This document shows positions 1 to 41,720 of a DNA stretch of 41,720 bases, piece by piece. The position numbers and the translations under genes were made by a program. The notes under the pieces were generated by a model. It made no database searches, had not been told where the DNA came from, and saw nothing but the letters and a program-made list of their open reading frames with translations. This stretch comes from a virus (lineage: Duplodnaviria; Heunggongvirae; Uroviricota; Caudoviricetes), in the IMG/VR virus record IMGVR_UViG_646862326_000004, one strand, 5' to 3'. Positions within the stretch are counted from its first letter, which is position 1, and the number at the start of each line of letters is the position of its first letter.

Positions 1-1143
1 CTATGCTGTTTTGATATCTACGATAATCCAGTCTTTACCACGATCATCATTGTATCGGTCGGTCATTTTTCTGGATTTATGGCCTAACAACTTTTGCGTA
101 TCCAGACCCTGTTCCCGATATAACCGTTCTGACAGAGATCGCTGCTCATGAAATGTGGGCGCAGTTCCTTGCTCCCATTTTATGCCACATTTTTCCCGGG
201 CCTTTTTAAAAGCCGTTGTCAGAGTATTCGCAGAAACCTGGTCTCCTCTGTTTGCTTGAGAGGTAGTGTGACGGTAATGGACCAGATATTTACTAACAAC
301 AGCATCCCTGCACTGAGATATAACTTCACGAAGGGTAATATTCAGAGCATCGCATTTCAGGTTAAGCGGAATAGCAAGTTTTGAACCGGTTTTTTCCTGA
401 GTAATGTGCAACATGTCGTCCCATATATCAGAGAATTTCAAATTGCAGATATCGCCTAAACGTTGTCCAGTAACAAGAGCAAGTAGCATGCCGCATTTTA
501 AATAGGGCTGCCGTCTGCTTACGCTGTCAAATATTGCCTGCCATTCGGGCAGTGACAATCTTTGGCGGTTTACTCGATTTCGCGGTTGTTTTGTTGCCTG
601 CGCTGGGTTAAATCCTGGCGGAACATGTCCTGCGTGTTGTGCTTCTTTGAAGACGTCGATCAACACCATTCTCACGACTTGCGCCATCCTGTTATGACCT
701 TCAGCCTTTACAGCATCAATTATTTCGGCAATATCAAGTGCGGTAATATCCTTGAGGTGTTGCATTCCACAATGCTCACGGAAAAGACGAATGGGTTTGC
801 CTTTTTGCCGATAGGAGTTGGGTCTTAGTTCATTATGTTGCAGCCTGTCCTCTTGGATAGAAATATATTTATCAAGCCATTCTGTCACCGTAATGTCTGA
901 GCGCCTGCCTTTCATTCTTTCCAGACGCTCATTGACGCTTAATATTTGTCTGGTACGTTGTTCAGCAATAATGGTATTTGCTTCAGTAGCAACTTGTTTT
1001 GCTTCATTCTCATCAGTTCCTAAGCTATGAAAACGACCGGATAGTGGATGTTTGTATTGCCAATATACCTTTCCGGTTCGCTTATCTAATTTGCAATATA
1101 AATTGGGTATAGAGATTTTGTGAGATCGGGGTCTAGCAGCCAT
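1..1143 (-). CDS. int: Phage integrase (tyrosine recombinase)
   Basis: 380-aa ORF at the prophage edge, ATG at 1143, stop at 1..3; position next to an overlapping small excisionase-like gene and overall integrase-like size and sequence character. Catalytic motifs not individually verified. Confidence 0.85.
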   Translation of the reverse strand: MAARPRSHKISIPNLYCKLDKRTGKVYWQYKHPLSGRFHSLGTDENEAKQVATEANTIIAEQRTRQILSVNERLERMKGRRSDITVTEWLDKYISIQEDRLQHNELRPNSYRQKGKPIRLFREHCGMQHLKDITALDIAEIIDAVKAEGHNRMAQVVRMVLIDVFKEAQHAGHVPPGFNPAQATKQPRNRVNRQRLSLPEWQAIFDSVSRRQPYLKCGMLLALVTGQRLGDICNLKFSDIWDDMLHITQEKTGSKLAIPLNLKCDALNITLREVISQCRDAVVSKYLVHYRHTTSQANRGDQVSANTLTTAFKKAREKCGIKWEQGTAPTFHEQRSLSERLYREQGLDTQKLLGHKSRKMTDRYNDDRGKDWIIVDIKTA

Positions 1144-1369
1144 CAGCGATTATCCTTTGGAGTTTTGGGTTTGCGTTTATTGGGAGTTGCGGTTCTGCAA
1201 GCGTTCCTACAAAACGGGAATTTCGGTCAATCATCCAGTAGCGACCAACTTTTATAGCGGGTGGGGCCATCATTTTCCCTTGCGCGTATTTTTTCAGAAC
1301 TCGCTCACTTGGTGCTAAGTCCCCAAATTCTTCTTTAGCCCAGTCCTGTAAAGTGATTAGTCGAGACAT
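1133..1369 (-). CDS. Excisionase-like small DNA-binding protein
   Basis: 78-aa ORF overlapping the int start by 11 nt, strong GAGGAGG Shine-Dalgarno upstream of ATG at 1369; position and size typical of xis. Not the lambda Xis sequence. Confidence 0.55.
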   Translation of the reverse strand: MSRLITLQDWAKEEFGDLAPSERVLKKYAQGKMMAPPAIKVGRYWMIDRNSRFVGTLAEPQLPINANPKLQRIIADGC

Positions 1370-1508
1370 TTGTCCTCCTCTTAGCTGCTGAGGGAGTTTG
1401 TGACCGATATATCTGACATGATATTAAGCTCATGGCAGGTACATCTCTTGACTGGTCATAGAGATAAATTTAATGCTGAGAAATGCAGTATTGAATTTAT
1501 CAATTTTT

Positions 1509-1748
1509 CTATTTCCTGCGCATGTCACGTAACTTCTTAATGTGTTCTGCCGTTTCGATCTCTTCTGCTATCCGATCTGCATCAGCTTTATTCACAGGTT
1601 CAAAGTCATGATTAAAGCGGAACATGCTGGCGATACATGTTCTGCCTTTTCGGATGTAGTGAACTTTGTTGTGGGTAGAACGCAGGATTTTGCAGGGAGT
1701 GCCGTGGTGGTCGACGTACCAGGTGTTAGGGTCAATCACTCTGAACAT
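1509..1748 (-). CDS. Hypothetical protein (accessory gene in the xis-exo interval)
   Basis: 79-aa ORF, ATG start, overlaps the next upstream gene by 17 nt. No family recognised. Confidence 0.4.
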   Translation of the reverse strand: MFRVIDPNTWYVDHHGTPCKILRSTHNKVHYIRKGRTCIASMFRFNHDFEPVNKADADRIAEEIETAEHIKKLRDMRRK

Positions 1749-2058
1749 TCTTGACCTTGTGTTGTGCGGATTGATATTCAGTGCTGATATTCACCTTTAT
1801 AGCGAACACCTTTACCGGTTTATCGCCAAAGTGCGGATGTGTGATTGTCTTCACTTCATATCCGTCATACGGAACATCAATTCTGCGACTGGAATCGTCG
1901 CGCTTCGGATATCCCTTTGTGATAATCAGGCGGTCATATTCCCGGAACATAATTCGCTTATTCCAGTAGTCATTACACAAGCGATACTCTTCCGTTTTCT
2001 CTCCGCGAATCATGGCATCGAAGTATTCACTTTTAACAGCAAGTTGCAGGTTAGCCAT
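1732..2058 (-). CDS. ASCH/DUF3850-like domain protein (tentative)
   Basis: 108 aa from ATG at 2058 (the track start at 2061 is GTG). N-terminal LAVKSEYFDAMIRGEKTEEYR pattern resembles ASCH-like beta-barrel proteins. Its start overlaps the stop of the upstream gene (TGATG). Confidence 0.45.
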   Translation of the reverse strand: MANLQLAVKSEYFDAMIRGEKTEEYRLCNDYWNKRIMFREYDRLIITKGYPKRDDSSRRIDVPYDGYEVKTITHPHFGDKPVKVFAIKVNISTEYQSAQHKVKNVQSD

Positions 2059-2279
2059 CACTTAATCCCCCTTTGTTTGCGGATAAGCTCCAGATCTTGC
2101 TGGCAACTGGCGCAAGTCCGACAACCCTGAACGGCCAGGCGTCTTCGTTCATCTATCGGATCGCCACACTCACAACAATGAGTGGCAGATACAGCCAGGT
2201 AGTTCAGGCGGCGCATTTTTATTGCTGTGTTGCGCTGTAATTCTTCTATTTCTGATGCTGAATCAATGATGTCTGCCAT
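2058..2279 (-). CDS. DksA/TraR-family C4 zinc-finger protein
   Basis: 73 aa with CxxC-(17)-CxxC (CCECGDPIDERRRLAVQGCRTCASC), typical of phage TraR/DksA-like proteins. Confidence 0.6.
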   Translation of the reverse strand: MADIIDSASEIEELQRNTAIKMRRLNYLAVSATHCCECGDPIDERRRLAVQGCRTCASCQQDLELIRKQRGIK

Positions 2280-2332
2280 CTTTCATTAATCCCTGAACTG
2301 TTGGTTAATACGCTTGAGGGTGAATGCGAACA

Positions 2333-2355
2333 ATAAAAAAGGAGCCTGTAGCTCC
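2333..2355 (-). terminator. Intrinsic terminator on the minus strand (tL2-like position)
   Basis: Stem GGAGC/GCTCC with 5-nt loop (2341..2355) followed on the minus strand by TTTTTTAT. Confidence 0.4.
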
Positions 2356-2472
2356 CTGATAATTTTGCTTTTCATGTTCATCGTTCCTTAAAGACGCCGT
2401 TTAACATGCCGATTGCCAGGCTTAAATGAGTCGGTGTGAATCCCTTCAGCGTTACCGTTTCGCGGTGCTTCT

Positions 2473-2655
2473 TCAGTACGCTACGGCAAATGTCATTGAC
2501 GTTTTTGGAAACTGCTGTCTGACTTTTTTGATTTCAGAATTAGCCTGACGGGCAATGCTGCGAAGGGCGTTTTCTTGCTGAGGTGTCACTGAACAAGCCC
2601 CATGTCGGCAAGCATAAGCACACAGAATATGAAGCCCGCTGCCAGAAAAATGCAT
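2473..2655 (-). CDS. Small hypothetical protein at the lambda orf61 position
   Basis: 60-aa ORF with ATG start, placed where lambda has orf61. Sequence not recognised; could be non-coding. Confidence 0.3.
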   Translation of the reverse strand: MHFSGSGLHILCAYACRHGACSVTPQQENALRSIARQANSEIKKVRQQFPKTSMTFAVAY

Positions 2656-2665
2656 TCAGTGGTTG

Positions 2666-2857
2666 TCATACCTGGTCTCTCTCATCTGCTTCTGCTTTCG
2701 CCACCATCATTTCCAGCTTTTGTGAAAGGGATGTGGCTAACGTATGAAATTCTTCGTCTGTTTCTGCTGGTATTGGCACAAACCTGACTCCAATTTGAGC
2801 AAGGCTATGTGCCAAATCAATACTCGTTCTTAACTCAACAGGAGATGCTTTGTGCAT
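2666..2857 (-). CDS. Lambda orf63-like protein
   Basis: 63 aa; overlaps orf60a-like by 28 nt exactly as the lambda orf63/orf60a pair does; sequence matches my memory of lambda orf63. Confidence 0.5.
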   Translation of the reverse strand: MHKASPVELRTSIDLAHSLAQIGVRFVPIPAETDEEFHTLATSLSQKLEMMVAKAEADERDQV

Positions 2858-3012
2858 ACCGCCCCCCGTTTATTATTTATCTCCTCAGCCAGCCGCTGGG
2901 CTTTCAGCGGATTTCGGATAACAGAAAGACCGTGAAATACCCAGCCTCGCTTTGTAACGGAGTAGACGAAAGTGATCGCGCCTACCCGGATATTATCGTG
3001 AGGATGGGTCAT
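2830..3012 (-). CDS. Lambda orf60a-like protein
   Basis: 60 aa from ATG at 3012, which overlaps the exo stop in an ATGA arrangement (the track start at 3018 is upstream in the same frame). Confidence 0.5.
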
Positions 3013-3689
3013 CGCCATTGCTCTCCAAATACAAAACCAATTTCAGCCAGTGCTTCGTCCATTTTTTCGATGAACTCCGGCACCATCTCGTCAAAACTCG
3101 CCATGTACTTTTCATCCCGCTCAACCACGACATAATGCAGGCCTTCACGCTTCATTCGTGGGTCATAGTTGGCAAAGTACCAGGCATCTTTTCGTGTCAC
3201 CCACATGCTGTACTGCACCTGGGCCATGTAAGCCGACTTTATGGCCTCGAAACCACCGAGCCGGAACTTCATGAAATCCCGGGAGGTAAACGGGCATTTC
3301 AGCTCAAGGCCATTGCCGTCACTGCATAAACCATCGGGAGAGCAGGCGGTGCGCATACTTTCGTCGCGATAGATGATCGGGGATTCAGTAACATTCACGC
3401 CGGAAGTGAATTCAAACAGGGTTCTGGCGTCGTTCTCGTACTGTTTTCCCCACGCCAGCGCCTTAGCATTAACTTCCGGAGCCACACCGGTGCAAACCTC
3501 AGCCAGCAGGGTGTGGAAGTAGGACATTTTCATGTCAGGCCACTTCTTTCCTGAGCGGGGCTTTGCTATCACGTTGTGAACTTCTGAAGCGGTGATGACG
3601 CCGAGCCGTAATTTGTGCCATGCATCATCCCCCTGTTCGACAGCTCTCACGTCGATCCCGGTACGCTGCAGGATAATGTCCGGTGTCAT
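3009..3689 (-). CDS. exo: Lambda exonuclease (Red alpha)
   Basis: 226 aa, [40 protein letters not shown]... near-identical to lambda Exo as recalled; start overlaps bet stop. Confidence 0.95.
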
Positions 3690-4471
3690 GCTGCCACCTT
3701 CTGCTCAGTGGCTTTCTGTTTCAGGAATCCAAGAGCTTTCACTGCTTCGGCCTGTGTCAGTTCTGACGATGCGCGAATGTCGCGGCGAAATATCTGGGAA
3801 CAGAGCGGCAATAAGTCGTCATCCCATGTTTTGTCCAGGGCAATCAGCAGAGTGTTAATCTCCTGCATGGTTTCATCGTTAACCGGAGTGATGTCGCGTT
3901 CCGGCTGACGTTCTGCAGTGTATGCGGTATTTTCGACAATGCGCTCGGCTTCATCCTTGTCATAGATACCAGCAAATCCGAAGGCCAGACGGGCACACTG
4001 AATCATGGCTTTATGCCGTAACATCCGTTTGGGATGCGACTGCCACGGCCCCGTGATTTCTCTGCCTTCGCGGGTTTTGAATGGTTCGCGGCGGCATTCA
4101 TCCATCCACTCGGTAACGCAGATCGGATGATTGCGGTCTTTGCGGTAAATCCGGCATGTACATGATTCATTGTCCTGCTCAAAGTCCATACCATCAAACT
4201 GCTGGTTTTCATTGATGATGCGGGACCAGCCATCAACGCCCACCACCGGAACAATGCCGTTCTGCTTATCAGGGAAGGCGTAAATTTCTTTCGTCCACGG
4301 ATTAAGGCCGTACTGGTTGGCGACGATCAACAATGCGATGAACTGCGCATCGCTGGCATCACCTTTAAATGCCGTCTGGCGAAGAGTGGTGATCAGTTCC
4401 TGTGGGTCGACAGAATCCATGCCGACACGTTCAGCCAGCTTCCCTGCCAGCGTTGCGAGTGCTGTACTCAT
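3686..4471 (-). CDS. bet: Bet single-strand annealing protein (Red beta)
   Basis: 261 aa, [37 protein letters not shown]... matches lambda Bet in sequence and length. Confidence 0.95.
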
Positions 4472-4476
4472 CCGTT

Positions 4477-4773
4477 TTATACCTCTGAATCAATATCAGC
4501 CTGATGGTGAGCAATGGTTTCAACTATGTACCGGATGTGTTCTGCCATGCGCTCCTGAAACTCAACATCGTCATCAAACGCACGGGTAATGGCTTTTTTG
4601 CTGGCCCCGTGGCGTTGTAAATGATCGATGCATAGCGATTCAAACAGGTGCTGGGGCAGGCCTTTTTCCATGTCGTCTGCCAGTTCTGCCTCTTTCTCTT
4701 CACGGGCGATCTGCTGGTAGTGACGCGCCCAGCTCTGAGCCTCAAGACGATCCTGAATGTAATAAGCGTTCAT
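4477..4773 (-). CDS. gam: Gam RecBCD inhibitor (short form)
   Basis: 98 aa, [21 protein letters not shown]... matches the lambda GamS portion. Confidence 0.9.
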
Positions 4774-4848
4774 GGCTGAACTCCTGAAAATGGCTGTGAA
4801 AATATCGCCCGCGAAATGCCAGGCTGATTAGGAAAACAGGAAAGGGGG

Positions 4849-4992
4849 TTAGTGAATGCTTTTGCTTGATCTCAGTTTCAGTATTAATATCCATTTTTTA
4901 TAAGCGTCGACGGCCTCACGAAACATCTTTTCATCGCCAATAAAAGTGGCGATAGTGAATTTAGTCTGGATAGCCATAATTGTTTGATCCAT
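4849..4992 (-). CDS. kil: Kil host-killing / FtsZ-inhibitor peptide
   Basis: 47 aa from internal ATG ([47 protein letters not shown]) matching lambda Kil; the track ORF 4849..5118 is an upstream in-frame extension. Confidence 0.8.
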
Positions 4993-5125
4993 TTTTTGGG
5001 ACTCCTGGCTGATTAAGTATGTCGATAAGGCGTTTCCATCCGTCACGTAATTTACGGGTGATTCGTTCAAGTAAAGATTCGGAAGGGCAGCCAGCAACAG
5101 GCCACCCTGCAATGGCATATTGCAT
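4961..5125 (-). CDS. cIII: cIII (FtsH inhibitor, lysogeny promotion)
   Basis: Hand-translated 54-aa ORF not in the track: [54 protein letters not shown], matching lambda CIII; overlaps the kil start as in lambda. Confidence 0.8.
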   Translation of the reverse strand: MQYAIAGWPVAGCPSESLLERITRKLRDGWKRLIDILNQPGVPKNGSNNYGYPD

Positions 5126-5197
5126 GGTGTGCTCCTTATTTATACATAACGAAAAACGCCTCGAGTGAAGCGTAATTGGTATGCGGTAACGCCGCGC

Positions 5198-5566
5198 TCA
5201 GGCGGCCTTGATAGTCATATCATCTGAATCAAATATTCCTGATGTATCGATATCGGTAATTCTTATTCCTTCACTACCATCCATTGGAGGCCATCCTTCC
5301 TGACCATTTCCATCATTCCAGTCGAACTCACACACAACACCATATGCATTTAAGTCGCTTGAAATTGCTATAAGCAGAGCATGTTGCGCCAGCATGATTA
5401 ATACAGCATTTAATACAGAGCCGTGTTTATTGAGTCGGTATTCAGAGTCTGACCAGAAATTATTAATCTGGTGAAGTTTTTCCTCTGTCATTACGTCATG
5501 GTCAATTTCAATTTCTATTGATGCTTTCCAGTCGTAATCAATGATGTATTTTTTGATGTTTGACAT
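5198..5566 (-). CDS. ea10: Ea10-like protein
   Basis: 122 aa, same length and position as lambda ea10 between cIII and ral; sequence consistent with my memory of lambda Ea10. Confidence 0.7.
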   Translation of the reverse strand: MSNIKKYIIDYDWKASIEIEIDHDVMTEEKLHQINNFWSDSEYRLNKHGSVLNAVLIMLAQHALLIAISSDLNAYGVVCEFDWNDGNGQEGWPPMDGSEGIRITDIDTSGIFDSDDMTIKAA

Positions 5567-5748
5567 CTATTCATATCCTCATAGATAAAAAATCGCCCTC
5601 ACACTGGAGGGCAAAGAAGATTTCCAATAATCAGAACAAGTCGGCTCCTGTTTAGTTACGAGCGACATTGCTCCGTGTATTCACTCGTTGGAATGAATAC
5701 ACAGTGCAGTGTTTATTCTGTTATTTATGCCAAAAATAAAGGCCACTA

Positions 5749-5949
5749 TCAGGCAGCTTTGTTGTTCTGTTTACCAAGTTCTCTGGCAATCATTGCCGTC
5801 GTTCGTATTGCCCATTTATCGACATATTTCCCATCTTCCATTACAGGAAACATTTCTTCAGGCTTAACCATGCATTCCGATTGCAGCTTGCATCCATTGC
5901 ATCGTTTGAATTGTCCACACCATTGATTTGTATCAATAGTCGTAGTCAT
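5749..5949 (-). CDS. ral: Ral restriction-alleviation protein
   Basis: 66 aa, MTTTIDTNQWCGQFKRCNGCKLQSECMVKPEEMFPVMEDGKYVDKW... matches lambda Ral. Confidence 0.8.
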   Translation of the reverse strand: MTTTIDTNQWCGQFKRCNGCKLQSECMVKPEEMFPVMEDGKYVDKWAIRTTAMIARELGKQNNKAA

Positions 5950-6162
5950 ACGGATAGTCCTGGTATTGTTCCATCACATCTTGAGGATGCTCTTCGAACT
6001 CTTCAAATTCTTCTTCCATATATCACCTTAAATAGTGGATTGCGGTAGTAAAGATTGTGCCTGTCTTTTAACCACATCAGGCTCGGTGGTTCTCGTGTAC
6101 CCCTACAACGAGAAATCGGATAAACTCTATTCACCCCTACAGAGAGCAAAAGAGAAACGCCG

Positions 6163-6744
6163 ATGAACAACTCATGGTGGCAGGAACTAATGCATTTTTT
6201 CCTGCAAGGAATGACACTTAAACAGTTGATTCATATGCTAATCATCCTGATCATATTGATTATTGTTATGCCGGTAAGCGTAAAAGAATGGATAAACCTG
6301 CATAATCCAGAAATCCTTCCTCATTACTGGATGTATTACATCCTGTTGTTTTGCGTTAGCTATGTGCTTAACGGCGTTGTTAATTCCGCTTATCACGCTG
6401 TGACTGAAAGAATTGAGGTATTCGCTGCTCAGAAGCGCAAATCTAAAGAAGAAAAATATGTGCAAGATTTGTTTGATTCGTTAACTCTTGGAGAAAGAGC
6501 GTATTTGGCATTCGCTGTAGCCGCTAATAACCAGCTACAAACGGAAAAGGGCGCTCATGAATCAATTTCATTGCTCAAAAAAGGACTCCTCGTTCGAAGG
6601 CCTCCTGCTGTTGGATATCCTGATACCGACCGTTTCGTTATCCCTGAAAGCTATAGACATGAGTGCTACATTAGGTTTGCCGGGAAGGCAGACAGCCTTA
6701 TGGATGAACTTATCGCTCAGGATAAGCATGGCAAAAACAAGTAA
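6163..6744 (+). CDS. sieB: Superinfection exclusion protein B
   Basis: 193 aa, MNNSWWQELMHFFLQGMTLKQLIHMLIILIILIIVMPVSV... with N-terminal membrane segments, on the opposite strand inside the leftward operon as in lambda. Confidence 0.85.
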   Translation: MNNSWWQELMHFFLQGMTLKQLIHMLIILIILIIVMPVSVKEWINLHNPEILPHYWMYYILLFCVSYVLNGVVNSAYHAVTERIEVFAAQKRKSKEEKYVQDLFDSLTLGERAYLAFAVAANNQLQTEKGAHESISLLKKGLLVRRPPAVGYPDTDRFVIPESYRHECYIRFAGKADSLMDELIAQDKHGKNK

Positions 6745-6760
6745 TTAGCAAATGAATTTA

Positions 6761-7033
6761 TCATCTCGCCGTCAGTTGTTTTGATTTCCGGTAGCCTGCC
6801 GCGTAAAGAGCTACGTTCGGAAGACAAGTTGAACCTTCATATTTTCTGGTCAACGTTGTCAGAGTTATCACTTCTGCTCTCATTGCTGGTTTGAGCTTGC
6901 ATTGCAAGACCACTCGTGAAGGGGTTGGCCTGTGTAGCTTGTCGGAGCTGATCGCCTCCTGACTTTGCAGATTTGCGCGACGAGCTCTACGGCGAGAAGC
7001 TGCGGTGCCTTTAAATTCTGTTTTTCTGGACAT
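6761..7033 (-). CDS. N: N-type transcription antiterminator (P22 gene-24-like)
   Basis: 90 aa from ATG at 7033, with an N-terminal Arg-rich motif (GTAASRRRARRANLQ) and C-terminus PNVALYAAGYRKSKQLTAR resembling P22 gp24. The track start at 7105 would bury the Arg-rich motif and is less likely. Confidence 0.7.
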   Translation of the reverse strand: MSRKTEFKGTAASRRRARRANLQSQEAISSDKLHRPTPSRVVLQCKLKPAMRAEVITLTTLTRKYEGSTCLPNVALYAAGYRKSKQLTAR

Positions 7034-7141
7034 GGATTCCTCCCGAATAAACTTTGGCGATGCAATCTCGAAGCTCCTCCTGAGACGGTTGCTTCGGCAT
7101 TGCATCCCACAGCTTATGTGGTTGGGTGATCTGGCTTTTCA

Positions 7142-7155
7142 GCCACGTAGTCGAG
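7142..7155 (-). promoter_or_regulatory. Candidate nutL boxB hairpin
   Basis: On the minus strand, TGGCT-GAAA-AGCCA stem-loop about 110 nt upstream of the N start. Confidence 0.3.
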
Positions 7156-7199
7156 AGTCGACGTTGTTTAAAGAGCCTGCCAGTCTGTTCCATTTGGCT

Positions 7200-7300
7200 T
7201 CCAGCGTCCTGCTGACGGTTAAATAGTACGATATGTACTTTACAAGATCAATACAATTTGTTGTAAGTTGGCGTGGTTTTTTATAACGCTTTGTATTTAA
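7200..7300 (-). promoter_or_regulatory. Candidate pL/OL operator-promoter region
   Basis: Inverted repeat AGTAC-GATAT-GTACT at 7225..7239 and ATGTACTTT at 7233..7241, similar to motifs in the cI-cro intergenic region; upstream of N. Confidence 0.35.
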
Positions 7301-7438
7301 TAGTGTTGTTTTTTAGCGTGGATGTATTGCCTCGGCGATGTAAGGAGAGATCAGAATTGCGTGGTTTAGTGGGTTGCATCTATTTATTTTTCAATAAATA
7401 TAATTGGTTATGTGTTTTTAGGTGGGCGAACGTGAGGC

Positions 7439-7464
7439 AAAGAAAACCCGGCGCTGAGGCCGGG
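7439..7464 (-). terminator. Intrinsic terminator ending the cI-proximal operon (tImm-like)
   Basis: CCCGGC-GCTGAG-GCCGGG hairpin (7447..7464) followed on the minus strand by TTTTCTTT, a few nt after the 250-aa ORF stop. Confidence 0.55.
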
Positions 7465-7469
7465 TTGTA

Positions 7470-8222
7470 TTATGCTGCAAGTCTCTTAACCCAAGTCTCT
7501 CTTTTGGAGAATGGTAGAACTTGGCTTGATTCATGGAAGAGTAAGGAGAGTTGTTGCATTTGATCACCAATTGCTTCGCTGTCTATAACAACAAATCTGT
7601 TGTTATACTCCTCACTTGAAGCTTTAAGATCAATTAGTTTCCCAAGCAATGAGTAAGCACTATTCCAGCTTCCTCCGTGTTTCACGCTTGATGTAAAAAC
7701 GTATTTAGGTATGTCGGTTTTTATTGTTACAGGGACGGTAATTTGATGTCCACTCAAGCCATATACGTTTTCACGAAGAGAAAGTGCGTCTCTAAGCTCT
7801 GTGTGATATAGATAATCAATAACCATACTTTCAAACTTTTCAGCTTGAACTGGCTGATACCAGTCTAACGACAAAGTTGATGCGAGTATACCAGCTCTAA
7901 TTATGTTCGATGTAATCGCACCGACATCCTTTTCTGTTGCCCAAGCAATGATTTCTCCTCGAGCATTGAGTTCTGCGCCTTCTTTAAGCAGTAATTGTCG
8001 TATCTCATCAAGTCGTTTTTTGGTAAGCGAGATCCCTCTTGCCTCCATATTCATTAAGGCATCGCATCTGTCACTAACTAAATACCTACCATTGACTTCA
8101 CGGATAAAGGCACCGACATGCTCTCCATCATCACAGTAAGTGAATGGACTGATAATTCTCAAGGTCTTGCCTATTGGATGGCATTCGAAACCTAGTTGTG
8201 AGATCACTGTTGAGCACATCAT
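7470..8222 (-). CDS. Hypothetical 250-aa protein, second gene of the rexAB-position operon
   Basis: ATG at 8222 overlaps the stop of the upstream ORF (ATGA); no obvious transmembrane segment; no family recognised. Confidence 0.6.
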   Translation of the reverse strand: MMCSTVISQLGFECHPIGKTLRIISPFTYCDDGEHVGAFIREVNGRYLVSDRCDALMNMEARGISLTKKRLDEIRQLLLKEGAELNARGEIIAWATEKDVGAITSNIIRAGILASTLSLDWYQPVQAEKFESMVIDYLYHTELRDALSLRENVYGLSGHQITVPVTIKTDIPKYVFTSSVKHGGSWNSAYSLLGKLIDLKASSEEYNNRFVVIDSEAIGDQMQQLSLLFHESSQVLPFSKRETWVKRLAA

Positions 8223-8776
8223 ATTCCAAACCCCATTTGCCCCGACTCATCTTCAAGCGGTAAAGGTATTCTCCCAGAGTAAGTTATGTTCAGATGTTTA
8301 CAGAAGTAATTCCAATACCCTACCAGGTCATCTGGGTTTATGTCATCTTCGATTGGAAACGCTATTCTATCACTATAGTATCCAGCTTCTTCATAGTATA
8401 CATGGTAGTGAGCACCGTAAATGATATCTTGGTACTTCGGATGATCGACCTTGTAACTATTCGTGTGTTTGTCAAAGTGATAGGTATCTACCGCGAAAAC
8501 CCTCTTGTTATGATAGAAAGCAATAATATTTATTTTAGGGTAAGAAATCGGGTCATCAGGTTCTGAATCCTGATCTGGTTTCCATTTCAGTTCAAACTTT
8601 AGCCCTTGTATAGGTATACAATCCTCATCCAAGGGGATGATATGGGCTTGTAGCCACATATCAGAGCGACTTGGTTTCTGTTTCCATTTAACGCCAGAAA
8701 AGTTAACTATTTTTTTACAATAAAGTACTTTATCAACTTCTACTTGGCTTGGCTGATAATCATCTATTTTTGCCAA
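8219..8776 (-). CDS. Hypothetical 185-aa protein, first gene of the rexAB-position operon
   Basis: ORF beginning 39 nt after the cI stop; the track start at 8776 is TTG with a weak GGGCGG upstream, and the first in-frame ATG is at codon 40, so the start is uncertain. Rich in Tyr/His/Trp; no family recognised. Confidence 0.5.
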   Translation of the reverse strand: MAKIDDYQPSQVEVDKVLYCKKIVNFSGVKWKQKPSRSDMWLQAHIIPLDEDCIPIQGLKFELKWKPDQDSEPDDPISYPKINIIAFYHNKRVFAVDTYHFDKHTNSYKVDHPKYQDIIYGAHYHVYYEEAGYYSDRIAFPIEDDINPDDLVGYWNYFCKHLNITYSGRIPLPLEDESGQMGFGI

Positions 8777-8815
8777 TGTTTACCGCCCTGTAAATTGTAG
8801 ATAAAAGTGGTTTCA

Positions 8816-9475
8816 TCACCCAAACGTCTCTTCAGGCCATTGGCTGGCGATAACTTTCCCCACAACGGAACAACTCTCATTGCATGGGATCATTGGGTAT
8901 TGTGGGTTTAGTGGCTGTAGAAACACCTGACCGCTATCCCTGATCAGTTTCTTGAAGGTAAATTCATCACCACCAAGTCTGGCTATGCAGAAATCGCCGG
9001 GCTCAACAGCTTGCTCAGGGTCAACCAGAATTAACATCCCGTCAGGAAAGCTGGGTTTGGAACCTGTTGGTGCGGTCATTGAGTTACCTTCAACCTCAAG
9101 CCAGAATGCAGAGTCACTGGCTTTTTTGGTTGTGCTTACCAATCTCTCCGCATCGCCTTTGGTAAAGGTTCTGAGTTCTGGAGAGAACATCCCAGCCTGA
9201 ACATGAGAAAAAACAGGGTACTCATATTGTTTTTTAACTGGGGCCGATGAGTATTCGCCAACAGGTGAAAATGTCCCGTCGTGGTTGAATGATATGTTAT
9301 CAATACCAAGGTATTTAAACACCACACCAATATCACTAAGAGATGGATGACGAGATCCGCGCAACCAGTGTCCAATCCCACCCTGCGTCATACCTAGCTC
9401 TTCGGCTAACTTCTCTTGAGTTATGCCGAGCTCTTTCATTCTGGATCTAGCCAGTTCATACCATTTCATTTTCAT
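8816..9475 (-). CDS. cI: CI-type prophage repressor (lambda-like LexA-type C-terminal domain, different N-terminal HTH)
   Basis: C-terminal part ([17 protein letters not shown] ... [12 protein letters not shown]) matches lambda CI; N-terminal HTH ([18 protein letters not shown]) differs. Start chosen at ATG 9475 (MKMKWYEL); 9469 and 9511 are alternatives. Confidence 0.85.
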
Positions 9476-9586
9476 GTCCTTATTATTACGCTCTGTACTG
9501 GAACCATCCATGCACAATGTGTATTTTTACTTGTATTCGCAAAGTACATATTGTATTTTTTTATTCGTGTTTACTATGGAGGGCAT
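9476..9586. promoter_or_regulatory. OR-like divergent operator/promoter region (pRM / pR)
   Basis: About 110-bp AT-rich interval between divergent cI and cro, with repeated TTGTATTTTT and AGTACATATTGTA motifs similar to the 7225..7240 motif. Confidence 0.45.
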
Positions 9587-9802
9587 ATGAGCAACCTACG
9601 AAAATATCGAGAGTCACTGAATATCTCTCAAACAACACTTGCTAAGGCAGTTGGATGCACACAGGGAGCTATCGGACATTGGGAATCTGGTCGTCGCTTC
9701 CCAGACCTTAAAACATGCCGTGCTCTTGTTGCGTGCCTAAACAAGTTAGGCGCAAAAGTCAGTCTTGATGACGTGTTCCCGCCGGAACACAAAGCCGCTT
9801 AA
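9587..9802 (+). CDS. cro: Cro-like HTH repressor
   Basis: 71 aa from ATG at 9587 with GGAGGG Shine-Dalgarno; HTH QTTLAKAVGCTQGAIGHWESG; divergent from cI. Confidence 0.75.
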   Translation: MSNLRKYRESLNISQTTLAKAVGCTQGAIGHWESGRRFPDLKTCRALVACLNKLGAKVSLDDVFPPEHKAA

Positions 9803-9943
9803 TAAGCGGATCCGCTCTTTGTAACAACGGACATTCGTCCTACGTCGCTGAAAAGCGAGTTCCAAGATATCTGACCAACTAAGGCCATATGCGTTTCCAC
9901 GCATACCTTTCAACTAACTATTCACTATTGGAAATCTTAAGAA

Positions 9944-10240
9944 ATGGAAAGAACAAGTTACAGCAAACTATCACAGCGTGACGTTGATCGCGCAGAAACA
10001 GATTTACTTATCAATCTGTCAGCTATTACCCAGCGCGGTCTGGCAAAGATGATTGGCTGTCATGAATCGAAGATAAGCAGAACGGACTGGAGATTTATTG
10101 CTTCGGTCTTGTGTGCTTTCGGAATGGCATCAGACATCAGTCCGATTAGCAGGGCTTTTAAGTATGCGCTTGATGGACTCACCAATAAAAAACGCCCGGC
10201 GGCAACCGAGCGTTCTGAACAAATCCAGATGGAATTCTGA
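9944..10240 (+). CDS. cII: CII transcriptional activator
   Basis: 98 aa; C-terminus LTNKKRPAATERSEQIQMEF matches lambda CII, N-terminal half differs. Confidence 0.8.
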   Translation: MERTSYSKLSQRDVDRAETDLLINLSAITQRGLAKMIGCHESKISRTDWRFIASVLCAFGMASDISPISRAFKYALDGLTNKKRPAATERSEQIQMEF

Positions 10241-10272
10241 GGTCATTACTGGATCAATCCACAGGAGTCATT

Positions 10273-11172
10273 ATGACAAATACAGCAAAAATACTCAACT
10301 TCTGCAGAGGTAACTTTGCCAAACAGGAGCGTAATGTGGCAGATCTCGATGATGGTTACGCCAGACTATCAAATATGCTGCTTGAGGCTTATTCAGGCGC
10401 AGATCTGACCAAGCGACAGTTTAAAGTGCTGCTTGCCATTCTGCGTAAAACCTATGGATGGAATAAACCAATGGACAGAATCACCGATTCTCAACTTAGC
10501 GAGATTACAAAGTTACCCGTCAAACGGTGCAATGAAGCCAAGTTAGAACTCGTCAGAATGAATATTATCAAGCAGCAAGGCGGCATGTTTGGACCAAATA
10601 AAAACATCTCAGAATGGTGTATCCCTCAAAACGAGGGAAAATCCCCTAAAACGAGGGATAAAACATCCCTCAAATTGGGGGATTGCTATCCCTCAAAACA
10701 GGGGGACACAAAAGACACTATTACAAAAGAAAAAAGAAAAGATTATTCGTCAGAGAATTCTGGCGAATCCTCTGACCAGCCAGAAAACGACCTTTCTGTG
10801 GTGAAACCGGATGCTGCAATTCAGAGCGGCAGCAAGTGGGGGACAGCAGAAGACCTGACCGCCGCAGAATGGATGTTTGACATGGTGAAGACCATCGCGC
10901 CATCAGCCAGAAAACCGAATTTTGCAGGGTGGGCTAACGATATCCGCCTGATGCGTGAACGTGACGGACGTAACCATCGCGACATGTGTGTACTGTTCCG
11001 CTGGGCATGCCAGGACAACTTCTGGTCCGGTAACGTGCTGAGCCCGGCCAAACTCCGCGACAAGTGGACCCAGCTCGAAATCAACCGTAACAAGCAACAG
11101 GCAGGTGTGACAGCCTGCAAACCAAAACTCGACCTGACAAACACTGACTGGATTTACGGGGTGGATTTATGA
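10273..11172 (+). CDS. O: Replication initiator O
   Basis: 299 aa, lambda O-like, with the origin iterons inside the coding sequence. Confidence 0.95.
   Translation: MTNTAKILNFCRGNFAKQERNVADLDDGYARLSNMLLEAYSGADLTKRQFKVLLAILRKTYGWNKPMDRITDSQLSEITKLPVKRCNEAKLELVRMNIIKQQGGMFGPNKNISEWCIPQNEGKSPKTRDKTSLKLGDCYPSKQGDTKDTITKEKRKDYSSENSGESSDQPENDLSVVKPDAAIQSGSKWGTAEDLTAAEWMFDMVKTIAPSARKPNFAGWANDIRLMRERDGRNHRDMCVLFRWACQDNFWSGNVLSPAKLRDKWTQLEINRNKQQAGVTACKPKLDLTNTDWIYGVDL
10621..10745 (+). repeat. ori-lambda: four iterons plus AT-rich region inside O
   Basis: Four direct repeats of about 19 bp (ATCCCTCAAAACGAGGGA-like) at 10621..10708, followed by an A-rich tract. Confidence 0.85.
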
Positions 11173-11870
11173 AAAACATCGCCGCACAGATGGTTAATTT
11201 TGACCGTGAGCAGATGCGTCGGATCGCCAACAACATGCCGGAACAGTACGACGAAAAGCCGCAGGTACAGCAGGTAGCGCAGATCATCAACGGTGTGTTC
11301 AGCCAGTTACTGGCAACTTTCCCGGCGAGTCTGGCTAACCGTGACCAGAACGAACTGAACGAAATCCGCCGCCAGTGGGTTCTGGCTTTCCGGGAAAACG
11401 GGATCACCACAATGGAACAGGTTAACGCAGGAATGCGCGTAGCCCGTCGGCAGAATCGACCATTTCTGCCATCACCCGGGCAGTTTGTTGCATGGTGCCG
11501 GGAAGAAGCATCCGTTATCGCCGGACTGCCAAACGTCAGCGAGCTGGTTGATATGGTTTACGAGTATTGCCGGAAGCGAGGCCTGTATCCGGATGCAGAG
11601 TCTTATCCGTGGAAATCGAACGCGCACTACTGGCTGGTTACCAACCTGTACCAGAACATGCGGGCCAATGCGCTGACTGACGCGGAATTACGACGCAAGG
11701 CTGCCGATGAACTGACCTGTATGACAGCGCGAATTAACCGTGGTGAGACGATACCTGAACCAGTAAAACAACTTCCTGTCATGGGCGGCAGACCTCTAAA
11801 TCGTGTTCAGGCGCTGGCGAAGATCGCAGAAATTAAAGCTAAGTTAGGACTGAAAGGAGCAAGTGTATGA
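11169..11870 (+). CDS. P: Replication protein P (DnaB helicase loader)
   Basis: 233 aa, MKNIAAQMVNFDREQMRRIANNMPEQYDEKPQVQQ... matches lambda P. Confidence 0.95.
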   Translation: MKNIAAQMVNFDREQMRRIANNMPEQYDEKPQVQQVAQIINGVFSQLLATFPASLANRDQNELNEIRRQWVLAFRENGITTMEQVNAGMRVARRQNRPFLPSPGQFVAWCREEASVIAGLPNVSELVDMVYEYCRKRGLYPDAESYPWKSNAHYWLVTNLYQNMRANALTDAELRRKAADELTCMTARINRGETIPEPVKQLPVMGGRPLNRVQALAKIAEIKAKLGLKGASV

Positions 11871-12157
11871 CGGGCAAAGAGGCAATTATTCATTACCTGG
11901 GGACGCATAATAGCTTCTGTGCGCCGGACGTTGCCGCGCTAACAGGCGCAACAGTAACCAGCATAAATCAGGCCGCGGCTAAAATGGCACGGGCAGGTCT
12001 TCTGGTTATCGAAGGTAAGGTCTGGCGAACGGTGTATTACCGGTTTGCTACCAAGGAAGAACGGGAAGGAAAGATGAGCACGAACCTGATTTTTAAGGAG
12101 TGTCGCCAGAGTGCCACGATGAAACGGATATTGGCGGTATATGGAGTTAAAAGATGA
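11867..12157 (+). CDS. ren: Ren
   Basis: 96 aa; start overlaps P stop; lambda Ren-like sequence and length. Confidence 0.75.
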   Translation: MTGKEAIIHYLGTHNSFCAPDVAALTGATVTSINQAAAKMARAGLLVIEGKVWRTVYYRFATKEEREGKMSTNLIFKECRQSATMKRILAVYGVKR

Positions 12158-12181
12158 CCATCTACATCACTGAGCTAATAA

Positions 12182-12211
12182 CAGGCCTGCAGGTAATCGC
12201 AGGCCTTTTTA
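12182..12211 (+). terminator. Intrinsic terminator (tR2-like) between ren and ninB
   Basis: AGGCCTGC-(8 nt)-GCAGGCCT hairpin followed by TTTTTATTT. Confidence 0.5.
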
Positions 12212-12230
12212 TTTGGGGGAGAGGGAAGTC

Positions 12231-12671
12231 ATGAAAAAACTAACCTTTGAAATTCGATCTCCGGCACATCAGCAAAACGCTATTCACGCAGTACAGCAAA
12301 TCCTTCCAGACCCAACCAAACCAATCGTAGTAACCATTCAGGAACGCAACCGCAGCTTAGACCAAAACAGGAAGCTATGGGCCTGCTTAGGTGACGTCTC
12401 TCGTCAGGTTGAATGGCATGGTCGCTGGCTGGATGCAGAAAGCTGGAAGTGTGTGTTTACCGCAGCATTAAAGCAGCAGGATGTTGTTCCTAACCTTGCC
12501 GGGAATGGCTTTGTGGTAATAGGCCAGTCAACCAGCAGGATGCGTGTAAGCGAATTTGCGGAGCTATTAGAGCTTATACAGGCATTCGGTACAGAGCGTG
12601 GCGTTAAGTGGTCAGACGAAGCGCGACTGGCTCTCGAATGGAAAGCGCGATGGGGAGATCGGGCTGCATGA
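12231..12671 (+). CDS. ninB: NinB recombination protein
   Basis: 146 aa from ATG 12231 (MKKLTFEIRSPAHQQNAIHAVQQILPD...) matching lambda NinB. Confidence 0.85.
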   Translation: MKKLTFEIRSPAHQQNAIHAVQQILPDPTKPIVVTIQERNRSLDQNRKLWACLGDVSRQVEWHGRWLDAESWKCVFTAALKQQDVVPNLAGNGFVVIGQSTSRMRVSEFAELLELIQAFGTERGVKWSDEARLALEWKARWGDRAA

Positions 12672-13195
12672 CTATCAAATCAAATACGCCAGCACACGAC
12701 AAGGACTGCTGGCAAACGCCGCTTTGGCTTTTTGATGCACTGGATATTGAGTTTGGATTCTGGCTGGATTCGGCAGCGAGCGACAAAAATGCTCTGTGCG
12801 CTCACTGGCTAACTGAGGACGACGACGCGCTCAATTCTGAGTGGGTAAGCCACGGTGCAATCTGGAATAACCCACCGTACAGCAATATCAGGCCGTGGGT
12901 GGAAAAAGCCGCTGAGCAGTGTATACAACAGCGACAGACGGTAGTGATGCTTGTGCCAGAGGATATGTCTGTCGGATGGTTCAGCAAGGCTCTGGAGAGT
13001 GTTGACGAAGTTCGTATTATCACTGATGGACGGATTAATTTTATCGAACCATCGACAGGGCTGGAGAAGAAGGGAAACAGCAAAGGCTCCATGCTGCTGA
13101 TTTGGCGACCGTTCATCAGTCCTCGACGGATGTTTACTACCGTATCCAAAGCGGCATTGATGGCGATCGGGCAGGGCGTCAGGAGGGCTGCATGA
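12668..13195 (+). CDS. Phage DNA N6-adenine methyltransferase (Dam-like, orphan)
   Basis: 175 aa from ATG 12668 (ATGA overlap with ninB stop); NPPY motif (IWNNPPYS). Confidence 0.75.
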
Positions 13196-13368
13196 GACGA
13201 CAGCGACGAAGCATCACCGACATAATCTGCGAAAACTGCAAATACCTTCCAACGAAACGCTCCAGAAATAAACGCAAGCTAATCCCAAAAGAATCTGACG
13301 TAAAAACCTTCAATTACACAGCCCACCTGTGGGATATCCGGTGGCTAAGATATCGTGCGAGGAAATGA
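13192..13368 (+). CDS. ninE: NinE
   Basis: 58 aa from ATG 13192 ([29 protein letters not shown]...), lambda NinE-like; ATGA overlap with the methyltransferase stop. Confidence 0.7.
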
Positions 13369-13712
13369 CAATGGATTATTCACAGTTAAGTGATTTTGAA
13401 ATTAACAGAATGGTAGGAGACATAATTTTTAAAGGCCTTTGGGCAAGTAAACCGGAAACATCAGGGAATAACACCAACAAATGGTATTACGGAAATGCTG
13501 ATACAACTTTTGAGCCATTAAATCATTTGCCTGACTACTGCAATGATCCGAGCGCTTCATGGCCGATTATTGAGAAATACAGGATTTCTATCTTAGACCA
13601 GTTAACTGAATGGTGTGTGGATGCAAAAGGCGTAAGCCCAATATTTGATACCAGACCTCTCCGCGCCGCCATGATTGTCTTTCTCCTGATGCAGGAGGCC
13701 AATAATGCTTAG
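13365..13712 (+). CDS. Nin-region hypothetical protein (possibly NinX-like)
   Basis: 115 aa from ATG 13365, ATGA-coupled to ninE; family not confidently recognised. Confidence 0.45.
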
Positions 13713-13899
13713 CCCATCTCAATCCCTTCAATACCTGAAAGAAAGCATAGAGCGGGCTTCAATGTGCACAGAGTGGATTCTATCTAGGTTTAGCGCATAC
13801 AGAAGATTGCCGGTAAAGGGCATGCCAAGCAAGTCGATGCTGCATATGCAAAAGAATGCGCGCTGGAAGGTATGGCGAGAACACAGGTTATGTGGCTGA
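13705..13899 (+). CDS. ninF: NinF-like small protein
   Basis: 64 aa, AGGAGG Shine-Dalgarno before the ATG; N-terminus [24 protein letters not shown] resembles lambda NinF. Confidence 0.55.
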
Positions 13900-13918
13900 A
13901 AGAGGGGGTTATTAAGGC

Positions 13919-14281
13919 GTGAATACCTACAGCATCACATTACCCTGGCCTCCGAGCAATAATCGCTATTACCGCCATAATCGCGGGCGCACGCACGTCA
14001 GCGCAGAGGGGCAGGCATACCGCGATAACGTCGCCCGAATCATTAAAAACGCAATGCTGGATATCGGCCTGGCTATGCCTGTGAAAATCCGCATTGAGTG
14101 CCACATGCCGGATCGCCGTCGCCGTGACCTGGATAATCTGCAAAAAGCCGCTTTTGACGCACTCACTAAAGCAGGTTTCTGGCTGGATGATGCTCAGGTC
14201 GTTGATTACCGCGTTGTGAAGATGCCTGTTACCAAAGGTGGGAGGCTGGAACTGACCATCACCGAAATGGGGAATGAATGA
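13919..14281 (+). CDS. rusA: RusA Holliday-junction resolvase
   Basis: 120 aa, GTG start; [28 protein letters not shown]... matches RusA. Confidence 0.85.
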
Positions 14282-14418
14282 TGTTTGAGTTTAATATGGC
14301 AGAACTTCTTCGCCACCGCTGGGGGCGTCTGCGCTTATATCGTTTCCTCGGTTCTGTTTTGACCGATTACCGAATACTGAAGAATTACGCCAAAACCCTG
14401 ACAGGAACAGGAGTATGA
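14278..14418 (+). CDS. ylcG: YlcG-like small protein
   Basis: Hand-translated 46-aa ORF ([46 protein letters not shown]) overlapping the rusA stop; matches my memory of DLP12 YlcG. Below the track size cutoff. Confidence 0.5.
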
Positions 14419-14503
14419 AGTCAGAGATAACAATCAACTAATACTGTTTTGTTGATTTTTGCTTGTAATTGGCGTTCTGGTCTGATTTTTGTGGAGTAAG
14501 TTG

Positions 14504-14887
14504 ATGCGTGATATTCAGATGGTTCTTGAGCGTTGGGGTGCGTGGGCGGCTAATAATCATGAAGATGTGACCTGGTCGTCCATTGCCGCCGGTTTTAAGG
14601 GATTAATTCCTTCAAAAGTAAAATCTCGCCCGCAATGTTGTGACGATGACGCGATGATCATTTGCGGGTGCATGGCCCGTCTGAAAAAGAACAACAGCGA
14701 TTTACACGATTTATTAGTAGATTATTATGTATGTGGTATGACATTCATGTCACTGGCAAGTAAGCATTGCTGCTCGGATGGTTATATCGGGAAAAGGTTA
14801 CAGAAGGCTGAGGGCATAATTGAAGGGATGTTAATGGCATTAGATATCCGGTTAGATATGGATATCGTTGCTAATAATTCTAATTGA
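14504..14887 (+). CDS. quuD: Late-gene antiterminator Q (QuuD / phage-82-type)
   Basis: 127 aa from ATG 14504 ([24 protein letters not shown]...), matching my memory of DLP12 QuuD. Confidence 0.75.
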
Positions 14888-15024
14888 TATGCAATTGTTT
14901 ACTAAAAGTTATTAAAAATGGGGCGTGGAAACGCCCCCAAAATAAAGGGTAATATATAACAGAAGGTTTATATAGTAAGAAGCAAGGTAGTGCTTCTAAA
15001 GGAAGTGGCTTGAGGGCTCCACTT

Positions 15025-15064
15025 ATATGTTGCGGAGGCAAAGCCTCCCGCAACATATCTTTTT
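15025..15064 (+). terminator. Strong intrinsic terminator on the plus strand
   Basis: 15-bp stem ATATGTTGCGGAGGC / GCCTCCCGCAACATAT (one bulge) with AAA loop, followed by CTTTTT; between Q and the end of the porin gene. Confidence 0.5.
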
Positions 15065-15075
15065 CGTAAGTCAGA

Positions 15076-16158
15076 TTAGAACTGATAAACCAGACCTACA
15101 GCGACGATGTCGTCGGTATCAATACCAGCTGTTTTGGTAAACTTACTATCGTCAATTAAGTTGATTTTGTAATCAACAAAAGTGGACATGTTTTTATTAA
15201 AGTAGTAAGTAGCACCGACATCGACATACTTGACTAAGTCTCGGTCACCATGAACACCAAGGTCTTTACCTTTTGACTGAAGGTAAGCAACAGATGGACG
15301 CAGACCGAAGTCAAACTGATATTGTGCTACTGCTTCAAAGTTTTGTGCTTTGTTTGCAATATGGTTATTACCAAAAACGGTCATATTCTGAGTTTCAGAA
15401 TATGTGGTAGCCAGATAGATATTGTTCGCATCATATTTCAGGCCTGCAGCCCATACTTCCGCATTTTTGCCGGAGGCATTGAATTTGCTCTTACCATAGG
15501 CGACCTGACCGTCAGTGCGATCTGATTTAGCATAGGTTGCACCCACGCCGAATCCTTCATACTCATAAGTAGTGGAGAAACCGAAACCATCACCATTGGC
15601 TTCAGTTACGTCAGTGCGGTCATTTTTACCCTGATACTGAGCAGCAAAGTTCAGGCCATCGACCAGACCAAAGAAGTCGTTGTTACGATAAGTTGCAACA
15701 CCAGTAGTGCGACCAGTCATGAACACATCTGTTTGGGTCCAGGTATCACCACCGAATTCTGGCAGAACGTCAGTCCACGCACCGATGTCGTATGCTACAC
15801 CGTAGTTACGGCCGTAATCGATTGAGCCGTAATCACCAAATTTCAGGCCTGCAAATGCAAGACGGGTTTTGTCTTTGGAAGAACCTTGAGATTCAGCACG
15901 GTTGCCTTTGAATTCATATTCCCACTGACCGAAACCAGTCAGTTGATCGTTGATTTGGGTTTCACCTTTGAAGCCAAGACGGGCATAAGTAGTATCACCA
16001 TCATCTGCATCATTAGAGGAGAAGTAGTGCTTGGCATTAACTTTCCCGTATAGATCCAGCTTGTTACTGTCTTTATTATAAATTTCAGCTGCCTGAGCAG
16101 ACATCGCCATCAGTACTGATGCAGCTACAGCAGAAATTGCCACTGTTAATTTTTTCAT
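15076..16158 (-). CDS. nmpC: Outer-membrane general porin (NmpC/OmpD-like), prophage-encoded
   Basis: 360 aa from ATG 16158 with signal peptide [23 protein letters not shown], OmpC-family beta-barrel features and C-terminal Phe; matches my memory of DLP12 NmpC. Confidence 0.9.
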
Positions 16159-16584
16159 TGTACGCCCTTTTTTTGAACTATTATTAAAAAATGATGTCAC
16201 TGCGCGATAAATATTCATCTAATCAATGTGATTATTTCAAGATGTAAGTTTTAGTTTCTCATTTAATTTGTGAAGTAGATCTCTATTTTTATCTGAACCT
16301 TTTCTATCTAATCCTATTCATGGCTCTTGTCTGAACAAAAATAAATCTATTAGCTAATTTATATTAATGGCACTTATTTATAAGTGCTCTATAATTCTTT
16401 AGCTTAATTTAAACAAACTAAAAATAACATCGGAAATTATTAACTGGTTATTTGTTGAAGTTTTCTTATGCATTTGTGGTGGTGTTTTGAACACTCGGTG
16501 GCATTCTCACAAATATCATTTAGTAGTTTACGTACGTAAAAAATTGGTTATGCTGTTAAGAGTGGTTACTTCGTCACACAGCTT

Positions 16585-16617
16585 AAACCCGCCGTCGAGC
16601 GGGTTTTTCCATTTTTT
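16585..16617 (+). terminator. Intrinsic terminator upstream of the lysis cassette (candidate tR')
   Basis: AAACCCGC-CGTCGA-GCGGGTTT hairpin followed by TTCCATTTTTT, about 130 nt before the holin start; a possible sigma-70-like promoter (TTTACG-16-TATGCT) lies just upstream. Confidence 0.4.
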
Positions 16618-16746
16618 GAGTCTCGATATTAGCTGATAACCCAATACCTGAGTTATTCACTGACTCCGAATCTGTTACGTTTCTGCCTTTATTGCGATAC
16701 GTAGTATCCCCTTAATTTACACCCGCTTTGTCTGCGAGGTGGGGTT

Positions 16747-16962
16747 ATGAAATCCATGGATAAGTTAACAACGGGTGTCGCCTATGGTACCTCAGCAGGT
16801 AGTGCCGGGTACTGGTTTTTACAGTTGCTCGATAAAGTCACGCCCTCACAGTGGGCGGCAATAGGTGTGCTGGGTAGCCTGGTATTTGGCCTGCTGACGT
16901 ACCTGACAAACCTTTATTTCAAGATTAAAGAAGATAAGCGCAAGGCTGCGAGAGGTGAATAA
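16747..16962 (+). CDS. Pinholin (phage 21 S-type class II holin)
   Basis: 71 aa, [45 protein letters not shown]...; two transmembrane segments and dual Met starts (M1/M4). Confidence 0.85.
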
Positions 16963-17459
16963 TGCCTCCATCATTACGAAAAGCCGTTGCTGCTGCTATT
17001 GGTGGCGGAGCAATTGCTATAGCATCAGTGTTAATCACTGGCCCAAGTGGTAACGATGGTCTGGAAGGTGTCAGCTACATACCATACAAAGATATTGTTG
17101 GTGTATGGACTGTATGTCACGGGCATACAGGAAAAGACATCATGCTCGGTAAAACGTATACCAAAGCAGAATGCAAAGCCCTCCTGAATAAAGACCTTGC
17201 CACGGTCGCCAGACAAATTAACCCGTACATCAAAGTCGATATACCGGAAACAATGCGCGGCGCTCTTTACTCATTCGTTTACAACGTGGGTGCTGGCAAT
17301 TTCAGAACATCGACGCTTCTTCGCAAAATCAACCAGGGCGATATCAAAGGCGCATGTGATCAGCTACGTCGCTGGACATATGCTGGCGGTAAGCAATGGA
17401 AAGGTCTCATGACTCGTCGTGAGATTGAGCGTGAAATCTGTTTGTGGGGTCAGCAATGA
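16962..17459 (+). CDS. SAR endolysin (T4-lysozyme family muramidase)
   Basis: 165 aa; N-terminal Gly/Ala-rich signal-anchor-release segment ([20 protein letters not shown]); start overlaps the holin stop. Confidence 0.9.
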
Positions 17460-17917
17460 ACAGAGTAACCGCGATTATCTCCGCTCTGGTTATCTGCATC
17501 ATCGTCTGCCTGTCATGGGCTGTTAATCATTACCGTGATAACGCCATTACCTACAAAGCCCAGCGCGACAAAAATGCCAGAGAACTGACGCTGGCGAACG
17601 CGGTAATTACTGACATACAGATGCGTCAGCGTGATGTTGCTGCGCTCGATGCAAAATACACGAAGGAGTTAGCTGATGCGAAAGCTGAAAATGATGCTCT
17701 GCGTGATGATGTTGCCGCTGGTCGTCGTCGGTTGCACATCAAAGCAGTCTGTCAGTCAGTGCGTGAAGCCACCACCGCCTCCGGCGTGGATAATGCAGCC
17801 TCCCCCCGACTGGCAGACACCGCTGAACGGGATTATTTCACCCTCAGAGAGAGGCTGATCACTATGCAAAAACAACTGGAAGGAACCCAGAAGTATATTA
17901 ATGAGCAGTGCAGATAG
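17456..17917 (+). CDS. Rz: Rz inner-membrane spanin
   Basis: 153 aa from ATG 17456 (ATGA overlap with endolysin stop); N-terminal TM segment then coiled-coil-like region. Confidence 0.8.
17676..17858 (+). CDS. Rz1: Rz1 outer-membrane lipoprotein spanin (embedded in Rz, +1 frame)
   Basis: 60 aa fully embedded in Rz; lipobox VVGC; proline-rich ([18 protein letters not shown]). Confidence 0.7.
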
Positions 17918-17948
17918 AGCTGCCCATATCGATGGGCAACTCATGCAA

Positions 17949-18242
17949 TTATTGTGAGCAATACACACGCGCTTCCAGCGGAGTATAAATGCCTAAAGTA
18001 ATAAAACCGAGCAATCCATTTACGAATGTTTGCTGGGTTTCTGTTTTAACAACATTTTCTGCACCACCACAAATTTTTGCTGCATCGACAGTTTTCTTCT
18101 GCCCAATTCCCGAAACGAAGAAATGATGGGTGATGGTTTCCTTTGGTGTTACTGCTGTAGGTTTGTTTCCAACAGTAAACGTCTGTTGAGCACATCCTGT
18201 AATAAGCATTGCCAGAGCGGCAGAAAACAACATTTTTTTCAT
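17949..18242 (-). CDS. bor: Bor lipoprotein (serum-resistance, lysogenic conversion)
   Basis: 97 aa from ATG 18242 (MKKMLFSAALAMLITGCAQQ...), lipobox ITGC; matches lambda Bor / DLP12 BorD. Confidence 0.85.
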   Translation of the reverse strand: MKKMLFSAALAMLITGCAQQTFTVGNKPTAVTPKETITHHFFVSGIGQKKTVDAAKICGGAENVVKTETQQTFVNGLLGFITLGIYTPLEARVYCSQ

Positions 18243-18722
18243 CTTATTATCCTGCATTGTTAAAAACGGCAGAATCCTATGTGACAACAATTAAACGATA
18301 GTTAAATGGATTGATGAAAATTAAAACTACACAGGTGGGCTCAGACTATTGGAGGAAGTTGGGGACACTCAGAATCCTGTGGAATGAAATAAACCGGTCT
18401 ATCCGTCCATTACCCTTTTAGCTGCGCTGTATCGTCGCCGTATTCCCGCATTAACCATGACCGTAGCCCGACGGGGAATTCCTTCTGCGTGAGTGTGCGG
18501 GAATAATTAAAAACGATGCACACCGGGTTTTTACCGCGTTAATGATTCGCGGGTTTATCCCGGTGCGATGGTGGAAGAAACAGGAAGCTGTATTACAGAA
18601 AGTGCTACTACTGTATCCCGATGCGATGTATGTAATGTGAGTCAGATAATGGCACAGGATGTGGTGATGTGGCAGTCTGGAACACAGGATATATTGTCAG
18701 AATAAGACCCGTAGGAATAAAA

Positions 18723-28986: not shown

Positions 28987-29727
28987 ATGCCAACACCAAA
29001 TCCTCTGGCACCGGTGAAAGGGGCCGGGACCACACTGTGGGTTTATAACGGGAGCGGCGACCCTTATGCAAACCCGCTTTCAGACAATGACTGGTCGCGT
29101 CTGGCAAAAATTAAAGACCTGACGCCCGGCGAACTGACCGCTGAGTCCTATGACGACAGTTATCTCGATGATGAAGATGCGGACTGGACCGCGACCGGGC
29201 AGGGGCAGAAATCCGCCGGAGATACCAGCTTCACGCTGGCGTGGATGCCCGGAGAGCAGGGGCAGCAGGCGCTGCTGGCGTGGTTTAATGAAGGTGATAC
29301 CCGTGCCTATAAAATCCGCTTCCCGAACGGCACGGTCGATGTGTTCCGTGGCTGGGTCAGCAGTATCGGTAAGGCGGTGACGGCGAAGGAAGTGATCACC
29401 CGTACGGTGAAGGTCACCAATGTGGGCCGTCCGTCAATGGCAGAAGATCGCAGTACGGTGACGGCGGCAACCGGTATGACCGTGACGCCTGCCAGCTCCT
29501 CGGTGGTGAAAGGGCAGAGCACCACGCTGACCGTGGCCTTCCAGCCGGAGGGCGCAACTGACAAGAGCTTCCGTGCGGTGTCAGCGGATAAAACAAAAGC
29601 CACCGTGTCGGTCAGTGGTATGACCATCACCGTGAACGGCGTTGCTGCAGGCAAGGTCAACATTCCGGTTGTATCCGGTAATGGTGAACTTGCTGCGGTT
29701 GCAGAAATCACTGTCACCGACAGTTAA
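28987..29727 (+). CDS. V: Major tail protein V
   Basis: 246 aa from ATG 28987, lambda V-like including the C-terminal Ig-like domain. Confidence 0.95.
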
Positions 29728-29742
29728 TCCGGAGAGTCAGCG

Positions 29743-30165
29743 ATGTTCCTGAAAACCGAATCATTTGAACATAACGGCGTGACCGTCACGCTTTCTGAAC
29801 TGTCAGCCCTGCAGCGTATTGAGCATCTCGCCCTGATGAAACAGCAGGCAGAACAGGCGGAGTCAGACAGCAACCGGCAGGTTACTGTGGAAGACGCCAT
29901 CAGAACCGGTGCTTTTGTGGTGGCGATGTCCCTGTGGCATAACCATCCGCAGAAGACAAAGCAGCCTTCCATGAATGAAGCCGTTAAACAGATTGAGCAG
30001 GAAGTGCTTACCACCTGGCCCGCGGAGGCAATTTCTCATGCTGAAAACGTGGTGTACCGGCTGTCCGGTATGTATGGGTTTGTGGTGAATGATGCCCCTG
30101 ACCAGGCAGAGGACTCCGGGCCTGCAGAGCCTGTTTCTGCGGGAAAGTGTTCGACGGTGAGCTGA
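29743..30165 (+). CDS. G: Tail assembly chaperone G
   Basis: 140 aa, lambda G-like; ends just after the slippery heptamer. Confidence 0.9.
   Translation: MFLKTESFEHNGVTVTLSELSALQRIEHLALMKQQAEQAESDSNRQVTVEDAIRTGAFVVAMSLWHNHPQKTKQPSMNEAVKQIEQEVLTTWPAEAISHAENVVYRLSGMYGFVVNDAPDQAEDSGPAEPVSAGKCSTVS
30141..30147 (+). promoter_or_regulatory. Programmed -1 ribosomal frameshift slippery site G-GGA-AAG (G to G-T)
   Basis: Heptamer GGGAAAG in the G zero frame at the G/T junction, as in lambda. Confidence 0.8.
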
Positions 30166-30581
30166 GTTTTGCCCTGAAACTGGCGCGAGAGATGGGGCGA
30201 CCTGACTGGCGCGCCATGCTTGCCGGGATGTCATCCACGGAGTATGCCGACTGGCACCGCTTTTACAGTACCCATTATTTTCATGATGTTCTGCTGGATA
30301 TGCACTTTTCCGGGCTGACGTACACTGTGCTCAGCCTGTTTTTCAGCGATCCGGATATGCATCCGCTGGATTTCAGTTTGCTGAACCGGCGTGAGGATGA
30401 CGAAGAGCCTGAAGATGATGTGCTGATGCAGAAAGCGGCAGGGCTTACCGGAGGCGTCCGCTTTGACCCGGACGGAAATGAAGTTATCCCCGCTTCCCCG
30501 GATATGGCGGGCATGACGGAGGATGACGTAATGCTGATGACAGTATCAGAAGGGATCGCAGGAGGAGTCCGGTATGGCTGA
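30147..30581 (+). CDS. T: T portion of the G-T frameshift fusion
   Basis: -1 frame ORF continuing from the slippery site (VFDGELSFALKLAREMGRPDW...), lambda T-like; made only as a G-T fusion. Confidence 0.85.
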   Translation: MFDGELSFALKLAREMGRPDWRAMLAGMSSTEYADWHRFYSTHYFHDVLLDMHFSGLTYTVLSLFFSDPDMHPLDFSLLNRREDDEEPEDDVLMQKAAGLTGGVRFDPDGNEVIPASPDMAGMTEDDVMLMTVSEGIAGGVRYG

Positions 30582-33135
30582 ACCGGTAGGCGATCTGGTC
30601 GTTGATTTAAGTCTGGATGCGGCCAGATTTGACGAGCAGATGGCCAGAGTCAGGCGTCATTTTTCCGGTACGGAAAGTGATGCGAAAAAAACAGCGGCAG
30701 TCGTTGAACAGTCGCTGAGCCGACAGGCGCTGGCTGCACAGAAAGCGGGGATTTCCGTCGGGCAGTATAAAGCCGCCATGCGTATGCTGCCTGCACAGTT
30801 CACCGACGTGGCCACGCAGCTTGCAGGCGGGCAAAGCCCGTGGCTGATCCTGCTGCAACAGGGTGGTCAGGTTAAGGACTCCTTCGGCGGGATGATCCCC
30901 ATGTTCCGGGGGCTTGCCGGTGCGATCACCCTGCCGATGGTCGGGGCCACCTCGCTGGCGGTGGCGACCGGTGCGCTGGCGTATGCCTGGTATCAGGGTA
31001 ACTCAACCCTGTCCGATTTCAACAAAACGCTGGTCCTTTCCGGCAATCAGTCGGGTCTGACGGCAGATCGTATGCTGGTCCTGTCCAGAGCCGGGCAGGC
31101 GGCAGGGCTGACGTTTAACCAGACCAGCGAGTCACTCAGCGCACTGGTTAAGGCGGGAGTAAGCGGTGAGGCTCAGATTGCATCCATCAGCCAGAGTGTG
31201 GCGCGTTTCTCCTCTGCATCCGGCGTGGAGGTGGACAAGGTCGCTGAAGCCTTCGGGAAGCTGACCACTGACCCGACGTCGGGGCTGACGGCGATGGCGC
31301 GCCAGTTCCATAACGTAACGGCGGAGCAGATTGCGTATGTTGCTCAGTTGCAGCGTTCCGGCGATGAATCCGGGGCATTGCAGGCGGCGAACGAGGCCGC
31401 AACGAAAGGGTTTGATGACCAGACCCGACGCCTGAAAGAGAACATGGGCACGCTGGAAACCTGGGCAGACAGGACAGCACGGGCATTCAAATCCATGTGG
31501 GATGCGGTGCTGGATATTGGTCGTCCTGATACCGCTCAGGAGATGCTGATTAAGGCAGAGGCTGCGTTTAAGAAAGCGGACGACATCTGGAATCTGCGCA
31601 AGGATGATTATTTTGTTAACGATGAAGCGCGGGCGCGTTACTGGGATGATCGTGAAAAGGCCCGTCTTGCGCTTGAAGCCGCCCGAAAGAAGGCTGAACA
31701 GCAGAGTCAACAGGACAAAAATGCGCAGCAGCAGAGCGATACCGAAGCATCACGGCTGAAATATACCGAAGAGGCGCAGAAGGCTTACGAACGGCTGCAG
31801 ACACCGCTGGAGAAATATACCGCCCGTCAGGAAGAACTGAACAAGGCACTGAAAGACGGGAAAATCCTGCAGGCAGATTACAACACGCTGATGGCGGCGG
31901 CGAAAAAGGATTATGAAGCGACGCTGAAAAAGCCGAAACAGTCCGGCGTGAAGGTGTCTGCGGGCGATCGTCAGGAAGACAGTGCTCATGCTGCCCTGCT
32001 GACGCTTCAGGCTGAACTCCGGACGCTGGAGAAGCATGCCGGAGCAAATGAGAAAATCAGCCAGCAGCGCCGGGATTTGTGGAAGGCGGAGAGTCAGTTC
32101 GCGGTACTGGAGGAGGCGGCGCAACGTCGCCAGCTGTCTGCACAGGAGAAATCCCTGCTGGCGCATAAAGATGAGACGCTGGAGTACAAACGCCAGCTGG
32201 CTGCACTTGGCGACAAGGTTACGTATCAGGAGCGCCTGAACGCGCTGGCGCAGCAGGCGGATAAATTCGCACAGCAGCAACGGGCAAAACGGGCCGCTAT
32301 TGATGCGAAAAGCCGGGGGCTGACTGACCGGCAGGCAGAACGGGAAGCCACGGAACAGCGCCTGAAGGAACAGTATGGCGATAATCCTCTGGCGCTGAAT
32401 AACGTCATGTCAGAGCAGAAAAAGACCTGGGCGGCTGAAGACCTGCTTCGCGGGAACTGGATGGCAGGCCTGAAGTCCGGCTGGAGTGAGTGGGAAGAGA
32501 GTGCCACGGACAGTATGTCGCAGGTTAAAAGTGCTGCCACGCAGACCTTTGATGGTATTGCGCAGAATATGGCGGCGATGCTGACCGGCAGTGAACAGAA
32601 CTGGCGCAGCTTCACCCGTTCCGTGCTGTCCATGATGACAGAAATTCTGCTTAAGCAGGCAATGGTGGGGATTGTCGGGAGTATCGGCAGCGCTATTGGC
32701 GGGGCTGTTGGTGGCGGCGCATCCGCGTCAGGCGGTACAGCCATTCAGGCCGCTGCGGCGAAACTCCATTTTGCAACCGGAGGATTTACGGGAACCGGCG
32801 GCAAATATGAGCCAGCGGGGATTGTTCACCGTGGTGAATTTGTCTTCACGAAGGAGGCAACCAGCCGGATTGGCGTGGGAAATCTCTACCGGCTGATGCG
32901 CGGCTATGCCACCGGCGGTTATGTCGGTGGCACCGGAAGTCCGGCGCAAATGCGGCGTTCAGAGGGTATCAGGTTTGAGCAGAACAACAACGTGGTGATT
33001 CAGAACGACGGTACGAATGGTCTGCCAGGTCCACAGATGATGAAGGCGGTGTATGACATGGCCCGCAAGGGTGCCCGTGATGAAATCCAGGCACAGATGC
33101 GCGATGGTGGTCTGTTCTCCGGAGGTGGACGATGA
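30574..33135 (+). CDS. H: Tail tape measure protein H
   Basis: 853 aa, same length as lambda H and lambda-like. Confidence 0.95.
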   Translation: MAEPVGDLVVDLSLDAARFDEQMARVRRHFSGTESDAKKTAAVVEQSLSRQALAAQKAGISVGQYKAAMRMLPAQFTDVATQLAGGQSPWLILLQQGGQVKDSFGGMIPMFRGLAGAITLPMVGATSLAVATGALAYAWYQGNSTLSDFNKTLVLSGNQSGLTADRMLVLSRAGQAAGLTFNQTSESLSALVKAGVSGEAQIASISQSVARFSSASGVEVDKVAEAFGKLTTDPTSGLTAMARQFHNVTAEQIAYVAQLQRSGDESGALQAANEAATKGFDDQTRRLKENMGTLETWADRTARAFKSMWDAVLDIGRPDTAQEMLIKAEAAFKKADDIWNLRKDDYFVNDEARARYWDDREKARLALEAARKKAEQQSQQDKNAQQQSDTEASRLKYTEEAQKAYERLQTPLEKYTARQEELNKALKDGKILQADYNTLMAAAKKDYEATLKKPKQSGVKVSAGDRQEDSAHAALLTLQAELRTLEKHAGANEKISQQRRDLWKAESQFAVLEEAAQRRQLSAQEKSLLAHKDETLEYKRQLAALGDKVTYQERLNALAQQADKFAQQQRAKRAAIDAKSRGLTDRQAEREATEQRLKEQYGDNPLALNNVMSEQKKTWAAEDLLRGNWMAGLKSGWSEWEESATDSMSQVKSAATQTFDGIAQNMAAMLTGSEQNWRSFTRSVLSMMTEILLKQAMVGIVGSIGSAIGGAVGGGASASGGTAIQAAAAKLHFATGGFTGTGGKYEPAGIVHRGEFVFTKEATSRIGVGNLYRLMRGYATGGYVGGTGSPAQMRRSEGIRFEQNNNVVIQNDGTNGLPGPQMMKAVYDMARKGARDEIQAQMRDGGLFSGGGR

Positions 33136-33461
33136 AAACCTTCCGCTGGAAAGTGAAACCCGGGATGGATGTGACATCGGCTCCTTCCGTCAGGGAGGTG
33201 CGCTTTGGTGATGGCTATTCCCAGCGTGCGCCTGCCGGGCTGAACGCTGACCTGAAAACGTACAGCGTGACGCTGTCTGTCTCCCGTGAGGAGGCCACGG
33301 CGCTGGAGTCGTTTCTGGCTGAGCACGGGGGCTGGAAGGCCTTTCTGTGGACGCCGCCTTATGGTTACAGGCAGATAAAGGTGACCTGCGCAAAATGGTC
33401 GTCGCGGGTCAGTATGCTGCGTGTTGAGTTCAGCGCAGAGTTTGAACAGGTGGTGAACTGA
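33132..33461 (+). CDS. M: Minor tail protein M
   Basis: 109 aa, lambda M-like. Confidence 0.9.
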   Translation: MKTFRWKVKPGMDVTSAPSVREVRFGDGYSQRAPAGLNADLKTYSVTLSVSREEATALESFLAEHGGWKAFLWTPPYGYRQIKVTCAKWSSRVSMLRVEFSAEFEQVVN

Positions 33462-34159
33462 TGCAGGATATCCGGCAGGAAACATTGAATGAATGCACCC
33501 GTGCGGAGCAGTCGGCCAGCGTGGTGCTCTGGGAAATCGATCTGACAGAGGTCGGTGGAGAACGTTATTTTTTCTGTAATGAGCAGAACGAAAAAGGTGA
33601 GCCGGTCACCTGGCAGGGGCGACAGTATCAGCCGTATCCCATTCAGGGGAGTAGTTTTGAACTGAATGGCAAAGGCACCAGTACGCGCCCCACGCTGACG
33701 GTTTCTAACCTGTACGGTATGGTCACCGGGATGGTGGAAGATCTGCAGAGTCTGGTCGGCGGAACGGTGGTCAGGCGTAAGGTTTACGCCCGTTTTCTGG
33801 ATGCGGTGAACTTCGTCAACGGAAACAGCGACGCCGATCCGGAGCAGGAGGTGATCAGCCGCTGGCGCATCGAGCAGTGCAGCGAACTGAGTGCGGTCAG
33901 TGCCTCCTTTGTACTGTCCACACCGACGGAAACGGATGGTGCCGTTTTTCCGGGGCGCATCATGCTGGCTAATACCTGCACCTGGACCTATCGCGGTGAT
34001 GAGTGCGGTTATCACGGTCCGGCGGTCGCGGATGAATATGATCAGCCGACTTCCGATATCACGAAGGATAAATGCAGCAAATGCCTGAGCGGCTGTAAGT
34101 TTCGCAATAACGTCGGCAACTTTGGCGGCTTCCTTTCCATTAACAAACTTTCGCAGTAA
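33461..34159 (+). CDS. L: Minor tail protein L
   Basis: 232 aa, lambda L-like, with C-terminal Cys cluster. Confidence 0.9.
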   Translation: MQDIRQETLNECTRAEQSASVVLWEIDLTEVGGERYFFCNEQNEKGEPVTWQGRQYQPYPIQGSSFELNGKGTSTRPTLTVSNLYGMVTGMVEDLQSLVGGTVVRRKVYARFLDAVNFVNGNSDADPEQEVISRWRIEQCSELSAVSASFVLSTPTETDGAVFPGRIMLANTCTWTYRGDECGYHGPAVADEYDQPTSDITKDKCSKCLSGCKFRNNVGNFGGFLSINKLSQ

Positions 34160-34164
34160 ATCCC

Positions 34165-34908
34165 ATGACAGAGACAGAATCAGCGATTCTGGCGCATGCC
34201 CGGCGATGTGCGCCAGCGGAGTCGTGCGGCTTCGTGGTGAGAGCGCCGGAGGGGGAAAGATATTTTCCCTGCGTGAATATCTCCGGTGAGCCGGAGGCGT
34301 ATTTCCGGATGGCTCCGGAGGACTGGCTGCAGGCAGAGATGCAGGGTGAGATTGTGGCGCTGGTCCACAGTCATCCCGGTGGTCTGCCCTGGCTGAGTGA
34401 GGCCGACCGGCGGCTGCAGGTGCAGAGTGATTTGCCGTGGTGGCTGGTCTGCCGGGGGGCGATTCATAAGTTCCGCTGTGTGCCGCATCTCACCGGGCGG
34501 CGCTTTGAGCACGGGGTGACGGACTGTTACACGCTGTTCCGGGACGCTTACCATCTGGCGGGGATTGAGATGCCGGACTTTCATCGTGAGGATGACTGGT
34601 GGCGTAACGGCCAGAATCTCTATCTTGATAATCTGGAGGCCACAGGGCTGTATCAGGTGCCGTTGTCAGCGGCGCAGCCGGGCGATGTGCTGCTGTGCTG
34701 CTTTGGTTCATCGGTGCCGAATCATGCCGCTATTTACTGTGGTGACGGCGAGCTGCTGCACCATATTCCTGAACAACTGAGTAAACGAGAGAGGTATACC
34801 GACAAATGGCAGCGACGCACACACTCCCTCTGGCGTCACCGGGCATGGCGCGCATCTGCCTTTACGGGGATTTACAACGATTTGGCCGCCGCATCGACCT
34901 TCGTGTGA
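34165..34908 (+). CDS. K: Tail tip assembly protein K (MPN/JAB and NlpC/P60-like)
   Basis: 247 aa, lambda K-like (HSHPGG motif; C-terminal Cys/His peptidase-like region). Confidence 0.9.
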   Translation: MTETESAILAHARRCAPAESCGFVVRAPEGERYFPCVNISGEPEAYFRMAPEDWLQAEMQGEIVALVHSHPGGLPWLSEADRRLQVQSDLPWWLVCRGAIHKFRCVPHLTGRRFEHGVTDCYTLFRDAYHLAGIEMPDFHREDDWWRNGQNLYLDNLEATGLYQVPLSAAQPGDVLLCCFGSSVPNHAAIYCGDGELLHHIPEQLSKRERYTDKWQRRTHSLWRHRAWRASAFTGIYNDLAAASTFV

Positions 34909-35477
34909 AAACGGGGGCTGAAGCCATCCGCGCACTGGCCACACAGCTCCCGGTGTTTCGTCAGAAACTGAGCGACGGCTGGTATCAGGTACGGATTGCC
35001 GGGCGGGACGTCAGCACGTCCGGGTTAACGGCGCAGTTACATGAGACTCTGCCTGATGGCGCTGTGATTCATATTGTTCCCAGAGTCGCCGGGGCCAAGT
35101 CAGGTGGCGTATTCCAGATTGTCCTGGGGGCTGCCGCCATTGCCGGATCATTCTTTACCGCCGGAGCCACCCTTGCAGCATGGGGGGCAGCCATTGGGGC
35201 CGGTGGTATGACCGGCATCCTGTTTTCTCTCGGTGCCAGTATGGTGCTCGGTGGTGTGGCGCAGATGCTGGCACCGAAAGCCAGAACTCCCCGTACACAG
35301 ACAACGGATAACGGCAAACAGAACACCTATTTCTCCTCACTGGATAACATGGTTGCCCAGGGCAATGTTCTGCCGGTTCTGTACGGTGAAATGCGCGTGG
35401 GGTCACGCGTGGTTTCTCAGGAGATCAGCACGGCAGACGAAGGGGATGGTGGTCAGGTTGTGGTGATTGGTCGCTGA
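34806..35477 (+). CDS. I: Tail tip assembly protein I
   Basis: 223 aa, lambda I-like; overlaps K 3-prime end as in lambda. Confidence 0.9.
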   Translation: MAATHTLPLASPGMARICLYGDLQRFGRRIDLRVKTGAEAIRALATQLPVFRQKLSDGWYQVRIAGRDVSTSGLTAQLHETLPDGAVIHIVPRVAGAKSGGVFQIVLGAAAIAGSFFTAGATLAAWGAAIGAGGMTGILFSLGASMVLGGVAQMLAPKARTPRTQTTDNGKQNTYFSSLDNMVAQGNVLPVLYGEMRVGSRVVSQEISTADEGDGGQVVVIGR

Positions 35478-35537
35478 TGCAAAATGTTTTATGTGAAACC
35501 GCCTCCGGGCGGTTTTATCGTTTATGGAGCATGACGA

Positions 35538-38500
35538 ATGGGTAAAGGCAGCAGTAAGGGGCATACCCCGCGCGAAGCGAAGGACAACCTGAAATCCACG
35601 CAGCTGCTGAGTGTGATTGATGCCATCAGCGAAGGGCCGGTTGAAGGTCCGGTGGATGGATTAAAAAGCGTGCTGCTGAACAGTACGCCGGTGCTGGACA
35701 GTGAGGGGAATACCAATATATCCGGCGTCACGGTGGTGTTCCGGGCAGGTGAGCAGGAGCAGTCACCGCCGGAGGGATTTGAATCCTCCGGCTCCGAGAC
35801 GGTGCTGGGTACGGAAGTGAAATATGACACGCCGATCACCCGCACCATTACGTCGGCAAACATCGACCGTCTGCGCTTTACCTTCGGTGTACAGGCACTG
35901 GTGGAAACCACCTCAAAGGGTGACAGGAATCCGTCGGAAGTCCGTCTGCTGGTTCAGATACAGCGTAATGGTGGCTGGGTGACGGAAAAAGACATCACCA
36001 TTAAGGGCAAAACCACCTCGCAGTATCTGGCCTCGGTGGTGGTGGGTAACCTGCCGCCGCGCCCGTTCAATATACGGATGCGCAGGATGACGCCGGACAG
36101 CACCACAGACCAGCTGCAGAACAAAACGCTCTGGTCGTCATACACCGAAATCATCGATGTGAAACAGTGCTACCCGAACACGGCACTGGTCGGCGTGCAG
36201 GTGGACTCGGAGCAGTTCGGCAGCCAGCAGGTGAGCCGTAATTATCATCTTCGCGGGCGCATTCTGCAGGTGCCGTCGAACTATAACCCGCAGACGCGGC
36301 AATACAGCGGTATCTGGGACGGAACGTTTAAGCCAGCATACAGCAACAACATGGCCTGGTGTCTGTGGGATATGCTGACCCATCCGCGCTACGGCATGGG
36401 GAAACGTCTTGGTGCGGCAGATGTGGATAAATGGGCGCTGTATGTCATCGGCCAGAATTGCGACCAGTCAGTGCCGGACGGCTTTGGCGGCACGGAGCCG
36501 CGCATCACCTGTAATGCGTACCTGACCACACAGCGCAAGGCGTGGGATGTGCTCAGTGATTTTTGCTCGGCGATGCGCTGTATGCCGGTATGGAACGGGC
36601 AGACGCTGACATTCGTGCAGGACCGACCGTCGGATAAGGTGTGGACCTATAACCGCAGTAATGTGGTGATGCCGGATGATGGCGCGCCGTTCCGCTACAG
36701 CTTCAGCGCCCTGAAAGACCGCCATAATGCCGTTGAGGTGAACTGGATTGACCCGGATAACGGCTGGGAGACGGCGACAGAGCTTGTGGAGGACACGCAG
36801 GCCATTGCCCGTTACGGTCGTAACGTCACGAAGATGGATGCCTTTGGCTGTACCAGCCGGGGGCAGGCACACCGCGCCGGGCTGTGGCTGATTAAAACGG
36901 AGCTGCTGGAAACGCAGACCGTGGACTTCAGCGTGGGTGCAGAAGGGCTTCGCCATGTACCGGGCGATGTCATTGAAATCTGTGATGATGACTATGCGGG
37001 GATCAGCATCGGCGGGCGCGTGCTGGCGGTGAACAACCAGACGCGGACACTGACGCTCGACCGTGAAATCACGCTGCCATCCTCCGGCACCACGCTGATA
37101 AGCCTGGCTGACGGACAGGGGAATCCGGTCAGCGTGGAGGTCCAGTCCGTCACCGACGGCGTGAAGGTAAAAGTGAGCCGTGTTCCTGACGGCGTTGCAG
37201 AATACAGCGTGTGGGGGCTGAAGTTGCCAACGTTGCGCCAGCGCCTGTTCCGCTGTGTGAGTATCCGTGAGAACGATGACGGCACGTATGCCATCACTGC
37301 CGTGCAGCATGTACCGGAAAAAGAGGCCATCGTGGATAACGGGGCGCACTTTGACGGCGACCAGAGCGGCACGGTGAATGGTGTCACGCCGCCAGCGGTG
37401 CAGCACCTGACTGCCGAAGTCACCGCAGACAGCGGGGAATATCAGGTGCTGGCGCGCTGGGACACGCCGAAGGTGGTGAAGGGGGTGAGCTTTATGCTTC
37501 GCCTGACCGTGGCAGCGGATGACGGCAGTGAGCGGCTGGTCAGCACGGCCCGGACGACGGAAACCACATACCGCTTCAGGCAACTGGCGCTGGGGAACTA
37601 CAGGCTGACAGTCCGGGCGGTAAATGCGTGGGGGCAGCAGGGCGATCCGGCATCGGTATCGTTCCGGATTGCCGCACCGGCAGCGCCGTCGCAGATTGAG
37701 CTGACACCGGGGTATTTTCAGATAACCGCCACGCCGCATCTTGCGGTTTATGATCCGACGGTACAGTTTGAGTTCTGGTTCTCGGAAAAGCGGATTGCGG
37801 ATATCAGGCAGGTTGAAACCACAGCACGCTATCTTGGCACGGCGCTGTACTGGATAGCCGCCAGTATCAATATCAAACCGGGCCATGATTATTATTTTTA
37901 CATCCGCAGTGTGAACACCGTTGGCAAATCGGCATTTGTGGAGGCTGTTGGCCAGCCGAGTGATGATGCATCCGGCTATCTGAATTTTTTCAAAGGAGAG
38001 ATAGGGAAAACCCATCTGGCTCAGGAGTTGTGGACGCAGATTGATAACGGTCAGCTTGCGCCTGACCTGGCTGAAATCAGGACGTCCATTACGGGTGTCA
38101 GCAATGAAATCACGCAGACCGTCAATAAGAAACTGGAAGACCAGAGTGCAGCGATCCAGCAGATACAGAAGGTTCAGGTTGATACAAATAATAACCTGAA
38201 CAGCATGTGGGCTGTGAAGCTGCAGCAGATGCAGGACGGACGCCTTTATATCGCGGGTATTGGTGCCGGTGTTGAGAATACTCCTGACGGTATGCAGAGT
38301 CAGGTGCTGCTGGCGGCGGACAGGATTGCGATGATTAATCCTGCGAATGGCAACACAAAGCCGATGTTTGTTGGGCAGGGCGATCAGATATTCATGAACG
38401 AAGTGTTCCTGAAATATCTGACGGCTCCCACCATTACCAGCGGTGGCAATCCCCCAACGTTTTCACTGACACCTGATGGTCGACTTTCTGCGAAAAATGC

Positions 38501-39020
38501 GGATATCAGCGGTAACGTGAACGCGAACTCCGGGACGCTCAACAACGTCACGATTAATCAGAACTGTCGGATTCTGGGAAAACTGTCAGCTAACCAGATT
38601 GAAGGTGATATTGTCAAAACGGTGGGAAAAGCCTTTCCGAGAAATGGCAGTTATGCCAGCGGTACAATAACGGTCACTGTGTACGATGACCAGGCTTTTG
38701 ACCGTCAGATAGTAGTCCCCCCCGTTCTGTTTCGTGGGGGTAAGCATGAAAACTTCAACAGCAACAACCAACAGTCATACTGGTATTCAACCTGTAAGCT
38801 GCAGGTACTGAAGAACGGACAGGAAATCTTTCAGCAACCCGCGACGGATGTCAGCAGGGTATTTTCATCAGTCATTGATATGCCTGCCGGACACGGCCAT
38901 GTCACCCTGACTTTCAATGTTTCTTCATATGGTGCTAATAACTGGACGCCAACGACCAGTATCAGCGACCTTCTTGTTGTTGTGATGAAGAAATCTACAG
39001 CCGGTATCAGTATCAGTTGA
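35538..39020 (+). CDS. J: Central tail fibre / host specificity protein J
   Basis: 1160 aa; first roughly 850 aa closely lambda J-like, C-terminal part diverged. Confidence 0.95.
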
Positions 39021-39038
39021 ATTTTATAACCCAGATAC

Positions 39039-39067
39039 GGGCGCCAGAAATGGCGCCTTTTTTATTT
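39039..39067 (+). terminator. Intrinsic terminator after J
   Basis: GGGCGCCA-GAAA-TGGCGCC hairpin followed by TTTTTTTATTT. Confidence 0.5.
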
Positions 39068-39078
39068 GTGGAGTGAAT

Positions 39079-41139
39079 ATGGCAGTACAGATTTCAGGCG
39101 TGCTGAAAGACGGTGCAGGAAAACCGATACAGAACTGCACCATTCAGCTCAAAGCAAAACGTAACAGCACCACGGTTGTGGTGAACACGGTGGCCTCAGA
39201 AAATCCGGATGAAGCCGGACGTTACAGCATGGATGTCGAGTATGGCCAGTACAGCGTTATCCTGCTGGTTGAAGGTTTTCCGCCTTCACATGCCGGGGCC
39301 ATCACCGTGTATGAGGATTCTAAGCCGGGGACATTGAATGATTTTCTGGGCGCTGCAACAGAAGATGATGTTCGTCCGGAGGCACTGTATCGTTTTGAAA
39401 AGATGGTGGAAGAGGTGGCACGCAACGCTGAAGCCGCCTCTCAGAGCGCAGCGGCAGCAAAGAAATCAGAAACAGCAGCGGCATCGTCCAGGAATGCGGC
39501 GAAAACATCAGAGACGAATGCAGGTAACAGCGCGAAAGCGGCAGCTTCTTCAAAAACAGCCGCACAAAACGCAGCAACAGCGGCAGAACGTTCAGAGACA
39601 AATGCCCGTGCGTCAGAAGAAGCCTCCGCAGACAGTGAAGAGGCTTCCCGCCGTAATGCAGAGTCAGCCGCTGAAAATGCCGGAGTCGCCACCACAAAAG
39701 CGCGGGAGGCCGCAGCAGACGCAACAAAGGCCGGGCAGAAAAAGGATGAGGCTCTGTCGGCAGCGACACGGGCTGAAAAGGCGGCAGACCGCGCAGAAGT
39801 CGCAGCGGAAGTGACTGCAGAGCCCTATGCGAATATAGTGCCGCCGCTGCCTGATGTGTGGATACCGTTTAACGATTCACTGGATATGATTGCGGGTTTT
39901 TCTCCGGGCTATAAAAAAATAGCTATTGGTGACGATGTGGTTCAGGTCGCCAGTGATAAACAGGTTAATTTCAGTCGCGCATCAACGGCAACATATATCA
40001 ACAAATCTGGCGAACTGAAAACGGCGGAAATTAATGAGCCGCGATTTGAGTGTGATGGCCTGCTTATTGAGGGACAAAGAACGAACTACATGCTCAATTC
40101 GGAAAGTCCAGCCAGCTGGGGGAAGTCATCAAACATGGATGTGCCCGAAACCGGGACAGATAGTTTTGGTTTTACTTATGGAAAGTTTGTCTGCAACGAT
40201 TCTCTGGTTGGGCAAACTTCGGCTATTAATATGGCATCAATTGCTGCAACAAAGTCAGTTGATGTCTCAGGCGATAACAAGTACGTGACAACCTCATGCC
40301 GTTTTAAAACAGAACGACAGGTAAGGTTACGTATACGGTTTGATAAGTATGATGGTAGTGCAACAACTTTTCTTGGCGATGCGTACATTGATACGCAAAC
40401 GCTTGAAATTAATATGACAGGTGGGGCTGCCGGCAGAATTACGGCACGAGTCAGGAAGGATAAGACCACAGGCTGGATTTTTGCAGAGGCAACGATTCAG
40501 GCAATTGATGGTGAGTTAAAAATAGGCTCTCAGATACAGTATTCTCCTGAGCGGGGTGGGGCAACAGTATCTGGTGACTATATTTATCTTGCCACCCCAC
40601 AAGTAGAGAATGGGCCGTGTGTATCATCATTTATTATTTCAGGAGGCAGCGCAACGACAAGAGCCAGTGATTTGGTTAGTATCCCCACCAGAAATAATCT
40701 TTATAAGTTACCATTTACTTTTTTACTTGAGATTCATAAAAACTGGGATATTGCACCAAACGCCGCACCCCGCGTGTGGGATATAGCAGCAGCCAATACC
40801 GGGCAATCAGCAATTGCAGCAATCAACAGAGGTAGTGGTAAGTTATATATGAGTCTGTCAAACCCTTCAGGCTTGTATGTTAATAGCGCAGCGACAGATG
40901 TATTTGCAGAGAAAACCACATTTGGATGTATTGCAAAAGCTGATGGTCACTTTCATGTGGTGACAAATGGTAAAGCGGTTAATGAAGTTTATTGTGAATA
41001 TAATGGTGTGACCGCTGATAAAAATATCCGATTTGGAGGGCAGACGAATACTGGAGAACGACATCTGTTTGGCCATATTCGCAATTTCCGCATATGGCAT
41101 AAAGAATTAAATGACAGGCAATTAAAAGAGGTCGTATGA
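39079..41139 (+). CDS. Side tail fibre (Stf-like N-terminus, Ala/Ser-rich repeats, lectin-like C-terminal domain)
   Basis: 686 aa from ATG 39079 (MAVQISGVLKDGAGKPIQNCTIQLKAKRNSTTVVVNTV...), lambda Stf-like N-terminus; C-terminal ~200 aa (RNFRIWHKELNDRQLKEV) resembles a LamG/concanavalin-like fold. Confidence 0.7.
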   Translation: MAVQISGVLKDGAGKPIQNCTIQLKAKRNSTTVVVNTVASENPDEAGRYSMDVEYGQYSVILLVEGFPPSHAGAITVYEDSKPGTLNDFLGAATEDDVRPEALYRFEKMVEEVARNAEAASQSAAAAKKSETAAASSRNAAKTSETNAGNSAKAAASSKTAAQNAATAAERSETNARASEEASADSEEASRRNAESAAENAGVATTKAREAAADATKAGQKKDEALSAATRAEKAADRAEVAAEVTAEPYANIVPPLPDVWIPFNDSLDMIAGFSPGYKKIAIGDDVVQVASDKQVNFSRASTATYINKSGELKTAEINEPRFECDGLLIEGQRTNYMLNSESPASWGKSSNMDVPETGTDSFGFTYGKFVCNDSLVGQTSAINMASIAATKSVDVSGDNKYVTTSCRFKTERQVRLRIRFDKYDGSATTFLGDAYIDTQTLEINMTGGAAGRITARVRKDKTTGWIFAEATIQAIDGELKIGSQIQYSPERGGATVSGDYIYLATPQVENGPCVSSFIISGGSATTRASDLVSIPTRNNLYKLPFTFLLEIHKNWDIAPNAAPRVWDIAAANTGQSAIAAINRGSGKLYMSLSNPSGLYVNSAATDVFAEKTTFGCIAKADGHFHVVTNGKAVNEVYCEYNGVTADKNIRFGGQTNTGERHLFGHIRNFRIWHKELNDRQLKEVV

Positions 41140-41414
41140 AAGATTTAACTTTGAAGTTTCATGACAAACTGCAGTTTAAGGCCTTCCTGTCATCTCTTGA
41201 CTGGGAGGAGGATGAAGACCTCCAGAATAAACTGTTAGTCGATGAAATTGGTTTCACCTACACAGAAACAGGGGTAACAGAAGAGGGAGAACCTGTCTGT
41301 GTCCGGAATGACGGTTATTTTGTCAACATTCGCATTCTTGATGACTTGTTTGATGTTTCTGTATTCTCTGATTATGTCGTGGAGCTGGAAACACCGCTTC
41401 GGGAATGGAGCTGA
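41136..41414 (+). CDS. Hypothetical acidic protein downstream of the fibre gene
   Basis: 92 aa, ATGA-coupled to the fibre gene stop; no family recognised. Confidence 0.45.
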   Translation: MKDLTLKFHDKLQFKAFLSSLDWEEDEDLQNKLLVDEIGFTYTETGVTEEGEPVCVRNDGYFVNIRILDDLFDVSVFSDYVVELETPLREWS

Positions 41415-41426
41415 AAGGAGGAAATA

Positions 41427-41720
41427 ATGGATATAAGCCCCTTACTTCATGCGCTTTGTGCTGTGGCTGCGCAGATACTGGTTGGTCTTTTTACCGGAAA
41501 CTGGGCTTACGGAGCGATAGCCGGTTGTACGTTCTTCATTGCGCGTGAACATACCCAGGCAGAATATCGCTGGATTGAAATGTTCGGGCATGGCAAGCGA
41601 ATGAATATGCCGTGGTGGGGCGGTTTTGATCCGCGAGCTTGGGATGTGGCAAGCCTGATGGATTTTGCTGTGCCGGTGGTGGCGTGTCTGCTGGTCTGGC
41701 TGTTGGTTAATCGTGGGTGA
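41427..41720 (+). CDS. Hypothetical small membrane protein
   Basis: 97 aa with strong AAGGAGG Shine-Dalgarno; two hydrophobic segments (N- and C-terminal); complete ORF ending at the window edge. Confidence 0.45.
   Translation: MDISPLLHALCAVAAQILVGLFTGNWAYGAIAGCTFFIAREHTQAEYRWIEMFGHGKRMNMPWWGGFDPRAWDVASLMDFAVPVVACLLVWLLVNRG

Follow-up and report, generated by a model that had tools for sequence, protein, structure and literature searches.

In phage lambda, the segment between the cI stop codon and the tImm terminator is occupied by rexA and rexB, two genes that are co-oriented with cI, expressed in the lysogen and act in exclusion of other phages. RexA has 279 aa, and RexB is a polytopic membrane protein of 144 aa. 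Lysogen-expressed defence genes in the immunity region are known from other phages as well. BstA of BTP1-like phages is a single protein, gipd474 of the Gifsy prophages is a single gene, and RemAIN, also of Gifsy, consists of a HEPN nuclease, an ATPase and an immunity protein. A fourth example, DS-34, is made up of a phage repressor CI gene and one hypothetical gene and was validated by DeWeirdt et al. (2026). Two further systems have domains related to those discussed below. PDC-M24 is a guilt-by-embedding candidate (cassette CAS_00098, FAM_00129>>FAM_00065) that pairs a small protein with a downstream DUF1828-type protein of roughly 250 aa, and its cassettes occur within BREX, DISARM and type I restriction-modification (RM) loci (Payne et al., 2024). 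DS-6/HipAD is a two-protein system whose non-toxin partner weakly resembles DUF1829 (HHpred probability 0.78); its authors propose that the DUF1829-like protein binds both toxin and DNA in an antitoxin-like manner (DeWeirdt et al., 2026).

Here we describe a two-gene cassette, A and B, that occupies the rexAB position of a lambdoid immunity region in a member of the Caudoviricetes (IMG/VR record IMGVR_UViG_646862326_000004; the window, that is, the whole stretch of DNA analysed, has 41,720 nt). On the left, positions 7345-7466 are 90% identical to lambda 35708-35826, a lambda segment that ends within the rexB stop codon. On the right, the DNA of the C-terminal half of cI (8815-9226) is 93% identical to lambda cI, and at the DNA level cI is 98.7% identical to cI of the sister phage PhiR11_1. 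The cI protein in Nissle 1917 is RefSeq WP_001302016.1. Homology to both lambda and PhiR11_1 stops exactly at 7466 and restarts at 8814/8815. These breaks identify the terminator as the ancestral lambda tImm and the segment between them as the inserted cassette, which is a clean replacement of lambda 35827-37225 (rexB-rexA). The features of the locus are listed in Table 1.

Table 1. Features of the cI-to-tImm region, with positions in the window
Feature	Position	Strand	Remarks
cI repressor, HTH_3 + Peptidase_S24	8816-9517	-	233 aa
cI-A spacer	8777-8815	-	39 nt; purine-rich GGGCGG ~8 nt upstream of TTG start
Gene A	8219-8776	-	185 aa; WP_001062368.1; TTG start, not ATG
Gene B	7470-8222	-	250 aa; WP_000968518.1
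A stop/B start overlap, ATGA	8219-8222	-	translational coupling of A and B
Intrinsic terminator, lambda tImm homologue	7437-7466	-	stem-loop 7466-7445, then T-rich tail
Exchanged cassette, whole	7467-8814	-	1,348 bp; homology break points
Operator-like sequence, left side of immunity region	7221-7241	.	inverted repeat with 9541-9561 (OL/OR-type)

The operator-like inverted repeat extends over 21 nt with 86% complementarity between its two arms, and since repeats of this OL/OR type flank both sides, the immunity region encloses the cassette. The terminator hairpin begins 3 nt past the B stop codon; its stem of 8 pairs, 6 being G-C, precedes TTTTCTTT. A search of the cI-A spacer for a terminator-like site found none, and cI is presumably the first gene of a pRM/pRE transcript that also carries the cassette; because it leads this presumed shared transcript, we treat cI as context and do not count it as part of the cassette. 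Within the cassette, a promoter scan returned 5 sites compared to 6.4 expected by chance, and thus gave no evidence of an internal promoter like pLIT. Rfam families were likewise absent from the region, and a repeat search inside the cassette yielded only short repeats at chance level. The GC content of the cassette is 39.5%, compared to 50.4% for the window.

The preliminary description of this locus had reported two ORFs of 185 and 250 aa that overlap in an ATGA and end at a terminator, downstream of a cI with a lambda-like C-terminal domain. All of these elements are present, and the placement of the ORFs in the rexAB slot, co-oriented with cI and closed by tImm, is fully supported by the homology breaks. 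It had also stated that neither ORF resembles RexA and that neither has an obvious transmembrane segment, and both statements were borne out: when A and B were compared with lambda RexA by BLASTP, E values were at least 11, and the maximal 19-residue Kyte-Doolittle mean reached 0.45 in A and 1.19 in B, with no transmembrane-like segment in either. Rex families were also missing from Pfam, NCBIfam and PADLOC scans of A and B. On the RexA comparison and these family scans, we rejected homology to RexAB. The likeness is positional: the two systems share the slot, the number of genes and their orientation and, as we presume for A and B, an exclusion role and expression in the lysogen, whereas the folds differ and RexB, unlike A or B, resides in the membrane. 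RemAIN, HepS and gipd474 of the Gifsy prophages, considered as possible relatives, proved to be unrelated proteins.

We examined how widely the pair occurs and in what company. Orthologous pairs were found in Salmonella, Klebsiella, Aeromonas, Photorhabdus and Thorsellia and among metagenomic relatives. A search of species-representative genomes with the B alignment recovered 8 loci only. The A-before-B order and the end/start overlap were kept in all pairs examined, even where identity falls to 22% in A and 31% in B. Synonymous sites were saturated between pairs and dN/dS was at most 0.2 where computable, so that A and B, by their pattern of substitution, are both under purifying selection and, given their distant orthologues, represent genuine genes and not fortuitous ORFs. 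In most of the related loci the pair directly follows a prophage repressor, and the repressors are of several unrelated types, including S24-type cI and short HTH repressors.

The cassette is present in 241 of 5,426 complete E. coli genomes, among them Nissle 1917, and turns up often in strains of extra-intestinal or commensal origin (Nissle 1917, ABU 83972, strain O18). The cI of this phage occurs in full length in 776 complete E. coli genomes, 239-241 of which carry the cassette; about two-thirds of the prophages with the same cI do without it. A survey of the slot next to the same cI in other phages revealed different cargo, including an NYN-nuclease gene weakly similar to the validated HEC-09. 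Conversely, an identical cassette adjoins a different repressor in the Stx1a phage Stx1_121427. The slot is a polymorphic cargo site and the cassette is mobile, as indicated by the same cargo beside different repressors and by its low GC content. In Nissle 1917 the cassette is retained in the defective prophage 3, in which a truncated integrase gene adjoins a frameshifted IS3-family transposase.

The preliminary description had regarded both proteins as unassignable and the pair as unrecognised. Neither claim held in full. Protein B matches Pfam DUF1828 with 33.5 bits (gathering threshold 22) over residues 26-110, as do all 9 members of the B family. Its N-domain (about residues 1-120) comprises DUF1828 and has a fold like that of YbjN and type III secretion chaperones. 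The C-domain (about 125-250) has a restriction-endonuclease-like fold with an alpha-beta-beta-beta-alpha-beta core. HHblits results given in a published table additionally point to DUF1829 (PDDEXK clan) in B, whereas hmmscan did not detect DUF1829 in the B protein of the window. In an alignment reaching 31% identity, the invariant residues of the C-domain are G155, S157, G158, P164, T177, G194 and D198; a conserved PD-(D/E)xK catalytic set is absent, with H159 and K173 varying at 31% identity. The C-terminus of B is LAA or LVA in 27 of 31 orthologues, and distant ones end in SLAA or QIAA.

PADLOC models connect the pair to PDC-M24, firmly through B and marginally through A. B matches PDC-M24B over its full length (E 4.7e-10, residues 2-249 on profile positions 4-254 of 256), as do all 9 members of its family (best E 1.8e-15). 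The match of A to PDC-M24A (E 4.8e-4) covers residues 104-163 on profile positions 79-134 of 148. Of 15 A-family members scanned, each of two PDC-M24A models hit 3 and the third model hit 1, with a best E of 2.4e-4, so that the similarity on the A side (E about 2e-4 to 5e-4) is confined to the C-terminal half. The two systems agree in having the genes adjacent and co-directional, A>>B. They differ in setting, since PDC-M24 was defined inside BREX, DISARM and type I RM loci and the A-B pair lies beside prophage repressors instead; in all relatives examined the pair had a prophage or phage-like context and was not embedded in any such locus. The other systems introduced above are more remote. 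BstA, RemAIN, gipd474 and DS-34 consist of proteins unrelated to A and B, and DUF1828 is absent from all of them. DS-6/HipAD has a HipA-like kinase as partner and DUF3037 as N-domain, in place of protein A and DUF1828.

Protein A is soluble, acidic and beta-rich. Its N-terminal MAK is invariant across 18 orthologues despite the TTG start. Residues K22, W31, R92, D97, N106, G121, H123, H125, F158 and P173 are invariant and H104 is nearly so, in an alignment that reaches 21% identity, and D97, H104, N106, H123 and H125 make up an Asp/His cluster. The C-terminal tail is disordered, conserved and acidic (...PLPLEDESGQ.G). Against Pfam DUF6978, A scores 22 bits (gathering cut-off 29.6) with its C-terminal part only, and weak DUF6978 matches occur in 5 of 15 family members (best E 1.1e-4). 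No match to its fold was found among solved structures, no catalytic fold is recognisable, and sequence searches of solved structures with single proteins and profiles returned nothing meaningful. Foldseek against viral predicted structures found one uncharacterised siphovirus protein (E 4.6e-4), which is uninformative. The only nominally significant hit, to the designed Kelch propeller SAKe6AC-LB, is spurious; the RIYAvD..H.N segment matches a repeated blade, and we rejected it because the score sums six individually insignificant blade matches.

Both exact proteins had been flagged before, as a 'Predicted novel defense gene' each, in Table S5 of the DefensePredictor study (DeWeirdt et al., 2026, Science), which scored B at 5.64 and A at 4.90 (log-odds, cut-off 4). 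The overall validation rate of that predictor was 45%, which makes its call weak by itself, and the pair is absent from the 118 units tested in that study. Leaving Brenes & Laub (2025) aside, we found no experimental test of the pair in the literature, and searches of main texts turned up nothing on DUF1828, DUF6978, PDC-M24, WP_001062368.1 or WP_000968518.1; a domain-centric screen (PMC13069673) is likewise without mention of these domains. The Nissle 1917 'phage repressor (pr)' reported to protect K-12 (Bury et al., 2018) was considered as a possible test of the cassette, but the primers of that study map to cII (9898-10267), so that the cassette is not what it assayed.

We believe that the cassette is a cargo ('moron') operon encoding two cytoplasmic proteins that most likely protect the lysogen from other phages, to which we assign a probability of roughly 0.55. 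That the pair is an anti-phage system of whatever mode appears fairly probable to us. This reading draws on the exact replacement of rexAB, the lack of a terminator from cI to A, the polymorphic slot, the mobility of the cassette, the conserved synteny, the selection on both genes and the independent predictions, with the validated DS-34 as a further case beside a repressor. On this reading, the cassette is most likely a functional replacement of rexAB by unrelated proteins. Because the pair was not among the tested units and PDC-M24 is itself only a candidate, defence is the best reading and a plausible one, but unproven.

A mechanism can be outlined as follows. In the lysogen, A and B would be transcribed together with cI, made in coupled amounts and assembled into a complex. 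B would act as the sensor or regulator, with its DUF1828 domain binding a partner, possibly the disordered tail of A or a phage product, and its putative DUF1829 domain, which has no conserved catalytic triad, binding nucleic acid or mediating oligomerisation. The antitoxin-like role proposed for the DUF1829-like protein of DS-6/HipAD is a lead in this direction. The C-terminal LAA would make B a substrate of ClpXP and thus short-lived in this model. The tail may instead be structural, as it closes a predicted helix. A would carry the effector chemistry, probably in a metal-dependent hydrolytic site formed by the clustered residues. Infection would titrate B or halt its resynthesis, and the A thus freed would block phage development or kill the cell, resulting in superinfection exclusion or abortive infection. 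This division of labour, with A as effector and B as labile regulator, is a tentative assignment that we hold to be possible but less likely than not. Given that A has no recognisable catalytic fold, the label of effector relies on the invariant residues only. Moreover, a labile antitoxin encoded in one operon with cI could poison the induction of the very prophage that carries it, and we identified no self-immunity element for the cassette.

The roles of the two proteins could also be reversed. B would then be a sensor-nuclease, in which DUF1828 senses a phage component and the putative DUF1829 domain cuts DNA or RNA, and A a partner that confers specificity, activates or inhibits. In each pair compared, A has diverged more rapidly than B, which would fit a specificity or sensor component rather than an effector. 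The variability of H159 and K173, the lack of a conserved acidic pair plus lysine in the C-domain and the failure of hmmscan to detect DUF1829 there all argue against a nuclease. Comparison with the Can2/Card1-type CARF PD-(D/E)XK nucleases gave the same picture, as their catalytic D...(D/E)xK signature lacks conservation among B proteins and the N-domain of B is not CARF. We regard this arrangement as rather unlikely, but as one to be kept in mind.

Alternatively, A and B could constitute a toxin-antitoxin or addiction module that mainly stabilises the prophage or its retention by the host. As in type II toxin-antitoxin systems, the two small genes are adjacent, compact and translationally coupled; B carries a possible ClpXP degradation tag, and the cassette has been kept in a defective prophage. 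Pfam, NCBIfam and PADLOC scans of A and B, however, revealed no HTH, RHH or AbrB domain and no known toxin or antitoxin family, and the embedding of cassette relatives in RM, BREX and DISARM loci points to defence. We consider a module serving mainly for stabilisation improbable. As many toxin-antitoxin systems also defend, it overlaps with the lysogen-protecting operon that we favour.

RexA has a reported non-exclusion role in the lambda switch, and the linkage of the pair to repressor genes of several families, together with a nuclease-like fold in B that could bind DNA, would also suit an accessory regulator of the phage's own lysis-lysogeny decision or induction, acting on DNA or on the repressor. 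The same cassette, however, serves unrelated repressors, which argues against a partnership specific to one switch; its distant PDC-M24 relatives are found outside prophages, and most prophages with the same cI manage without it. Such a regulator thus seems very improbable to us. Equally improbable is lysogenic-conversion cargo with no part in phage conflict, serving host physiology or virulence for instance. Neither family has an assigned function, and extra-intestinal and commensal strains often carry the cassette, but A and B are cytoplasmic, lack a signal peptide and membrane segments, and every line of context points to conflict systems.

The value of the finding is tempered by the fact that two computational screens already flag the pair and that repressor-adjacent defence cargo is by now expected. 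If confirmed, A and B would represent a new two-protein anti-phage system present in ~4% of complete E. coli genomes. Its carriers include Nissle 1917, which serves as a probiotic and a chassis, the asymptomatic-bacteriuria strain ABU 83972, ATCC 11775, which is a type strain, and Stx-converting phages. Confirmation would also provide a first function for DUF1828 and for the A family, and would add a clear instance to the view that defence genes are exchanged in the cI-to-tImm slot, in which one repressor is combined with varied cargo and one cargo with varied repressors. It would further bear on which Nissle-like and ExPEC strains therapeutic phages can infect, and on how lambdoid and Stx phages compete.

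The most economical reading of the A/B cassette is that of a lysogen-expressed anti-phage module that replaced rexAB, to which we assign a probability of roughly 0.65. ORFs A and B are genuine genes, since the exact proteins recur across contigs, occur as orthologous pairs in other genera and show purifying dN/dS. At 90% identity, the clusters of the exact proteins comprised 358 sequences for A and 283 for B, and exact A and exact B were each present on no fewer than 1,000 contigs. dN ranged from 0.09 to 0.68 with synonymous sites saturated; where dN/dS could be computed, it was 0.2 or less.

Sequence comparison identified the window as a lambda-like temperate phage with the gene order int-xis-exo-bet-gam-kil-cIII-ea10-ral-sieB-N / B-A-cI / cro-cII-O-P-ren at the locus. 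Phage PhiR63_2 was collinear with the window and 100% identical from its nt 133, except for an IS200-type insertion absent from the window. Over the 17.7 kb compared, two aligned blocks showed 100% and 99.96% identity, and in the nin region ~700 bp carrying a transposase of the IS200 family were present in PhiR63_2 (L001 12346-13050) and missing from the window (about 12208-12213). The 2.3-kb immunity segment was identical in phages ev207, ev017 and PhiR57_1. By BLAST, homology to lambda and to the sister phage PhiR11_1 ended at 7466 and returned at 8814/8815, and the lambda block replaced by the cassette was 35827-37225, that is, rexB-rexA with spacers. These breaks identify the terminator as the ancestral tImm and place the exchanged cassette at 7467-8814. 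Its GC content was 39.5%, compared to 50.4% for the window. The coordinates and breakpoints thus bear out the preliminary description of a pair in the rexAB slot, co-oriented with cI, joined by an ATGA overlap and closed by a terminator.

Features of the immunity region and of other window loci discussed in the text
Feature	Coordinates	Strand	Description
cI	8816-9517	-	HTH_3 and Peptidase_S24 domains
cI-A spacer	39 nt, 3' of cI	-	between cI and ORF A
ORF A	8219-8776	-	185 aa, TTG start
ORF B	7470-8222	-	250 aa
ATGA overlap	8219-8222	-	A stop / B start
Hairpin, then T-run	7466-7445	-	8 pairs, 6 of them G-C; begins 3 nt past B stop codon
Inverted repeat	7221-7241 and 9541-9561		21 nt, 86% complementary
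Lambda_thermo	5080-5138	-	cIII thermoregulator RNA element, 88.5 bits; sole Rfam family in the window
sieB	6163-6744	+	adjoins N
ren	about 11867-12157	+	after P
OmpD-like porin gene	about 15076-16218	-	outer-membrane porin, annotated in PhiR63_2 (L001 15919-17061)

The inverted repeat flanks the immunity region, and its arms probably serve as operators OL and OR for the repressor of this phage. Both sieB and ren are classical exclusion genes; the A/B cassette, if an exclusion cassette, would be one among several exclusion functions of this phage. The porin gene sits between Q and the holin gene, a position typical of lysogenic-conversion cargo.

Within E. coli, the cI-to-tImm slot proved polymorphic, with several other cargoes beside the same cI. 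Full-length cI of the window type was found in 776 complete E. coli genomes and the cassette in only 239-241; the cassette occurs in about 4% of complete E. coli genomes, Nissle 1917 included. In PhiR11_1 and 2G7b the slot held a 283- and 163-aa pair of Rex-like sizes, the second protein being hydrophobic. The PhiR11_1 pair (L003 1667-3047, equivalent to window 7467-8814) lies beside a cI 98.7% identical to that of the window; it showed no detectable similarity to lambda RexA/RexB and no Pfam or PADLOC hit, and may be a Rex analogue of unrelated sequence. Stx1 and Stx2 phages carried a 173-aa ORF, b63 (L030 763-1284 in the Stx1-converting phage), which fell into no family. Phage E212 had a single 285-aa NYN-domain protein (L031 473-1330; Pfam NYN, E 6.8e-9) that weakly matched HEC-09, a validated defence system. 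The identical A/B cassette adjoins an unrelated repressor in the Stx1a phage Stx1_121427. In Nissle 1917 (L004 24-1629) the cassette prophage is truncated on the left, with sieB-N-B-A-cI intact and the whole recombination region missing; a frameshifted transposase of the IS3 family (ISEc52 family) lies next to sieB and borders on an incomplete integrase gene.

The pair was conserved well beyond these phages. In all loci examined (Salmonella, Klebsiella, Aeromonas, Thorsellia, Photorhabdus, Izhakiella, Yersinia, Providencia, Xenorhabdus, Pantoea, three metagenomic lineages and the Stx1a phage), an A-like ORF lay directly upstream of, and overlapped, a 245-255-aa DUF1828 ORF. Most loci whose neighbours were inspected had the pair co-oriented 3' of a prophage repressor, directly or after one small ORF, the repressors being of different kinds, S24-type cI proteins in some loci and short HTH proteins accompanied by a divergent YdaS/Cro-like gene in others. 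Exceptions were one metagenomic lineage (L025/L026) with no repressor-type domain recorded upstream of the pair, and L029, where a YecR-like gene intervenes between the pair and a putative repressor without a Pfam hit. Measured against the window proteins, A and B lost identity together (70/84, 44/65, 36/54 and 22/31% for A/B), A always diverging faster. A 518-bp contig from an actinomycete assembly, labelled Actinomadura rugatobispora (L012, NZ_JBHSON010000334.1), covers the junction of A and B, which are 64% and 82% identical, respectively, to their enterobacterial counterparts; it is most likely a contaminant, not a true actinobacterial copy.

Neither protein has a membrane-like segment, as initially noted. 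Neither could at first be assigned to a family. Matches of A were below threshold (DUF6978) or marginal (PADLOC candidate-defence model PDC-M24A), and B (RefSeq WP_000968518.1) scored above the Pfam threshold for DUF1828, belongs to phrog_1960 and matched PDC-M24B end to end (E 4.7e-10). The AlphaFold2 model of B (pLDDT 82, pTM 0.69) has two domains, in agreement with the HHblits limits of DeWeirdt et al. for DUF1828 (25-114) and DUF1829 (PDDEXK clan, 155-241). The N-domain, more conserved than any other part of A or B, retains D32-G33-E34, D51, R70 and G89-E90. When relatives of 31% identity were added to the alignment, the only C-domain residues still invariant were G155, S157, G158, P164, T177, G194 and D198; H159 and K173 are constant among close relatives but vary in this wider set. 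This indicates that the canonical D...(D/E)xK catalytic set is not conserved in B. The C-terminus was LAA in 23 of 31 orthologues and LVA in 4, with SLAA or QIAA in distant relatives. Tags of the ssrA type are ClpXP recognition signals, and by analogy the B terminus may be one.

The family of protein A (WP_001062368.1) is very small: clustering at 90% identity gave 21 clusters, and only 20 of 1.84 billion representatives matched its profile at E≤1e-3. Protein A is the component of the cassette without a recognisable fold. Residues K22, W31, R92, D97, N106, G121, H123, H125, F158 and P173 were invariant down to 21% identity and H104 nearly so, a pattern suggestive of a catalytic or metal-binding site. 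Disorder is predicted for the final ~11 residues; E175, S178-G179-Q180 and G182 do not vary among close relatives, and most distant members keep a GQ close to the C-terminus.

As to mechanism, we tentatively favour a model in which B is a scaffold with a regulatory or sensing role. It would combine a binding domain of chaperone-like fold, a nuclease fold degenerate in its catalytic site and a tail that ClpXP may degrade; the effector would be A, by means of its cluster of invariant Asp and His residues, and infection would activate it by removing or titrating B. The main rival, only slightly less probable, swaps the roles, making B a sensor-nuclease and A its specificity partner. The faster divergence of A speaks for it, as does the frequent use of PD-(D/E)XK effectors by defence systems; the absence of a conserved catalytic set from B speaks against it. 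Less likely still is that the pair serves purely for addiction, regulates the switch of its own phage or is cargo unrelated to conflict.

The operon, first described as unrecognised, had already been flagged computationally. PDC-M24 (cassette CAS_00098, FAM_00129>>FAM_00065, table count 153), a candidate only, is one of 145 that Payne et al. (2024) found inside BREX, DISARM and type I RM loci. Exact A and B from an ECOR strain were listed as 'Predicted novel defense gene' with log-odds of 4.90 and 5.64, respectively, the cut-off being 4 (DeWeirdt, Mahoney and Laub 2026); both accessions are absent from that study's table of 118 cloned units. Its validated units include DS-6/HipAD, containing a protein with a weak DUF1829 match that the authors propose to be an antitoxin-like, DNA-binding partner of the HipA-like kinase, and DS-34, a phage repressor CI gene with one hypothetical gene. 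Searchable main texts contained nothing under DUF1828, DUF6978, PDC-M24 or the A and B accessions. Bury et al. (2018) showed a response of Nissle prophage 3 genes to Stx phages and reported that a cloned 'phage repressor (pr)' protects K-12 against lambda and Stx phages. Their cloning primers map to window 9898-10267 (one exact, one with a single mismatch), and window 10141-10158 is an exact match to their qPCR forward primer. What the cloning primers amplify is the cII homologue (9944-10240) and neither cI nor the cassette, so that result did not concern A/B.

The cassette is a positional analogue of lambda RexAB and not a homologue, a divergent prophage-borne relative of PDC-M24 (B a clear match, A only marginal) and a pair with a DUF1828 (and putative DUF1829) protein; for these reasons it is neither unrecognised nor characterised. 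The pair is a computationally flagged candidate of a known kind, defence cargo in a repressor-adjacent slot, where such genes no longer surprise specialists. It makes an excellent, well-delimited target for experiments and occurs in Nissle 1917 as well as in about 4% of complete E. coli genomes.

Follow-up and report, generated by a model that had tools for sequence, protein, structure and literature searches.

Plating on knock-out hosts identified LamB as the native receptor of phage 21 (Borin et al.; Virus Evolution 2024). The ancestral phage 21 was scored as using LamB only, with the use of OmpC and OmpF gained only via mutations in J, and phage 21 is entered as a LamB phage in a further receptor list (PMC12803456). 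In the lambda J–LamB system (PDB 8XCJ and related; PMC11101478), the alpha-helical shaft of J comprises residues 809–861. The side tail fibre (Stf) of Ur-lambda, described together with Tfa (PDB 9E7M; PMC12617516), has an N-terminal domain that forms a dodecameric collar at the gpV–gpM junction, and it ends in an intertwined gp37-like tip that binds OmpC. For the lateral fibres of siphovirus coliphages, the general view is that they bind O-antigen glycans, which serve as primary receptors but are not essential. The head-spike fibre Rcc01080/GhsB of the Rhodobacter capsulatus GTA (NF048003; PMC7296036, PMC10218006) is a single chain anchored to capsid pentamers via an N-terminal (I/L-G) repeat, and it binds capsular polysaccharide.

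We analysed the tail-tip and side-fibre genes at the end of a 41,720-nt stretch of tailed-phage DNA (the window). This region is the receptor-recognition end of phage 21 and as such already known. Residues 686–1160 of J, the side fibre and two ORFs of 92 and 97 aa are 100% identical to CPT_21_21 to CPT_21_24 of Escherichia phage 21 (OL657228; Feiss et al. 2022, PMC9119081), and the two phages share gene order, terminator and the absence of lom. Elsewhere the window departs from phage 21: it is a different lambdoid mosaic that comes closest to PhiR63_2 and ev017 and carries a porin gene as well as lambda-type exo/bet/gam. Six substitutions, all in its N-terminal part, distinguish J from that of phage 21. 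The features are as follows:

35538–39020, + strand: tail tip gene J
35538–37982, + strand: lambda-like part of J (aa 1 to ~815), with hub domains, FNIII-A and two Ig-like domains (nucleotide identity, Pfam, NCBIfam)
37983–38237, + strand: diverged helical-shaft region of J (aa ~816–900), nucleotide identity to lambda 0.28–0.51 with gaps
38238–38579, + strand: central straight fibre (beta prism) of J (aa ~901–1014), partly conserved with lambda
38580–39020, + strand: receptor-binding domain of J, phage 21 type (aa ~1015–1160), and stop codon (Pfam Ig_GpJ_C)
39039–39066, + strand: terminator-like hairpin and T run between J and stf (scan, sequence, phage 21 annotation)
39079–41139, + strand: side tail fibre gene, an intact ORF of 686 aa
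39079–39360, + strand: N-terminal collar/attachment domain of the side fibre (aa 1–94 from the ATG; PF08400, 9e7m)
39361–39834, + strand: Ala/Glu/Ser-rich shaft of the side fibre, ~155 aa (composition, weak similarity to the lambda Stf shaft)
39835–39957, + strand: start of the conserved C-terminal module with N-terminal beta strands (motif P-x-PDVW-x-P-[FL]-NDSL)
39958–40704, + strand: D1, GTA head-spike-fibre domain (fibre aa ~297–545), hypervariable core aa ~345–515
40696–41139, + strand: D2, terminal LamG/pentraxin/concanavalin-A-like domain (aa ~542–688) and stop codon, hypervariable core ~570–655
41136–41414, + strand: acidic ORF of 92 aa (pI 4.1), its start overlapping the fibre stop (ATGA)
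41427–41720, + strand: predicted membrane protein of 97 aa, its stop codon ending on the last base of the window (identity to CPT_21_24)

The window J has the domain architecture of lambda J, to which it is 83% identical overall (BLASTP). It matches NCBIfam lambda_TipJ (NF049904) over its full length with 2382.8 bits (cut-off 1950) and has the complete Pfam set of six J-specific domains: Phage-tail_3, FNIII-A_GpJ, Ig_J and Ig_J_second lie in the lambda-like part, Phage_Tail_Tip at residues 872–1000 and Ig_GpJ_C at residues 1038–1160 (E 1.6e-37). The original prediction described J as nearly identical to lambda J over some 850 residues and diverged thereafter. The near-identity holds (~96–99%, about 97% up to residue ~815) over a shorter extent: nucleotide identity falls from 0.89–0.99 to 0.28–0.51 (90-nt windows) at nt ~37968, which places the break at residue ~811–816. 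The helical-shaft region that follows is the counterpart of lambda residues 809–861. It has a net insertion of 28 aa relative to lambda, and G+C drops there from ~0.62 to ~0.50. Conservation partly recovers in the central straight fibre (0.60–0.81 nucleotide identity over aa ~900–1020). The C-terminal region is diverged, as predicted: position 38580, where the region singled out by the prediction begins, corresponds to residue ~1015, with which the receptor-binding domain begins, and over the last 160 residues identity to lambda is 47%, with different loop sequences.

Downstream of J, an 8-bp stem with six GC pairs followed by a T run was found both by a terminator scan and by direct reading of the sequence, and the phage 21 annotation also places a terminator at the J–stf junction. 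The side fibre lies downstream of J, in the position that corresponds to that of Ur-lambda Stf, though in lambda lom separates the two genes. Translation of the fibre most likely starts at the ATG at 39079, preceded by a GGAG ribosome-binding site at 39070–39073 as annotated in phage 21, and not at the GTG at 39073 given in the ORF list. The predicted lambda Stf-like N-terminus is confirmed by PF08400 (230 bits against 26.6) and by 74% identity to lambda orf-401/Stf over residues 3–160. Residues 3–96 match the Ur-lambda Stf collar domain (9e7m chain Ta, E 1.4e-49), and the collar domain shares 83% identity with its solved lambda counterpart. The Ala-rich shaft is another feature in common with Ur-lambda Stf. 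Residues 95–250 from the ATG contain 33% Ala, 14% Glu and 10% Ser, so the proposed Ala/Ser-rich composition is borne out; of the proposed repeats we see three loose AA[KE][KRT]SE motifs, and a search for tandem repeats in the shaft DNA found none. The shaft resembles that of lambda Stf weakly and has about half its length. By analogy with residues 102–393 of Ur-lambda Stf, we presume that it forms a trimeric coiled coil.

The non-lambda part of the fibre was expected to be a LamG-like domain of roughly 200 aa. The fold is supported, and the size is not, since this part extends over ~430 aa and contains two domains. Past the shaft there is no similarity to lambda Stf, and the gp37-like distal tip is absent; where Ur-lambda has its OmpC-binding tip, the window fibre has two globular beta-sandwich domains. 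D1 matches NCBIfam NF048003 with 55.3 bits at aa 331–531 (cut-off 36), its family profile matches 6tb9_F3 with an E-value of 3.9e-36, and it is homologous to Rcc01080. In place of the (I/L-G) repeat anchor the window fibre has the lambda Stf collar domain, therefore the head-spike-fibre domain is present yet the protein is not a head-spike fibre. D1 also differs from Rcc01080 in forming part of the distal end of a tail fibre, where an extra LamG-like domain follows it. For this second domain, D2, Laminin_G_3 (PF13385) scores 23.9–25.1 bits in the window fibre, under the Pfam gathering score of 27.6, and is matched by 34 of 51 homologues (best E 1.9e-11). The D2 profile matches 4qvs, pentraxins and BoNT Hc, and the domain has the two-sheet jelly-roll fold of the concanavalin A-like superfamily. 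The beta strands at the start of the conserved module (39835–39957) probably complete this terminal lectin-like domain. Comparison of D1 with D2 by hhalign revealed no relationship, and thus no evidence of an internal duplication. The whole two-domain tip recurs in BFVD models of tail fibres from the virulent coliphages rolling, EdH4 and NBEco002 (TM-score 0.90–0.95 on the query, 35–50% identity), whose fibre bases and phage types differ from those of the window phage. The least conserved segments of the tip are the D1 and D2 cores, which are exchanged independently among alleles (~97% versus ~20% identity). Such variability and swapping are typical of receptor-binding parts.

The 92-aa ORF is a constant companion of the fibre module. 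Co-evolution of this ORF with the fibre, with identities rising and falling together, was considered and rejected on one locus (L006), in which 91% identity of the ORF goes with ~10–35% identity of D1 and D2; the ORF tracks only its physical linkage to the extreme C-terminus of the fibre. The 97-aa ORF matches PHROG 1443; the phage 21 annotation (CPT_21_24) calls it a putative membrane protein and gives it two TMDs and a 29-aa signal sequence. Among 59 loci, 49 have it downstream of the fibre (at +291, +1009 or +1377 nt), with 89–100% identity regardless of fibre allele. No Caudo_TAP (Tfa) chaperone gene was found downstream of the fibre, where the ORFs gave no domain-family match; the 92-aa ORF occupies the place that tfa has in Ur-lambda. 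A P2-like prophage carries a tip 88% identical to that of the window and the same two ORFs, followed by a 74-aa Caudo_TAP remnant; in P2-like prophages the module has displaced the usual fibre chaperone. PF12571 and PF03406 fibre bases carry the tip module as well. Of 5426 complete E. coli genomes, 1908 contain matches to it. A scan of genome contigs retrieved only 9 loci, and the 51-sequence alignment is too diverse as a search seed. As a tentative proposal, the tip and the 92-aa ORF may constitute a self-contained, Tfa-independent adhesin cassette that moves between siphovirus and myovirus fibres, with D1 and D2 as separate glycan sites retargeted by independent exchange. The 92-aa protein could then be a new fibre assembly or accessory factor, and the 97-aa protein a lysogen-expressed factor linked to the fibre receptor, for example by masking or exclusion.

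The divergence of the J tip had been taken to suggest a receptor other than that of lambda, and the distances alone would be compatible with recognition of OmpC, OmpF, FhuA or another non-LamB receptor. The 21-type receptor-binding domain is just 47% identical to the LamB-binding domain of lambda and about as distant (46%) from that of h434, which we take to be an OmpC host-range allele; if so, tip divergence by itself does not predict the receptor. Single J mutations open OmpC use in phage 21, and the laboratory phage 21 for which LamB data exist carries G18903A (E1071K, within the receptor-binding domain) relative to both the GenBank and the window sequence. Against this stands the identity of the last 475 residues to phage 21 J. 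The six differences between the two J proteins all precede residue 686, which leaves the entire diverged C-terminus unchanged, and the numbering of I1025 and V1026 in the window J agrees with the published phage 21 model. LamB is stated to be the native receptor of phage 21, with an ancestor limited to LamB. Identity of the J C-terminus to a LamB-specific variant had been named beforehand as the outcome that would speak against a new J receptor; residues 686–1160 of phage 21 J, a reported LamB user, are such a variant, and the J half of the prediction is therefore not supported. Owing to E1071K, LamB use by the exact window domain rests on 159/160 identity and on phage 21 being a LamB phage. 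A non-LamB J is thus largely refuted, and we regard it as highly improbable. According to the literature on phage 21, the window J would bind LamB as its irreversible receptor. Most likely, its divergence from lambda reflects a recombinational mosaic that brought in an alternative LamB-binding allele rather than a receptor switch.

The side-fibre half of the predicted change in specificity fares better: with a concanavalin A/LamG-type tip in place of a gp37-like one, the accessory receptor very probably differs from that of lambda. Carbohydrate binding by the fibre, as also proposed, is plausible. Concanavalin-A-like and LamG folds serve protein–protein contacts too, as neurexins and BoNT Hc-N show. 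The beta-sandwiches could accordingly be protein-binding modules that recognise an outer-membrane protein, such as OmpC, as for Ur-lambda Stf, or another porin. We consider this unlikely, since the tip does not resemble the gp37-like OmpC-binding tip and comes without a Tfa chaperone, its best structural matches are carbohydrate-binding modules, and capsular polysaccharide is the ligand of the sole relative that has been studied functionally. Nor does the gene mutated in an evolved phage 21 isolate ('separate tail fiber protein') lend it support, as it is not named in the Virus Evolution supplement. We found no report on this fibre type in the E. coli side-fibre and prophage literature; a match to PMC12315714 stems from the words 'lambda' and 'lambdoid' only. 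The fibre might also be dispensable cargo or absent from virions, as in lambda PaPa, and have no role in host recognition. The side fibres of lambda and T5 are indeed non-essential (PMC12617516), and a terminator-like hairpin separates J from stf. However, the fibre ORF is intact with a well-conserved collar, its 90% cluster has 2232 member sequences, at least 80% of the cassette is present in 452 complete E. coli genomes, and diversification of the tip cassette by cassette implies selection on binding. As for the hairpin, in lambda Q-modified late transcription passes terminators. A fibre without a role in recognition is therefore improbable.

The model that we favour, with moderate confidence, is a two-step adsorption of the phage 21 type, in which a glycan-binding side fibre would act before J and LamB, the divergence of J would be no receptor switch and the fibre tip would be a mobile cassette. 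The lambda-type collar domain at the N-terminus would anchor the side fibres, probably four trimers, and the Ala-rich coiled-coil shaft would hold the tips outward; trimer state, number and coiled coil are modelled on Ur-lambda. The tip of each chain would consist of two beta-sandwich domains, one of the GTA head-spike-fibre type and one LamG/concanavalin-A-like. In the first step the tip would attach reversibly to a glycan on the cell surface, be it LPS core, O-antigen, capsule or ECA, a contact that may hasten adsorption without being essential. In the second step the trimeric J tip, with its 21-type Ig-like receptor-binding domain, would bind the LamB maltoporin and thereby trigger tail opening as in lambda; LamB use has been shown by others for the corresponding J region of phage 21 (Borin et al.; Virus Evolution 2024). 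The mobile cassette would consist of the tip and the 92-aa ORF, usually with the 97-aa membrane protein, and would have been joined to fibre bases of the lambda type, the P2 type and others; independent swapping of the two variable cores would retarget the tip.

Sequence divergence of a lambdoid J tip is thus not in itself a sign of a new receptor. That receptor-binding domains only 47% identical both use LamB calls for caution in sequence-based host-range prediction, and phage 21 is a model now in use for coevolution experiments. The fibre tip is among the commonest in E. coli prophages, with matches in about one third of complete genomes. As it is common and modular, apparently needs no Tfa chaperone and can move between fibres of the lambda and P2 types, it is a candidate for engineering the host range of phages or packaged cosmids.

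The recognition end comprises four same-strand genes at the right-hand end of the late operon in a prophage-ordered lambdoid genome, with a hairpin between the first two:

35538-39020, + strand: J, the tail-tip protein (1160 aa)
39039-39066, + strand: terminator-like hairpin between J and stf, GGGCGCC...GGCGCCT plus a T run
39073 (GTG, ORF) or 39079 (ATG, likely start) to 41139, + strand: stf, the side tail fibre Stf (686-688 aa)
41136-41414, + strand: 92-aa ORF, its start overlapping the stf stop codon (ATGA)
41427-41720, + strand: 97-aa ORF, a predicted membrane protein whose stop is the window's last base

The likely start of stf, ATG 39079, is preceded by GGAG at 39070. The hairpin is strong and resembles an intrinsic terminator; it occupies the place of lom in lambda, which has this gene between J and stf, whereas the window phage lacks it.

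Positions 37500-41720 are identical (100%, full length, megablast) to Escherichia phage 21 (OL657228) and phage ev017, and several further lambdoids are at least 99% identical. In a translated comparison, J differs from phage 21 J by six substitutions, all before residue 686, while J 686-1160, Stf and the 92-aa and 97-aa ORFs are the same in both. Outside the recognition end the window departs from phage 21: its left 20 kb matches PhiR63_2 at 100% identity and ev017 at 99.4%. The window is therefore a mosaic lambdoid in which the host-recognition end has the phage 21 allele. Downstream of these genes, the phage 21 record (21967-25416) and PhiR63_2 (42620-46069) carry sitABCD, an iron/manganese ABC transporter, on the opposite strand. 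The genome from which the window comes probably has this virulence-associated moron too, beyond the window end.

In 90-nt windows, nucleotide identity between J and lambda J is 0.89-0.99 up to nt ~37968 and 0.28-0.51 thereafter, and a drop in G+C from ~0.62 to ~0.50 coincides with the break. The diverged C-terminus of an otherwise lambda-like J is therefore real, but it begins at residue ~811-816, earlier than the ~850 of the original prediction. All J domains were found, and the protein passes the NCBI lambda_TipJ model. By the lambda domain map of PMC11101478, the diverged part falls into three regions. The central straight fibre has 0.60-0.81 nucleotide identity to lambda, and the alpha-helical shaft contains a 28-aa net insertion (window ~38010-38160, aa ~826-875). 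In lambda J, this shaft segment refolds upon LamB binding. The Ig-like receptor-binding domain (last 160 aa) is 47% identical to the LamB-binding domain of lambda and 46% to the h434 domain, presumably the OmpC host-range allele; if so, these near-equal distances mean that J divergence alone is no sign of a receptor change.

A changed J receptor had been predicted, and this is contradicted by phage 21, a LamB phage with an identical J C-terminus, which is the outcome named beforehand as refuting the prediction. Borin et al. used phage 21 (OL657228) and state that LamB is its native receptor; their plating on hosts with double knock-outs showed LamB to be the ancestor's only route of infection, to which J mutations add OmpC, then OmpF. 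The follow-up paper (Virus Evolution 2024) scores the ancestor 'L' only, and PMC12803456 includes phage 21 among LamB phages. The residue numbers published for phage 21 (I1025, V1026) agree with the window J. Relative to GenBank, the laboratory stock of Borin et al. carries G18903A, which corresponds to window 38748; there it changes the first position of codon 1071 (GAA in the window) and results in E1071K. LamB use by exactly this domain thus has support at an identity of 159/160 rather than 160/160.

The predicted lambda Stf-like N-terminus is borne out by 74% identity to lambda orf-401 over the first ~160 residues and by a match of residues 3-96 to the solved Ur-lambda Stf collar domain (9e7m, E 1.4e-49). 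The shaft is Ala-rich as proposed (33% Ala, 14% Glu, 10% Ser) and carries three loose AA[KE][KRT]SE motifs; no DNA tandem repeat was found in it. The last 434 residues act as a single unit. Among 1.84 billion representative proteins, 2896 match this module with E <= 1e-3, many over its whole length and C-terminally, behind N-terminal parts of widely differing length. The virulent coliphages rolling, EdH4 and NBEco002 have the whole tip as well. The AlphaFold2 model of the module, which rests on 51 diverse members, is confident (pLDDT 93.7, pTM 0.90) and nearly all beta.

Two tip domains are separable by sequence, D1 (aa ~297-545) and D2 (aa ~542-688). D1 passes NCBIfam NF048003 'GTA_spike_fiber' (55.3 bits, cut-off 36), and its family profile matches the RcGTA head-spike fibre Rcc01080 (E 3.9e-36) as well as tail fibre gp17 (9occ), E217 gp45 and Pa193 gp46 (~1e-15). 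D2 scores 23.9-25.1 against Pfam Laminin_G_3 (aa 562-683), just below the gathering score of 27.6, and 34 of the 51 homologues match that family (best E 1.9e-11). The D2 profile also matches the S-layer LamG-like domain 4qvs (1.3e-7), C-reactive protein (2e-4), BoNT/D Hc (1e-3), AbnA domain 4 and CBM40 sialidase modules, and its best structural matches include bona fide carbohydrate-binding modules. The expected lectin-like C-terminal fold is supported, but the non-lambda part is twice the ~200 aa proposed and includes a second, different domain.

This tip travels with the ORFs that follow it. In a P2-like prophage (L003, GCA_031791655.1), a P2-type N-terminus (PF12571) is fused to a tip 88% identical to that of Stf; the 92-aa and 97-aa ORFs follow at unchanged spacing, and after them a 74-aa Caudo_TAP fragment (6612-6836), apparently what is left of the P2-type fibre chaperone gene that once stood there. 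This arrangement indicates that the cassette (tip plus ORFs) displaced both an earlier tip and the chaperone gene. Of 80 IMG/VR loci, 79 had room for the 92-aa ORF; it starts 0-3 nt past the last fibre codon in 77 of these, and one further locus has it displaced 2669 nt downstream. The 97-aa ORF lies downstream in 49/59 loci at three discrete distances (+291, +1009, +1377), with 89-100% identity regardless of fibre allele. In D2-core variants (L005, L007, IMG/VR L060-L095), ~0.7-1.1 kb of extra DNA separates the two ORFs, and the 97-aa ORF stands at +1009 or +1377 rather than +291. In E. coli genomes it is also found beside other tail-fibre genes (H119-H120). The window terminates exactly at its stop codon, as do many prophage contigs in IMG/VR. 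The 97-aa protein may be a moron expressed by the lysogen. With a pI of 4.1, the 92-aa protein is acidic; its translation is coupled to that of stf, and its fold is predicted with confidence. It belongs to no named family, and the structural neighbours found were uninformative; in Buttiauxella, a 93-aa ORF directly after the fibre encodes a protein ~29% identical to it. Its sequence does not follow the D1 or D2 cores and it is therefore not a specificity determinant; our guess is an assembly or accessory role. The cassette is common: among 5426 complete E. coli genomes, 1908 contain a match to it, and in 452 the match covers at least 80% of the cassette. PGAP names the fibre 'phage head spike fiber domain-containing protein', and the Stf 90%-identity cluster has 2232 member sequences.

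Across the tip family, two segments are the least conserved: the D1 core (aa ~345-515) and, above all, the D2 core (aa ~570-655). Both are flanked by strongly conserved segments. The cores are swapped independently between Escherichia alleles: D1 is held at 83-100% in L005, L052 and L060 with D2 down to about 10-36%, and both differ in L006 and L007. Such sequence variation is consistent with diversifying selection on two surfaces that bind ligands. The sole relative with functional data, Rcc01080, binds R. capsulatus capsular polysaccharide. For lateral fibres of lambda, T5 and small coliphage siphoviruses, the accepted role is that of a reversible primary adhesin that is not essential and often targets O-antigen. 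Together with the carbohydrate-module matches of D2, these points suggest that, most likely, Stf would bind a glycan and J would subsequently bind LamB. A protein receptor for the Stf tip is a real alternative, since the literature searched held no experiments on this tip type. The prediction of a receptor specificity unlike that of lambda was wrong for J and right in kind for Stf, if incomplete in detail.

The sequence, annotation and J receptor are already in print; the fold and ligand of the Stf tip and the role of its companion ORFs are, as far as we searched, unpublished. The feature is real, but it belongs to a classical phage and is ordinary. Elsewhere in the window, a 380-aa ORF at 15076-16218 (- strand) corresponds to the porin gene, annotated as OmpD/NmpC/OmpC-like, that lies between Q and the lysis genes in PhiR63_2 and ev017. 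A prophage-encoded porin could change the receptor surface of the lysogen.
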